Origin: an uncultured delta proteobacterium | GTDB lineage: Bacteria > Myxococcota_A > UBA9160 > SMWR01 | Assembly (NCBI GenBank): GCA_963832165.1 | Contig: CAWHTE010000007.1 | Location: 608,001-672,000, forward strand | Direction: 5' to 3' | DNA: 64,000 nucleotides | Shown: positions 1 to 64,000 of the stretch, in pieces | How the letters are laid out: each line of letters begins with the position of its first letter | How positions within the stretch are numbered: the stretch's first letter is position 1 | Made by a program: the position numbers and the translations under genes | Notes under the pieces: generated by a model | Database searches by the model: none | Told to the model about the DNA's origin: nothing | What the model saw: only the letters and a program-made list of their open reading frames with translations

Positions 1-1280
1 CCGTTCGCGCGCGCCTTCGCGCTGCGCCGCTTGTAGGAGAGCGCCACCTCGGCGAAGGGTTGCTCGCCCGTGGCGACCACGACGCGGTAGTCGTGCACGC
101 GCACGAGCTGCTCCTCGGGCGTCTTGAGCACGTCGGCGATGATGTAGGGCAGGTCCTCGGCGACGACGGTGTGCTTCTTGTCGCCGAGCTCGATGATCCG
201 CTGCAGCACGAGCGCGCGATCCTCGGGCGGCAGCGCGATGCCGAGGCTCTTCAGATTCTGGTCGAGCGACGCCTTGCCCGAGAGCTTGCCGAGCGCGTAC
301 TTGCGGCGGCCGCCGAAGCGCTGGGGAGCGAGCCGGCTCGCGTAGAGATCGCCCTTCATGTCGCCATCGGCGTGGATGCCGGCCGTCTGCGTGTACACGT
401 CGCGTCCGACCACGGGCGTGTTCGCGGCGAGGTCCTTGCCCGAGAACGTCGCGACGAGCCCCGACACCGACGAGAGGCGCGACTCGACCACGCCCGTGCG
501 GAACTCGCTGTGATCGTGCAGCGTCGCGACGATCTCGGCGAGCCGCGTGTTGCCGGTGCGCTCGCCCATCCCATTCACGCTCGTGTGCACGCCGCGCGCG
601 CCCGCGCGCACGGCCGCGAGACAGTTCGCGTTGGCGAGGCCGTAGTCGTTGTGGCCGTGGAACTCGAACACCGTGTCGGGCCAGGTGGAGGTCATGAGCC
701 CGACGTAGCGGCCCGCGTCTTCGGGCGCGAACACGCCCAACGTGTCGGCGAGGTAGATGCGGTCGATGCCCGACTCGCGCAGCTGCTGCACCATCGCGAA
801 CACGTAGTCGAACGAATCCCGGACGCCGTTCGACCAGTCCTCGAGATAGGCGTTCAGGCGGATCCGCTTGCGGCGCGCATTGCGCGCGGTCTGTGCCACG
901 GCGTCGCGGTGCTTCTCGGGCGACATGCCGAGCTGGGTGCGGCAGTGGCGCTCCGAGCCCTTCACGAGCAGGTTCATCACGCGCCCGCCGACGCCGACTA
1001 CCCAGTCGACCGACGGGCGGCCGTCGCAGTAGCCGAGGATCTCGACGCGCGGCAGCAGGCGGTTCTTGGCGGCCCATTCGGTGACGCGTTCGGCGGACTC
1101 GCGCTCGCCCTCGGACACGCGCGTGGAGGCGATCTCGATCCGGTCGACCTTCACCTCCGCGAGCAGGATGCGCGCGATCTGGAGCTTCTCTCCGGGCGTG
1201 TAGGAGACGTCGGGCGTCTGTTCGCCGTCGCGCAGCGTCGTGTCCATGATCTGGACGCGGTCTTTTTGCGGAACGGCCAC
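1..1280 (-). CDS. cimA: Citramalate synthase / isopropylmalate synthase family (DRE-TIM), 3' end outside the window
   Basis: Hand-translated minus strand (not in ORF track): MAVPQKDRVQIMDTTLRDGEQT...VDRIEIASTRVSEGE...LADTLG...HGHNDYGLANAN...NGMGERTGN...QTAGIHADG; resembles Leptospira-type CimA. Confidence 0.85.
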   Translation of the reverse strand, partial: MAVPQKDRVQIMDTTLRDGEQTPDVSYTPGEKLQIARILLAEVKVDRIEIASTRVSEGERESAERVTEWAAKNRLLPRVEILGYCDGRPSVDWVVGVGGRVMNLLVKGSERHCRTQLGMSPEKHRDAVAQTARNARRKRIRLNAYLEDWSNGVRDSFDYVFAMVQQLRESGIDRIYLADTLGVFAPEDAGRYVGLMTSTWPDTVFEFHGHNDYGLANANCLAAVRAGARGVHTSVNGMGERTGNTRLAEIVATLHDHSEFRTGVVESRLSSVSGLVATFSGKDLAANTPVVGRDVYTQTAGIHADGDMKGDLYASRLAPQRFGGRRKYALGKLSGKASLDQNLKSLGIALPPEDRALVLQRIIELGDKKHTVVAEDLPYIIADVLKTPEEQLVRVHDYRVVVATGEQPFAEVALSYKRRSAKARAN

Positions 1281-1359
1281 GGGGGAGGACTCCGGCCTGC
1301 GAGTGTGACGGTGTGCCGCAGTGTGTCAACACTGCAGGCGCCTTACACTCTGCGAAGCG

Positions 1360-2289
1360 ATGGCGGCACCGATCGGCGAATCGCTCGAGGTGGAGCCGTC
1401 CGAATCCGGACGCCGGCTCGACGTCTTCCTCGCCACTCGCCTGCATCTCACGCGCGGGCGCGCGCGTCGGCTGCTCGCGAGCGGTGCGGTGCGGATCGGC
1501 GGGCGGCCGCTCGGCGAGGGCGACAAGGGCCTCGCGTTGCACGTGGGCGAGCGCATCGATGTGGAGGCCGAGGTGCGCGCGGACGCCGAGCGCATTCCGG
1601 CCGAGCCCGAGGCTTCACTGTGCGTGCTCGCGCAGGGGCCCGGCTGGCTCGTGGCCGACAAGTCCGCCGGCGTGCCCGTGCACCCGCTCGCGGCCGGCGA
1701 GCGCGGGACGCTGCTCGGCGCCGTGGTGGCGCGCCATCCCGAGATCCAGGGAATCGGCGAAGGCGGGCTGCGCAGCGGGGTGGTGCACCGGCTCGACGTC
1801 GATACCTCGGGCGCGCTGCTGCTCGCGACCGACGAGGAGCAGTGGCAACGGCTGCGCGCGGCGTTCCGCGAGCACCGCGTCGAGAAGCGTTACCGCGCGA
1901 TCGCGGTCGGCAGCGTGGCCGCGGACGGCGAGATCGAGCTGCCGCTCGTGGTCGCGCGCCACCGGCCCGCGCTCGTGCGCGCAGCGAATCCGGACGAGCT
2001 CGAGGATGCGCGCCGGACGACCACGAGCTGGCGCGTCCTCGAACGTCTGCGCGGCGCGACGCTGCTCGAGGTGCGCACGGTGACGGGTTTCCTGCACCAG
2101 GTGCGCGCGACACTCGCACATCTCGGCCATCCGCTCGCGGGGGATCGCAGCTATGCGCCGGACGGCGATGCGACGGGCGCCGCGCGCCACATGCTACACG
2201 CGGCGTCGCTGCGTTATGCGGGGATCGCGGCGGAGAGTCCGGATCCGCGTGATTTCGCGGAGGTGCTCGCGGCGCTGCGCACGCGATGA
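1360..2289 (+). CDS. RluA/RluD-family pseudouridine synthase with N-terminal S4 domain
   Basis: GRRLDVFLA (S4), VHRLDVDTSG catalytic motif, TGFLHQVR, GHPLAGDRSY, MLHA. Confidence 0.92.
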   Translation: MAAPIGESLEVEPSESGRRLDVFLATRLHLTRGRARRLLASGAVRIGGRPLGEGDKGLALHVGERIDVEAEVRADAERIPAEPEASLCVLAQGPGWLVADKSAGVPVHPLAAGERGTLLGAVVARHPEIQGIGEGGLRSGVVHRLDVDTSGALLLATDEEQWQRLRAAFREHRVEKRYRAIAVGSVAADGEIELPLVVARHRPALVRAANPDELEDARRTTTSWRVLERLRGATLLEVRTVTGFLHQVRATLAHLGHPLAGDRSYAPDGDATGAARHMLHAASLRYAGIAAESPDPRDFAEVLAALRTR

Positions 2290-2290
2290 C

Positions 2291-2334
2291 GAGCCGCGGA
2301 AGGCGGGATCCGCCTTCGGCTCCTCCCGCCCTAC
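2291..2334 (-). repeat. GTAG-type REP palindrome (family A)
   Basis: Minus strand GTAGGGCGGGAGGAGCCGAAGGCGGATCCCGCC; near-identical copies at about 13215, 15480 and 22440. Confidence 0.9.
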
Positions 2335-2990
2335 TTCTTCATGGCGAACGTCAATCCGTCCGAGATCGGCAGCATCACGGTATCGACGCGGCGGTCGTTT
2401 GCGACGTGGTCGTTGAAGCGCCGGATCGCGACCGTGTTCGCGTCGTTCGCGTCGGGGTTCACGACGTTCCCCGACCAGAGCACGTTGTCGACCAGGATCA
2501 ACCCGCCCGTGCGCAGGCGCACGAGGATCTCCTCGTAGTAGTCGATGTAGGAGACCTTGTCCGCGTCGATGAAGGCGAGGTCGAGGTGCGGCTCTTTCGG
2601 CAGTGCGCGCAGCGTCTCGATCGCGGGCGCGATCCGAAGCTCGATCTTGTGCGCGACTCCCGCCTTCTCCCAGTAGCGCTTTCCGATCGCGGTCCACTCC
2701 TCGCTCGTGTCGCAGCACAAGAGCTTGCCGTCGTCGGGTAGACCCCGCGCGAGACACAGCGCCGAGTAGCCCGTGAACGTGCCGATCTCGACCACGCGCC
2801 GTGCACCCAGGAGACGCACGAGCAGCGTGAGAAGCGCGCCCTGCTCGGGCGCCACCTGCATCATCGCGATCGGGCCGAGTGCCCGGGTCTCGTGCGCGAG
2901 CGAGTCGAGCACGGGATCGGGAGGAGGGCCGTGCGCCACGAGGTAGGCGTGCAGCTCGGGCGAGAGACCCAGCGACTTGATCCCGCTCAT
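2331..2990 (-). CDS. O-methyltransferase (caffeoyl-CoA / Methyltransf_3 family)
   Basis: MQVAPEQG, VEIGTFTGYS, AFIDADK, VDNVLWSG, DGLTFA. Confidence 0.93.
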   Translation of the reverse strand: MSGIKSLGLSPELHAYLVAHGPPPDPVLDSLAHETRALGPIAMMQVAPEQGALLTLLVRLLGARRVVEIGTFTGYSALCLARGLPDDGKLLCCDTSEEWTAIGKRYWEKAGVAHKIELRIAPAIETLRALPKEPHLDLAFIDADKVSYIDYYEEILVRLRTGGLILVDNVLWSGNVVNPDANDANTVAIRRFNDHVANDRRVDTVMLPISDGLTFAMKK

Positions 2991-3738
2991 CGCCGCGCCC
3001 GCGCTTGTTGCTTCATCTGGATCTGCATGGCGATCGCCTTCTCCTCTTCCGCCTCGGGGATCATGCCGCGGCGCTGATAGAGAATGGAGAGATTGGTGTG
3101 GGAGAGCGCGTCGTCGGGCTCGAGCTCGATCAGGCGTCGGCCGGCGACGATCGCGGCTTCGAGATCGCCCTTCTGGCGGTGGGCGAGCGAGAGGCCGTTC
3201 CAGGCGATCGCGAGCGCGGGGTCGAGATTCAGCGCCTGCTCGTAGAGCGCGATCGCCTCGTCGTGGCGGTCGTTGGCGAAGTGCTCGAAGCCGCGCCGGT
3301 ACAGCGCCTTCGCCTCGGCGTTCTCGACGCGCTTGGGCGCGGGCGCGCTCGGGGTCGGCGGTGCCGCCGCGCGCGCGGCCTGACGCGGGCACGCCCAGGA
3401 TCTTCTCGGCGCGGCGCAGGAACGTCTCCATCTCGCGCCCGGTCTGCAGATCTCCGCTCTCGCGCGCGAGGTCCAGCGCGCTGCGCAGCACGCGCGCGGC
3501 CTCGGCCACCTCGCCCGCTTCGAGCAGCGCGCGGCCGAGATCGCGGTGCGCAGCCGTGTAGCGCGGGTTGCGCGCGATGCGCGTGGCCGAACGCGTCGAT
3601 CGCCTCGCGCCAGCGCGAGAGGTCGAGCAGCGCGCGCCCGAGCGTGAACCAGGTCGTCGGGTCGTCCGGGTCGCGATCGATCAGCGCGCGCAGCTTCGCC
3701 ACGCGTTCTTCGATCTCGGCCGCGTCTGCCCTCGCCAT
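2987..3738 (-). CDS. Tetratricopeptide repeat protein (two apparent frameshifts, about 3590 and 3375)
   Basis: TPR helices across three frames: TTWFTLGRALLDL, AAHRDLGRALLEAGEVAEA, AIAWNGLSLAHRQKGDLEAAI. Confidence 0.75.
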
Positions 3739-3795
3739 GCATGCGACCCTAGCCCAGCCGGAAGCTAGTAATCGGGCTGCCCGCATCGGACCCCA

Positions 3796-5011
3796 ATGCC
3801 CGTACTCACCTTCCTGCGCCGCCGCCTGTTCTCGCGGCTCGTGACCAACCTCGCGGTCGCGCTCGGCCTGTTCCAGGCGTTGATCGCGCACTGGCTGTGG
3901 ACGATCGCGCTGGAGCGGCCCAGCGGCGGTCTCGTGCCGTGGCTCGGCGCCGCACTCGCGCTCTCGGCCGCCAACGCCGCGACCGTGCCCGCGATGCAAC
4001 GCGCGCGCCGCCAGCGCAGCGGCCGCAGGAGTCGCATCGCGCGCGTCTACATGGAGTCGGGCGTCGCGACACTCTTCGTGGGGCTCTCCGTGCTCGCGAG
4101 CTGGGTGGTCTACGCGTTCGTGGGCGGCGCCGCGCTCGCACTCGGCGCGCCGGCCGCGTGGGTCGATCCGATCTTCCGCGTCGCGTCGGCGCTATTCGTC
4201 GCTTCGGTCGCCGCGCAGGTGGCGTGGGGCTTCACGGTCGGACAGCGCCGGATCGAAGTCACCACGACGCGCGATGCCGCTGCCGAAGCTGTCGCCGCAG
4301 CTCGCGGGCCTGCGCCTCGTGCAGATCAGCGATCTGCACATCGGCAATCGCCTCGAGGCCGACCGGCTCGACGCGATAGTCGAGCGCACCAACGCAACGC
4401 GCCCCGACGTCGTCGTGCTGACGGGAGACCTGTTCGACTTCGACCCGATCTACGTCGACGACGGCGCGCGCCGCCTCGCTGGCCTGCGCGCGCGCTACGG
4501 CGTGTTCGCGATCCTCGGCAACCACGACCACTACGTGGGTACCGAGCGCGTCGTGACTGCGCTCGCGCGCCATGCGCCCGGGATCCGCCTGCTGCGCGAC
4601 GAGCTCGTGCGGCTGGCGACCGAGGAGCCGCTCTATCTCGCGGGCGTCGAGGATCCGGGCGGTCCTTTCTTCGAGCGCGGCCTGCACGTCCCCGCGATCG
4701 ACGCGCTCGCCGATCTGCGCCCCGCCGACGGCCCCGTGGTGTTGCTCGTGCACCAGCCCGAGGCGTTCGGGCACGCGGCGCGACGCGGCTTCCCGCTGGT
4801 GCTCGCGGGCCATACGCACGGCGGGCAGATCGCGCTCCCGGTCGGGCGCAGGGGCATCAACCTCGCGCGCGTGATGACGCCGCTCACGCGCGGCACCTAT
4901 CAGCTCGACGCGTCGATCCTGTACGTGAACCGCGGCATCGGCGTAGGAGGTCCGGCAGTGCGGATCCACTGCAATCGCGAGATCGCGGTGCTCGAGCTGG
5001 AGCCGTCGTAG
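3796..5011 (+). CDS. Membrane-anchored metallophosphoesterase (YkuE-like), frameshift about 4272
   Basis: N-terminal TM helices, then ISDLH, TGDL, GNHD, HQP, GHTHGGQ, NRGIG. Confidence 0.88.
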
Positions 5012-5032
5012 CAGCAGCATGCGGCCGCGAAC

Positions 5033-5071
5033 GGCGGGATCCGCTCGCTTCGCTCGCTCCTCCCGCCCTAC
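5033..5071 (-). repeat. GTAG-type REP variant
   Basis: Minus strand GTAGGGCGGGAGGAGCGAGCGAAGCGAGCGGATCCCGCC; its TAG is the stop of the GNAT gene. Confidence 0.85.
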
Positions 5072-5955
5072 AACTTCTTTTCCAGCGCGTCGATCAAGCG
5101 GAAGCGCCGGAAGCCCACCTTCTCGTACGCGCGCAGCGCGGTGCGATTCGCGGGCGAGAGAGCCAGGAGGCTCGCCTTCGCGCCGGCCGCGAACTGACGC
5201 GCGAGCAGCCACGCGACCAGCGCGGAGCCGAGGCCGTGATCGCGCCGCTCCTTCGCGACGCCCGCAAACGCCACCCACGGGCGCTTCGGCCAGTGCGTCT
5301 CGAACTCGACGAACGCGGCGAGCTCTCCGCCCGCGCGCGCGACCGCATGCACGTGGCGTCCGTCGGAGAGCACGCGGCGCATGCGATCCTCGGTGCGCGG
5401 CTCGAATCCGCACGCGAGATAGAGCTCGAGGATCTCCACGGCGTCTTCGGGCTTCGCGATCTGGATCTCGAGCTGCGCGATCGGCTCCTCGGGCACCTGG
5501 GGTGAGCGCTCGCACTTCATCACGTAGGCCTGGCGCACGGGCCGGAAGCCGTGGCTCGTGAGCAGCGAATAGCCCGCGCGGTTGCGCGTGCCGATGCCCG
5601 CGGTGGCGAGCTCGATGCCGATCTCCCCGCCGAGCTTCTGCGCGGCGCGCAGCAGCTCGCCGCCCACGCCGCGGCCGCGGTCCTTGCGGCGCACGATCGG
5701 GCACAGCATGCCCGCCGACGGGTCATCGGGGCGGCGCAGGAAGCCGACCATCCCCTGCGCGTCGCCGAGGTCGCCCTCCTCGGCCACCAGCACGTGGTCC
5801 TCGGGGCGGACCCCGAAGCGCGCGAACTCGGCGACGAGCTCGTCCGCACTCTCCCAGAGCGGATTGAGCACGAAGTCGGCCTCGCCCCGCGCGCACTCGA
5901 CGGCGAGTGCCGCGAGCGCTTCGGCGTCCTCGGGGCGGTAGGGGCGGATCGGCAT
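5068..5955 (-). CDS. Tandem-domain GNAT acetyltransferase
   Basis: Two acetyl-CoA motifs (RGRGVGGELL; RDHGLGSAL), N..A...YEKVGF. Confidence 0.85.
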   Translation of the reverse strand: MPIRPYRPEDAEALAALAVECARGEADFVLNPLWESADELVAEFARFGVRPEDHVLVAEEGDLGDAQGMVGFLRRPDDPSAGMLCPIVRRKDRGRGVGGELLRAAQKLGGEIGIELATAGIGTRNRAGYSLLTSHGFRPVRQAYVMKCERSPQVPEEPIAQLEIQIAKPEDAVEILELYLACGFEPRTEDRMRRVLSDGRHVHAVARAGGELAAFVEFETHWPKRPWVAFAGVAKERRDHGLGSALVAWLLARQFAAGAKASLLALSPANRTALRAYEKVGFRRFRLIDALEKKL

Positions 5956-5964
5956 GCTCGTATT

Positions 5965-5998
5965 ATGGCGGATTACGCCCTGCGGGCGAGCGCCCTAC
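5965..5998 (-). repeat. Degenerate GTAG REP
   Basis: Minus strand GTAGGGCGCTCGCCCGCAGGGCGTAATCCGCCAT; shares ends with the REP doublet at 26559. Confidence 0.6.
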
Positions 5999-7585
5999 GC
6001 GCCCACGCGCCGCCGGATCGCCTGCACCACGCGCCCGAGGTCGAGGCCCCGCTCGCGCGGGATCTGGAAGTAGTGGTCGCCGTCGTCCTTGACCAGGAAC
6101 TTCACCTTCTGGCCCGCGAGCACCTGCTCGATCGGCGCCGCCTCGGACATCGCGTGGTCGAGCTTCGCGAACACGCGGCGCCCGTCGATCTCGAGCAGCG
6201 CGACGTGCACGGGATCGCTGCCGCCCGAGGTCACGTGGATCGTGGTGGCGGCCTCGACGCGCGCCTCCGCGCCGTGCAGTGCGTGCGCGCGCTCGCGCTC
6301 GCGGCCGCGGCTCTCGCGCGACTCGAACAAGCGCCGCGGCTCGGGCACCTCGTCGCGGTGGCGGCGGCCGTCGGCGAGCTCGATCAGCGTCACGCAGTTG
6401 TTGTTGCCGGGGCCGCCGATCGAGTTCGAGATGCCGAAGCGGGCGTTGCGCACCTGCGCTTCGCGGTTGGGGAAGCGGTCGGTGATCTGGAGGTAGTTCT
6501 CGCAGATCTGGAACAGGCCCGTACCGCCGATCGGATGGCCGCGCGCCTTGAGTCCGCCCGACAGGTTGGTGGGCAGGCGCCCGTGCACGCCGGTGACGGG
6601 GTTCGTGAGCGGATCGCCCGGCTCGCGCGAGACGTCGCCGACGAGCGCCTCGATCACTTCCGACGGATCGAACAGGCCGAGGTCGACGAGCCCGATCGGG
6701 AGCAGGCTGTTGAACGCGTCGTGCACCTCCGCCACGACGCCCTCGATCTGCGCGCGGGTCGGCGACACCCGCGCGCCAGTAGGCGAGCTGCGCGGCGCGC
6801 CGCGTGGCTTCGAACGACGTGAGCGCACTGCGGTCGAGGATCGACGACGTGTCGGTGGCCGAGCCGATCCCGGCGATCCGCACCGCCTGCGGCCGCGCCG
6901 TGAGGATCAGCGCCGCGGCGCCGTCGCAGATCGGCGAGCAGTCCTTTCGGCGCAGCGGCGTCGCCACGGGCAGATTCACGCGCGAGTCGAAGTAGGCCGC
7001 GAGCGGCTCGGGCCGGCCGTGGAACGCCGCGAGCGGGTTGTTCGCGCCCAGTGCGTGGGCGCGGTGCATCAGGCGCGCGAGTACCTGGGTGCCCTCGTCG
7101 TCGGCGAGCCCGATCTCGCGGAACCAGGCCTGCGTGATCAGCGCGATCAGCGCGGGCATCGTGAACCCGAATCGCCGCTCCTCGGGGTCGACCGTCTTCG
7201 ACAGGATCGCCGTGGCGACCTCGGTGTTCACGGTCTTCATGCGCTCGCCGCCGAGCACGAGCACGCTCTCGGCCTCGCCCGACGCGATCTTGTAGTAGGC
7301 CTCGTGCAGCGCGGTGGCGCCCGTGGAGGAGGCGGTCTCCGAGCGCACGGCGGGAATGCCCGTGAGGCCGAGCCGGTCGACCGCCACGGTGGCGATGTTG
7401 GCGCGGTTCTCGAACTCCTCGCTGTCCATCACGCCGATCTGCACGGCGTCGAAGCTGCGCACCGAGGAGTCCTGGAGCGCGCGCTCGTAGGCGTCGGCGA
7501 ACAGGTCGAAGATCGAGCCGAAGATGCGGCCGGTCAGGTCGACTTTCGTGAGTCCGACCGCGGCGACGTACACCTCCTTGGCCAT
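5995..7585 (-). CDS. SCP2/thiolase-like protein with C-terminal extension, frameshift about 6770
   Basis: ETASSTG, GGERM, PLRRKDCSPICDGAAA, EVHDAF, NLSGGLKARGHPIGGTG, SIGGPG. Confidence 0.85.
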
Positions 7586-7641
7586 CGCATCGAAAGATAA
7601 CCTACGCTCCGCGCCTGAACGCGCGCTGCGCGGGGGGAAAG

Positions 7642-9351
7642 ATGAAGAGACTCCGCCGCGTCCTGTTCGTGATGATCGCGCTGTTCGCGATCGCCTGGTG
7701 GCTCTCGCCCTCGGGCCCCGTGATCGAGAACGGCAGCGTGCTCGTGATCGAGCTCGAGGGCTCGTACGTCGAGAGCGCCGAGGCCCCGCTGATCGCGCGT
7801 CTGGCGGCGGCGCCGCCGCGCCCGCTCGCGTCACTGCTCTCCGACCTCTCGCTCGCCGAGCGCGACGCGCGCCTCGCGGCGGTGGTGTTCCGCGTGCGCG
7901 ACCTCCAGATCGGCTGGGCCAAGGCGCAGGAGATCCGCAATGCGATCACGCGGCTCGGCGAGGGCGGCCGGCGCACGATCGCCTATCTCGAGCTCGACGG
8001 GTTCGGCGGCAATCTCGAGTACTACGTCGCGAGCGCGGCCCAGGAGCTGTTCGTGGCCGAGGCCACACGCGCGCCGCTGATCGGGCTCGCGGGCGAGTTC
8101 ATGTTCTTCGGCGGCCTGTTCGAGAAGTTCGGCATCGAGCTCGAGGTGGAGCGCGTCGGGCAGTACAAGAGTGCGGCCGAGACGTTCGCGGGGCGCCGGA
8201 TGAGCGAGGCGAACCGCGAGATGGAGAACGCGCTGCTCGACTCGCTCGACGCGCAGTTCGTCGCGGGGATCGCCAAGTCGCGCACGCTTCCGCCCGAAGT
8301 GGTGCGCGGCGCGATCGACGCCGCGCCCTCGGCGCCGAGCGAGCTCGAGAAGCTGGGCCTCGTCGACGGCACGCTGCGCTTCGACGAGGTGGTCGCGCGC
8401 GCGGGCGGCGGCCCGATCGTCGAAGACGAGGTGTACGCGGGTATCGACCCGGAGAGCGTCGGCTTCGCGCCCGTGGCCCGGTTCGCGATCGTGTACGGCA
8501 GCGGCATGGTGACGTCGGGCGAGGGCTACTCCTCGCCGAGCGGAGCGCCCGTGCTCGCGTCGGAGACGGTGTCGAAGGCGCTCCGGGACGCCGCGGAAGA
8601 CTCCGACATCGCCGCGATCGTATTCCGGATCGACAGTCCGGGCGGATCGGCGTTCGCGTCCGACGTGGTCTGGGAGGCGACGCAGGCCGCGCGCGCGAAG
8701 GGCAAGCCGCTGATCGCGTCGTTCTCCGACGTCGCGGCGTCGGGCGGCTACCTGGCCGCCGCAGGCGCCAACGCGATCATCGCGTCGCCGGGCAGCATCA
8801 CGGGGTCGATCGGCGTGCTCGTGGTGCGGCCCGTGATCGCGGGCCTGCTCGAGAAGCTCGAGATCGGCAGCGAGGTGATCACGCGCGGCGCCCACGCCGA
8901 CCTGCAGGTCGCATCGCGCCCGCTCTCGCCCGAGAGCCGCGAGCGCCTGCGCCGCGAGGTGAACTCGGTCTACGAGCTGTTCGTGAAGCGCGTCGCGGAC
9001 GGACGCCCGCTCGACGCGCCCGGCGTCGACGCGGTGGGGCGCGGCCGCGTGTGGACGGGCGCGCAAGCGGTGGAGATCGGGCTCGTCGACGAGCTCGGCG
9101 GGCTCCACGAGGCGGTGACGCGCGCGAAGGTGGAGCTCAAGCTCGACCCGAACGTCGACGTCGAGCTGGTGCCGTACCCGTCCCCGCGCCCGCTCGCCGA
9201 GCAGATCGGCGAGCTGTTCGGGCAGTTCGGCGCCCGCCGGGTGGAGGCGGACCCGCTCGCAGAGCTCCTGGCGCCCGCGCGGGCCTGGCTCGCCGCGGCG
9301 GCCAACCGCCAGGTGCTCGCACTGATGCCGTTCTCGATCGACGTCCGCTGA
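7642..9351 (+). CDS. sppA: Signal peptide peptidase SppA (protease IV, long form)
   Basis: N-terminal TM, GQYKSAAE, IDSPGGS, AASGGY, GSIGV, GRVWTGAQA..GLVDELGG. Confidence 0.93.
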   Translation: MKRLRRVLFVMIALFAIAWWLSPSGPVIENGSVLVIELEGSYVESAEAPLIARLAAAPPRPLASLLSDLSLAERDARLAAVVFRVRDLQIGWAKAQEIRNAITRLGEGGRRTIAYLELDGFGGNLEYYVASAAQELFVAEATRAPLIGLAGEFMFFGGLFEKFGIELEVERVGQYKSAAETFAGRRMSEANREMENALLDSLDAQFVAGIAKSRTLPPEVVRGAIDAAPSAPSELEKLGLVDGTLRFDEVVARAGGGPIVEDEVYAGIDPESVGFAPVARFAIVYGSGMVTSGEGYSSPSGAPVLASETVSKALRDAAEDSDIAAIVFRIDSPGGSAFASDVVWEATQAARAKGKPLIASFSDVAASGGYLAAAGANAIIASPGSITGSIGVLVVRPVIAGLLEKLEIGSEVITRGAHADLQVASRPLSPESRERLRREVNSVYELFVKRVADGRPLDAPGVDAVGRGRVWTGAQAVEIGLVDELGGLHEAVTRAKVELKLDPNVDVELVPYPSPRPLAEQIGELFGQFGARRVEADPLAELLAPARAWLAAAANRQVLALMPFSIDVR

Positions 9352-9389
9352 GTCCGCTGGAGTAGAATGCGCATCGGAGGACCGCTCCG

Positions 9390-9815
9390 ATGCATCTCGA
9401 GAAGCAGTTCGAAGTGAAGCGGCCGCGCGACGAGGCGATTGCGATCGTCTCGCGCGACGAGACGCTGCTCGGGCTGTTCCCGGATACGAAGACGGAGCTC
9501 GTCGCTGCAAAGGGCGCACGCCGCACCACGCGCACCACCTACACCGCGCTGGGCCGCGAGGGCGTCGCGACGTTCCACTTCGACTTCCGCCCCGACGGCA
9601 ACGTCGACTTCGAGAAGGTCTGCGATGGAAACGTGTGGCGCGAGCTGCGCGGCACGCTCACGTTCCACGCGCGCTCCGGCTCCACGCGCGTGCGCATCGA
9701 GATGGACGGCCGCACGAAGGCGCTCGTGCCCGAGTTCACGATCAAGGGTGCCATGCGCGACCAGATCGACCAGATGGCGCGCGCGCTGCGCGATCGCCTC
9801 GAAGAGGACGACTGA
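9390..9815 (+). CDS. SRPBCC/CoxG-like protein
   Basis: 141 aa beta-rich helix-grip pattern with C-terminal helix; GGAGG RBS. Confidence 0.6.
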   Translation: MHLEKQFEVKRPRDEAIAIVSRDETLLGLFPDTKTELVAAKGARRTTRTTYTALGREGVATFHFDFRPDGNVDFEKVCDGNVWRELRGTLTFHARSGSTRVRIEMDGRTKALVPEFTIKGAMRDQIDQMARALRDRLEEDD

Positions 9816-9820
9816 TTGAC

Positions 9821-9898
9821 CGCAAGTTTCGCGCAGCGAGCGCAAGTTTCGCGCAGCGAGCCGAAGGCGAGCGAAGACCATCGGGTAGGCGAGCGAAG
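9821..9898 (+). repeat. Repeat family B element with an exact 20-bp tandem duplication
   Basis: CGCAAGTTTCGCGCAGCGAG x2, then CCGAAGGCGAGCGAAG; related to GCGCAGCGAGGCGAAGCCGAGCGAAG copies elsewhere. Confidence 0.7.
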
Positions 9899-9901
9899 TC
9901 C

Positions 9902-10709
9902 ATGAAGATCGCCACGCGCGACGGCCACGCCGTATACGCCGAGGCGCATGGCGCGGGCATCCCCGTGGTGCTCTCGTGCGCGCTGGCCACCACGCACGAG
10001 AACTGGCGGCCGCAGGTGGAGCCGCTCGTCGCCGCGGGTGCGCGCGTGGTGCTGTGGGACTACCTCGGCCACGGCCTCTCCGATGCGCCCGCCGATCCCG
10101 ACGCCTATCACATCGAGCGCGTGATCGACGATCTCGCGCGCGTGCTCGACTGGGCGGTGGGCGACGAGCCCGTCGTGCTCGGCGGGCTCTCGTTCGGCGG
10201 GCTGCTCTCGATGCACCTCGCGCTCGCGCAGCCCCGGCGTGCGCGCGCGCTGCTGCTCGTCGACACGGGGCCCGGGTTCAAGAACCCGGAAGCGCAGGCG
10301 GGCTGGGAGAAGATGGTCGAACGCCTCGCCTCCGCGGCCGAGCGGCGCGGGATGGCCGAGTACGCGGCACGCGCCACGACCCAGCTCGTCGGACAGCGGC
10401 CCGACGCGCCCGCGAGCCGCGCCGCGCATGCGGCGATCGCCGCGCAGACGCCGCACGGCATTGCGAACTTCGCGCGACGCGTGGCCGGGCCGGCGAGCCC
10501 GACGATCGATCGGCTCGGCGAGCTCGACGTGCCCGCGCTCGTGATCGTGGGCGAGAAGGACGACGCCTATCTGCGCGCGGCCGAGGTGATGGAGGCGCGC
10601 CTGCCGCGCGCCGAGCGGCGCACCATCGCGGGTGCCGGGACACATCGTGAACCTCGACGCGCCCGAGGCGTTCCTCGCCGAGGTGATCCCGTTCCTGCGG
10701 CGCGTGTGA
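9902..10709 (+). CDS. Alpha/beta hydrolase, frameshift about 10640
   Basis: DYLGHGLS, GLSFGG nucleophile elbow, GEKD; GHIVNLDAPEAF in shifted frame. Confidence 0.85.
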
Positions 10710-10735
10710 TGGCCCGCGCGCGGTAGACTTCCCGC

Positions 10736-11917
10736 GTGAAGCTCCGCTTCGCCGATTGCGCGATCGACTGCGACCAGTACGAGTTCCTGCGCGCGGGCCA
10801 GCGCGTCGACGTCCAGCCCAAGGTGTGGGCCTTCCTGCGCCTGCTGGCCGAGAACGCGCACCGCGTCGTCCCGAAGGAAGAGATCCTTTCGAGTCTGTGG
10901 CCCGACGCCGTGGTTGCGGAGGGCTCACTCCAACGGCTCGCGAGCCTCGCGCGTACCGCTCTCGGCGACGAGAGCCTGCTGCGCACGATCCGCGGCGTGG
11001 GTTACCAGCTCGCGGCCGAGGTGCACGTCGAGGGCGACGATTCGCCCGCGCGCGAGCCGACCGAAGCGCCGTCCGCCGCGGGCGCGTCGCAGGAGATCCG
11101 CTTCTGTCGCACCGTCGACGGCGCGAACATCGCGTGGGCGTCGGTCGGCAGCGGGCCCGCGCTCGTGCGAGCGCTCGGGTGGTTCACGAATCTCGAGTAC
11201 GAGTGGGCGTGGCCGCACGCGCGGCGCTTCTGGGAGATGCTGGGTGAGGGGCGCCGCCTGATCCGCTACGACGGGCGCGGGATGGGTCTCTCCGACCCGT
11301 GCAGCGAGTTCTCCCCCGAGCTGCGCCTGCGCGATCTCGAGGCCGTGGTCGCCGCGTCGGGCGAGCAGCGCATCGACCTCGTGGGATTGTCGGAAGGCTG
11401 CGGCACTGCGATCCACTTCGCTGTGCGCCATCCCGAGAGCGTGCGCCGCCTCGTCATCTACGGCCCGCCCGGGCTGCTCTTCCTCGACCGCACGCCCGAG
11501 CTCGACAGTCTCGCGCGCGTGATCGCGTCGCTGATCAAGGCGGGCTGGGGGACCGGGGGATCGAACCGGTTCGGGCGCATGCTCGCGGAGTTGTTCGTCG
11601 GCCCTTCGGCCGACGAACAGACCCGCATCCTCTTCGACCGCATGCAGCGCGCCTCGACCAACCGCGACACCGCGCTCTCCTACCTGCGCGGCATGCTAGG
11701 CGACGTTCGCGAGCAGGCGCGCAAGCTCTCGGTTCCGACGCTGATCGTGCACCGACGCGACGACGGGGTCTCTCCGTTCGAGGCGGCCAAGGTCGCGGCA
11801 ACGCTGATCCCCGGTGCCCGCTTCGTCCCGCTCGTCGGCGACAATCACTGGCCGATGGCCGACGACCCGTCCGCGCCCGTGATGATCCGCGCGATCCGCG
11901 AGTTCCTCACCGACTGA
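10736..11917 (+). CDS. CadC/OmpR-type winged-helix regulator fused to an alpha/beta hydrolase domain
   Basis: LAENAHRVVPKEEILSSLWPD...LRTIRGVGY, then RYDGRGMGLS, GLSEG, GDNH. Confidence 0.88.
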   Translation: MKLRFADCAIDCDQYEFLRAGQRVDVQPKVWAFLRLLAENAHRVVPKEEILSSLWPDAVVAEGSLQRLASLARTALGDESLLRTIRGVGYQLAAEVHVEGDDSPAREPTEAPSAAGASQEIRFCRTVDGANIAWASVGSGPALVRALGWFTNLEYEWAWPHARRFWEMLGEGRRLIRYDGRGMGLSDPCSEFSPELRLRDLEAVVAASGEQRIDLVGLSEGCGTAIHFAVRHPESVRRLVIYGPPGLLFLDRTPELDSLARVIASLIKAGWGTGGSNRFGRMLAELFVGPSADEQTRILFDRMQRASTNRDTALSYLRGMLGDVREQARKLSVPTLIVHRRDDGVSPFEAAKVAATLIPGARFVPLVGDNHWPMADDPSAPVMIRAIREFLTD

Positions 11918-12655
11918 ACGACGCGCGGGATGTACCGAGGCGTGGTCTCCTGATAGCGGCGATACGCGTCTCCGAAGTAGGCGACGAGGTCCCGCTCTTC
12001 GAGGAACACGGCCACGACCATGTACGCGGTGGCCACGACGGCGAAGAGCAGATGCCCGGTGCTCATGGTGGGCGCCGCCCAGAAGATGATCGCCCACGAC
12101 ACGTAGATCGGATGGCGCATGTGCGCGTAGAGGCCCGGCGTCGCGAACGGGCGCGGCTCGTACGGCTTCCCGCGGAACGCGAGCCACGACTGGCGCAACC
12201 CGAACAGATCGAAGTGGTCGATCAGCGCGGTGGCATAGAGCAGCATCGCCCAGCCGCCGAAGTAGAGCGCGCGCAGCGCGAGCACGCCGGTTTCGCTCTG
12301 CACGGCCCACACGGTGCCGCCGATCGGCTGCCAGAGCGCGAACAGCGCGACGAGCGCGAGCGTCGAGAGCAGCACGTAGGTGGGTCGCTCGGCGGGCTCG
12401 GGGACGATCTTCGTCCACACGCGCTTGAAGCCGGGCCGGGCCATGCCCGAGTGCTGCACCGCGAACAGCGACAGGAGGCCCAGGTTCACGAGCAGCGCGA
12501 GACCGACCGGGCCCGGCGCGCCCGAGTCGATCGTCTTCGGGGCGATCCCGAGGTCGCCGATGAACGCGATCGCGTACAGGAAGCACGCGAAGAACAGGGC
12601 GTAGCAGATGACGCCCCAGGCCAGGAATGCGAAGCGTCTGGAGTCGGTTGGACAT
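11845..12655 (-). CDS. mddA: Methanethiol S-methyltransferase MddA family, frameshift near the N-terminus (about 12640)
   Basis: KTIDSG, LFAVQHSGMARPGFK, ERPTYVL, IDHFDLFGLRQ, MRHPIY, EERDLV; AGGAGG RBS before ATG 12655. Confidence 0.82.
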
Positions 12656-12803
12656 GATGGATCTCCTCCTGTGTAGAGCGGCTGCGCAGGGGCGGCCGCG
12701 CCTCACGGAATGTCGGCCGGAGCGGCGCAGAGATCCTGATCCGGGGCTGAGCATTTCCTGATTTCCGCAGCCGGCGCAGGCGCCTTGCTACCGTAGGAGC
12801 CCG

Positions 12804-13218
12804 ATGGCCGGCAGCACCGAGATCTTCACGGTCGAGACGCGCGAAGAGCAGCAGAGCTTCGACATCACCGCGCGCGTGCGGGACATCGTCGAGCGCGCGG
12901 GTCTCGCGCGCGGGCTGTGCCACGTGATGGTGTTGCACTCGACCTGCGCGATCGTCGTCAACGAGACCGCCGATCCGAACATCGGCAAGGACATCCTGCG
13001 CGCGCTCGGGTCGCTGATTCCGACCGAGAACGACTGGCTCCACGATCTCAAGGACGACAACGCCCATTCGCACCTGAAGGCGTCGCTGCTTGGGGCCGTC
13101 GGAGCTGATCCCGATCGTCGACGGCGAGCTCCTGCTCGGGAAGTGGCAGGCGGTCTGGCTCTTCGAGTTCGACGGCCCGCGCACGCGCCAGGTCGCCGTG
13201 CACCTCGTGGAGGGGTAG
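12804..13218 (+). CDS. YjbQ/UPF0047 family protein, frameshift about 13092
   Basis: HSTCAIVVNE..DP, DDNAHSHLKASLLG, then LGKWQAVWLFEFDGPR. Confidence 0.88.
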
Positions 13219-13250
13219 GGCGGGAGGAGCCGAAGGCGGATCCCGCCTCC
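13215..13250 (+). repeat. GTAG-type REP palindrome (family A)
   Basis: GTAGGGCGGGAGGAGCCGAAGGCGGATCCCGCCTCC; TAG is the stop of the YjbQ gene. Confidence 0.9.
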
Positions 13251-13322
13251 GCGACTTCACAGCAAGATTCTCCAAGTTTTCGGCGCGCTTCGCGGTAGCG
13301 TGTCGCCACAAGGAGAACTCGA

Positions 13323-13808
13323 GTGCGCGAAGGTGGCTGCGCATGCAAAGCCGTGCGCTACCGGCTCACGGACGAGCCGCTGATCGTCCACGCGTGCCAC
13401 TGCCGCGACTGCCAGTACCTCACCGGCAGCGCATTCGTGATCAACCTCTGGATCGAGCGGCACCACGTCCTCGCCTCGGGCGCCGAACCGCGCTTCGTCC
13501 GGCTGGCCGCGGGCACCGGAAAGCCCCACGACGTGTACTTCTGCGACGCCTGCAGCACGACGCTCTGGAGCCGCTACCACGCGCCGCCCGGCGACACGCT
13601 GTTCGTGCGCGGCGGCACGCTCGACGACCCCGCGTCGGTCACTCCCGACGCCCACATCTTCACGCGCACCAAGCTGCCGTGGGTCGCGCTGCCCGAGGGC
13701 GCGCGCGCGTTCCCCGCGATGTACGCCGACTTCGCCGCCGTCTGGCCCGCGGACAAGCTCGCGCGCTTCCGCGCCCACGCGGCGGAGCACAAAGCCGCGA
13801 ACGGCTAG
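13323..13808 (+). CDS. GFA/CENP-V family zinc-binding protein
   Basis: [29 protein letters not shown]. Confidence 0.9.
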
Positions 13809-13818
13809 ACTATTGGGG

Positions 13819-14664
13819 ATGCCCGATACCACCGCGCTGCGGCGCGGACCGCTCTCCGCCACCGACTACCGCTGCACTGCGGGGCCCGGCGATACGCCCT
13901 ACGTCGAGCGGCACGCGGCCTTCACGATCTCCTACGTGCGCCGGGGCAGCTTCGGCGTCGAGACGCGCGGCAAGTCCTACGACCTGGTGGCGGGGTCGGT
14001 GCTCGTGGGCCACCCCGGCGACGAGTACATGTGCACGCACGACCACGCCGCGGGCGGCGACGAGTGCCTCGCGTTCGCGCTCGAGCCCGAGCTCGTGGAG
14101 ACGCTCGGCGCGCGCAGCGACGTCTGGCGCGCGGGCTCCCTGCCGCCGCTGCCCGAGCTCGTCGTGCTCGGCGAGCTTGCCCAGGCCACCGCGGAAGAGC
14201 GCACCGATCTCGGGCTCGACGAAGTCGGGCTCTGGCTCACGGCGCGCTTCGTGAAGATCGTCTCGGGCGTGAAGCGCGCGGCGGCTTCACTGCGCACTGC
14301 CGACCGCCGCCGCGCCGTCGAAGCCGCGCTCTGGCTCGACGAGCACTCGCACGAGAACGTCGATCTCGAGACCGCCGCGCGCGCGGTCGAGCTCTCGCCG
14401 TTCCACTTCCTGCGTGTGTTCTCGCGTGTGATGCGCGTGACGCCGCACCAGTATCTCTTGCGCGCGCGACTGCGCCGCGCTGCGCGCCTGCTCAGCGAGG
14501 GCGAGCGCAAGATCACCGATGTGGCGCTCGACGTCGGCTTCGCCGACCTCTCGAACTTCGTGCGCACGTTCCACCGCGCGGCCGGCGTCTCGCCGCGCCG
14601 CTTCCGGACCGCCGCGAAGGGCCAGCGCAAGATTCTCCAAGATCGAATCGCAGCGCGTCTCTAG
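13819..14664 (+). CDS. AraC family transcriptional regulator
   Basis: [17 protein letters not shown]...[20 protein letters not shown]. Confidence 0.93.
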
Positions 14665-14690
14665 CCTCACCTCCATAAAGGAGGTCTGGC

Positions 14691-15062
14691 ATGTTCGATC
14701 ACATCGGTCTTCGGGTGAGAGATATCGCGGCGAGTGCGCGGTTCTACCGCGCGGCGCTCGCGGCGCTCGGCCACGAGCAGACCGCGCAGGACGCGGCGAG
14801 CGCGGGCTTCGGCTCGGACGGCAGCACGGGGCTCTGGCTCGTGCAGACCCAGGACGCGGGCGAGCGCGGTGCGCACCTCGCGTTCCGCGCCGCCGATCGC
14901 GCGTCGGTGGAGCGCTTCTACAAGGAAGGGATCGCCGCGGGCGGGCACGACAACGGCGCGCCCGGCGTGCGCGCCGACTACAGCGCGAACTACTTCGCGG
15001 CGTTCCTGGTCGATCCCGACGGCAACAACGTCGAGGCCGTGTGCCTCGCGCAGGAGAAGTGA
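14691..15062 (+). CDS. VOC/glyoxalase family protein
   Basis: MFDHIGLRVRD, HLAFRA, DNGAPGVR, YFAAFLVDPDGNNVEAV; AAGGAGG RBS. Confidence 0.92.
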   Translation: MFDHIGLRVRDIAASARFYRAALAALGHEQTAQDAASAGFGSDGSTGLWLVQTQDAGERGAHLAFRAADRASVERFYKEGIAAGGHDNGAPGVRADYSANYFAAFLVDPDGNNVEAVCLAQEK

Positions 15063-15064
15063 AC

Positions 15065-15470
15065 ATGGCGTCGATTCATCACGAGATCGTGATCGAGGTG
15101 CGCCCCGAGCGCGTGTGGGACGCGGTGCGCGACGTGGGTGCGATCCACGAGCGGCTCGCACCCGGCTTCGTCACGGATACGGTGATCGAGGACGGCGGCG
15201 CCGCGCGCGTCGTGACGTTCGGCAACGGCATGGTCGCGCGCGAGCTGATCGTCGATCTCGACGACGCCGCGCGCCGCCTCGCGTGGTCGGTCGTCGGCGG
15301 GCGCATGACACATCACAATGCTTCGCTGCAGGTCTTCGCCGAGGGCGAGGCGAGCACCCGCGCAGTCTGGATCGCGGACCTGCTCCCGCACGAGCTCGGC
15401 CCGATCATCGGCGGCATGATCGCGCAGGGGCTCGAGGCGATGAAGAAGACGCTCGAGCGCGTGAGCTGGG
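15065..15470 (+). CDS. SRPBCC (polyketide cyclase/MxaD-like) protein; native stop apparently lost, ORF reads on to 15733
   Basis: VWDAVRDVGA, RVVTFGNG, THHNAS, WIADLLP, GLEAMKKTLE. Confidence 0.8.
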
Positions 15471-15511
15471 GAGCCGAAGGCGGGATCCGCCTTCGGTTCC
15501 TCCCGCCCTAC
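15470..15511 (-). repeat. GTAG-type REP palindrome (family A)
   Basis: Minus strand GTAGGGCGGGAGGAACCGAAGGCGGATCCCGCC. Confidence 0.9.
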
Positions 15512-15741
15512 GACGACATCTCCGGGCTCGCTGAACTGGATCTAGATCCAGTTCGGCGGAATCGGGCCATATGTCGATCTCCGAAGTCGCGGAGCGCGCG
15601 CAGCTGGTTGTGCGCGCGACAGCGCAACGTGATGGCAGCGATCGAGTGCGTCCTCGTGCGGGACCACGCCTCCACGTGGTCGAATTCGAGGAACTCCTTC
15701 GTCTCACAGCGCCGGCCGCCTTCGGAGACTTAGGTGCACCG
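15508..15741 (-). pseudogene. HNH endonuclease C-terminal remnant
   Basis: Hand translation: RCT*VSEGGRRCETKEFLEFDHVEAWSRTRTHSIAAITLRCRAHNQLRALRDFG. Confidence 0.75.
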
Positions 15742-16035
15742 GAAGTGGCGCACCGACTCGGCGTCGAGGCGCTCCTGAAGTGCGGTCGAGCCGGCCAGGT
15801 CGCCGAACACGATCGTCACGACCTTGCGCGCGGTCGCGTCGTCCGCGGAGCGCGGCGCGGGGCCCGCGGGCGCGGCGGGCTTGAGCGCGAAGCCACACCC
15901 GCTGCAGAAGCGGTGATCGGGCCGGATCGGCGCGCCGCAGCCCGGGCAGCTGTCGGGCGGGGCGAGCCTCGCCCCACACGACGCACAGAAGCGGGCGCCA
16001 TCCTGATTGGCAGCGCTACAGGCCGAGCACTGCAT
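15730..16035 (-). pseudogene. Truncated double-zinc-ribbon class III adenylate cyclase
   Basis: CSAC...FCASCG, CPGCG...FCSGCG, then RKVVTIVFGDLAGSTALQERLDAE and an abrupt end. Confidence 0.82.
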
Positions 16036-16154
16036 CGATACCCGCTCCCCGCCGGGTCAATCTTTCTAACCGCGGCGGGGACTTCCCGTCAACGACGATC
16101 GCGGGCGACCTGCCCGCACCTGGCCGGGAGCATGGCGGCTTTGGGCCGGGCCGG

Positions 16155-16172
16155 GTGTGAAGCGCTTCACAC
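16155..16172. promoter_or_regulatory. Perfect 18-bp palindrome matching the CRP consensus TGTGA-N6-TCACA
   Basis: GTGTGAAGCGCTTCACAC between divergent cyclase remnant and RND operon. Confidence 0.6.
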
Positions 16173-16232
16173 TCTGCGGGACCTACCCGCGGCGCATGAT
16201 GAGGCGAGCTAACGTGCAGCAGGCGTAGGAAA

Positions 16233-19200
16233 GTGCGCCCCGTCCGCGCCCAACAGAGAGCCTCTTTGTCCGCGTCCCCGAGCCCCCCCGATGGCCCCCG
16301 CGCGCCCGGCTTCGTCGCGTTCTTCGTCGACCGGCCGATCTTCGCAGCCGTCGTCGCGATCCTGATCACGCTGGTCGGCGCGATCTCGTTTCCGCAGCTG
16401 AAGGTCTCGCAGTTCCCGCCGATCGCGCCGCCCACCGTCTTCGTCTCGGCCAGCTACACGGGCGCCTCCGCGGACGTGGTGGAGCGCACGATCACGCTGC
16501 CGATCGAAGAGCAGGTGAACGGCACCGAGGGCATGCTCTATCTGTCGTCGACGAGCGCGAACGACGGCCAGATGAGCATGTTCGTCACGTTCGAGCTCGG
16601 GCGCGACCCCGATCTGGCCGCCGTCAACGTGAACAACCGCGTCGCGGTCGCCCTGCCGCGCCTGCCCGAGGAGGTTCGCCGGCTCGGCGTCACCGTGCGC
16701 AAGCAGGCGCCCGAGCTCACGCTGGTGGCCAATCTGCTCTCGCCGGACGGCTCGCGCGACTCGCTCTTCCTCTCCAACTTCGCGCTGATCAACGTGCTCG
16801 ATTCGCTCAAGCGCGTGCCCGGCGTCGGCGACGTCAACATCTTCGGCGAGCGGCGCTATGCGATGCGCATCTGGCTCGATCCCGAGCGGCTCGCCACGCT
16901 CGGGCTCGCGGCGTCCGACGTGATCGACGCGGTGCGCGAGCAGAACGTGCAGGTCGCCGCGGGCCGCGCCGGAGCGCCGCCGTCGCCCGCCGGCGTTCAG
17001 CTCGAGATTCCGCTGCGAACGAAGGGGCGCCTCTCCACGGTCGAGGAGTTCGAGCAGATCGTGATCCGCGCCGAGCCGGGCGGGTCGCTGCTGCATCTCG
17101 GAGACGTGGCGCGCGTCGAGCTCGGCGCGCAGAGCTATGCCGGATTCGCGCGCCTCACCGGCGAGCCCTCCACCACGCTCGGCGTGTTCCAGCTCCCCGA
17201 GGCCAACGCGCTCGAGGTGTCGCGTGGCGTGCGCGCGGAGCTCGCGCGTCTGGCGGAGAGCTTCCCGTCCGGGATCGAGCAGATGGTCCGCTACGACCCC
17301 ACGCAATTCGTTTCCGAGTCGATCTCCGAGGTGATGACCACGCTGTTCGTGGCGATCGCCCTCGTGTTCCTGGTCGTCTACGTGTTCCTCGAGGATTGGC
17401 GTGCCACGCTGATCCCCGCCGTCACGATCCCGGTGTCGCTGATCGGCACGTTCGCGGTGCTCTACGCGATCGGCTTCGGGATCAATACTGATCACGCTGT
17501 TCGCGATCGTGCTCGCGATCGGGCTCGTGGTGGACGACGCGATCGTGGTGGTCGAGAACGTGTCGCGGCTGCTCTCCGAGGGCTATCCGCGCCGCGAGGC
17601 GGTGCTGCGCTCGATGGGCGAGGTGACGAGCGCGATCGTCGCGGCCACGCTCGTGCTCGGCGCCGTGTTCGCGCCCGTGGCGCTGTTGCCCGGGACCACG
17701 GGGCAGCTGCTGCGCAACTTCGGCGTGACGGTCACCGTCGCCGTGCTGATCTCGCTGCTCAACGCGCTCACGCTCTCACCGGCGCTGTGCGCGCTCGTGA
17801 TGCGGCCCGAGCGCGAGCACAAGCCGGCGTTCTTCCGCGTCTTCGACCGCGGCTTCTCCGCGGTGGTCGAGCGCTACGACCGCAGCGTGCGCGCGCTCTT
17901 TCCGCGCCGCGCGCTCGTGCTCGGCGTACTCGCCGTGCTGTTCGTCGCGACCATCCTGTTGTTCCGGTGCGGTGCCCACGGGCTTCATCCCGGATGAAGA
18001 CCAGGGATACTTCATCACGAGCTTCCAGCTCCCCGACGGCGCCTCGCTCGAGCGCACCGATGCGGTCGCGCGCCAGGTGGAGCGCATCCTCTCGGATACG
18101 CCGGGCGTGATCGGGTTCAACCTGTACGGCGGATTCGACGCGCTGACGGGCACCTCCCCGCCGAACTTCGGCTCGGCGTTCGTCACGCTGGCACCCTGGG
18201 ACGAGCGCACCGAGAAGGGGCAGGGGATCGACGCGGTGTTCGCGCACGTGCGGCCGAAGCTCGCCGCGATTCCGGGCGCGCGCGCGTTCGCGCTCAACCC
18301 TTCGCCGCTGCGCGGGCTCTCGCGCGTCGGCGGCTTCGAGTTCCAGCTCCAGGACAAGGGCGGCGGGACGCTCGAGGAGCTCGCCGCCGCGACGCAGCGC
18401 CTGATCGAAGAGGCCGAGCGCGCCCCCGAGCTCCAGAATCTGCTCACGGGGTTCCGCCCCTATGCACCGCAGGTTCGCGTCGACCTCGACCGCCCCAAGG
18501 CCAAGACGCTCGGCGTGCAGGTGGACGAGGTGTTCGAGACCCTCCAGGTGTTCATGGGCGGCACCTACATCAACGACTTCGACCGCTTCGGCCGGCTGTT
18601 CCGCGTCTATGCCCAGGCCGAGGGCGACCTGCGCACGAGCCCCGAGGACGTGAAGCGCCTCTGGGTGCGCTCGGAGCGCGGCGAGATGGTGCCGATGTCC
18701 ACGCTGGTCTCGCTCGAGCGGATCTCCGGGCCGCGCGACATCCCGCACTACAACGTGTACCGCTCCGCGCGGATCCAGGGCGAGGCGGCGCCGGGCTACA
18801 GCTCCGGTCAGGCGCTCGACAAGATGGAGGAGATCGCGCGCGAGGTGCTGCCGACCACGATGTCCTTCGAATGGACCGGCACCGCGTACCAGGAACGCCA
18901 GGCCGGCAACGAGGCGCGCGTGATCCTCGCGCTCTCGCTGCTCGCGGTGTTCCTGTTCCTCGCGGCGCAGTACGAGAGCTGGAGCCTGCCGTTCGCGATC
19001 CTGCTCGTGGTGCCGCTCGCGTTCGTGGGCGCGCTCGGCGCGCAGGCGCTGCGCGGCCTCGCGAACGACATCTACTGCCAGATCGGGCTCGTGACGCTGA
19101 TCGGGCTCGCGTCGCAAGAACTCGATCCTGATCGTCGAGTTCGCGAAGCGGCGCCACGCGGAGGGCCTGTCGCTCGTGGACGCCGCGCGCGAGGCCGCGG

Positions 19201-19448
19201 AGATCCGGCTGCGCCCGGTCGTGATGACGGCTTTCGCGTTCATTCTCGGCGTATTGCCTCTGGTGGTCGCGAGCGGGGCCGGCGCCGCGGCGCGCCGCTC
19301 GCTCGGGACCACCGTGTTCGGCGGAATGCTCGTGGCGACCCTACTCTCGTTGGTCCTGGTGCCCGCCCTGTTCGTGATCGTGCAGGGAGCGGCTGAGTGG
19401 GTGGGGCGCCGGCTGCGCGGCGTGCCCGCGCAGAGAGGAGAGGCATGA
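16233..19448 (+). CDS. RND efflux permease (HAE1/AcrB family), frameshifts about 17490, 17970 and 19120
   Basis: FFVDRPIFA, QFPPIAPP, YAMRIWLDP, GLVVDDAIVVVENV, PDEDQG, AQYESW, RLRPVVMTAFAFILGVLPL. Confidence 0.92.
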
Positions 19449-20638
19449 AGACGGCGCGTGATCGCCTGGGCTGCACCGCTGGCCGCACTCTTCGCGGCGC
19501 AGGGTTGGCTCGCCTGCGGCAGCGGCGACGCGGGCGGCCCGCCCGCGCCCGAGGTGGTCGTGGCGACCGCGCGCAAGGGCTCGGTGCCCGACCGGCGCGA
19601 GTACGCCGGCAACGTGCGCGCGGTGAACGCGGTCGAAGTGCGCGCGCGCGTGCGCGGCTATCTGGTCGAGCAGCGGTTCGAAGACGGGCACATGGTCAAA
19701 GAGGGCGACGTGCTGTTCCGGATCGATCCGAGCACCTATCAGGTGGCGCTGTCCGAGGCGAGGGGCGAGCTCGAGCAGGCGCGCGCCAACGCCGAGCGCG
19801 CGCGGCGCGAGTTCGCGCGCGCGGAGCAGCTCGTGAAGGACGACGTGGCGAGCGTCGCGGTGCTCGACTCGCGGCGCGCCGAGCGCGACGCCGCCGAAGC
19901 CAGGATCGCGAGTGAGCAGGCGCGCGTGAAAGCGGCCGATCTCGACCTCTCCTACACCCAGGTGCTCGCGCCGATCGCGGGCCGGATCGGGCGCGCGCTC
20001 GTCGACGTCGGCAACCTGGTCGGCGAATCGGGTCAGGACACCGTGCTCGCGCAGATCGTGCAGATCGATCCGATCCACGTCGATTTCGCGCCGACCGAGC
20101 GCGATCGCCTCAGCGTGCTGCAGCGACATCGCGACGGGTCGCTTCCCCGCGGACAACGAAGGCGTGCCCGTGGAGATCGTGCGCGGCGACGGCACGCCCT
20201 ATCCGCACAAGGGCGCGATCGACTACGTCGACCCGACGATCGAGCCCACGCGCGGCACCGTGGCCGTGCGCGCGCGCGTGCCGAACCCCGACGGGAATCT
20301 CAAGCCCGGCGAGTTCGTGCGCGTGATCGTGATCCGCCCCGACGTGCGCGACGCCGTGCTCGTGCCGCAGCGCGCGGTGCAGGAGCAGCAGGGCGGCAGC
20401 TATCGTGCTCGTGGTGACGGGCGACGGCACGGTCGAATCGCGCGTGGTCACGGTGGGGCCGTCGCACGACGGCCTGCAGCAGATCACGAAAGGGGTCGCG
20501 GCCGGCGAGCGCGTGGTGGTCGACGGCGTGCAGAAGGCGCGCCCGGGGCAGAAGGTGGCCGCGCGCGACATGGACGCGAGCGGAGTGGCGGCGCAGAAGG
20601 AAGAGCCCGCGAAGCCGAAGGATTCGGACGGCGCCTGA
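19445..20638 (+). CDS. RND periplasmic adaptor (MFP) lipoprotein, frameshifts about 20150 and 20405
   Basis: WLAC lipobox, VEVRARVRGYL, LFRIDP, APIAGRIG, VPNPDGNLKPG, VVVDGVQKARPG. Confidence 0.9.
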
Positions 20639-20642
20639 CGCG

Positions 20643-20661
20643 CGGGGCTGATCCGCCCTAC
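20643..20661 (-). repeat. Half GTAG REP at the thiI stop
   Basis: Minus strand GTAGGGCGGATCAGCCCCG. Confidence 0.55.
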
Positions 20662-22127
20662 GCCGATCGCATCAACGCGCGCTGGCCGCCGCGGAAGTGG
20701 TGGACTCGGAAGCCCTCGCGGCGCATGTGGTCGGCGAGCTGCGCCGAGAGCAGGCCGTACTCGCACACGACCACGTAGCGCTGCGTGCGATCGAAGCTCG
20801 GCCACGCCGCGAGCGCGCTCGCGAAGTCGAGGTGGAGCGCCTTCGTGTGGTGACCGCTGCGGTACTGCTCGATCGGGCGCAGGTCGATCAGCACGGCATC
20901 CTCGGGCAGCGCCTCGACCGCGAGCTCCGCGTCGTCGAAGGCTTTCGGGTCGAGCGCCCGCAGATCGAACGACGTGCGCGCGGCGAGCGCGTCGCGCAGC
21001 GGATCGTCGGGGAGCCGCGCCTCCTCGGCCAACACCGCGTCGAGCCGCGCCTGCGTGGCGGGCTTGCTCGGCACGAGCGCGCAGTATTCGCCGACCGATT
21101 CCGAGAGCTCGTAGGTGCCGATCGCGCGCGCGCGGGCGAGGATCTCCGACTTGTCGAAGCCGACGAGCGGCCGCAGCACTGCGAGCGGCGTGGCGCGCGA
21201 CACGACGGCCAGGTTCGGCAGCGTCTGCGACGACACCTGCCCCACCGAGTCGCCCGTCACGATCGCCGATGCGCCGATCTCCTCGGCTACCGCCTCGGCC
21301 GCGCGCAGCATCTGACGCTTGAGCAGGATCTGCCAGTAACGCTTCGTCGTGTAGGCGCGCAGCGCCTCCGCGACCGGCTCGAAGTCGATCGCGTACAGGC
21401 GCGGACGCGATCCGTAGGACCAGTGCTCCGCGAGATGGATGGCCACGCGCATCACTTCGCGCAGGTGTGCGGCGCCGCCGAGATTGCAGAACACGAGATC
21501 GCATTCGACGCCGCGCTTCTGCATCTGCCAGGTCGCCACCGCGGAGTCGAAGCCGCCCGAGAACAGCGAGACCGCGCGGCCCTCGACGCCCAGCGGCAGA
21601 CCTCCCGGGCCCTGCGCGCGCTCGGTGAAGAACGACGTGGCGCGCTCCGTGAGCTCGAGGCGCACCGTCACCTCGGGGTTGTCGAGGTCGACGCCGGCTG
21701 CGTGCGGGAGCAGCGCCGCGCCGAGCTGGCGCTCCACTTCGCTCGCGCTCGCGGTGCTGGCCTCGCGGCGGCCGACGCGCCGCGCGCGCACGGCGAAGTG
21801 CCGGCCGCGCACGGCGTCCGCGAACAGCGCGGCGCCCATGCGCACGAGGTCGGGCAGCGCCGTGATCGCGTGGCGTTCGACGAGCGACAGCGACGACACG
21901 CCGAACACGCGCGCGAGCGGGTGACCTTCGAGGAGCGTGTGCGCGGGCAGCGAGGCGTACAGGCGGTCGTGCGAGATCTCGAGGTGGGGCGGCAGCCCCG
22001 AGCTCACGAGTGCGTCGCGCAGGTTCTGCACGAGCCGCTTGCGGAACTGCATGCGGGTCGGACGCGCCTTGATCCCGATCTCGCCCGACAGGCGCAGCAG
22101 CGCGAGCCGCGGAGTCTGCTCACCCAT
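20658..22127 (-). CDS. thiI: tRNA 4-thiouridine synthase ThiI with rhodanese domain
   Basis: GEIGIK, THUMP domain, GGLPLG, SGGFDS PP-loop, TGDSVGQVSSQTL, C-terminal rhodanese VCEYG. Confidence 0.93.
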   Translation of the reverse strand: MGEQTPRLALLRLSGEIGIKARPTRMQFRKRLVQNLRDALVSSGLPPHLEISHDRLYASLPAHTLLEGHPLARVFGVSSLSLVERHAITALPDLVRMGAALFADAVRGRHFAVRARRVGRREASTASASEVERQLGAALLPHAAGVDLDNPEVTVRLELTERATSFFTERAQGPGGLPLGVEGRAVSLFSGGFDSAVATWQMQKRGVECDLVFCNLGGAAHLREVMRVAIHLAEHWSYGSRPRLYAIDFEPVAEALRAYTTKRYWQILLKRQMLRAAEAVAEEIGASAIVTGDSVGQVSSQTLPNLAVVSRATPLAVLRPLVGFDKSEILARARAIGTYELSESVGEYCALVPSKPATQARLDAVLAEEARLPDDPLRDALAARTSFDLRALDPKAFDDAELAVEALPEDAVLIDLRPIEQYRSGHHTKALHLDFASALAAWPSFDRTQRYVVVCEYGLLSAQLADHMRREGFRVHHFRGGQRALMRSA

Positions 22128-22136
22128 CCGCCAACC

Positions 22137-22421
22137 CTAACTGCGGCCGCAGACGTTCGAGAGCACCGCGGAGAGCGCCACGAGACCCCAGAGCGCGAGG
22201 CCGCCGAAGCGCCGCAACATCAGTGCGGGCCCGTCTTCGGCGTCTTCGCCGGCCGGAACCGGCATCCCCGGCGCGACGGGAGACCCGACGCCCGCGCGCT
22301 CGCCACTCGCGGACAGCGGGCCGCCGCAGTGCAGGCAGCGGCGCGCCTCCGTGGGGAAGGTGACGCGGCAGCGGAAGCAGTAGACCTCGAACGGGGTCAG
22401 GGCGCCTTCGACTCGCTCCAT
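22137..22421 (-). CDS. Small zinc-ribbon membrane protein, hypothetical
   Basis: CFRC...CLHCGG plus C-terminal hydrophobic helix. Confidence 0.6.
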   Translation of the reverse strand: MERVEGALTPFEVYCFRCRVTFPTEARRCLHCGGPLSASGERAGVGSPVAPGMPVPAGEDAEDGPALMLRRFGGLALWGLVALSAVLSNVCGRS

Positions 22422-22438
22422 CGCCGACGATGGTACCT

Positions 22439-22482
22439 GAGCCGCGGAAGGCGGGATCCGCCTTCGGCTCCTCCCGCCCACG
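22439..22482 (-). repeat. REP family A copy (GTGG end)
   Basis: GAGCCGCGGAAGGCGGGATCCGCCTTCGGCTCCTCCCGCCC, identical to 2291-2331. Confidence 0.9.
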
Positions 22483-22487
22483 AGGTC

Positions 22488-22892
22488 CTACGAGCCGGCG
22501 AGCTCGTCCGCGGCGACCGCCTCGAAGCTCGCGAGGTCCGGGAACCAGAGCGTGGCGGTGCCGTCGTCGGCGAGGCGCTTGATCGAGGGCCGCGCGCGTT
22601 CGCCGAGCGCCGCGGCGATCACCTTCGCGACCTCGGCCGCGGCTTCGCCGGGCTCGGCGTCGAGACGCAGCGCTACGCGTCTGCCCCGACTCGCTTGTGC
22701 GAGCAGGTCGAACACGATCGTGCGCACGCCTTCGGGCTCGCCGACCTCCGCGGCCAGCGCGCCCAGCACGTCGCGCCACTGCAAGAGCTCGCGGCAAAGG
22801 GCCGGCCCGTGCTCGACGCCCGCACTCGAGACGCGCGGCTCTTCGAGCAGCTGGAGTCGGTATGCCAGGGGCGTGGACACGTGCTCCTGCAT
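22488..22892 (-). CDS. Hypothetical protein
   Basis: 134 aa ORF with protein-like composition filling the gap. Confidence 0.6.
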   Translation of the reverse strand: MQEHVSTPLAYRLQLLEEPRVSSAGVEHGPALCRELLQWRDVLGALAAEVGEPEGVRTIVFDLLAQASRGRRVALRLDAEPGEAAAEVAKVIAAALGERARPSIKRLADDGTATLWFPDLASFEAVAADELAGS

Positions 22893-22899
22893 ACAGATT

Positions 22900-22927
22900 G
22901 CATCGGCAAGAACCGGCCCGGAGTTGA
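22900..22927 (-). promoter_or_regulatory. Possible sigma28/FliA-WhiG-like promoter
   Basis: TCAAC-N15-GCCGATGC immediately upstream of ATG 22892. Confidence 0.3.
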
Positions 22928-23033
22928 TGCACAGATGGCTCGAAAGCGCCGGATTCGCTACTCCAGAACGCTCCTTTGGATTTGCGGGAACCCCGCAAAA
23001 CCCACCCTACCGATCACCCCGAGCAGGTCCCTC

Positions 23034-24122
23034 ATGCCCGATACCCCGCGCCGTCGTGTCGCGGTCGTCGGCGCCACCGGCGTCGCCGGCCAGCAGTTCC
23101 TGGTCGCCCTCGAGAACCACCCCTGGTTCGAGGTGACGACGCTCGCGGCGAGCGCACAGAGCGCGGGCAAGAGCTATCGCGAGGCGATCACCGAGGCGAG
23201 CGGACAGCTGCGCTGGAGCTGTGAGGAGAGCCTGCCCGCGTCGTTCGCGGATCGCCGCGTCGTGAACGCGGCCGACCTCGACGTGTCGGGCGTGGACCTG
23301 GTGTTCTCCGCGGTCGAGAGCGGCGCCGCGAGAGCGCTCGAAGAGCGCTATGCGCCGCACGTGCCCGTGGTGTCGACCTCGTCGGCGTTCCGCTACGAGG
23401 ACGACGTACCGATCATGGTTCCGGGCGTGAACCTCGAGCACGCGGTGCTCGTGAAGCGCCAGCAGCGCGAGCGCGCCTGGAAGGGCTTCGTGGTACCGAT
23501 CCCGAACTGCACCGCGACCGGCCTCGTCGTGGCGCTCGCGCCGCTCGCGCGCCACTTCGGCCTGCAGTCGGTGATCATGACCTCGATGCAGGCGCTCTCG
23601 GGCGCCGGTCGCGCTCCGGGCGTCCACAGCATGGACATCCTCGACAACGTGATCCCGTACATCGCGAAGGAAGAGGAGAAGGTCCAGACCGAGACCTCGA
23701 AGATCCTCGGCCGGCTGTCGGGCGACCGCGTGGAGCCGCTCGACCTGCCCGTGTCGGCGCACTGCAATCGCGTGAACGTGCGCGACGGGCATACCGAATG
23801 CGTGAGCGCAGGGCTCGGGCGCCGCGCCGACCCCGCGGAGGTCGTGGAGGTGATGCGCTCGTTCGGCCGCGAGTTCACCGATCTGGGCCTGCCTTCGGCG
23901 CCGCCCGAGTTGATCGCGGTGAGCGACGACCCGTACCGGCCGCAGCCGCGCATCGACCGCTACCGGAACAACGGCATGACCACAGTGGTGGGGCGGGTTC
24001 GACCCGACCCCGTTCTACCGAACGGGATCAAGTTCGTATTGCTCTCCCACAACACCAAGCTGGGGGCCGCGAAGGGGGCGTGCCTCGTGGCGGAATATCT
24101 GGTCCAGCAGGGACTCGCTTAG
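23034..24122 (+). CDS. asd: Aspartate-semialdehyde dehydrogenase (archaeal/fungal-like type)
   Basis: VVGATGVAGQQF, PNCT catalytic Cys, MQALSGAG, DNVIPYI..EEEK, CNRVNVRDGH, SHNTKLGAA. Confidence 0.95.
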   Translation: MPDTPRRRVAVVGATGVAGQQFLVALENHPWFEVTTLAASAQSAGKSYREAITEASGQLRWSCEESLPASFADRRVVNAADLDVSGVDLVFSAVESGAARALEERYAPHVPVVSTSSAFRYEDDVPIMVPGVNLEHAVLVKRQQRERAWKGFVVPIPNCTATGLVVALAPLARHFGLQSVIMTSMQALSGAGRAPGVHSMDILDNVIPYIAKEEEKVQTETSKILGRLSGDRVEPLDLPVSAHCNRVNVRDGHTECVSAGLGRRADPAEVVEVMRSFGREFTDLGLPSAPPELIAVSDDPYRPQPRIDRYRNNGMTTVVGRVRPDPVLPNGIKFVLLSHNTKLGAAKGACLVAEYLVQQGLA

Positions 24123-24281
24123 GAGCGCGCGGGGGGTGCGAAAACCCGCGAAAACTCTTGCCTCGGGGGTGGGAACTCGCCATTGTATGCGCGGCGCCGG
24201 GGGGTGCCGATGTCGCATTGTCGGCCCCCAATCGTGCGGGACGCTTCCACAATTTTTGAATCTGTCCCTTCCCAGGAGGAG

Positions 24282-24788
24282 ATGATGACCGTTCGAAATT
24301 TCTCACGTCTCGTCGGCGTGCTGGCGCTCTCGGTAGCGGCAAGCGCCTGGATGGGATGCAGCTCGACCCCGGAGAACGAGGGCGAGGGCACTGATACGGG
24401 CAGCGAGTTCCGCGAGGCGCCGACGCCCGAGGGGTCGGGCATGGAGGGGTCGGGCAAGCTGGCCGGCTTCCAGACCGTGTACTTCGACTACGACAGCGCG
24501 GAGATCCGCGAAGATTCGCGCGGAGGGCTGCGCCAGAACGCCGACAAGCTCAACGCGGGCAACCTCGGCGTCGTGACGGTCGAAGGCCACTGCGACGAGC
24601 GCGGCAGCACCGAGTACAACCTCGCGCTCGGCGAGCGCCGTGCGAACGCGGTGAAGCGATATCTCGTCGACCTCGGCGTGCCGTCGAACAATCTGCGCAC
24701 GGTGAGCTTCGGCGAAGAGCGCCCGGCTGTGCAGGGCCACGATGAGTCGGCCTGGCGCTACAACCGCCGCGGCGATTTCGTCAAATAA
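24282..24788 (+). CDS. pal: Peptidoglycan-associated lipoprotein Pal
   Basis: Lipobox WMGC, VYFDYDS, EGHCDERGSTEYNLALGERRA, SFGEERP, NRR. Confidence 0.93.
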   Translation: MMTVRNFSRLVGVLALSVAASAWMGCSSTPENEGEGTDTGSEFREAPTPEGSGMEGSGKLAGFQTVYFDYDSAEIREDSRGGLRQNADKLNAGNLGVVTVEGHCDERGSTEYNLALGERRANAVKRYLVDLGVPSNNLRTVSFGEERPAVQGHDESAWRYNRRGDFVK

Positions 24789-24812
24789 GACCCGCTAACG
24801 ACACTGTTCGCT

Positions 24813-24852
24813 GACGGGGGCTGCGCTCACGCGCAGCCCCCGTCGTCTATTT
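24813..24852 (+). terminator. Stem-loop after pal
   Basis: GACGGGGGCTGCGC-TCAC-GCGCAGCCCCCGTC (14-bp stem). Confidence 0.7.
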
Positions 24853-24918
24853 AGCCGGGTTTGACCGCCTCGTCTGCGCGGTGATACCGTCGAGAACCCT
24901 TTCTCGACGAGGTATTCC

Positions 24919-26562
24919 ATGGCCGACGTTCACGGCGGCATTCTCGCGGGTCGCGCTCTCAAGGCGGCTGGCGTCGAGTGCATCTTCACTCTGTGCGGCG
25001 GCCACATCATGCCGCTCTACGCGGGCTGCCAGGAGCAGGGCATCCGCATCATCGACGTGCGCCACGAGCAGGCCGCGGTCCACGCGGCGGATGCCTGGGC
25101 GCGCTGCAACCCGGGCAAGATCGGCGTCGCGGCGATCACCGCAGGCCCCGGCGTCACCGACGGCGTCACGGGCATCGCGAACGCGTGGCGCGCGAACTCG
25201 CCGATCCTCGTGTTCGGCGGTCAGGGGCCGTTCGAGAACCTGCGACGCGGCTCGCTCCAGGAGATGGACCACATCGGCGTCGTTCGTCCGATCACCAAGT
25301 ACGTCGACGCGATCTATCAGACCCACCGCATCCCCGAGTACATCGAGCTCGCGATCCGCCACGCGGTGTCCGGCATCCCGGGGCCCGCCTATCTCGAGAT
25401 CCCGATGGACGTGTTCATGGGTCAGGTGCCCGAGGACAAGATCTACATCCCGCGCATCCGCACCGCGGCGCCGCGCCTATCGCCTGTCCGCGAAGACGTA
25501 CGCGAGGCGCTCGCGCTGCTGCGCGGCGCGCAGCGGCCGATGCTGATGGCCGGCACGAGCGTGAAATGGTCGCAGGCCTCCGCGGCGATGAACCGGTTCA
25601 TCTCCGAGACGCACATGCCCGCCTACACGAACGGCATGGGCCGCGGCACCGTGCCGCCGACCTCGCCCGAGTTCCTGAATCGCTCGCGGCGCGATGCGCT
25701 CAAGGCGATCGACTGCATCGTGCTCGCGGGCACGCTGCTCGATTTCCGGATGGCGTTCGGCAAGACGATTCCCGAAACCGCGAAGATCATCCAGCTCGAC
25801 ATGGACGCGACGCTGATCGGCCAGAACCGCCAGGCCGACGTCGGCCTCGTCGGCAATCTCGCGTGCACGTTCGAGCTGCTGCTCGAGGAGATGAAGAACA
25901 CGGGCACGCAGCTCGACTTCTCCGGCTTCCGCGACGAGCTGCGTGCGATCGAGGTGAAGGCCGAGGAGAAGGTAGAGGCCGCGCTGAATAGCGACGAGAG
26001 CCCGGTCGATCCGCAGCGCATGTGCCGCGAAGTGCGCGACTGGCTCGACACGCTCGACGATCCGATCGTGATCGGCGACGGCGGCGACATCGTCGCAACT
26101 GCGGCGAAGATCATCCCCGTGAAGCGCGAGGGCGCGTGGATGGATCCGGGCCCGCTCGGCACGCTCGGCGTCGGCATGCCGTTCGCACTCGCGGCGCAGG
26201 CGAGCAACCCGGACAAGCGCGTCGTGATCATCTACGGCGACGGCAGCTTCGGGCTCAACGGCTTCGAGTACGACACGGCGGTGCGCTTCAACCTGCCGAT
26301 CATCGGCATCGTCGGCAACGACGCGGCCTGGGGCCAGATGATGCGGCCGCAGGGTGCGATCTACGGCATGTTCGACAGCACGCTGCTCAATCCGACGCGC
26401 TACGACAAGGTGGTCGAGGCGCTCGGCGGACACGGCGAGCTGGTCGAGCGGCCCGAGCAGCTGCGGCCCGCGCTCGAGCGCGCCGCGGCGTCGGGCAAGC
26501 CCGCGTGCATCAACGTGATGATCCGCCAGGACCGCGCGTACAAGGGCGGCATCTACGTGTAG
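24919..26562 (+). CDS. ThDP-dependent enzyme (acetolactate synthase-like / 2-hydroxyacyl-CoA lyase family)
   Basis: FTLCGGHI, RHEQAA, TAGPG, LQE, GTLGVG, GDGSFG...GNDAAWG. Confidence 0.88.
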   Translation: MADVHGGILAGRALKAAGVECIFTLCGGHIMPLYAGCQEQGIRIIDVRHEQAAVHAADAWARCNPGKIGVAAITAGPGVTDGVTGIANAWRANSPILVFGGQGPFENLRRGSLQEMDHIGVVRPITKYVDAIYQTHRIPEYIELAIRHAVSGIPGPAYLEIPMDVFMGQVPEDKIYIPRIRTAAPRLSPVREDVREALALLRGAQRPMLMAGTSVKWSQASAAMNRFISETHMPAYTNGMGRGTVPPTSPEFLNRSRRDALKAIDCIVLAGTLLDFRMAFGKTIPETAKIIQLDMDATLIGQNRQADVGLVGNLACTFELLLEEMKNTGTQLDFSGFRDELRAIEVKAEEKVEAALNSDESPVDPQRMCREVRDWLDTLDDPIVIGDGGDIVATAAKIIPVKREGAWMDPGPLGTLGVGMPFALAAQASNPDKRVVIIYGDGSFGLNGFEYDTAVRFNLPIIGIVGNDAAWGQMMRPQGAIYGMFDSTLLNPTRYDKVVEALGGHGELVERPEQLRPALERAAASGKPACINVMIRQDRAYKGGIYV

Positions 26563-26657
26563 GGCGGATTAGCGAGCGAAGCGAGCGTAATCCGCCGCTT
26601 TCTCGAGGCTACGCGTAAGCAATGGCGGATTACGGCCTTTGGCCTAATCCGCCCTAC
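26559..26657. repeat. Inverted REP doublet (REPIN/BIME-like)
   Basis: GTAGGGCGGATTAGC...TAATCCGCC followed by inverted GGCGGATTA...TAATCCGCCCTAC. Confidence 0.88.
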
Positions 26658-26659
26658 GG

Positions 26660-29440
26660 ATGATGGGTATGCGGGAGCTCGAACCGAGCGAGGCCGGGCT
26701 CGATCTCGCGGCGCTCGCTCGGCTCGTCGCGGCGGTCGGACCGCTCGCGATCATCGACTTCGAGACGACGGGCCTGCCCGAGGAGGGCGGCGCGGAGCCG
26801 ATCGAGGTCGGCGTCGTGCTCGTCGATACCGATCGCGCGCGTGTGTTCGAGGCGCGGATCCGCCCGCGCGGACGTGTCCCGCGTGCGGTCACGGCGCTCA
26901 CGGGTCTGCGCGACGCGGATCTCGCCGACGCGCCGCGCATCGAGTCCGTGGCACCCGTGCTGCTCGAGGTGCTCGCGGGTCGCACGCTCGTGGCACACAA
27001 CGCCGATTTCGAGCGCTACTTCCTCACGCGCTTCGTCTCGCCATCGTTCGCGCGCGCGAGCTATCTCGATACCCAGGACCTGTTCGCGCTCGCGTTCCCG
27101 GACGCACCCGATCTGCGCCTGGACACGCTGGCCGAGCGCGAGCTCGGCCGGCACGCGCGTCACCGCGCGCTCGACGACGCACTCGACACCGCGCGCCTGA
27201 TCTCACGCCTGGGCTCGGACGCGCACAGCGGCGGTGCGCGCGCGTCCGCCGCGCGCGCTGCGCTCGACGCGTTCGCGCCCGACGAGCCGTGGGCGGCGCT
27301 GCTCGATGCGCCGGGTCTGCCGCCCGAGCCGCCGCCCGATCTCCAGTACATCGCGATCCCGCCCACGCGCGAGCCGCGTGTGCCGTTCGACGCCGACGCG
27401 ATCGCCGCGGCGCTCGGCGACGAGGCGCGCGGCCGCCGCCATTTTCCGCGCTACCGCGTGCGCGCGGCGCAGATCGCAATGACGCGCGAGTTCGTGCGGC
27501 TGCTCGACGGCGGCGGGCGCCTGCTGCTCGAGGGAGGCACCGGCGTCGGGAAGTCGCTCGCCTATCTCGCTGCGGCGATCCCGTTCGCGATCGAGCGCGC
27601 GGCCGGCGGCGTGCGCGACCCCGTGATCGTGTCTACGCGCACGAAGGTGCTCCAGGATCAGCTGCTGTCGCACGACATCTCCGCGGCCGCGGCGCTGCTC
27701 GGCTACCCGGACCTGCGCGCGCTATCGATCAAAGGCCGCGCGAACTACCTGTGCCAGCGGCGCACGCAACAGGTGCTCGCGGAGGGGCGCCAGCTTGGCA
27801 TCGATCCGCGCGATCAGCTCGCCTACGCCGCGCTCGCGGCGTGCGCGCGGCTGCGCGCGCACGGTGAAGTGGGCACGTTGCCCGGTGCATTGTTCTCGCG
27901 CTTCCCCGCGCTGCGCGATCTGCGGCGGCGCGCGGTCGCGCCGCGTGCGGAGCACTGCACGCGCGAGCAGTGCGCTGCGGAGCCCGCGTGCCCGCTCGGT
28001 CGCCGGCGTGCCGCACTCGCTCGCGCGCAGCTCGTGGTGGCCAACCACGATCTGCTCTTGCGCTGGCCGCCCGACTACCCGGGCTTCACGCACGTGATCG
28101 CCGACGAGGCGCACGAGCTCGCGGGCGTCGCCGACGAGGCCTATGCGATCGAGCTGCGGCCCGAGGATCTGTTCGAGCGGATCGACGAGCTGTTCGGCGG
28201 GCCGACCCGGCGCACACCCCCACTGCTCTCGCCGCGTACGGGCGGCGATCCGCGCGTCGTGCGCGGCGAGATCGCGGAGGAGCTGCGCGCGCTCGCGCGC
28301 GAGCTCGCACCGCGCGCGAGCGAGTTCGCGGAGGTGCAGCTGCCCGCGCACGCGCCGCGCGTGCTGCCCGGCGCTGCTGCGATCGCGGCGCGCACGGCCG
28401 CGCGCCTCGACGACCTCGCCGACCTCGCATCCGCGCTCGACGCCGAGCGCGACGCCGAGGATGCGCTCTCCGATCAGATCGAGCGCGGCGCCGGCGAGCT
28501 GCGCGATGCCGCTGGCGCGCTGCGCGCCGCGTTCACCGAAGACGACGCGGTAGTCGCGGCGTTCGAGGGGCTCGTCGAGCCGTTCGATCGCTGGCGCATG
28601 GTGCTGCGCCAGGTGTCGCCCGCAGCGAGCTTTCACGGCGAGCTGCTCGACAAGCTCGAGGCGTTCGCGTGCGTGTCGGCGAGTCTGTTCGTGGGGCGCG
28701 ATCCATTCGCGGCGCTCGGCGACCTCGAGGTGGAGACGCGCGAGGCGGTGAGCTGGCGCGCGGAGTTCGAGAGCCCGTTCCCGTACGCGTCGCACATGCG
28801 CGCCGTCGCACTCTCCGACGTCGGGGATCCCGTCGAGCTCACCACCGCCGTGCTCGCGGACCTCGCGCGCGCGCTCGGCGGCCGCACGCTCGGCCTGTTC
28901 ACGAGCCTGCGCCGCATGCGCGATGTGCAAGAGCGGCTCGCCGTCGAGCTGCGGCCCGACGGCATCGAGGTGTGGATGCCGCGGCGCGCCACCGACGATC
29001 CGGGTGCGCTCGTGGAACGCTTCCGCCGTGCGGGTGGCGGAGGAGTGCTGCTCGGGTCGCGCACGTTCTGGCAGGGAATCGACGTGCCGGGACCCGCGCT
29101 CGAGGCGGTCGTGATCGAGAAGCTGCCGTTCGAGGTGCCCACCGAGCTGCGCCGGCGCCGCGAGTCGCGCGTGCGCGACGCGGGCGGCGACGCGTTCGAG
29201 GTCTCCACGCTCGGCAAGATGCTCTTGAACCTGAAGCAGATGGTCGGGCGGCTGATCCGCAGCGAGGACGACCGCGGTCTGGTCGTGGTCGTGGACTCGC
29301 GCCACGAGCGGCCCTACTTCGAGCGCATCTCCGCGGCGCTGCCGCCGGGCTGCGGCTTCTCGCTCGCGACGCGCGCGGATCTGCCGGCGATCGTGGCGGA
29401 GCTGGGTCTCGGCATGCCGGGCAACCCGCAGCAAGGCTGA
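26660..29440 (+). CDS. DEDDh exonuclease-DinG family helicase fusion
   Basis: DFETTG, HNADFE, HRALDDA; GGTGVGKS, KGRANYLC, CTREQC...C, DEAH, LFTS, GIDVPG, KLPF, QMVGRLIRSEDD. Confidence 0.92.
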   Translation: MMGMRELEPSEAGLDLAALARLVAAVGPLAIIDFETTGLPEEGGAEPIEVGVVLVDTDRARVFEARIRPRGRVPRAVTALTGLRDADLADAPRIESVAPVLLEVLAGRTLVAHNADFERYFLTRFVSPSFARASYLDTQDLFALAFPDAPDLRLDTLAERELGRHARHRALDDALDTARLISRLGSDAHSGGARASAARAALDAFAPDEPWAALLDAPGLPPEPPPDLQYIAIPPTREPRVPFDADAIAAALGDEARGRRHFPRYRVRAAQIAMTREFVRLLDGGGRLLLEGGTGVGKSLAYLAAAIPFAIERAAGGVRDPVIVSTRTKVLQDQLLSHDISAAAALLGYPDLRALSIKGRANYLCQRRTQQVLAEGRQLGIDPRDQLAYAALAACARLRAHGEVGTLPGALFSRFPALRDLRRRAVAPRAEHCTREQCAAEPACPLGRRRAALARAQLVVANHDLLLRWPPDYPGFTHVIADEAHELAGVADEAYAIELRPEDLFERIDELFGGPTRRTPPLLSPRTGGDPRVVRGEIAEELRALARELAPRASEFAEVQLPAHAPRVLPGAAAIAARTAARLDDLADLASALDAERDAEDALSDQIERGAGELRDAAGALRAAFTEDDAVVAAFEGLVEPFDRWRMVLRQVSPAASFHGELLDKLEAFACVSASLFVGRDPFAALGDLEVETREAVSWRAEFESPFPYASHMRAVALSDVGDPVELTTAVLADLARALGGRTLGLFTSLRRMRDVQERLAVELRPDGIEVWMPRRATDDPGALVERFRRAGGGGVLLGSRTFWQGIDVPGPALEAVVIEKLPFEVPTELRRRRESRVRDAGGDAFEVSTLGKMLLNLKQMVGRLIRSEDDRGLVVVVDSRHERPYFERISAALPPGCGFSLATRADLPAIVAELGLGMPGNPQQG

Positions 29441-29452
29441 GGCGCTCCGAAC

Positions 29453-30181
29453 ATGGAAGACGAAATCGCGCTCACGCGTTGGTCGATTCCGAAGATCGCG
29501 CTCACGATTCTGCTCGTGTTCGCCGCCTCGGGGTTCGTGATGCTGTGGCTGTTCGCGGGCGCCCCCGCGCTCCAAGCCGACGAGGTCAACCCCGCGACGC
29601 TCGGTCCGGCGTTCGTCGCCCTGCTGCGCGCGGCGCTCGTCGCGGAGATCGCCACGCTCGTCGTGCTCGGAGTGATCGTGTCCATCGTCGAACCGCGGCC
29701 GTGGAAGCTCCTGGGCCTCGAGCCCGTTTCGATATCGACCTTTCTCACCTGGTCCGCGGCCGCCCTCGCCTTCACGATGATCTTCAATGGCATCGTGCGA
29801 CCTCTCGGATACGAGTCATTGGACTTCCGTCTCTCGGACGCCCTCTCGTCGAACGAGAGCCGAATGCTGCTGTTGGCGACCGGTGCCCTGGGCGTGATCT
29901 CCTCGGAGCTCTACTACCGCGGCTTCCTGTTCGGTGCCCTCCGCTCGCGAGGCATCGGCGTTGTCTGGTGCGCGTTCTGGGCGACGCTCCTGTACGCCTG
30001 GGGTACGTCGATCGGGCCCGAACGCGGCGGACACGCATTCGGGTATCAACTCGTCATCGGGTCCCTGCTCGCCTGGGCTCGCGCTCATTCCGGGTCGGTC
30101 CTGCCGCCGCTCGGCATGCACGCCGCCGCGACCTTGCTCGACACCATCGAGATGCTGCTCGCGAGCGGCGGCGGCACGTGA
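29453..30181 (+). CDS. CPBP/CAAX intramembrane protease-like protein (degenerate EExxxR)
   Basis: Multiple TM helices, SELYYRG, SGSVLPPLGMH. Confidence 0.7.
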   Translation: MEDEIALTRWSIPKIALTILLVFAASGFVMLWLFAGAPALQADEVNPATLGPAFVALLRAALVAEIATLVVLGVIVSIVEPRPWKLLGLEPVSISTFLTWSAAALAFTMIFNGIVRPLGYESLDFRLSDALSSNESRMLLLATGALGVISSELYYRGFLFGALRSRGIGVVWCAFWATLLYAWGTSIGPERGGHAFGYQLVIGSLLAWARAHSGSVLPPLGMHAAATLLDTIEMLLASGGGT

Positions 30182-30690
30182 TGCGCGTTCGAGACGAGAT
30201 CGCGGCGGATCACTCTGCCGTTCACGCCGTGCTCGCGGCGGCGTTCCCCTCCGATGCCGAGGCTCGGCTCGTCGACGCGCTGCGCGGGCGCACGGAACCG
30301 CAGGTGTCGCTGGTGGCGGTCGATTCATCCGATCGCGTCATCGGCCACATTCTGTTCACGCCCGTCGAGATCCGCGATGGCGCTCATCGCTCGCGCGCGA
30401 TGGGGTTGGCACCGCTGGCCGTCTCACCGGAGTGCCAGCGCACGGGCATCGGCTCGGCGCTCGTCGCTGCAGGACTGTCGGCGTGCGCAGCGGCCGACGA
30501 GCACGTCGTGGTGGTCCTGGGTCACCCCGACTACTACCCGCGCTTCGGTTTTCGGCGCGCCTGGGATTTCGGGCTCTATTACGGCTCTCCTGGGCCGAAT
30601 CCCGCGTTCATGGTGTGTGAGATGGAGCACGGTGCGCTCGGCGGTCGCAACGGAGAAGTCGTGTATCACGCCGCGTTCGGATCGCTGTAG
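30181..30690 (+). CDS. YhbS-like GNAT acetyltransferase
   Basis: EARLVDALR, GHILFTP, LAPLAVSP..QRTGIG, VLGHPDYYPRFGF. Confidence 0.92.
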   Translation: MRVRDEIAADHSAVHAVLAAAFPSDAEARLVDALRGRTEPQVSLVAVDSSDRVIGHILFTPVEIRDGAHRSRAMGLAPLAVSPECQRTGIGSALVAAGLSACAAADEHVVVVLGHPDYYPRFGFRRAWDFGLYYGSPGPNPAFMVCEMEHGALGGRNGEVVYHAAFGSL

Positions 30691-30729
30691 AGCTTGGCTA
30701 TCGTCCGGAATCGACGAGGGAGGATCGCG

Positions 30730-31668
30730 ATGAGTTTCTCCGCCGATCAGTGGGCGGTGATCCTGGGCGGGTCGAGCGGTTTCGGGCTCGCGACCGCGAA
30801 GCGGCTCGGCGCGCTCGGCATGAGCGTGTGCGTGGTGCACCGCGATCGCCGCGCGATGCTCGCGAAGATCGAGCCCGAGTTCGAGAAGATCCGCGCGGGG
30901 GGAACGCGCCTCGTCGCGATGAACACCGACGCACTCGACGCCGAGAAGCGCCGCGAGGTGCTCGACGAGCTAACGGGCGCGATGGGCGATGGCCGCGTGC
31001 GCGTGCTGCTGCACTCGGTGGCGTTCGGGAACCTGAAGCTGCTGGTCACGGAAGCCAAGACGCGGCGCAGCGCGGCGTCCGCGCTCGCGAGCAAGCTCGG
31101 CATCGCCGAGGGCGAGCTGCAGAAGGCGATCGACGAGCTGTTCACGGCCGGCCATCCCCAGGCCCTCGGTCTCGCGAGCGCGCCCGAGTACTCCGACAAG
31201 TACTTCCTCGACGAGGAGGACTTCTCCCGCACGATCCACGCGATGGGCACGAGCCTGCTCGGCTGGGTGCAGGAGCTGTTCGCGCGCGGGCTGTTCGCGA
31301 AGGACGCGCGCGTGTTCGGACTCACGAGCGAGGGCAACGAGGTGGCCTGGCGGGGCTATGCCGCGGTCGCGGCCGCGAAGGTGTCGCTCGAGTCGCTCGC
31401 GCGCTCGATCGCGGTGGAGTTCGCGCCCTACGGCATCCGCTGCAACGTGATCCAGGCCGGCATCACCCACACGCCTGCGCAGGACGCGATTCCGGGCTCC
31501 GTGCACATGCGCGCGCAGGCGTTGTCGCGCAACCCGATGGGCCGGCTCACCACGCCCGAGGACGTCGCGAACGTGATCGGACTGCTCGCGAGCGACGAAG
31601 CGGGCTGGATCAACGGCGAGGTGATCCGCGTCGACGGCGGCGAGCACATCTCGGGAGCTTCGTCGTGA
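30730..31668 (+). CDS. Enoyl-ACP reductase-like SDR (FabL-like)
   Basis: LGGSSGFG, TSEG, Y-x6-K (YAAVAAAK), NPMGRLTTPEDVA, VDGGE. Confidence 0.82.
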   Translation: MSFSADQWAVILGGSSGFGLATAKRLGALGMSVCVVHRDRRAMLAKIEPEFEKIRAGGTRLVAMNTDALDAEKRREVLDELTGAMGDGRVRVLLHSVAFGNLKLLVTEAKTRRSAASALASKLGIAEGELQKAIDELFTAGHPQALGLASAPEYSDKYFLDEEDFSRTIHAMGTSLLGWVQELFARGLFAKDARVFGLTSEGNEVAWRGYAAVAAAKVSLESLARSIAVEFAPYGIRCNVIQAGITHTPAQDAIPGSVHMRAQALSRNPMGRLTTPEDVANVIGLLASDEAGWINGEVIRVDGGEHISGASS

Positions 31669-32414
31669 GCGAGAGCGAGAACGAAGACGGCGGAAAGCCG
31701 GTTGCGCTCGTGACCGGCGGCGGCACCGGGATTGGCACGGCGTGCTGCCGCGCGCTCGCGGCCGAGGGCTTTCGCGTGGGCGTGCACTACCGCTCGAGCG
31801 AGGACAAGGCGCGCGCGCTGGTCGAGTCGCTCGGCGATGCGTTCGCGATCCGCGCCGATCTCGCCGTGCCCGAGGAGATCGACGCAATGGTCGCGGAGCT
31901 CAAGGACGTCGCGGGGCGCGTCGACGTGCTCGTGAACAACGCGGGCTTCAACGTGAACGCGCCCATGCTCGCGATGAAGCTCGACGACTACGACGCAGTG
32001 GCCGCGGTCTCGCGCGGCACGTGGTATCTCACCAAGGGCATCCTGCGCCGCTTCATGCTGCGCCGGAAGAGCGGCCGGATCATCAACATCTCGAGCGTGG
32101 TCGGTCACACCGGCAATCCCGGCCAGATCCCGTACACGATGGTGAAGGCCGGCCTCGACGCGTTCGCGAAGAGCCTCGCGCAGGAGCTCGCGGGGCGAGA
32201 CATCCTCGTGAACTCGGTGGCGCCCGGATTCATCGACACCGAGATGACCGACGAGCTCCCCGACGAATTGAAGGCGGCGATCCTCATGCGCATTCCGCAG
32301 CAGCGCATGGGCAGGCCCGAAGAGGTCGCGGACGTGGTCGCGTTCCTGGCCACGCGCGGCAGCTACGTGAACGGCTGCGTGATCCACGTGAACGGCGGAA
32401 TGTTCGGCGGCTGA
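31665..32414 (+). CDS. fabG: 3-oxoacyl-ACP reductase (FabG-like)
   Basis: TGGGTGIG, NNAG, ISSVVG, YTMVK, APGFIDTEMT, VNGGM. Confidence 0.82.
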   Translation: MSESENEDGGKPVALVTGGGTGIGTACCRALAAEGFRVGVHYRSSEDKARALVESLGDAFAIRADLAVPEEIDAMVAELKDVAGRVDVLVNNAGFNVNAPMLAMKLDDYDAVAAVSRGTWYLTKGILRRFMLRRKSGRIINISSVVGHTGNPGQIPYTMVKAGLDAFAKSLAQELAGRDILVNSVAPGFIDTEMTDELPDELKAAILMRIPQQRMGRPEEVADVVAFLATRGSYVNGCVIHVNGGMFGG

Positions 32415-32428
32415 TGGCGGATCCGCCA

Positions 32429-33607
32429 TTACGACAGCTCGATCAACTCGCAGGTCGGATTCGGCGGCAGCGTCGCGGGCAGCACCCAGCGGATCAGCGC
32501 ATAGCCCTCGCTGCGCCCGCCCGTGTCGAGCCAGTTCGGCACACCCGGGTCGCGGTGGGCGATCACGATCGTCCAGCTCCCGTCCGCGTTGCGCTGCGCG
32601 AGCTGATCGTTCGTGCACACGTGGCGCTGGCGGTACTCGTACGACTCCATCCACGGGCTCACGAGCACGATCCCCCAGTAGCGCGCTCCGCCGCGCGCGG
32701 GATGGATCGTGATGCGCAGCGCCTGATTCGGGTCGATCCGCCAGTTGCCGCCCATGTAGGCCATGTCTGAGGCCGTGTGCGTGCGCACCTCGTCCCGCCA
32801 GTCCGATCTTCGCTCGGCTTCGCCTCGCTGCGCGCCGCCTTCGGCGGCTTGCGCGCTGTCCGTGTGGTCCTTGCCCGAGCCGCCCGTGATCCGGTTCACG
32901 CCTGCCGCGGCGAATCCCTTCCACATCGCGACGCAGCTGTGCGCGATGAACAGGAGCCAGCGCGCCGCGAGCGCGATCCGCTCTGCGGCGACCTCGGGCG
33001 TCCAGTCGGCCGGTGGCAGGGCCGGCCCCACGCGCTCGATCTCGAACCGCGCGGTCCGCTCGCGCGTGCGGTCGTGGAACGTCTCGCGCACGGAGATCTG
33101 CGCTGCGCCGTCGGGCAGCGCGATCCAGTTGCCGTCGTGCTTCTGTTTCGAGAGCGCGATCTCGAAGTCGCCGTTCGGCTCCAGGGCGAAGTCGTCGAGC
33201 TGGTACTGGCCGAGCGTTCCGGTGCGCCCCGCGTGCCCGCGCAGGATGTCGGTGCCGATCGTGAGGCCGATCGCGGCGGCCTGGCCGCGGTTGCCTGTGA
33301 GGCGATAGGTCTCGCGGTCGTCGAGCGAGGCGAAGTAGTAGTCGACGTCGGGATTGTCGACCATGAGCTTGCGCGTCGGACCCTGCGACCGGAAGATCGT
33401 CGGGCGCAGCGGGTCCGCGTACTCGACCACCCACTCCTGGGCCAGGCACGCGGTCCGCGTCACCCAGCGCGCACCCTCGCCCCAGTCGACCGGGTGGCCC
33501 GGCTGTGAAGCGGAAAGCAGCAGATCGATCGCCTGACGTTGGGCACCGATCCAGGCCTCGAGCGCCTCGCCGACCACTTTTTTCGAGGTCTCGGAGATTT
33601 CGTCCAT
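32429..33607 (-). CDS. DUF1214-like protein
   Basis: DNPDVDY, YRLTGNRG, WMESYEY, IAHRDPGVPNWLDTGG, IRW; GAGGAG RBS. Confidence 0.78.
   Translation of the reverse strand: MDEISETSKKVVGEALEAWIGAQRQAIDLLLSASQPGHPVDWGEGARWVTRTACLAQEWVVEYADPLRPTIFRSQGPTRKLMVDNPDVDYYFASLDDRETYRLTGNRGQAAAIGLTIGTDILRGHAGRTGTLGQYQLDDFALEPNGDFEIALSKQKHDGNWIALPDGAAQISVRETFHDRTRERTARFEIERVGPALPPADWTPEVAAERIALAARWLLFIAHSCVAMWKGFAAAGVNRITGGSGKDHTDSAQAAEGGAQRGEAERRSDWRDEVRTHTASDMAYMGGNWRIDPNQALRITIHPARGGARYWGIVLVSPWMESYEYRQRHVCTNDQLAQRNADGSWTIVIAHRDPGVPNWLDTGGRSEGYALIRWVLPATLPPNPTCELIELS
32805..32856 (-). repeat. Repeat family B copy inserted in frame in a CDS
   Basis: GCGCGCAAGCCGCCGAAGGCGGCGCGCAGCGAGGCGAAGCCGAGCGAAGATC, translated as AQAAEGGAQRGEAERRS. 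Confidence 0.8.
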
Positions 33608-33639
33608 GGCTCTCCTCGCGCGCACTTATGCTACTCGAA

Positions 33640-34536
33640 ATGGCCTCGACCCCTCCGCCGCGCGCACCCGGAATCGCCGTGCTCGCGGCGCTGCTGCTCG
33701 CCGCTCCTGCCGAGGCAGAATGGACGGAGTGGGTGCTCGATGCGGATGTTGCGTCGCGTTACGACTCCAACGTCAACCGGGCCGCCGAATCCTCCGAACA
33801 CGAATGGGACGTCTCCTTCCGGCTGAACGCTCAGGCGGGGCGCTTCTTTCAAATCGCGGAGCGCACGCGGCTGCTCGCTGCCGGGGACGTCGCAGGCGAG
33901 GTCTATACCGACTTCGCCCAGCTCGACGCCATCGAGGCCAACGGCCAGCTCGCATTGCTCCACAAGTTCGGCGTGGGCGATGCTCCGTGGCTGCGCGGCT
34001 TCGCGACAGGCGGCCAGCGCGCGGTGCGCGATGGCGAGCGCGGGGGTCCGCAGTTCTCTGCCGGGCTCGCAGCGGGAAAACGCCTCTCGCCACGCCTCGA
34101 CGCCCGGCTCCGGTACGTCTTCACGCGGCGCTACGGGGGCGACGGCAGCAACGTCGTCGCCGGCGCGCCCGACGATGTGTTCGAGCAGCAACACCACGAG
34201 CTGACGCTCGATGGGAGCCTCCTGCTCACCGAAGAGCTGCTGCTCGGCGCGGGCTTCACGTACCGCCGGGGCGACTTCGACTCGAACGCTCGAGAGAGCC
34301 GTTTCGAAGTGCTCGCGCGCAATGACGTCGACGCGGTGGCGCGAGATCACGTCTTCGGGGGCTGGATCTATCGCGTCGAAGGAAACGCCTACTCGCCGTT
34401 CGCGCGACTCAACTACGGCCTCACCGAGCGCTGGTCGGTCGAGCTCGGCTATCGCTTCCAGCTCGCCGAGGGCGACGGCACGAGCCTTCGATACCGGAAC
34501 CACGCCGTGACGGGTTCCGTGCTATTCCGATACTGA
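33640..34536 (+). CDS. Predicted outer-membrane beta-barrel protein
   Basis: Signal peptide (AEA/EW), YDSNV motif, amphipathic strands, C-terminal aromatic (VLFRY). Confidence 0.75.
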   Translation: MASTPPPRAPGIAVLAALLLAAPAEAEWTEWVLDADVASRYDSNVNRAAESSEHEWDVSFRLNAQAGRFFQIAERTRLLAAGDVAGEVYTDFAQLDAIEANGQLALLHKFGVGDAPWLRGFATGGQRAVRDGERGGPQFSAGLAAGKRLSPRLDARLRYVFTRRYGGDGSNVVAGAPDDVFEQQHHELTLDGSLLLTEELLLGAGFTYRRGDFDSNARESRFEVLARNDVDAVARDHVFGGWIYRVEGNAYSPFARLNYGLTERWSVELGYRFQLAEGDGTSLRYRNHAVTGSVLFRY

Positions 34537-34548
34537 CGGGGATCACCC

Positions 34549-35211
34549 ATGAAGGGGAGACTCTCATCGCATGGCCTCGCGCTCGCAGCGCTCGTGACCG
34601 CTGCGCTGGCTCCCGCCCACGCCGAGCTTCTCACCGCCAGCGTGCGAAGCCGAGGCGGCGAGCCGGTGCGGGATGCCGTCGTCTACGCCATGACCGAAGG
34701 GGCGGCGAAGCAAGAGCTGGCCGCGCCCGGCCGGACCGAGATCGATCAGGTCGACAAGCAGTTCGTGCCGTACGTCACCGCGGTGCCCGTCGGGACGCAC
34801 GTCAACTTCCCGAACCGCGATCAGATCCGGCATCACGTGTACTCCTTCTCTCGAGCGAAGACCTTCGAGATCCCCCTCTACGAAGGGATGCCGGAAGAGC
34901 TCGTCGCCTTCGATCGACCCGGCGAGGTCGCGCTCGGCTGCAACATCCACGATTGGATGAAGGCCTACGTGTTCGTCGTGGATACGCGGTACTTCGCGGT
35001 CACGAACGGCAGCGGCGAGGCGAAGGTAGAGCTTCCGGCCGGTCATTACCGCGTGGAGGTCTGGCACCCTCGTCTCGAGGGCGAGCCCGCGGCCACCGCG
35101 CGCGCACTGCGGTTCGAAGCGGGAGAAAGTCCCCGGCTCGACTTCGAGATCGAGCAGAAGCGCGTGTGGAGTCCCCGCCGCGCTCCGGCGAGCGATCCGG
35201 ACTATCGCTGA
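34549..35211 (+). CDS. Periplasmic cupredoxin-like protein ('methylamine utilization protein'-annotated family)
   Basis: Signal peptide, IDQVDKQFVP, FPNRDQIRHHVYSFS, LGCNIHDWM, VWHPRL. Confidence 0.82.
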   Translation: MKGRLSSHGLALAALVTAALAPAHAELLTASVRSRGGEPVRDAVVYAMTEGAAKQELAAPGRTEIDQVDKQFVPYVTAVPVGTHVNFPNRDQIRHHVYSFSRAKTFEIPLYEGMPEELVAFDRPGEVALGCNIHDWMKAYVFVVDTRYFAVTNGSGEAKVELPAGHYRVEVWHPRLEGEPAATARALRFEAGESPRLDFEIEQKRVWSPRRAPASDPDYR

Positions 35212-35228
35212 GAAGAGAGGCTCGAGCG

Positions 35229-37157
35229 TTGTCGCTCCAGCGCCGATTCCAATTCCGCAGCTTCCGTGCCCGGATTCTCACGTTCGTGATCGGTGTGCTG
35301 CTGCTCGTACAGGGCGCCGTACTGCTCTCGGTCCACGCCGCCAACCTGCGCGGCGCCCGCCGGCACATCGACGAGGCGCTCGAGCTCACCGCGGCCGCGT
35401 TCGATCGCTCGCTCGAGGTCCGCGAGCAGATCCTCGTCGAGAAGGCGCGCCTGCTCTCGTCCGACTTTGCATTCAAACAGGTCGTTGCGACGAGGGATCC
35501 CGCAACGGTCCGCTCGGCGCTCGAGAACCACAGCGCGCGCGTCGGCGCCCAGCTGATGATGCTTCTGGATCCCGGTATGTCGATCGCGACCACATCGCCG
35601 CTTGCGAGTGGCGACGACGCTGCTCTCCGTGCGCTGATCGAGCGCGCCGAAGCGCACGAGTTCGGCGAGGCCTCCGCGATCCAGCTGCTCGGTGGGAAGC
35701 CGTACCAGCTCGCGATCGTCCCGCTGTTCACGCCCGAGCCGAGTGCGTGGATCGCGATCGGCTTCTCGGTCGACAACGCGCTCGCCCGCGAGCTGCAGGA
35801 GGAGACGGGCACCCACGTGACGCTGCTGCGCTCGGAGCCCGGCGGATGGCAGGTGTTTTGTTCGACGCTCGACGCGGGCGCGCTGCGCGAGCTCGAGCGG
35901 GGGCTCCCGAAGCGGGTGCCGGCAGGCTCCGAGGTCCTGAGTCTCGACATCGCCGGGGACGAGTTCGTCTCGTGGCTCGCGCCGATCGATGGCGACGAGG
36001 GCCGGCTGATCGCGGTACTGCAGCGTTCGCTCGACGAGGCGTTGGAACCGTTCCTCGCGCTGCGAGCGATGCTGCTCGTCATCTTTGCACTCGGGCTGCT
36101 CTCGTCGCTGCTATTCAGCGCGCTCCTCGCGGCGCGCGTCACGCGCCCCGTTGCGGAGCTCGTGCGCGGCGCACGTCGGATAGAACGCGGCAACTACGGG
36201 GACCCCGTCATCCTCGAGCAACGCGACGAGCTGGGCTCGCTCGCTATCTCGTTCAACGCAATGATGAAGGGGCTGGCCGAACGGGATCGCGTCCGCGATC
36301 TGCTCGGGCGGGTGGTGGCGCCCGAGATCGCCGAGGAGCTGCTCAGCCGCGAGATCGTACTCGGCGGTGAGGAACGCCGCGTCTCCGTGCTGTTTACCGA
36401 CATCCGGGCGTTTACGGCGCTCTCGGAAGGAGAGGATCCGCAGCGCCTCGTAAAGGTGCTCAACACCTTCCTCACCGCGGTCAGCACGGCGATCGAGGGT
36501 CACGGCGGTGTCGTCGAGGAGTACATGGGAGACGGCGCGAAGGCCTTGTTCGGCGCGCCCGTCGCGCACCCCGACGATGCGCGCCGGGCCGTGCTCGCGG
36601 GCCTCGCGCTCGTGTCGTCGTTGCCGGCTGTCAACGCCGAGATCGCGGTGCTTGGCGCGCAACCGCTCGCGATCGGCGTCGGCATCCACACCGACGACGT
36701 GGTCGCGGGTCGGATGGGCTCGCTCGCGCGACTCAAGTACACGGTCGTGGGTGACGGTGTGAACCTGGCGTCGCGCCTGGAGGGTCTGACCGCGCGCTAT
36801 GGCGTCGCGGTCATCGCGAGCGGTGCTACGCGCGACGCGTGTCCGTCGGACATCCTGTTTCGTGAGCTCGATCGCGTGCGCGTGAAGGGCCGGGAGAAGG
36901 CGGTGGCCATCTACGAACCGCTGGGGCTCGTGGGCCAGCTCCCTTCGTCGGTGCGCGAGAGCGTAGAGCTCCACCACGAGGCGCTCGCGCGGTTCCGGGA
37001 CGCGGATTGGGATGGAGCAGCGGCCCGTTTCGGGGAGCTCGCGCGCAACGAACCCGAAGGACGCCTCTATCGAGTATTCCTGGAACGGATCGAGGTGCTG
37101 CGGCGCGAGCCGCCCGGACCCGACTGGGACGGCACTTTCACGCATCAGGAGAAGTGA
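35229..37157 (+). CDS. Membrane sensor (Cache-like)-HAMP class III nucleotide cyclase
   Basis: Two TMs, HAMP (DELGSLAISFNAM), VLFTDIRAFT, GD, GDGVNLASRLE, RVKG, WDG tail. Confidence 0.9.
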   Translation: MSLQRRFQFRSFRARILTFVIGVLLLVQGAVLLSVHAANLRGARRHIDEALELTAAAFDRSLEVREQILVEKARLLSSDFAFKQVVATRDPATVRSALENHSARVGAQLMMLLDPGMSIATTSPLASGDDAALRALIERAEAHEFGEASAIQLLGGKPYQLAIVPLFTPEPSAWIAIGFSVDNALARELQEETGTHVTLLRSEPGGWQVFCSTLDAGALRELERGLPKRVPAGSEVLSLDIAGDEFVSWLAPIDGDEGRLIAVLQRSLDEALEPFLALRAMLLVIFALGLLSSLLFSALLAARVTRPVAELVRGARRIERGNYGDPVILEQRDELGSLAISFNAMMKGLAERDRVRDLLGRVVAPEIAEELLSREIVLGGEERRVSVLFTDIRAFTALSEGEDPQRLVKVLNTFLTAVSTAIEGHGGVVEEYMGDGAKALFGAPVAHPDDARRAVLAGLALVSSLPAVNAEIAVLGAQPLAIGVGIHTDDVVAGRMGSLARLKYTVVGDGVNLASRLEGLTARYGVAVIASGATRDACPSDILFRELDRVRVKGREKAVAIYEPLGLVGQLPSSVRESVELHHEALARFRDADWDGAAARFGELARNEPEGRLYRVFLERIEVLRREPPGPDWDGTFTHQEK

Positions 37158-37187
37158 GATCGCGGTACGGCGCGTATCATCTCCGAA

Positions 37188-38432
37188 ATGACTTGGACTC
37201 CCCCGCCCCGCGCGCCCTGGGTTGCGCAGCTCAACGCGCTCAGCGAGAGCGCGGGCAACGGCGGCCGCGCGCTGATACCGCTCGACGAGGAGTCGCTGCT
37301 GGACGCCGCGCGTGCCGCCACGGGACTCGCCGATTTCGGTGACGCGGGCTTTCGCGAAGGGCTCGCGCTGCTCTCGCGCGGGCTCGAGAGCGACGCGCAG
37401 CTCACGCTGCTCGGACGGCTGATGGCGCGCGCCGAGTTCGCGCGGATCCTCGAGGTGCGGCTGCGCACCGAGGCGTTCATCCACGAGCACGCGGAGATCC
37501 TGCACGAGGTCGTGCGCGCACCCCTGTTCGTGACCGGGCTCGCGCGCACCGGCACGAGCTTGCTCCACGAGCTGCTCTGGCGCGATCCCGCGCACCGCGC
37601 GCCGCTCGCGTGGGAGATGATGTACCCCGTCGACGCGGCGCGCGCGCCCGAGGTCGATTCCGCGCCCGCGATCGCGCGCGCGGCCCAGGAGATCGAGCTG
37701 CAGAACCACGCGTTGCCCGCCACGCGCACGATGCACGAGCTCGGCGCCGAGCTGCCGAACGAGTGCATCTACCTGTTCGCGCACGAGCTCGCGACCGACA
37801 TGTTCATGGGGTTCTACCAGATCCCCAGCTACACGATGTGGATGGGGACGCGCGATTGGACACCGCTCTATGTTCGTCACCGGCGGCTGCTCCAGCTGCT
37901 GCAGTGGCGCAGGCCCGCGCAGCGCTGGGTGCTCAAGGCTCCGTCGCACCTGAACCACCTGCGCGAGCTGTTCACGGCGTATCCGGATGCGCGCGTCGTG
38001 ATCACGCACCGCGATCCGCTCCAGGTGCTCGGCTCGCTCTCGAACCTGATGGCGAGCTTGCGCTGGACGCGCAGCGATCACGTCGACCATCCCGCGCTCG
38101 TTGCCGGAATCGCGTTCGGGCACGCCTATCTCGGCGACCAGGTGATGAAGCAGCGCGACTCGAGTGTCCTGCCGGACGGCCAGATCCTCGACGTGCGCTA
38201 CTGCGATCTCGTTGCAGATCCGATCGCGGTACTGCGGCGGATCGGCGACTGGCTCGGAGCGCCCTTCGGCGGCCGCGCCGAGGCGGCAGTGCGCGAGTGG
38301 ATCGCGCGCCGTCCGAAGGATCGGCACGGCACGCACGAGTACTCGTTTGCCGACACGGGGCTCGATCTCGCCACGGAGCGTGCGCGCCACGCGGAGTACC
38401 AGCGGCGCTACGACGTTCCGTCGGAGGTCTGA
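37188..38432 (+). CDS. Sulfotransferase family protein
   Basis: GLARTGTS PAPS loop, WVLKAPSH, THRDP, DLVADP. Confidence 0.9.
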   Translation: MTWTPPPRAPWVAQLNALSESAGNGGRALIPLDEESLLDAARAATGLADFGDAGFREGLALLSRGLESDAQLTLLGRLMARAEFARILEVRLRTEAFIHEHAEILHEVVRAPLFVTGLARTGTSLLHELLWRDPAHRAPLAWEMMYPVDAARAPEVDSAPAIARAAQEIELQNHALPATRTMHELGAELPNECIYLFAHELATDMFMGFYQIPSYTMWMGTRDWTPLYVRHRRLLQLLQWRRPAQRWVLKAPSHLNHLRELFTAYPDARVVITHRDPLQVLGSLSNLMASLRWTRSDHVDHPALVAGIAFGHAYLGDQVMKQRDSSVLPDGQILDVRYCDLVADPIAVLRRIGDWLGAPFGGRAEAAVREWIARRPKDRHGTHEYSFADTGLDLATERARHAEYQRRYDVPSEV

Positions 38433-38436
38433 AGAC

Positions 38437-39204
38437 ATGAAGACGGTGAGAGAAGAAGACCGCGAGGGAGGCGTCCGCTGGCTCGTGCTCGATCGCGCAC
38501 CCGCGAACGCGCTCGACGACAACCTGCTGCGAGACCTCGAGACCGCAGTCGCGCGCGCGAAGGACGACGAATCGGTGCGCGCGGTCGTGCTGACGGGCGC
38601 GGGCGCGTTCTTCAGCGGCGGCTTCGATCTGTCGGCGCCGCGGCGCGAGGCGGAGCAGGTCGCCGTGATGACCGACCTGTACCGCGACGCCCACCGCGCG
38701 TTGCTTGCGCTGCCGAAGCCGACCGTAGCGCGCGTCGCGGGGCACACGATCGCGGGCGGCGTGATCCTCGCGCTCGCGTGCGACTACCGCCTCGGCTGCG
38801 CGGGCGACTGGAAGGTCGGCACGAACGAGGTGGCGATCGGCGCGTCGTACCCGAAGGCAGCGATCGAGATCGTGAAGCTGCGGCTCACTCACAAGCAGGC
38901 CGCAGAGCTCACGCTGGGCGCGCAACTCTATCCGGCGAGTCAGGCGGTCCGGCTCGGTGTCGTCGACGAGCTGCTGCCGGCCGCGGAATTCGACGCGATC
39001 GTCGCGCGCCGCGCTGCGCGCCTGGCCGCGTTCCCGCGCGAGGCCTATGCGCACACGAAGGCGGCGCTCTGCGCCGAAGCGCTCGCGCGCATCGACTCAC
39101 ACACCCACGAGCAGTCGCTCGCCGACGCCGCGGTGTGGATGACCGACGAGAGCCGCGCCGCCCGCCACGATCAGCGCAGGAAGCTCGGTAAGGGTGGAGA
39201 CTAA
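38437..39204 (+). CDS. Enoyl-CoA hydratase/isomerase
   Basis: ANAL, FSGGFDL, PKPTVA..GHTIAGG, CDYR, NEVAIG. Confidence 0.9.
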   Translation: MKTVREEDREGGVRWLVLDRAPANALDDNLLRDLETAVARAKDDESVRAVVLTGAGAFFSGGFDLSAPRREAEQVAVMTDLYRDAHRALLALPKPTVARVAGHTIAGGVILALACDYRLGCAGDWKVGTNEVAIGASYPKAAIEIVKLRLTHKQAAELTLGAQLYPASQAVRLGVVDELLPAAEFDAIVARRAARLAAFPREAYAHTKAALCAEALARIDSHTHEQSLADAAVWMTDESRAARHDQRRKLGKGGD

Positions 39205-41593
39205 TCGGATTCTCGCGCGTCTGCGCGCGGCGGCCTGGCCGCTGCGCGTGTTCCTGATCGCACTCGGCGCCGCGCTCGTGCTCGGGGTCGGCGCGCTGGT
39301 GCCGAAGCATCTGCCCGAGCCCACGCTCCCCAATCGCGTGCTCGCTCGCCCGCACAAGATCGCGCCGGGCCAGAACGTCGAGTCGACGCACCTGCTGCGG
39401 CGCGTCGGGCGGCTCGGCTACCGGCGCACGCGCTCCGCGACGCCCGAGGTCGGCGAGTACGTCCATGACGGCACGCGCATCGCGGTCCACCGGCGCGAGT
39501 TCGAGGGCGCGAACGGTCCCGAGGAGGCACAGCTCTTCGAGGTCGAGCTGGACTGGAGCGACCGCGTGGAGAGGATCGTCGACGGGAACGGCGTCGAGCA
39601 GCGCGAAGTCTGGCTGGATCCCGAGACGATTGGCGCGCTCGCCGACGATGCACCGGTCGATCGCATCCCGGTCCAGCTCGACGACCTCCCGAAGCACTTC
39701 ATGGACGCGCTGTTCGTGGTCGAGGATCGCCGCTTCCACGAGCACCACGGCGTCGACCCTTTCCGCCTCGCCGGTGCGCTGGTCTCGAACCTGCGCGCGG
39801 GCGGCGTGCGCGAGGGCGGCAGCACGATCACCCAGCAGCTCGTGAAGAACGTCTTCCTGTCGCACGAGCGCACGATCGTGCGCAAGCTGCGCGAGCTCTG
39901 GCTCGCGCTGCGCGTGGAACGCGCGCATAGCAAGGACGAGATCCTCACGGCCTACCTCAATACGATCTATCTGGGCCAGCGCGGGCCCGTCTCGGTGGTG
40001 GGAGTCGAGGCCGCGGCGCGGCACTACTTCGGCCACTCCGCGTCGACGCTCAGCCTCGGCGAGTCGGCGCTGATCGTCGGCATGATCCGCGGCCCGGGCT
40101 TCTACTCGCCGTGGACCTACCCCGAGCACGCGCGCGAGCGCCGCAATCAGGTGCTCGCGATGATGGCGCAGGAGCAGGTGATCTCCGAGAAGCAGGCCAG
40201 GGCCGCCGCGAAGCGCCCGCTCGGCAACGTCGCCAAGCCGCCTGCGTCGGCGCGGCCGCGCTGGTTCCTCGCGAAGCTCGAGCGCGACTTCGCGAGCGCG
40301 CTGCCCGATCTGGATCTGCGCGAGGACCGCGTCGCCGTGTTCACGGGCATCGATGCCGATTTCCAGATCGCGGCGGAGAACGCGGTGCGCATCGGAGTGA
40401 AGGAGCTCGAAGAACAGTTTCCGCGTCTGCGCGCGAAGGGTGCGCCGCTGCAGGCCGCGCTCGTGGCGATCGAGCCCAAGAGCGGTGCGATCCTCGCCTA
40501 CGTGGGCGGAGCCAGCTGGTCGGAGAATCAGTTCGATCACGTGGCGCAGGCGCGCCGCCAGCCCGGCAGCGCGTTCAAGCCGATCGTTCTGCTCGCCGCG
40601 CTGTCGCGCCGATCCGACGGCACTCCGGCCTTTACGCTCGCATCGATGCTGCGCGACGAGCCGCTCGAGGTCGACACGCCGCAGGGGATCTGGCGGCCCG
40701 AGGATTACGAGAAGGAGTTCCGCGGACCGATCACGTTGCGCAGCGCGCTCGAGGACTCGGTGAACGTGCCGTTCGCGCGCGTGGGCCTCGAGATCGGGCC
40801 CGAAACGATCGTGGACGTGGCGCACCGCATGGGCATCGATTCGCCGCTCGACCCGGTGCCGAGCCTCGCGCTCGGCGCGGGAGAGGTCTCGCCGCTCGAG
40901 CTCGCGCGCGCCTACGCGCTGCTCGCGAATGGAGGCGAGCGGATCGCCGTGCGCGATGCGATCCACGTGACCGATGGGGAGGGCAACGAGCTCAGCGAGC
41001 AGCCGCCCGAGCGTGTACGCGAGTTCGATCCCGCCGAGGTCGCGCTCGTGACCTCGGCGCTCGTGGGTGCCGTGAATCACGGCACGGGGCATCCGCTGCG
41101 CGATCTCGGCTATCGCGGTCCCGTGGCAGGCAAGACCGGCACCACCAACGACGCGCGCGACGCGTGGTTCGTCGGCTTCACGCCCGAGCTCGTCGCCGCG
41201 GTCTGGGTCGGCTTCGACGACGGCACGCCGCTCGGGCTCACGGGTGCGCAGGCGGCGCTCCCGATCTTCGGTCGGTTCCTGATCAGCGCGCTCGGCAAGG
41301 ACGGTGCCGAGGCGTTCGAGGAGCCGCCCGGCCTCGAGCGCGTCGCGATCAACGAGACCACGGGACTCCGCGCGAGCCTGTTCTGCTGGGGGAACGACGA
41401 GTGGTTCCTGCCCGGCACCGCACCTGTCGAGAGCTGTGGTCCCGACTGGCAGAGCCAGCAGCCGTTCGAGCCCGAGCAGCCCAGCGAGGAATCGGCCCCG
41501 AGGCGCCAGCGCGAGCCGACACGCGATCCCGTGGCGCGCTTCTTCGAGAAGCTGTTCCGCGGACTCGCGGACGACGAGGACTGGGAGCGTTAG
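39194..41593 (+). CDS. mrcB: Class A penicillin-binding protein 1B (UB2H-like, TG, TP)
   Basis: EDRRF, GGSTITQQLVKN, QPGSAFKP, SVN, KTGT. Confidence 0.9.
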   Translation: METNRILARLRAAAWPLRVFLIALGAALVLGVGALVPKHLPEPTLPNRVLARPHKIAPGQNVESTHLLRRVGRLGYRRTRSATPEVGEYVHDGTRIAVHRREFEGANGPEEAQLFEVELDWSDRVERIVDGNGVEQREVWLDPETIGALADDAPVDRIPVQLDDLPKHFMDALFVVEDRRFHEHHGVDPFRLAGALVSNLRAGGVREGGSTITQQLVKNVFLSHERTIVRKLRELWLALRVERAHSKDEILTAYLNTIYLGQRGPVSVVGVEAAARHYFGHSASTLSLGESALIVGMIRGPGFYSPWTYPEHARERRNQVLAMMAQEQVISEKQARAAAKRPLGNVAKPPASARPRWFLAKLERDFASALPDLDLREDRVAVFTGIDADFQIAAENAVRIGVKELEEQFPRLRAKGAPLQAALVAIEPKSGAILAYVGGASWSENQFDHVAQARRQPGSAFKPIVLLAALSRRSDGTPAFTLASMLRDEPLEVDTPQGIWRPEDYEKEFRGPITLRSALEDSVNVPFARVGLEIGPETIVDVAHRMGIDSPLDPVPSLALGAGEVSPLELARAYALLANGGERIAVRDAIHVTDGEGNELSEQPPERVREFDPAEVALVTSALVGAVNHGTGHPLRDLGYRGPVAGKTGTTNDARDAWFVGFTPELVAAVWVGFDDGTPLGLTGAQAALPIFGRFLISALGKDGAEAFEEPPGLERVAINETTGLRASLFCWGNDEWFLPGTAPVESCGPDWQSQQPFEPEQPSEESAPRRQREPTRDPVARFFEKLFRGLADDEDWER

Positions 41594-42261
41594 TCAGCGC
41601 TGCCCTTGCTCAGCGCCGCGAGCACGTCGGGCGGGAAGTTCACCTGCATTGCGAGCGCAAAGGCCTCGCGCGCGCTCGCGTGGGTGCGATAGGCGAGCAG
41701 CCGGTCCGCGAGTGGAATCGACAGGAACTGCGCCCAGGCGAGGCACGAGACGAGCAGGATGTCGGCGGCCGAGAACGAGTCGCCGAGCACGTAGGGGCGG
41801 CCGTCCGCGAGCCGGCGCTCGATCTCGCTCACCTGGCGCAGGAAGTAATTGCGCGCCGATGCGCAGGCGATCGGCGCCTCGCCATAGATCTCGGGCAGGC
41901 CCTCGTGCCGGCGCACGACGTAGAGCGAGGTCGCGTCGAGCTCCATGAGCGCGAACAGCGCGAGGTCGTCGAACTCTGCGCGCGCGGTGGTACCGCGTTC
42001 GGGCGCGAACCAGCCGCGCTCGCGGTAGCGGTCCGCGAGGTAGAACAGGATCGCTCCGCTCTCGCCGATCCGGACCTCGCCGTCCTCGAAGAACGGAATC
42101 TTGCCGCGCTGGGTCCAGCGCAGGAGCTCCGGGTCGTTCATGCTCTCGGTGCGCGGAATGACCGGGCGCGTCTCGTAGTCGAGGCCGAGCTCGAGCAGCA
42201 TCCAGTGGACGCGCAGCGTGCGCGGCGATCCGATGCCCCAGAGCCTGCGCGCGCCATTCAT
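41590..42261 (-). CDS. Glutathione S-transferase family protein
   Basis: SPRTLRVHWMLLELG, GKIP, ESGAILFYLA, FSAADI. Confidence 0.9.
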   Translation of the reverse strand: MNGARRLWGIGSPRTLRVHWMLLELGLDYETRPVIPRTESMNDPELLRWTQRGKIPFFEDGEVRIGESGAILFYLADRYRERGWFAPERGTTARAEFDDLALFALMELDATSLYVVRRHEGLPEIYGEAPIACASARNYFLRQVSEIERRLADGRPYVLGDSFSAADILLVSCLAWAQFLSIPLADRLLAYRTHASAREAFALAMQVNFPPDVLAALSKGSAD

Positions 42262-43439
42262 TGCGACGCCCCCAGTGTACCCGCGTCGCGCAGCGCAGCG
42301 ATTTCGGCGGCCGAGAAGCCGCCCTCGCGCAACACCTCCTCGCTGTGCTCGCCGAGCGTCGGAGCCGGGCGCGAGATCGCCGAAGGAGTCCCGTCGAGCC
42401 GCTCGGCGGGCCGCGGCTGGCGCATGCGCCCGGCCACCGGATGGTCGTCCTCGACGAGGATCTCGTTCGCGCGCACCTGCGCGTTCTCGTGGATGTGGTC
42501 GCGCGTGAGAACGGGACCGCAAGGCACGTCCTCGCGGTCGAGCGCTTCGAGCCACTCCGCGGTCGTGCGGGTCCGGAGCACCTCCGCCATCAGCTCGAGC
42601 CGCGCGGTGGCGTTCGCGACCAGACCCGCCGTGGACTGGAAGCGCGGATCCTCGAGCCACTCCGGCTTGTCGACCGCGCGGCAGAAGCCCTGGAACTCGC
42701 GCAGCGCGACCGTCGAGGCGATCATGTGTCCGTCGCGCGTCGGGAACACGAGATCGCGCCGCGGCACCGGCTTGATCTGCCGCCCCTCGCCGATGAACGT
42801 GTGATAGGCCATTCCCTCGGGCCACACGAACGCGATCACGGCGTCGAGCATCGACAAACGCACGTGCTGTCCCCGGCCCGTGCGCTCGCGCGCGAGCAGT
42901 GCCGCGGTGATGTTCTGCGCCGCAGTCAAAGCGGTGACCTTGTCGGGTACGATCACGCGCACGAGCCCGGGCGGGCCGGTTCCGGCGCCCTGGATGTCAC
43001 ACAGGCCCGACATCCCCTGCACGATCGGGTCGTACACGCGCTTGTGCGCGTAGGGGCCGGTCTCGCCGAAGCCGCTGATCGAGACGTAGACGAGGCGGGG
43101 ATTGCGCTCGCGCAGCTGCCTCTCACCGATCCCGATCCGATCCATCGTGCCGGGCCGGCTGTTCTGCACGAAGACGTCCGCGTCCGCGGCCAGGCGCAGG
43201 AGCGCCTCGGCCCCGCCGCTCTTCTTCAAGTCGAGCACGAGCGAGCGCTTGCTGCGGTTCACGGTGGCGAACGTGGGCGAGAGCCCCGCGACTCCGCCCA
43301 TGTGGCGCAGGATGTCGCCCGAAGGCGGCTCGACCTTGATCACGTCGGCGCCCTGGTCGGCCAGCACGCGCGTCGCGAGCGGACCCGCGATCACCTGGCT
43401 GAAATCGATCACGCGGAAGCCGTCGAGCGCACCGGGCAA
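42258..43439 (-). CDS. Family III CoA-transferase (CaiB/BaiF)
   Basis: IAGP, GADVIKVE, NRSKRS, SGFG..GP, YDPIVQ, D169-equivalent PDKV, LGEH. Confidence 0.93.
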   Translation of the reverse strand: MPGALDGFRVIDFSQVIAGPLATRVLADQGADVIKVEPPSGDILRHMGGVAGLSPTFATVNRSKRSLVLDLKKSGGAEALLRLAADADVFVQNSRPGTMDRIGIGERQLRERNPRLVYVSISGFGETGPYAHKRVYDPIVQGMSGLCDIQGAGTGPPGLVRVIVPDKVTALTAAQNITAALLARERTGRGQHVRLSMLDAVIAFVWPEGMAYHTFIGEGRQIKPVPRRDLVFPTRDGHMIASTVALREFQGFCRAVDKPEWLEDPRFQSTAGLVANATARLELMAEVLRTRTTAEWLEALDREDVPCGPVLTRDHIHENAQVRANEILVEDDHPVAGRMRQPRPAERLDGTPSAISRPAPTLGEHSEEVLREGGFSAAEIAALRDAGTLGASQ

Positions 43440-43479
43440 GGCTGCGTCCTCCCGGGCAGCATTCTACCCTCGCGCACCC

Positions 43480-43827
43480 ATGGAAGAGCAGCGTGAACCG
43501 CGCGGGGTCCACAACCCGCGCGTGATCGATCTGATCTCGCCCGACCGGGCGAGCGGGGAAGTCGTGCTCGTGATGCTCGAAGAGCGCCCGTGGCAGAGCG
43601 ATCCCGAGCAGCTGCGCCAGCTCGAGGCGAAGTTCAACGCCTACCTCGAGTACGCGCTGGGCGGACACCTCGCGAAGCAGTACCCGCAATACGCGGAGCG
43701 GCCCGTGCGCTTCCAGCTCGAGTGCGTGGAGAACCCACGCCCCGGCGACAACGCGTTCTTCACCGCGATGGCGAATTTCGCGGCGGCCGAGAACATCCGC
43801 TTCGTCGTGCAGGTGATGCAGCGCTAA
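43480..43827 (+). CDS. DUF6572-like hypothetical protein
   Basis: VIDLI...VVLVMLEERPW...LEAKFNAYLEYALGGHL...YP. Confidence 0.65.
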   Translation: MEEQREPRGVHNPRVIDLISPDRASGEVVLVMLEERPWQSDPEQLRQLEAKFNAYLEYALGGHLAKQYPQYAERPVRFQLECVENPRPGDNAFFTAMANFAAAENIRFVVQVMQR

Positions 43828-45011
43828 TCGCCGCGCGCGAGCTCCAGCACGATCTCGAGCGCCGACCACAGGTCCTCTTCCGGGATGTTGAGCGCCGGAA
43901 AGAAGCGCACGACGTTGCCCGCGGTGACGTTCACGAGCACGCCGCGCTCGATCGCCTGGGCCGGCAGCGCTGCCGCGCGCTCGGGGTCGCGCAGCACGAG
44001 CGCCTGCAGCAGGCCGCGCCCGCGCGCGGTGAGCGCCGTCTCCGGGTTCGCGCTCGCAAACGCGAGCAGCCGCTCCTGCAGGCGCGCACCGAGCTCCGCG
44101 GCGCGCGCGACGAGCTTCTCCTCTTCGACCACGCGCAGCGTCGCGTTCGCGGCCGCACACGCGAGAGGGTTGCCGCCGAACGTGGTGCCGTGGTCGCCCA
44201 GCGAGACGGTGCGCGCCACCGCCTCGCTGCACAGGAACGCGGCCACCGGGAACCCGCCGCCGAGACCCTTGCCGAGCGTCATCACGTCGGGGTCGACGCC
44301 GTCGTGCTCGCACGCGAACCACTTTCCCGTGCGCCCGATCCCCGTCTGCACTTCGTCGAAGATGAGCAACGCACCCGTGGCGTCGCAGATCTCGCGCAGC
44401 CCGCGCAGGTAGTCAGGGTCCGGGACGTTCACGCCGCCCTCGCCCTGCACCGGCTCGACGATGAACGCGGCCACGCTCTTGTCGACGGCGCGCTGCGCCG
44501 CGGCGAGATCGTCGAACGGCACGAGGATCTGCTCGGGCAGGAGCGGCGCGTACGGGTCGCGGTGCTTGGGCGTCCCGATCACCTGGAGCGCGCCGAGCGT
44601 GCGGCCGTGGAACGCGCTGCGCGTCGACACGTACACCTTCCGGCCCGTGGCGCGGTGCGCGAGCTTGAGCGCGCCCTCGACCGCCTCGGTGCCCGAGTTG
44701 GTGAGGAAGGTGCGCGTGATCGGCGCGGGCGCGAGCTCGGCGAGCCGGTCGCACAGGTCGAGCTGCGGCAGCGTGTAGAAGATGTTGGTGGTCTGCATCA
44801 GGCGGCCGGCCTGCTCCGCGATCGCGCGCACGAGCGCGGGGTGGGAATGGCCGATGCAGGTGACGCCCCAGCCCGCCATCAGGTCGATGTATTCCACCCC
44901 GAACACGTCCACCACTCTGGAGCCGCTGCCGCTCGCGAGCGCCACGGGGAAGCGCTTCACCACGGGCAGGAAGTGCGCCGCTTCGCGGGCTCGGATCGCC
45001 TCGAAGTCCAT
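43824..45011 (-). CDS. argD: Acetylornithine aminotransferase family (class III PLP)
   Basis: NSGTEAVE, FHGRT, EPVQGEGG, DEVQTG.GRTG, KGLGGG, HGTTFGGNPL; GGAGG RBS. Confidence 0.85.
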   Translation of the reverse strand: MDFEAIRAREAAHFLPVVKRFPVALASGSGSRVVDVFGVEYIDLMAGWGVTCIGHSHPALVRAIAEQAGRLMQTTNIFYTLPQLDLCDRLAELAPAPITRTFLTNSGTEAVEGALKLAHRATGRKVYVSTRSAFHGRTLGALQVIGTPKHRDPYAPLLPEQILVPFDDLAAAQRAVDKSVAAFIVEPVQGEGGVNVPDPDYLRGLREICDATGALLIFDEVQTGIGRTGKWFACEHDGVDPDVMTLGKGLGGGFPVAAFLCSEAVARTVSLGDHGTTFGGNPLACAAANATLRVVEEEKLVARAAELGARLQERLLAFASANPETALTARGRGLLQALVLRDPERAAALPAQAIERGVLVNVTAGNVVRFFPALNIPEEDLWSALEIVLELARGD

Positions 45012-45062
45012 CGTCTCCTCCAAATCGAGCACGGCACTATACTGACGGCAAGCGGTCCCGCC

Positions 45063-45093
45063 GCGCGCAGCGAGGCGGAGCCGAGCGGAGATC
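45063..45093 (+). repeat. Repeat family B copy
   Basis: GCGCGCAGCGAGGCGGAGCCGAGCGGAGATC. Confidence 0.75.
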
Positions 45094-45100
45094 ATAAGAC

Positions 45101-45475
45101 TTGCGCGACGTGATCCTGCTCCAGGGCATCCAGGTCCCCGCTGCGCTCGGCGTCACGGCGGCCGAGCGACGCATGCGCCGCCCGGTGCTGCTCGACCTCG
45201 AGATCGCGCGCGACCTGCGCAGCGCGGGCCGCAGCGATTCGATCCGCGACACGATCCACTACAAGCGCGTCTTCGAGATCGTCGAGGAGGTGGCGGGCAA
45301 CCAGCAGCACAAGCTCGTCGAGGCGCTGGGCGACCGGATCGCGTGCGCCGTGCTCGCGAAGTTCGCCGCCGACGAGGTGGTGGTGACGGTGCGCAAGCCC
45401 ACCCCGATCGCGGGCGTGCTCCAGTACGCCGGGGTCCGCGTAGCCCGCACGCGGGCGGACCTGGACCGGGACTAG
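45101..45475 (+). CDS. folB: Dihydroneopterin aldolase
   Basis: GVTAAER, SDSIRDTIHY, LVEAL, VRKP, YAGV. Confidence 0.88.
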   Translation: MRDVILLQGIQVPAALGVTAAERRMRRPVLLDLEIARDLRSAGRSDSIRDTIHYKRVFEIVEEVAGNQQHKLVEALGDRIACAVLAKFAADEVVVTVRKPTPIAGVLQYAGVRVARTRADLDRD

Positions 45476-45505
45476 GGGCGCAAGGAGGCCGACAGAGTCG
45501 GCCGA

Positions 45506-45570
45506 CGCGCAGCGAGGCGAAGCCGAGCGAAGGCCGGAGCCCGAACGCGAGCGAGCAGCGAGCGCGTAGG
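45506..45570 (+). repeat. Repeat family B copy
   Basis: CGCGCAGCGAGGCGAAGCCGAGCGAAG...GCGAGCGAGCAGCGAGCGC. Confidence 0.75.
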
Positions 45571-45671
45571 CCCGGCAAGACTGGCGACACAGCGTCAACC
45601 AATCGGAACCTATCGGGCGCAGATCAGGGTGATATAGTCGAAGATCGCGCCCACTGGTTGACAGTACCTCC

Positions 45672-46880
45672 ATGCCCGAGCCCCACCCCGAAAGCCCGCC
45701 GACCCGCGCCGAGGCGGAGCGCATCGTCGCGCGCGCGGTCGACGAGGGCCGGCTCGAGCGCGCACCCGCGGAGCGGCTCGCGGCCGGGCTCGGCGAACCG
45801 GGCGTGCACGCGACGATCCTCGCCGGCGCGGCCGAGAGCAAGCGCCGCGGCAAGGGAGACGTCGTCAGCGTCTCGCGCAACATCTTCATCCCGCTCACCA
45901 ATCTGTGCCGCGACCGCTGCTCCTACTGCACGTTCGCGAAGCAGCCCGGCGACCCGTCCGCGAAGACCTACACGCTCGCGGAGGTGGAGCACGCGGTGGA
46001 CGGCGCGCTGCGGGCGGGCTGCACCGAGGCGTTGTTCTGCCTCGGCGACAAGCCCGAGATCGCCTATCGCAGCCACCGCGACTGGCTCGCTGCGCGCGGG
46101 CTCTCGACCACCGCCGAGTATCTGGTCCAGGCGTGCGAGCTCGCGTTCGCGCGCGGAATCCTGCCGCATAGCAACGCGGGCATCCTATCCGCGGGCGAGA
46201 TGGAGAAGCTGCGCAAGAGCAACGCCTCGCTCGGGCTCATGCTCGAGAGCACGAGTCAACGCCTGCGCGAGAAGGGTCAGGCGCACTACTACTGCCCCGA
46301 CAAGGACCCGGTCGTTCGCCTTCGCATGCACGCGGAGGCCGGCGAGCTGCGGATTCCGTTCACGAGCGGGATCCTGCTCGGGATCGGCGAGAACGACGCC
46401 GAGCGCATCGATACGATCCTCGCGATCCGGGATCTCGACGACCGCTACGGACACATCCAGGAAGTGATCGTGCAGCCGTTCCACCCGAAGCCCGGCACGC
46501 CGATGCAGGGCGTCGCGGCGATCTCGGACGCGCAGGTCGCGGGCTGGGTTGCGCTCGCGCGCCTGCTTCTCGGGCCCAAGATGAACGTGCAGGCGCCACC
46601 GAACCTCGCACCGAACCTGCTCGAGCTCCTGCTGCGCGCGGGCGTGAACGATTGGGGCGGTGTCTCGCCGCTCACGATCGATTTCATCAACCCCGAGGCG
46701 CCGTGGCCGGCGCTGCGCGACCTGCGCCGCCGCACCGAGGCGGCCGGCCAGCGCCTCGTCGAACGGCTGCCCGTCTATCCCGAGCATCTGCTCGGACATC
46801 CCGAACTCTTCGACCCGCGCGTGCGCGATGCCGCGCTCGCACTCGTGGACGACGCGGGCTGGGTGGAGGTGAGCGCATGA
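45672..46880 (+). CDS. cofG: FO synthase subunit 1 (radical SAM)
   Basis: FIPLTNLCRDRCSYCTF, EALFCLGDKPE, GLMLE, PDKDP, FTSGILLGIGE, QAPPNL, DWGGVSPLT. Confidence 0.93.
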   Translation: MPEPHPESPPTRAEAERIVARAVDEGRLERAPAERLAAGLGEPGVHATILAGAAESKRRGKGDVVSVSRNIFIPLTNLCRDRCSYCTFAKQPGDPSAKTYTLAEVEHAVDGALRAGCTEALFCLGDKPEIAYRSHRDWLAARGLSTTAEYLVQACELAFARGILPHSNAGILSAGEMEKLRKSNASLGLMLESTSQRLREKGQAHYYCPDKDPVVRLRMHAEAGELRIPFTSGILLGIGENDAERIDTILAIRDLDDRYGHIQEVIVQPFHPKPGTPMQGVAAISDAQVAGWVALARLLLGPKMNVQAPPNLAPNLLELLLRAGVNDWGGVSPLTIDFINPEAPWPALRDLRRRTEAAGQRLVERLPVYPEHLLGHPELFDPRVRDAALALVDDAGWVEVSA

Positions 46881-48127
46881 TCGAACGACTGCTCGCGAGG
46901 ACGAGCCCCGCGATTGCCGCGGTGCTCGACCGCGCGCTCGACGGCCACGAACTTTCCGAGAGCGACGCGATCGCGCTATTGGGCGCGAACGGCACCGATC
47001 TGCACGCGCTGATCGCGGCCGCCGACGCCGCGCGCGCGCTCGACAAGGGCGACGACGTCTCTTTCGTGATCTGCCGCAACATCAACTTCACCAACGTCTG
47101 CTACGTGGGCTGCACGTTCTGCGGCTTCTCGCGCCACGAGGACGAGACCGACGCCTACGACCACCCGATGGAGAAGCTCGTCGCGAAGGCGCGCGACGCG
47201 GTGGCGCGCGGTGCTACCGAGGTGTGCATCCAGGGCGGCATCCACCCGCGCAAGGACCACACCCACTACCGCGACATCCTCGTCGCGCTCAAGCGCGAGT
47301 TCCCAAAGCTGCACATCCACGCCTTCTCGCCCGAGGAAATCCATTTCGCGCACCAGAAGTCGGGCATGCCGCTCAAGGAGCTGCTCGCGTGGCTCGTCGA
47401 TGCCGGGCTCGGCACGATGCCGGGCACCGCAGCCGAGATCCTCGACGACGAGATCCGCAAGATCATCAGCCCCAACAAGCTGCGCCGCGATCGCTGGGTG
47501 GAGATCGTCACGGCCGCGCACGAGATCGGTCTGCGCTCGACCTCGACGATCATGTACGGCCACATCGAAGAGGCGCGCCACATCGCTGCGCACCTGGCAC
47601 TGATCCGCAGCATCCAGAAGCGCACGGGCGGCTTCACCGAATTCGTTCCGCTCGGCTTCATCCACGAGAAGAACGTGCTCTTCAACCACATGCGCGCGCG
47701 CCCGGGCGCGTCGATGACCGAGGATCTGCGCCTGATCGCGGTCTCGCGGCTGTTCCTGCGCCCGTGGATCCAGAACGTGCAGATGTCGTGGGTGAAGATG
47801 GGTCCGAAGGTCGCGCAGATGGCGCTGCTCTCGGGCGCCAACGATTTCGGCGGGACGCTCATGGAGGAATCGATCAGCCGCGAGTCGGGCGCCGACTTCG
47901 GCGAGAATATGCCCGCCGAGGAGATGCGCCGGCTGATCCGCGAGGTGGGCCGCACGCCGGTGCAGCGAAGCACCACCTACGAGATCCTCGCGCGTTACGA
48001 GGATCCCGAGAAGGACCCGCCGTCGCTGGAGCCCGTGGTGGCACGCGAGCTCTCGGGCCCGACGCGCTGGCGCCTCGCGCAGGAGCGCTTTGCCGCCAAG
48101 GCGGCGCAGGTCGCCCGCACTTCGTAG
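46877..48127 (+). CDS. cofH: FO synthase subunit 2 (radical SAM)
   Basis: NINFTNVCYVGCTFCGF, EVCIQGG, PGTAAEILDD, MYGH, GGFTEFVPL, SWVK, GGTLMEESISR; overlaps cofG stop. Confidence 0.9.
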   Translation: MIERLLARTSPAIAAVLDRALDGHELSESDAIALLGANGTDLHALIAAADAARALDKGDDVSFVICRNINFTNVCYVGCTFCGFSRHEDETDAYDHPMEKLVAKARDAVARGATEVCIQGGIHPRKDHTHYRDILVALKREFPKLHIHAFSPEEIHFAHQKSGMPLKELLAWLVDAGLGTMPGTAAEILDDEIRKIISPNKLRRDRWVEIVTAAHEIGLRSTSTIMYGHIEEARHIAAHLALIRSIQKRTGGFTEFVPLGFIHEKNVLFNHMRARPGASMTEDLRLIAVSRLFLRPWIQNVQMSWVKMGPKVAQMALLSGANDFGGTLMEESISRESGADFGENMPAEEMRRLIREVGRTPVQRSTTYEILARYEDPEKDPPSLEPVVARELSGPTRWRLAQERFAAKAAQVARTS

Positions 48128-48133
48128 GCGCTC

Positions 48134-48760
48134 GTGTCCGCACCGGACGCGCTTCCGCGCGAGTGGTTCGATCGGGTCGATGCTTCGCCCGATCCGCTGT
48201 TCTACGCCCTGCCGCGGCTCGTGAACCACATCGACGACGCGACGATCGCAGCGCTCACCGACTACTACCGCGAGGTGCTCCCGCCAGGCGGTGCCATCCT
48301 CGACCTGATGTCCTCGTGGGTGTCGCACCTGCCCGCCGACGTGGTGTTTGCGCGCGTGGCCGGGCTCGGGATGAACCGCGAGGAGCTCGCCGCGAACCCG
48401 CGCCTCACCGAATCCTGCGTGCACGATCTCAACGCGCACCCCGAGCTGCCCTATCCGTCCGAATCGTTCGACGCGGTGTTGAATGCGGTCTCGATCCAGT
48501 ACCTGATCCACCCCGTTGCGGTGCTCGCCGAGGTGCGGCGTGTGCTGCGTCCCGGTGGGATCTCGATCGTCGCGATGTCGCATCGCTGCTTTCCGACGAA
48601 GGCCGTGCGCGCGTTCCACGTGCTGCCTCGCGATGGGCGCTTCGAGCTCGTGGCCACCTACCACGCGCTCGCGGGCGGATTCGAAGAACCCGCACGCGCA
48701 GATCGTTCACCCGCGGGCGCCGATCCGCTCTGGATCGTCGCATCGCACCGGCGGGGCTGA
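48134..48760 (+). CDS. SAM-dependent methyltransferase (type 11)
   Basis: FYALPRLVNHID, LDLMSSWVSH, GLGMN..EL..N, RCFPTKA. Confidence 0.88.
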   Translation: MSAPDALPREWFDRVDASPDPLFYALPRLVNHIDDATIAALTDYYREVLPPGGAILDLMSSWVSHLPADVVFARVAGLGMNREELAANPRLTESCVHDLNAHPELPYPSESFDAVLNAVSIQYLIHPVAVLAEVRRVLRPGGISIVAMSHRCFPTKAVRAFHVLPRDGRFELVATYHALAGGFEEPARADRSPAGADPLWIVASHRRG

Positions 48761-48912
48761 ACGCGCATCTCGGATGCAGGTCGCGGCAGCGGCGCTGCAT
48801 CGAAGAACTTTTTCGACTCGACGCGCGGATTTCACTGAACTCCCGCCGCGACGTCACCGATGCTCCACGGCGCCTGCCGATGCTCCCGGCAGACCCACCG
48901 CAGGAGTGAGCC

Positions 48913-49113
48913 ATGAGCCGGTATCCGATACGGGCACGCGTCGAGATCCGCCGCCGTCAGCGCGGCTACTGCGTCGAGGGCCCGGGCTTCTACGTGTGGG
49001 AGGAGGATCTCGTCGAAGCGTCGCGCCTCGCGCGCGACCTCGCGCGCGGGGTCGGCTGCGAGCTGTCCGCGCACCTGTTTGCGAGCACCACGCCGATCGA
49101 CTCCGTCGAGTGA
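48913..49113 (+). CDS. Small hypothetical protein
   Basis: AGGAG RBS, 66 aa, VEGPGFYVWEED. Confidence 0.55.
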   Translation: MSRYPIRARVEIRRRQRGYCVEGPGFYVWEEDLVEASRLARDLARGVGCELSAHLFASTTPIDSVE

Positions 49114-49119
49114 GCGCCC

Positions 49120-49161
49120 AAAGAAAAAGCCGCGGGGCCCGCTCTCGCGAACTCCGCGGCT
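49120..49161 (-). terminator. Rho-independent terminator of the RRM gene
   Basis: Minus strand AGCCGCGGAG...CCCCGCGGCT followed by TTTTCTTT. Confidence 0.75.
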
Positions 49162-49203
49162 CGAACCCGGTGGGTTCACCACCGGATGAATCTGGGTCGG
49201 GGC

Positions 49204-49509
49204 CTACCAGCGGCCGCGGCCGCCGCCTCCCCCCCCACCACCGCCGCCGCCACCGCCACCACCGCGGCGGCGATCCTGGGCTTCGTTGACACGCAGCGGG
49301 CGTCCGCCCATGTCACGTCCGTTCAGCTGATTGATCGCCTTATCGGCGTCCCCATCGTCCATTTCCACGAAGCCGAATCCGCGCGAGCGGCCGGTTTCGC
49401 GGTCGGTGATCACAGCCACCGAGTGGACCTCCCCTACGGTGGAAAAGAAATCCCGGAGGTCCTGATCGGAGGCGCCCCAGGGGAGGTTGCCGACATAGAT
49501 CTTCTTCAC
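49204..49509 (-). CDS. RRM RNA-binding protein with Gly-rich tail
   Basis: KIYVGNL (RNP2), RGFGFVEM (RNP1), poly-Gly tail. Confidence 0.95.
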   Translation of the reverse strand: MKKIYVGNLPWGASDQDLRDFFSTVGEVHSVAVITDRETGRSRGFGFVEMDDGDADKAINQLNGRDMGGRPLRVNEAQDRRRGGGGGGGGGGGGGGGRGRW

Positions 49510-49804
49510 TTGATTATCCCGCTCACTGCCCGGGACATCCTCCCGAGTGTGACATGAGTCGCGACCAGACCTCGAAGCCTCAGTTACAGAACTAACGAAA
49601 CGGGGAGCCGGACACGCGACGGTGTAATTCCCGGGCTCGAACCCGAATCCCGAGAGCTTCGAAACCCTGAGATACTCGCAATGCGGGCAGCAGCGTTCCC
49701 AAGCGGCGAAATCCTAGAGAGCCGCGCTCGGACGCGCCACCACCCCCCATGGAAGCCCTTCGGAGCGGAAAAATCGCGCCGCAAAAGATGCGACCTTGCG
49801 CGCG

Positions 49805-50233
49805 CTACGCGGAGCGAGTCCCGTCGATACTCCAGATGCCCGCACCGCGCGCGGAGATCAACAGGAACGCGAAGCAGTACAAGATCGCGAGCTCGCCTTG
49901 ATTGATGCTCGGGAACAGCGCGATCCAGCCGCCGCCCTGGTCGGGCGGCGCCATGAAGCGAAGTCCGTGCGCCATCCAGTACGCGGCGGCCATCAGGCCG
50001 CTGCACAGGAACGCGGCCCAGCTCGTGAACAATCCGATCATCACGAGAGCGCCGCCGATCATCTCGATCGGCCCGGCCACGTACAGCACGTGCACGGGCG
50101 GGTTGAACTCGGGCGGAATCGGCACGGGGAACCCGAACAATTTCTGGGTTCCGTGCCACAGGAACAGCAGGCCCGTCACGATGCGAAACGCCGCATACGC
50201 CTGCGACTCGAACGGACGCATGAAACCCGCCAT
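49805..50233 (-). CDS. DoxX family membrane protein
   Basis: HGTQKLFG, GLFT..AAFLCSGLMAAAY, NQGELA, GAGIWSID. Confidence 0.88.
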   Translation of the reverse strand: MAGFMRPFESQAYAAFRIVTGLLFLWHGTQKLFGFPVPIPPEFNPPVHVLYVAGPIEMIGGALVMIGLFTSWAAFLCSGLMAAAYWMAHGLRFMAPPDQGGGWIALFPSINQGELAILYCFAFLLISARGAGIWSIDGTRSA

Positions 50234-50310
50234 TGGCAAACCTCCGGGTGCACGCCCGCGAGCCGGGCGCGAGTTCGGCCGGAGTGTAGCGGCGCAGTGC
50301 GCCCTCACCG

Positions 50311-50685
50311 CTAGCTTTCGAACAAGCTCCGCACGAGCGTGGCCGCGTACTGCACGTGGTAGAGCAGCACGAGGTAGTAGGCCACGAACGCGATAAAGAT
50401 CGACACGACCGCGGTCGCGTGGTTGCGCTTCTGCCAGAGCAGCCACGACCCCATCCCCACGAGGCCGAGTTTCACGGCGATGAAGGCGAGCGCGTGGTTT
50501 TCGACGAGCCGGTCGATCATGAGGTTCGCCTCGCGGGCGAAGCCAAAGCGCACCCAGATGAGCGTGAAGACCGCATCGAGCAGGTTCAGAACGAGCACGG
50601 TCTTCACGATCCCGTGCAGCCAGCGAAAGTGCTGGGGCGTCCCGACCTGGAGCCGGAGCAGCGCGGAGGGTGTGGACGGGCCCAT
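50311..50685 (-). CDS. DUF5658-like membrane protein
   Basis: LNLLDAVFT, EANL, K in TM2. Confidence 0.7.
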   Translation of the reverse strand: MGPSTPSALLRLQVGTPQHFRWLHGIVKTVLVLNLLDAVFTLIWVRFGFAREANLMIDRLVENHALAFIAVKLGLVGMGSWLLWQKRNHATAVVSIFIAFVAYYLVLLYHVQYAATLVRSLFES

Positions 50686-50735
50686 TCCGCTGGTATCGGA
50701 GCGCGCCCGGCCGGGATTGAGCGAGACCGCGAGTG

Positions 50736-51125
50736 CTAGCGGGAGAAGAACCCCCAGATCAGCATCACGGCCGCGATCAGCGTCACGAGCGTGGTGACGC
50801 CCGCGCCGAGCCCGCGCAGCGGGTTGCGCACGTTGTCGTGCCGCAGACCGATCGGATGCGCGATCCGGGCGACCACGAGGGCTATGCCGAGGCCGTGCAA
50901 CAGCCCCGCCGAGCAGCCGTTCAGCTCCAGCGCGGCGAGCAGGATCAGCGCGAGCGGAACCGACTCGGTGAAGTTGCCGTGCCGTCGGACCGCCGTCGCG
51001 AGCACCATGTTCTCGCCGTGCAGGATCGAGATGCCCGTGCGCAGCCGGATCGGGCCGATCACGCCGCCGAGCGTGATCGCGATCAGCGCCAGGATTCCCG
51101 CGTAGAGGGCAGTGATGGGTATCAA
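50736..51125 (-). CDS. MAPEG family protein (YecN-like)
   Basis: ITALYAGIL, RRHGNFTESVP, RIAH; GAGGAGG RBS before TTG. Confidence 0.85.
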   Translation of the reverse strand: MIPITALYAGILALIAITLGGVIGPIRLRTGISILHGENMVLATAVRRHGNFTESVPLALILLAALELNGCSAGLLHGLGIALVVARIAHPIGLRHDNVRNPLRGLGAGVTTLVTLIAAVMLIWGFFSR

Positions 51126-51195
51126 GGGGCTCCTCCTCGAATGAGGGCCGCATTGGAGCAGAATTCGCCCGGATCGGGGAGTAGTTTCTAGGGCG

Positions 51196-52404
51196 ATGAA
51201 GGTCGAGATCGGCGGGGAGGCGTGCGGGCCGCTCGCGGGAATCCGCGTGTTGGATTTCACCACCGTGGTGTCGGGACCGCTATGCACCCAGGTGCTCGGC
51301 GATCTCGGGGCCGATGTCGTGAAGGTGGAAGCGCCGCGCGGAGACAGCGCGCGGCGCATGGGTCCGCCGTTTCGCGCCGGGCTAGGCCCGGTCTGGGTGC
51401 AGTTCAACCGCAACAAGCGCGCGATCGTGATCGACCTCCAGAAACCCGCCGGCGTCGCGGTCGCGCGGCGCATCGCGGCGCGCTCGGACGTGGTGGTCGA
51501 GAACTTCCGGCCCGGCGTTGCGGATCGGCTCGGCGTCGGCCACACCGCGCTCTCGGCCGAAAATCCGCGCCTCGTGTACGCCGCGATCAGCGGCTTCGGT
51601 CCCGATGGCCCTTACGCCGATCAACCCGCCTACGACACGGTGATCCAAGGACTCTCGGGCTTCATGCACACGCAGGGCACGCCCGAGCAGCCCGCGCTCG
51701 TGCGCGGAATCGCCGCCGACAAGGCCACCGGGCTCACGGCCGCGTCGGCCGTGATCGCGGCGCTGTTCGCGCGCGAGCGCACGGGGCGTGGGCAGCGCAT
51801 CGACGTGCCGATGCTCGACGCCTACGCCGCATTTGCGCTGCCGGACGTGCTGGGTCCCGAATCGTTCTATCCGGTCGAGGAGCAGCCCGCCGGGATGCTC
51901 ACGGCGACGAACATCCACCGCACCTGGCAGACCGCGGACGGCCACGTCGTGATGATGATCGTCGAGGACGCGCAGTTCTCGGCGATCTGCCGCGCGCTCG
52001 ACTGCACCGATCTCGAATCCGATCCGCGCTTCGACGGCCTGCTCTCGCGACTCGCGAACGGCGTGGCGCTCTACGATCTGCTCGAGGTCGAGCTCGCGAA
52101 GTGGAACACGGCGGTGCTCGTGGAGCGCGCGCGGCGCTTCGGCGCGCCACTGGCACCCGTGAACGGCGTGCGCGAGTTCATGGCCGATCCGCAGGTGCGC
52201 GCGAACCGCACTGTGTTCGAGGTGGAGGACCCGCGCGCAGGCACGCTGCGCCAGCTCGCGCACCCCGCGCGCTATTCCGAGACACCCGCGTCGCTGCGGC
52301 GGTTGCCTCCGCAGCGCGGCGAGCACACCGACGAAGTCCTCGCGGAGGTCGGCTACGGCGCGGTCGAGATCGGCGAGCTCCGCGCAAGCGGCGCGATCGC
52401 CTGA
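51196..52404 (+). CDS. Family III CoA-transferase (CaiB/BaiF)
   Basis: VSGP, GADVVKVE, NRNKR, ENFRPG, YDTVIQ, ADK, GEHT. Confidence 0.93.
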   Translation: MKVEIGGEACGPLAGIRVLDFTTVVSGPLCTQVLGDLGADVVKVEAPRGDSARRMGPPFRAGLGPVWVQFNRNKRAIVIDLQKPAGVAVARRIAARSDVVVENFRPGVADRLGVGHTALSAENPRLVYAAISGFGPDGPYADQPAYDTVIQGLSGFMHTQGTPEQPALVRGIAADKATGLTAASAVIAALFARERTGRGQRIDVPMLDAYAAFALPDVLGPESFYPVEEQPAGMLTATNIHRTWQTADGHVVMMIVEDAQFSAICRALDCTDLESDPRFDGLLSRLANGVALYDLLEVELAKWNTAVLVERARRFGAPLAPVNGVREFMADPQVRANRTVFEVEDPRAGTLRQLAHPARYSETPASLRRLPPQRGEHTDEVLAEVGYGAVEIGELRASGAIA

Positions 52405-52408
52405 GCGC

Positions 52409-52672
52409 TCAGATCCCGAGCCGCGCGAGCGCCTCGGCCACGGCTCCGATCGCGAGCGTGAGGCGCGGGTGGGTTTCCTCGAAGTGGCTCGTGGCGTCCT
52501 GGAGGCGGTCGGCGAGCGATTGAGGCTCGTGCTCCTCGCGCTCGATGTGCTCGCGCACGTCCGCGATCAGCTGCTCGAGGCGCTTGCGCTCGGGGGCCGA
52601 AAGCGAGGCGCTCGCGGCGAGCTCGCTGCGGAGCTGCTCCACCCTTTCGGACAAGGCGCGTCGCGACGTCAT
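52409..52672 (-). CDS. DUF4404-like protein
   Basis: FEETHPRL...LARLGI C-terminal signature. Confidence 0.78.
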   Translation of the reverse strand: MTSRRALSERVEQLRSELAASASLSAPERKRLEQLIADVREHIEREEHEPQSLADRLQDATSHFEETHPRLTLAIGAVAEALARLGI

Positions 52673-53472
52673 CGCGCGAAATGTCCCGCGCGCAGGAACG
52701 CGATCGCCTGCCGCGCCACCTCCGCGTTGCGCATGATGAATGTATGCGACACGTCCACCTCGATGAAGTCGCGCATGCCCGCGAGCTGCGTGCTCGTCAC
52801 CGACACGGTGCCGTCGTTGATACCCTCGATGAACGCCTGCCCGAGCGGGTTGATGCTTCCGGTGCCCGCGATCACACCGAGCTCGAAGTCCGCGCGCGGC
52901 AGTCGATTGGGCAGGCTCGTGGGCCCAGTGCCGAGCTGCACTGCGGTCGGCCCCATCACCAGCGCAAAGAGCTTCCAGTCGCCCGCGACGTCGACGTACT
53001 CGCTGCCGTGATTGGGCGGAGCCAGCATCACGACCCGCCCGAGCTGCGGCATGGGATGCCGCGCGAGATACGCGCGCACCATCACGCCGCCGAGCGAGTG
53101 GGTCACGAAGTGCACGCGGCCGGACCACGCGCAGCAGGCCGAGATCTCGCGGTGCAGCACCTCGACGATCGCCTCGGGCGTCTCACGCGTGGACGGATAG
53201 TCGAGGTTGTGCACTCGATAGCCCGCCTCGGCGAGGTCGCGCGCGAGCGGGCGCATCACGCGCGCACTGCGTCCGAGGCCGTGCAGCAGCACGACGTCTT
53301 CGGGCGCGGATGTCGCTACCGGGTCGGCCGCGGAATCGACCGGATCGACGGCGCGCGGATCGCGCGCGCCGCGATCGAGCTCCGCACGCGAGACTCCGAC
53401 CCCGCCCAGCAGCAGCGCGGCGCACGTCAGCGCAAGTGCGCTGCGTCTGCCGAGCTGCGAGAGGGGGGTCAC
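52669..53472 (-). CDS. Secreted lipase-like alpha/beta hydrolase
   Basis: Signal peptide, LHGL, THSLGG, APPNHGS, NDGTVS, SHTFIM. Confidence 0.88.
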   Translation of the reverse strand: MTPLSQLGRRSALALTCAALLLGGVGVSRAELDRGARDPRAVDPVDSAADPVATSAPEDVVLLHGLGRSARVMRPLARDLAEAGYRVHNLDYPSTRETPEAIVEVLHREISACCAWSGRVHFVTHSLGGVMVRAYLARHPMPQLGRVVMLAPPNHGSEYVDVAGDWKLFALVMGPTAVQLGTGPTSLPNRLPRADFELGVIAGTGSINPLGQAFIEGINDGTVSVTSTQLAGMRDFIEVDVSHTFIMRNAEVARQAIAFLRAGHFAR

Positions 53473-53530
53473 AGCGCGCAGTCTATCCGACGGCTGGCAC
53501 CGACGCGCGCGTCGGTGCCCGAGCCGGGGT

Positions 53531-53716
53531 TCAGCGCCCCAGCCGAAGGACGAGCGTGGCGCCGATCGTCTCGGCCTCGAGATTGTTCCACTGCGCGAGC
53601 AGCCGGCACCGCGTCACTTGAGCGCTTCCCGGGGAGCCCATCTTCACGCGCAGCTCGCCACCGCGGCTGCGATTCAAACGATCGATCACCTTCGACCAGT
53701 CTCTCGGCTTTCGCAC
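53531..53716 (-). CDS. Small basic hypothetical protein (61 aa)
   Basis: GGGGAGAG RBS before GTG; protein-like alpha/beta pattern. Confidence 0.55.
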   Translation of the reverse strand: MRKPRDWSKVIDRLNRSRGGELRVKMGSPGSAQVTRCRLLAQWNNLEAETIGATLVLRLGR

Positions 53717-53735
53717 GGCAGATCTCTCCCCGCCA

Positions 53736-53810
53736 GAATGAGTAAGTTGGAATGAGTAGGTTGAAATAGCAGACGCTGCTGAATAGCAGATCTGCTGAAA
53801 ATAGCATAGC
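53736..53810. promoter_or_regulatory. Tandem direct-repeat cluster
   Basis: GAATGAGTAAGTTG / GAATGAGTAGGTTG, then AATAGCAGACGCTGCT / AATAGCAGATCTGCT / AATAGCA. Confidence 0.6.
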
Positions 53811-53960
53811 GACTTTTGTCGCCCCGCTAGTCGATGATTCGGATTCTTGCGCGATAGGGGATGGGTGACGGCGGATCACACCCCCATTTTCGGGCATCGA
53901 ATCAGCAGCCGATGGAAAAAAGGCCATCGCCGTCGGAGACGCATGATCGGCGCCCGATCG

Positions 53961-53998
53961 CGTTAAGGCGGGCGTTAATCGCCGTTAATCAGCGTTAA
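53961..53998. promoter_or_regulatory. Four phased CGTTAA boxes
   Basis: CGTTAA at 53961, 53973, 53983, 53993. Confidence 0.5.
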
Positions 53999-54059
53999 GC
54001 GGCTGTTTAGCCCGCCGGTCCTTTATTGCCCCATGGCTGTCCGACCGGGCCGATATGTC

Positions 54060-54545
54060 TCAGGAATCTTCCGCTGCGTCGACCATCCAATAGCGCTGCA
54101 TCAACTCGCTCGACCAACGCGGCTGGCGCACATCCTCGCGGGGCAGGAACTCCTGCATCACGGGCTTGATGTCGAGCACGGGCGTCCCGTCGACGGCGTC
54201 GAGCTCGGCGACGTGGAGCACCCGGCCCTCGCGCCGCACGATGCGCACGATCGTGCTGCCGATCCGATTCGGACGCCCCTTGCCTCGCTGCGCGAAGATG
54301 CCCACGGCGGGCCAGGCGCGGTTGTTCCGCGGATGACGCGCTCCCGCCACGATCTTCGCGGGATCGACACGATCGAAGAAGAACAGGATCTCCGCGTGCG
54401 AGAACTGTTCGATCCCATCGAGTGCATCTGCCTCGAAGCGGGGTTCGAGCACGATCTGCGCTTCGATCCCGCCCCAGTCGTCGTCGCGCACCTCGGCGCG
54501 CGGCGAACGCACGACCGCGATCGGCTCGAGCTCGATCTTCTCCAT
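54060..54545 (-). CDS. TrmO/TsaA-like SAM-binding protein
   Basis: ALDGIEQFSH, GIFAQR..RPNRIG, LDAVDGTPVLDIKP. Confidence 0.88.
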   Translation of the reverse strand: MEKIELEPIAVVRSPRAEVRDDDWGGIEAQIVLEPRFEADALDGIEQFSHAEILFFFDRVDPAKIVAGARHPRNNRAWPAVGIFAQRGKGRPNRIGSTIVRIVRREGRVLHVAELDAVDGTPVLDIKPVMQEFLPREDVRQPRWSSELMQRYWMVDAAEDS

Positions 54546-54642
54546 CGCGCGACTCTATCACGCGCAAACCGCCGGAATCCGTGCACGTTCAGCAGCGCGG
54601 GCGTCCGGCCGAAGGAGCCCTTCTGGACCGAGGAGGACCACC

Positions 54643-54864
54643 ATGGGCAAGGCCGTCGGATTGTTGCTGGCCGTCGCCGGGATCTGGATCACGGTCGAGG
54701 TCTACACGCAGGGATACAACAACGCATTCGACGGGCGCCTCGCGTCGCTGTTCGGCAGCGAGCAAGCAGCTCCGAGCGGCACCACCCCGCAGCGCGTGGG
54801 CAATGCGGTGGGCAGGGCGCACCAGGAGCGCGACGCGCGCTACGACACGCTGATTCCCGAGTAG
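54643..54864 (+). CDS. Small membrane-anchored hypothetical protein
   Basis: GAGGAGG RBS, N-terminal TM helix. Confidence 0.65.
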   Translation: MGKAVGLLLAVAGIWITVEVYTQGYNNAFDGRLASLFGSEQAAPSGTTPQRVGNAVGRAHQERDARYDTLIPE

Positions 54865-55311
54865 CTACGCGCGGCCGAGTGCTTCGGCGCGCGCCTTGAG
54901 CGCGTTGCTCATCGCAGTGAAGCCCGCGCGAAGCCGGCGGCCGAGCAGGAGCGATACGAGCGGCGCGAGCCAGCCCGCGAGCTCGAAGTGGGAGACGTAG
55001 CGCGTGCGCGCGGGTCCCAGGGCCGTGACCTCGTGCGATCGCCGACTCACGAGCGCGCCGAGCCGCGTCGGCGGAAGCCCATAGCACAGGCGATGCCCGC
55101 GCTCGTGCTCGAGGATCTGCTCGCGCTGTGGCTGCGCGAAGCTCGCGAATAAACGCACGCGCATCGAGATGGGATCCCCGACCACGAGCGTCGACGCACA
55201 CGACGCCACGAACGGGTTCCACTCGGGATAGCTCGCGAGATCGCACACCACCGACCAGACGCGGTCGGCCGGAGCATCGACCGAGAGTACGTGATCGATC
55301 ACGAGCGGCAT
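54865..55311 (-). CDS. SRPBCC domain protein
   Basis: DAPADRVWSV..DLASYPEWNPF, MSNALKARAE. Confidence 0.85.
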   Translation of the reverse strand: MPLVIDHVLSVDAPADRVWSVVCDLASYPEWNPFVASCASTLVVGDPISMRVRLFASFAQPQREQILEHERGHRLCYGLPPTRLGALVSRRSHEVTALGPARTRYVSHFELAGWLAPLVSLLLGRRLRAGFTAMSNALKARAEALGRA

Positions 55312-55333
55312 CGCGCGCAACCCGCTGGGCGAA

Positions 55334-55723
55334 TCAGGCGGCGGCTGACGCCGCGTGCCCGCGCAGCAGCCACAGGGCGATCGCGGTCGAGCCCCATTCG
55401 AGAACGAGCGCGAATACCGTGTACGAAGTCACTTCGCCGATCGAGATCGTCGCGACGAGCCGCGCCAGCGCGAGCCCCGCGAACACGAAGCACCCCGCGA
55501 CCAGTGCGGGACGAATCAGCGCCGGGCGCAGCGTCGCCGCCAGCGCGAGCGCGCCGATCCCGGCCTGCAGACCGCCGTACATCGCGCGCAGCTCGATCGT
55601 GCCGGTTGCGGTCGACGCGGCGACGCCAGCTGCCTCCGCGAGATAGCCCGGCACGAAGAAGCAGTAGAGGCCGTACGGGAGCCAGATCAGAGCCGTGATC
55701 GCAAAGAAGATCTGGGCCGCCAT
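55334..55723 (-). CDS. DUF4345-like membrane protein
   Basis: Four TMs, ELRAMYGG. Confidence 0.75.
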   Translation of the reverse strand: MAAQIFFAITALIWLPYGLYCFFVPGYLAEAAGVAASTATGTIELRAMYGGLQAGIGALALAATLRPALIRPALVAGCFVFAGLALARLVATISIGEVTSYTVFALVLEWGSTAIALWLLRGHAASAAA

Positions 55724-55732
55724 GCGCGCAGC

Positions 55733-56350
55733 CTACCCTATGCCCTGACCGAAAGTCGCGCCCCCCGCGCGCAGAAAGGCCAGCTCCTCGGGCGTCGATG
55801 TGCGGCCGAGCGCCTGGTTGCGGTGAGGAAAGCGTCCGAAGCGCTCGATCAATGCCAGGTGCTGCCGCGCGTAGTTCGAGTAGGTCGCGAGCACCGGTTG
55901 CCAGGCCGACGGCGCTGCGCGCGCGATCCGCTCGGACAGCCGCACGCACTCGCGCTGCGCTTCGACCGACTCGCTGTGCTCGAAGGGCAGGATCAGGAAC
56001 GCCTGCTCGATCGGGGTGAGCCGGTCGAGGTGACCCGCGGCGACGGCGGCGGTTGCGGTCTCGAGCGCTTCCGAGTCATACGCGAACGCGCGCGGGCTGC
56101 CGCGCCAGACGTTGCGCGGGAACTGATCGAGCAGCACCACGAGTGCGAGTGCCGAGCGCGGATCCTGCGCCCAGTGCGCGAGTTCCCCGCGCGCGGCCGC
56201 CTCGATCGCGGCCGCGAAGCGCTCTCGCACTGCCACATCGGTCGCCGGCGACGCTTCGAACCAGAATTTCTCCCGGGCGTCCGCGCGCGCGGGATCGCCG
56301 GGCGCGTCGCCGAGCCAGAAGTCGAGCACCGATTGCGGGTCGATCGACAC
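55733..56350 (-). CDS. DUF924 family protein
   Basis: VLDFW, LDQFPRN, PFEHSE, RFGRFPHRN..LGR. Confidence 0.9.
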   Translation of the reverse strand: MSIDPQSVLDFWLGDAPGDPARADAREKFWFEASPATDVAVRERFAAAIEAAARGELAHWAQDPRSALALVVLLDQFPRNVWRGSPRAFAYDSEALETATAAVAAGHLDRLTPIEQAFLILPFEHSESVEAQRECVRLSERIARAAPSAWQPVLATYSNYARQHLALIERFGRFPHRNQALGRTSTPEELAFLRAGGATFGQGIG

Positions 56351-56428
56351 GCAGAACTCCGGAATGACGAGGTGAGCCGGGGGCGAGCGCGCAGGCTGCG
56401 CCGCGACGTTCTGCCGCCCCCGGGCTCC

Positions 56429-57859
56429 CTACTCTCGCCTTTCCCCCACCATCCCGTCGAGTCGCGCGCACAACGCCTCCACCTGGTAGCGCAGCGGTGC
56501 GCTCTCCAGGATCCGGCGCTCCACCTTGCGCACCGCGTTCGCCGCCGCGGAGTGGTCGCGGCCGAGCGCCGCGCCGATCTCCGACAGCGAAGAGCCCGTG
56601 TAGCGGTGGCACAGAAACATCGCGAGCTGGCGCGGCAGAAGCACGTCGCGGCGCCGCGAGCGCGCGGCGAGCTCGTCGGCGCGCTGCTTGAAATAGGCCG
56701 CCACCGTCTCCACCACGTCGCGGATCGCGAGCGGGTGCCGAAGACCCGGGATCGGCGCGAGCTTGCGCAGCGCGACCAGCGTGAGCTCGACGTCGATCGG
56801 GCGCTTGAGCAGCGACGCCGTCGCGACGAGCTGGATCAGCACGCTCTCGAGGTCGCGCACGCTGCCGCGCACCGATTCCACGATCATCTCGCGGCAACGG
56901 TCCGGCAGGCGAACGCCGCCGTCGGCCGCGCGCTGGCGCAGGATCTCTCGCCGCACGATCGCATCGGGAGCCTCGAGCTCGGCGACGAGTCCGGAGGAGA
57001 TCTTCGAGCGCAGCCGGGGGTCGAGCCCCTCGAGGTCGCGCGGCATGCGGTCGGCCGTGAGCACGACACGCGCCCCGACGTCGAGCAGGTGGCACAGCGT
57101 GTGGAAGAGCTCGAGCTGGGTCGCCTTTTTGCGCGCGTCGAGAAACTGCACGTCTTCGAGCACGAGCAGCCGGCATCCGTGGCGGAAGCGGCGCTTGAAC
57201 TCGTCGATGCGCCGCGACTGCAGCGAGCGCGTGAAGTCGTTCGTGAACGCCTCGGCCGAGGCGTAGATCGCGCGCGCTTCGCCGCACTGGCGCGCCTCGT
57301 TCACGATCGCGCGCGCGAGGTGGGTCTTGCCGAGACCCTGGGCGGCCGTGAGCACGAGCGGGTTCAGCGAGTGCTGGGTGCTGCGCGCGACCGCGAGCGA
57401 CGCCTCGCGCGCGAGCGCATTGCACGATCCGACCACGAAATTGTCGAATCGATACGGAAACTCGCGCTGCAGATCGGGCGCGGAGCACTGCCCGTTCCCG
57501 TTCACGGGCGGAGCCGCCGTGGGCTGGAGCCGCGGCACCGAGTTGGTCGGCGTGGGCGCCGGGTGTGCCTCGATCGGCGCACTTCGCAGCGGCGGCGCCA
57601 CCACGAGGTCCACGGCGACGGGCACGCCGGCCTCGGCTGCGGCGCAGCGCTCGATCTCGCTGAGAAAGCGCTCTCGTACGCGATCGCGGTGGAACGCGGT
57701 CGGGCAGCCCAGCGTCAGGCGATCGCCCGCTGCGCCGTCCTTCCGAGCATCGCCGCGCGGAACGAGCGGGCCGATCCACGCTTCCAGGGCGAACGGGGGC
57801 ATCTCGGCTCCGAGCCGGCGGAGGACGCCGTCCCAGAGCGTCGGGGGGGTGGTCTGCAT
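56429..57859 (-). CDS. DnaA-like protein (divergent paralog, all four domains)
   Basis: Domain I (LEAWI..L), YRFDNFVVG, NPL, GLGKTHL, LEDVQF, ELFHT, VRDLE, PRQLAM, GRDH. Confidence 0.9.
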   Translation of the reverse strand: MQTTPPTLWDGVLRRLGAEMPPFALEAWIGPLVPRGDARKDGAAGDRLTLGCPTAFHRDRVRERFLSEIERCAAAEAGVPVAVDLVVAPPLRSAPIEAHPAPTPTNSVPRLQPTAAPPVNGNGQCSAPDLQREFPYRFDNFVVGSCNALAREASLAVARSTQHSLNPLVLTAAQGLGKTHLARAIVNEARQCGEARAIYASAEAFTNDFTRSLQSRRIDEFKRRFRHGCRLLVLEDVQFLDARKKATQLELFHTLCHLLDVGARVVLTADRMPRDLEGLDPRLRSKISSGLVAELEAPDAIVRREILRQRAADGGVRLPDRCREMIVESVRGSVRDLESVLIQLVATASLLKRPIDVELTLVALRKLAPIPGLRHPLAIRDVVETVAAYFKQRADELAARSRRRDVLLPRQLAMFLCHRYTGSSLSEIGAALGRDHSAAANAVRKVERRILESAPLRYQVEALCARLDGMVGERRE

Positions 57860-58219
57860 TCCGACGATCTTTGGAGGATTACGAACGTTTTACGCCGGAT
57901 TTCCCTAAATCACCCAACCTGAACCCGGCGCGGGTCGCGAGTAGACCACTTCACCCAAATGTGCGCAAACTCGGTACCTGCCGTGAACTCCATCCCCCCG
58001 ACACCGTTCTGTAACGTTCAAACGCGGGCCCACTCCGTCGGAGGAACGCGGGTTGTTGCGAGTGAACGTGAACGAAATCCGCGCACTTCGCTCGGCTTTG
58101 GAGAAAGTGTCGCGAGTTCGTGACGGCGCGGAACCCCGCTCGTTTCGCCGGAGCCGATCTCGAAAATTCGACTTCGTTCATGTTCTTTCGACGAAATGCG
58201 CGAATTTTCAACACTCGAC

Positions 58220-58885
58220 TCAGTGGAGGTGGTGGCGGCCCCCTCCACTGCTCTCGAGCTCGAGTCGCTGGAACGAGAGCGCGCTCGCGAGCCGTGCGTA
58301 GCGCGCGGGGATGTCGTCGGCCTCGATCAGCGCCTGCTTCTCCTCGGTCGGGAACGCGAACGCGTTCGAAACGGCGTTGACGAAGGTCTCGTCGTCGACG
58401 CCTCCGAACAATTCCGGGTCGAATGCGTGCGATCTGTCGGGTTGGGCGTGGCGGATCAGGATGCCGACGTCCACGGTGATCCCGGCGCGCAGACGCGCCA
58501 CGCGGGCGCGCTCCGTCTCCGGATACGAATCCTCGAGCCGGACCACCCGCGCGACGCGATACAGGCGCGATTCGGTGCGCGGCTCCTCGGCGACGATCCG
58601 CACGCGATGCTCGCCGAGCAGCACGATGTTGTAGCGGCCGTCCGGCATGCGGTTCGATTCGGTGATCAGGCCCGAACACGCGATCGGGTAGACCGGCGGG
58701 TCGGCCGGCATCTCGTCGACGTGCTCGGGGCGCACGACCGCCATCGCGATCCGTCGGTCGGCCTGGAGCACGTCGCGGGCGAGCTGCCGGTAGCGGGGCT
58801 CGAACAGATGCAGCGGCGTCTTCACGCGCGGGAACAGCACCACGTTCGAAAGCGGGAAGATCGGCAGCAGCTCGGTCTCGCTCAC
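58220..58885 (-). CDS. LON peptidase N-terminal (substrate-binding) domain protein
   Basis: LPIFPLSNVVLFP...LHLFEPRY, DGRYNIVLLG, EKQALIE; no AAA+ or protease domain. Confidence 0.9.
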   Translation of the reverse strand: MSETELLPIFPLSNVVLFPRVKTPLHLFEPRYRQLARDVLQADRRIAMAVVRPEHVDEMPADPPVYPIACSGLITESNRMPDGRYNIVLLGEHRVRIVAEEPRTESRLYRVARVVRLEDSYPETERARVARLRAGITVDVGILIRHAQPDRSHAFDPELFGGVDDETFVNAVSNAFAFPTEEKQALIEADDIPARYARLASALSFQRLELESSGGGRHHLH

Positions 58886-58940
58886 GGCGTCACGTTACCA
58901 AAGGGGGTGCGTTCCGATCGGTTGACGGCTCCCGGCTGCA

Positions 58941-59362
58941 TTGGAAGACTCGCCGCACTTGGATCGAGCCACCGCGCGACGACTGATCGAGCGCCTCAAC
59001 CTCGACGCCGAGCGCATCTCGCGCCGATTCGGTCTGCAGTACCGCTCGATCACCGCGGAGCGGGTCGGTGTGCGCAGCCGCTACGGGGTCTGCTACGCGG
59101 ACGGCGCGATCAAGATCCGCCTGCGACACGCGACCACGGGCCGTCCACTCAAGTACTCGAGCCTCGTGAACACGCTCTGCCACGAGCTGGCGCACTTGCG
59201 GCACTTCAACCACGGGCCGCGCTTCAAGGCCTTCTACTTCGAGATCCTCGACTACGCGCGGGCGCTGGGCATCTATCGCCCCGGACGTCCGCAGGCCCCG
59301 CCCCGGTGGTATTACCGGACCCGCCTCCGCAGCGGGCCGTGCAGCTCAGCCTGTTCGGCTAG
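58941..59362 (+). CDS. WLM/SprT-like zinc metalloprotease; probable frameshift about 59340 (uncorrected ORF ends at 59396)
   Basis: YGVCY, IKIRLR, NTLCHELAHLRHFNHGPRF; alternative frame ends VQLSLFG*. Confidence 0.8.
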
Positions 59363-59385
59363 CGAGGCGCGCCCCGCCTGCCTCG

Positions 59386-59586
59386 TCAGGGAGTGAGCTG
59401 ATCGTACTCTTCGAGGGTGTTCGGACCCTCGTCCACCCGCGCGATCACCTGGTCGCACGCGATCGCCTTGTCGAGGATCTCCCGCACCAGGCCCTCCACG
59501 CTCAGCTCGTCGTACTCGGCCATCGCGTCTTCGAGCGCGGTGTCGGACACCGTGATCTCGAGAGCGACCTTGATCGTGACTGACAT
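59386..59586 (-). CDS. Small acidic hypothetical protein (66 aa)
   Basis: GAGGGA RBS; 16 D/E versus 4 K/R. Confidence 0.65.
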   Translation of the reverse strand: MSVTIKVALEITVSDTALEDAMAEYDELSVEGLVREILDKAIACDQVIARVDEGPNTLEEYDQLTP

Positions 59587-59827
59587 GGACTGGGTTTCCC
59601 TCGTTGCCGGTCGGGCGGCGCCCCAAGCGGGCACCGCCGCAGCGGATCCGCGATCGATTCCGGGAGTTAGGGCGCGAATCTCGAACCTCTCCACGGGCTG
59701 GATGCGGCTGCACCTCGGCGTCGCGCACTAATACGCTAAAGCCTTGAAATTAAAGGACTTTTTGGCCTTAGTCGCGAAAGGATACAACAGCGACCCCCGA
59801 TCAGCCAAGGAAATTTATTGAGATTTC

Positions 59828-60307
59828 CTATCCGGAATCGCCAGTTTGCGGAGCCTCTTCGCGCGCGTGGAGCACCACCAGGGCGATTGTGCCCATCAGT
59901 ACGGCGCTGAAAATTCCCATCGAGATCCCGTGCAGGCGGCGATATTGAGCCGCGGCCTCGATGTTGCCTCCGGGGCCGAACGCGAGATCGCGCAGCGCCT
60001 CGAGCTGCGGGGTCACTCCGAGCTGGGTGGCCAGGCAGAGAAGCGCGAGCACGACCGGTAGCGCGACGAGCAGGCGCCCGCGCCGCAGGACGATCGCGAG
60101 CACCGCGAGGAGCAGGCCCGCCCCGGCGCCGTACCAGTGCAGCACGTCGAGGAGCGGTCGCACGAGGTTCCCCGCCACCTGGGGCGAGGGCAGGACCTGG
60201 AACGCGACCCGCGCGATCACGAGCGCGAACAGCGCCCACGAGCCCATCCAGCCACCCAGGGCGAGCCACAGGGTGCTGCGCAGGGCCACGGCGGAGCCGC
60301 GCACCAT
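59828..60307 (-). CDS. DUF4149/TMEM205-like membrane protein
   Basis: GGWMGS..FA.VIA..AF..LP...AG, YRRLHGIS. Confidence 0.75.
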   Translation of the reverse strand: MVRGSAVALRSTLWLALGGWMGSWALFALVIARVAFQVLPSPQVAGNLVRPLLDVLHWYGAGAGLLLAVLAIVLRRGRLLVALPVVLALLCLATQLGVTPQLEALRDLAFGPGGNIEAAAQYRRLHGISMGIFSAVLMGTIALVVLHAREEAPQTGDSG

Positions 60308-60499
60308 GCTCAGCGCCCCCCAAGCCCGCGCCGGCGCGGGGGGCGTCCCGGCAAGGGCCCGAGAACACGTGCCCGGAGGGGGCTCAGTTGCATGCGCGCG
60401 AAAGTGCACTCCACCCGCAAAAAAACCTCAAGGGCCGGCAACGCGGTTCCGAACAGATGATTGTTCGGGTTGAGCCAGGGGGGGGCAAGACTCGGACGC

Positions 60500-60530
60500 T
60501 TCGCCCCGGCCCATATGGGACCGGGGCGAA
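60500..60530 (-). terminator. Hairpin after thiC
   Basis: TTCGCCCCGG...CCGGGGCGAA 10-bp stem. Confidence 0.55.
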
Positions 60531-60536
60531 ATGCTT

Positions 60537-62331
<1,795 letters not shown>

Positions 62332-62388
62332 GCTGCGAGTCCGAACGTACCAGACCAGCGCATCGTCTGCGTTCGCTAATGTCGCGCC

Positions 62389-62958
62389 GTGCGACGGTCC
62401 CGCTGGCTCTGGCTCGTGTGTTGCGCGCTCGCGGTCGCCGCGTGCGATCGCAACCTCGAGCCGTTCGACCCGAACGAGAAGCCGCGCGAGCCGGACCTCT
62501 CGAAGATCTTCCCCGAAGGCGCTGAGAGCGCCGAGCCCGCGCAGCCCGCGCTCCCGCCCGCGCCGGGTGAGCAGCGCGGCGCTCCGCCGATGCCGACCGA
62601 GGCCGCGGCCGGGGGCTCGCAGGCACCCGTCACGGGCACCGTCGCGCTCGCGCCCGAGTTCGAGGGGCGGACCCCTGCGAACGCGGTGCTGTTCATCATC
62701 GCGCGGCGCGGGGCGGGGCCGCCGCTCGCGGTGAAGCGCGTCGCGGATCCGCGCTTCCCGCACGAGTTCTCGATCGGCCCCGATGACCGCATGATCCAGG
62801 CGATGCCGTTCGCGGGCCCGATCGAGCTCAGCGCGCGGATCGACGGCGATGGCAACGCGACGAGCCGCTCGCCCGGCGACGTGACGGGCAACGCGCAGGG
62901 TGCGCCCGTCGAGCCCGGCGCCACGGGCGTGGTGATCCTGCTCGATACGCCGCTGTAG
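62389..62958 (+). CDS. Lipoprotein with CcmH/CycH C-terminal Ig-like domain
   Basis: VAAC lipobox, [24 protein letters not shown]...GD. Confidence 0.72.
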
Positions 62959-62967
62959 AGTCACGGG

Positions 62968-63888
62968 ATGGTCGAGATCCCGGCTTCCGGTGCCGCCCCG
63001 GGCTGGCTGCGCGCGCGCGATGGGGATCGCGGTGTGCGGATCTGGCTGCGCGAGCCGCTCGGCGCCGCCGATGCGGCGTCGCTCGCGCACTGCGCGAGCG
63101 ACGACGGCGCCTGGCAGGCGCTTCCGAAGATCGGAGAGGTGCGCCGCTCGAGAGTCGCTCGGTTGCAGTTGTCGTGCGGGCCGGTCGTGGTGAAGCGCTA
63201 CCGCGAGCCGCGCGCGTTCCCGGTGTACACGTTCGCGCGGCGCAGCCGGGCCGGGCGCGAGGCGCGCGCGATGGATCTCGTCGCGGCGGCGGTGCCGGAG
63301 CACGCGGTGCGCGTACTCGCGTGGCTCGAGGAGCGCCGCTTCGGATTGGTTCCCCAGTCGTTCCTCGTGACGGCGGAGTTCGAGCAGAGCTTCGACCTGC
63401 GGCGGATCAAGATGCTCGGCGAGCCCGAGCGCCGCGCTGCGGTTCTCGCCGTGCTCGAGTACCTGCCGCGTGTGATCGCGCGGCTGCACGGGCAGCGCGT
63501 GTTCGCGGCGACGCTGCGCGGGAAGAACGTGCTGCTCCAGCCCGCGACCGGGAGGATCGCGCTGATCGATCTGCCCTACGCGCGCCCGGTCGCGCGGCTC
63601 GGCGTGCAGCACCGCGTGCGCGATCTCGCGATCGCCTCGCTCGAGCTCACGCGGTTCCTCGACGGCGAGCAGTGGAAGCTGTTCCTCGCGCGCTACCGAG
63701 CGGCCGCGCGCGATCTCGGCGCGCGCGATGCCGACGGCGTGAACGCAGAGCTCGTGGCCCACGGCGCCGCGCGCGCGGGTCACCGCACGCCGCTCTCGGC
63801 GGCCGCGAAGCGCCTGAAGCGCCGCTTCCGGCACAGCCGGCTCGGCGAATGGGTCACGGGCCACCGCTATGGACCGGAGTCGCACTGA
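62968..63888 (+). CDS. LPS kinase-like protein (Kdo/WaaP/InaA family)
   Basis: VVKRY, RSRAGRE, SFLVT, RLH, KNVLL, LIDL, RDLA. Confidence 0.75.
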
Positions 63889-63889
63889 C

Positions 63890-64000
63890 GTGGCTCTGAA
63901 CGATCGGCAGCTCGAGGTATACGCGGGCGCTCGCCGGCACGAGGAGCGCGCAGCGAGCTACTCCACCAAGTACGACCGCGAGCTCCACAAGCGCATCTCG
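63890..64000 (+). CDS. Partial CDS (5' end), function undetermined
   Basis: GTG right after the previous stop; [37 protein letters not shown] runs off the window. Confidence 0.5.

Follow-up and report, generated by a model that had tools for sequence, protein, structure and literature searches.

A bacterial WLM-type zinc metalloprotease domain with a conserved clamp-binding-type C-terminus: a candidate clamp-tethered protease in one class of Myxococcota

We describe here a small protein, encoded on the forward strand of the window (the whole 64,000-nucleotide stretch of DNA that was analysed), in which a zinc-metalloprotease domain is followed by a linker and by a C-terminal QLxLF peptide resembling those that bind the beta sliding clamp. 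On the basis of sequence comparison and a predicted structure, we class the domain as a bacterial WLM type and not as a Wss1 ortholog; the terminal architecture is real and well conserved among orthologs, and it is from this architecture that we infer a function. The reading we favor, tentatively and by analogy with Wss1 and SPRTN, is that of a clamp-tethered Wss1-like protease acting on DNA-bound or crosslinked proteins; it may thus be the bacterial counterpart of proteases that free replicating DNA from trapped proteins.

The C-terminal motif and the sliding clamp

The features of the gene and of its surroundings are as follows.

58922..58927, forward strand: TTGACG, likely the -35 element of a promoter belonging to the protease gene itself (candidate, from conservation of TTGAC)
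58959..59282, forward strand: zinc metalloprotease domain of the WLM/Wss1 fold, 108 residues with a net charge of +12 (start alignment, Pfam, and model of the G004 ortholog compared with 5xbn)
59091..59093, forward strand: Cys45 of the rim strand, invariant in 29/29 orthologs; an Asn in Wss1 (the position taken in 5jig by the Asn of GLN)
59181..59213, forward strand: zinc site H75-E76-x-x-H79-x5-H85, all four residues invariant in 29/29 orthologs, with the spacing of ScWss1
59283..59341, forward strand: disordered Pro/Ala/Arg linker containing a one-base deficit (best fit 59295-59303 by tail scoring; pLDDT 45-66 in the ortholog model)
59342..59362, forward strand: QLSLF clamp-binding-type motif, Gly and stop, one base out of frame in the assembly (ortholog conservation)
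58220..58885, reverse strand: stand-alone LON substrate-binding-domain gene, a divergent and non-obligatory neighbor (Pfam PF02190; 68/76 loci)
56429..57859, reverse strand: dnaA, sole copy in the assembly and apart from dnaN (adjoins the protease gene in 65/66 loci with enough flank)
59386..59586, reverse strand: acidic 66-aa protein without family assignment, a convergent neighbor (74/75 loci; 61/61 class genomes)

The zincin text IKIRLR...NTLCHELAHLRHFNHGPRF noted in the original prediction is present, read in the frame of the TTG codons at 58941 and 58959, and the HExxH of the metalloprotease begins at 59181. Alignment of the upstream regions of 80 loci indicates that the gene probably starts at TTG 58959 and not at 58941. 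In 64 of 79 orthologous loci TTGAC precedes the start by 28-62 nt, and a generic promoter scan returned no site above its threshold. The sequence encoding QLSLFG and the stop lies in a frame other than that of the zincin, so that one additional base is required to join the two; as assembled, the frame of the zincin extends to 59396 and overlaps by 11 bases the convergent ORF ending at 59386.

The protease gene was detected by genome search in 35 of 41 related genomes. Conservation of its C-terminus was determined in two sets of loci, which overlap in part and are drawn from related genomes that are not independent. The first set comprises the best 30 loci, one of which is the query. Each of the other 29 is an intact ortholog whose C-terminus conforms to Q[LR]x[L][FL], in strict QLxLF form in 25, and the Q and the fourth-position L are the only invariant columns of the tail. 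The second set consists of 80 named loci, mostly from Myxococcota/Deltaproteobacteria MAGs and with the isolate UBA9160 included; 79 were parsed and 3 run off their contig, leaving 76 complete ORFs. An ending of the QLxLF type, as had been expected of homologs, is present in all 76. The motif is preceded by a variable Pro/Ala/Arg linker of 15-86 residues and followed by 0-1 residues in 58 of the 76. Net charge of the linker is positive in 74/76 and the protease core has a median net charge of +10, a basicity that is inflated because high GC raises the Arg content.

Among the best 120 database proteins retrieved by a profile of the domain alone, the motif falls within the last 25 residues of 112 (strict form) or 116 (relaxed form). 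Among HExxH-bearing representatives of 50%-identity clusters, a set that includes fragments and tail-less distant relatives, the share with QLx[LM]F is lower, at 58 of 132. Shuffled tails contained the motif in 75 of 15,200 cases. The genome has 27,994 stop-to-stop frames no shorter than 100 aa, and QLx[LM]F lies within 6 residues of the end in just 2, the protease tail and a DinB-family gene; allowing 8 residues after the motif adds PurF. The fully conserved ending in both ortholog sets, set against the shuffled-tail frequency and the rarity of the motif genome-wide, indicates that the terminal motif is not due to chance.

A passage of PMC9690074 gives QL(S/D)LF at the C-terminus as the clamp-binding consensus, which the protease tail matches exactly, at the C-terminal end of a disordered segment. 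The tail thereby resembles the beta-clamp clients DinB, MutS, ImuB and Hda in both sequence and terminal disordered position, and differs in belonging to a protease, a kind of enzyme that the passages of PMC9690074 do not name among clamp partners. Within the source assembly (G000), QLALF or QLDLF is found in MutS, in two DinB-family proteins and in one ImuB-like protein. The HRL and MPMR residues of DnaN, which we take to line the peptide pocket of the clamp, are invariant in 26/26 copies. If the proposed interaction is correct, the protease would join the list of clamp partners, and because the motif fits the general bacterial consensus, the proposal is open to direct study in E. coli or in vitro.

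In 14 of 15 loci a PurF-type amidophosphoribosyltransferase (L175, G000:C3:423426-425039; also L177-L191) carries a conserved PQLSLF near, but at least 8 residues before, the C-terminus. Either this enzyme of purine synthesis is itself a clamp client or the motif serves another purpose in it. The presence of an equally conserved QLSLF in PurF of the same order means that the motif need not imply a role in repair. The protease tail might accordingly be a docking or structural peptide that is not, or not mainly, a clamp anchor for repair, with the enzyme being a housekeeping peptidase unrelated to DNA damage; this explanation draws on PurF and on the conserved gene block, which contains no damage-response genes. 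We consider it unlikely, since the tail is an exact match to the consensus at a C-terminus, since the motif ends a disordered linker of free length, and since within the genome this rare motif co-occurs with DinB, MutS and ImuB.

Distribution and genomic neighbors

Of the 58 genomes of the class, 53 contain a match to the family profile, a single one per genome apart from one split match, and 5 contain none. Among other genomes of the phylum 5 of 243 were matched, all weakly, and the two inspected proved to be tail-less canonical YgjP-like proteins. In four genomes examined, the protease gene is absent from an otherwise intact gene block that retains dnaA and the 66-aa gene.

The original prediction placed the protease beside a LON-N protein and a DnaA paralog. 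The former is correct, the divergent neighbor being a match to PF02190. The latter is not: a paralog is ruled out by the single tblastn match in the genome, the neighboring gene being its sole dnaA, and exactly one DnaA match was found in 40 of 41 genomes. This dnaA is uncoupled from the dnaN-gyrB-gyrA locus; dnaN (G000:C7:384045-385136) lies 280 kb away, ahead of gyrB and gyrA, with no dnaA at that position. No perfect DnaA box was found near dnaA or dnaN, and the GC skew is too weak for an oriC call.

The protease gene is divergent from this sole dnaA even in 7 loci that have no LON-N gene, and the class appears to be devoid of Hda (0/41 genomes above the cut-off), with YabA likewise unmatched in G000, an assembly that is 89% complete. 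In such an Hda-less class, a bolder reading would be that the clamp-tethered protease next to the only dnaA restrains re-initiation through cleavage of DnaA or of a protein that works with it. Clamp-dependent control of DnaA by Hda is textbook knowledge as presented in a passage of PMC9690074. A protease cleaving one particular replication protein (DnaA or the 66-aa neighbor) after clamp loading would fill the role of Hda or YabA, perhaps with LON-N serving as its adaptor; the separation of dnaA from dnaN is also in keeping with such a regulator. We nevertheless regard this explanation as rather improbable. The four genomes that have lost the protease keep both dnaA and the 66-aa gene. Unrelated genes show the same synteny, thiC being found in 55/66 loci and a cytochrome-c biogenesis gene in 43/56, and this general conservation of the block makes linkage to dnaA weak evidence. 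Wss1-type domains are described in a passage of PMC7782752 as promiscuous and as having no substrate pocket, which argues against a dedicated target. Finally, LON-N and the protease are lost independently: LON-N is retained where the protease is absent in G030 and G027, and an obligatory partnership is ruled out by the loss of each without the other.

Two of the neighbors merit description in their own right. In most of the class the LON substrate-binding-domain gene is co-oriented with dnaA and lies upstream of it. The 66-aa acidic protein is found as a single copy in all 61 class genomes, and its gene remains next to dnaA in genomes that have neither the protease nor LON-N; the protein had no match in Pfam or NCBIfam and is a candidate class-specific replication factor.

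Fold and family of the zinc-protease domain

In Pfam searches the window protein scored 39.6 bits with YgjP-like (PF01863), 34.8 with WLM (PF08325) and 21 with SprT-like (PF10263), the cut-offs being 26, 26 and 25.6 bits, respectively, so that the first two families are above their thresholds and SprT is below. All 29 family members match both WLM (at E<=0.001) and YgjP-like, and the protein is the sole PF01863 match in G000. The YgjP-like alignment is limited to profile positions 103-194 of 207. When the family profile was compared with the PDB, S. pombe Wss1 came out first (E 0.003). Residues H75, E76, H79, H85 and the active-site T72 are invariant in 29/29 orthologs, and the zinc site has spacing identical to that of H115/E116/H119/H125 in ScWss1 as given in a passage of PMC5557861. 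Matches in the ESM Atlas were confined to WLM/YgjP-like clusters from Myxococcota, and NCBI names one homolog a 'Wss1p-related putative metallopeptidase' and others 'M48 family metallopeptidase'.

We used an intact ortholog from G004, 91% identical in the domain, for structure prediction with AlphaFold2. The model has pLDDT above 90 in the domain, compared with 45-66 in the tail; it begins with a helix and has no counterpart of the first beta strand of Wss1. With this model, the top five Foldseek matches are all Wss1 (5xbn, TM 0.69/0.74, rmsd 1.7), and in VIA-align Wss1 is again best, with Z 15.2 and an rmsd of 1.8 A over 104 residues, followed at lower scores by S. pombe Wss1 (13.0), YbeY-like (9.0), selecase (8.5), the minigluzincin proabylysin (8.2), SPRTN (7.8) and the minigluzincin projannalysin (7.4). 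A sister subfamily with a Wss1-like GFN strand is related to the family at 99.7% by profile-profile comparison over 106 columns, and itself matches Wss1 at E 6e-8 and 2e-7. A tree of 58 rows (one dropped) and 112 columns, midpoint-rooted and with eukaryotic Wss1 left out, places its two canonical YgjP-like rows outside on a long branch (100/99) and resolves little else. The description of the domain as Wss1/WLM-like is thus supported by the predicted fold and the zinc site. In Pfam, YgjP-like stands 5 bits above WLM; homologs do end in QLxLF, and structure and, less firmly, the small tree favor the WLM type in spite of that ranking.

The position of YgjP-like as top Pfam family raises the question of whether the protein is a protease at all. 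The domain shares with YgjP-like, DUF45 and M48-annotated minigluzincins (PF01863; 4jiu, 4jix) the HExxH-x5-H core and a G-x-C rim strand, its YGVC resembling the WGSC of the canonical YgjP-like proteins L147 and L148, and its Pfam match to them exceeds the cut-off. E. coli YgjP is reportedly a UTP pyrophosphatase. A clamp-tethered, non-proteolytic hydrolase of this type could clean nucleotide pools at the fork, and a PurF with the same motif would suit such clamp-side nucleotide metabolism. This we consider quite improbable. The N-terminal half of the Pfam model is missing from the match, DUF45-type structures fall far below Wss1 in structural comparison (8.2 and 7.4 against 15.2), and the two canonical YgjP-like rows lie outside on their long branch in a tree that has no further such rows and no eukaryotic Wss1. 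The canonical examples L147 and L148 do not have the QLxLF tail.

The domain is closest in its predicted properties to Wss1, a DNA-dependent WLM-domain metalloprotease of yeast (5xbn, 5xbv, 5jig, 5ln5), with which it shares the fold, the HExxH-x5-H spacing, the IRLR strand, a Thr three residues before the first His, and the plan of a compact domain followed by a flexible tail that carries short docking motifs. It differs in being a bacterial and predicted protease with about 19-24% identity, in having no first beta strand in the model, in the replacement of the rim Asn by Cys, and in a tail that carries a QLxLF peptide instead of Cdc48/SUMO motifs; judged by conservation, ortholog tails contain no Cdc48- or SUMO-binding motifs, QLxLF being the only conserved one. 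With SPRTN/Spartan (6mdw, 6mdx) the shared logic is that of a zinc protease with a basic region and a disordered tail bearing a sliding-clamp peptide. The domain family is a different one (Z 7.8 to 6mdx; Pfam SprT-like under its cut-off), and the candidate, at 130-150 aa compared with 489 for SPRTN, has no zinc-binding subdomain, SH or UBZ; no conserved Cys or His follows the domain in the 29 orthologs, as would be needed for a zinc-binding subdomain of the SPRTN type. According to a passage of PMC9240642, the DNA-binding element of SPRTN is a basic region that follows the protease domain; a passage of PMC7782752 describes the PIP box of SPRTN as dispensable for recruitment to forks.

Our proposal of a clamp-tethered protease builds on the zinc ligands, the predicted fold, conservation of the motif, disorder and charge of the linker, and the conserved pocket residues of the clamp; from these we infer a restored frame, clamp binding, proteolysis, activation by DNA and the substrate. 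In this mechanism a minimal WLM zinc protease would be joined by its flexible basic linker to the QLxLF peptide, which would dock in the peptide pocket of DnaN, so that clamps at and behind the fork would raise the local concentration of the protease on DNA. The basic domain and linker would bind DNA and thereby switch on a protease of broad specificity, whose pocket-less zinc site would trim proteins crosslinked to or trapped on DNA, and a translesion polymerase or excision repair would then complete the process. Operation would be SPRTN-like, with protease and PCNA peptide, but built from a Wss1 domain. The action on DNA-protein crosslinks is suggested by analogy with those enzymes. The idea of a clamp-tethered Wss1/SPRTN analogue thus retains its WLM-like fold, zinc site and clamp-type motif, and has lost the DnaA paralog.

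Passages of PMC6219452 and PMC7782752 describe proteolysis of DNA-protein crosslinks as eukaryotic and their repair in bacteria as excision repair and recombination, and a literature search, with most subscription papers outside its reach, found none that reports a clamp motif on a WLM protease from bacteria. It is quite possible, though we would not yet call it probable, that a proteolytic route dedicated to DNA-protein crosslinks and coupled to replication exists in bacteria, in the form of a clamp-recruited Wss1-family domain encoded by a core gene of one Myxococcota class, along with a tailed second subfamily beside a SRAP gene. If this is true, bacteria have reached the SPRTN-PCNA solution from a different domain family and with a 15-kDa Wss1-fold protein, which would be the smallest test system for the switching-on of such proteases by DNA.

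The second subfamily (P0256, P0271) is a separate, Wss1-like one that also ends in QLELF, and in its one visible locus a SRAP gene lies directly downstream; this locus (L168:5001-6547) encodes a GFN-type WLM protein, more Wss1-like, with the QLELF end directly upstream of the SRAP/YedK gene. The tree gives neither a common nor a separate origin for the two QLxLF-tailed subfamilies. Within the class no co-occurrence of SRAP with the protease is evident: SRAP is present in 53 of 61 genomes, four of them protease-less, and six protease-bearing genomes have no SRAP. A further GFN-type WLM family (P0243, P0268, P0272-P0302) is tail-less, ends in GIYxP and is often fused behind other domains. A search of viruses found 2 relatives only, both distant and tail-less.

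The frame break and the assembly

A potential concern with the terminal motif in the window is that it is read out of frame with the domain. The original prediction had restored one base at about 59340. We placed an X at each trial codon and scored the read-through product against the 30 nearest tails; the one-base deficit itself stands, and its location shifts, as a break at 59295-59303 gave a mean score of 73-75 compared with 58 at 59340. The later break retains WYY, which is atypical of these linkers (W 0.2%, Y 0.0%), and the best-fitting site coincides with C runs. The absence of this base probably reflects a fault of the assembly, an indel being suggested by comparison of the sequences. 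Frame changes were found in 4 of 34 genes relative to G001, gyrB and thiC included, in a two-genome comparison that has no third-genome control, and the single dnaN of the assembly does not have the MPMR end found in 29/29 other copies. Frameshifts in thiC (window 60537-62293, reverse strand), gyrB and dnaN mean that gene calls in this assembly need care.

Sequencing runs were screened for the source genome, and the best shared 0.11 of its words. Four read runs aligned at 80% yielded one 151-nt contig of depth 2 that spans 59261-59411 and differs by 6 substitutions and 2 gaps, a deletion at 59372 being among the gaps; the equal lengths imply one inserted base, the position of which is not given by the contig. 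That the frameshift is instead real in the source genome, this copy (and not the family) having lost its clamp tail as a step toward loss of a dispensable gene, is very improbable: the protease gene is absent in some relatives and the closest read set is as distant as stated, but the motif and its stop codon are preserved without a flaw, the best-fit break is at C runs, and the assembly has the frame changes relative to G001 (no third-genome control) and the dnaN that lacks its MPMR end, as described above. Programmed frameshifting was ruled out, the gene being in frame in 76/76 complete orthologs.
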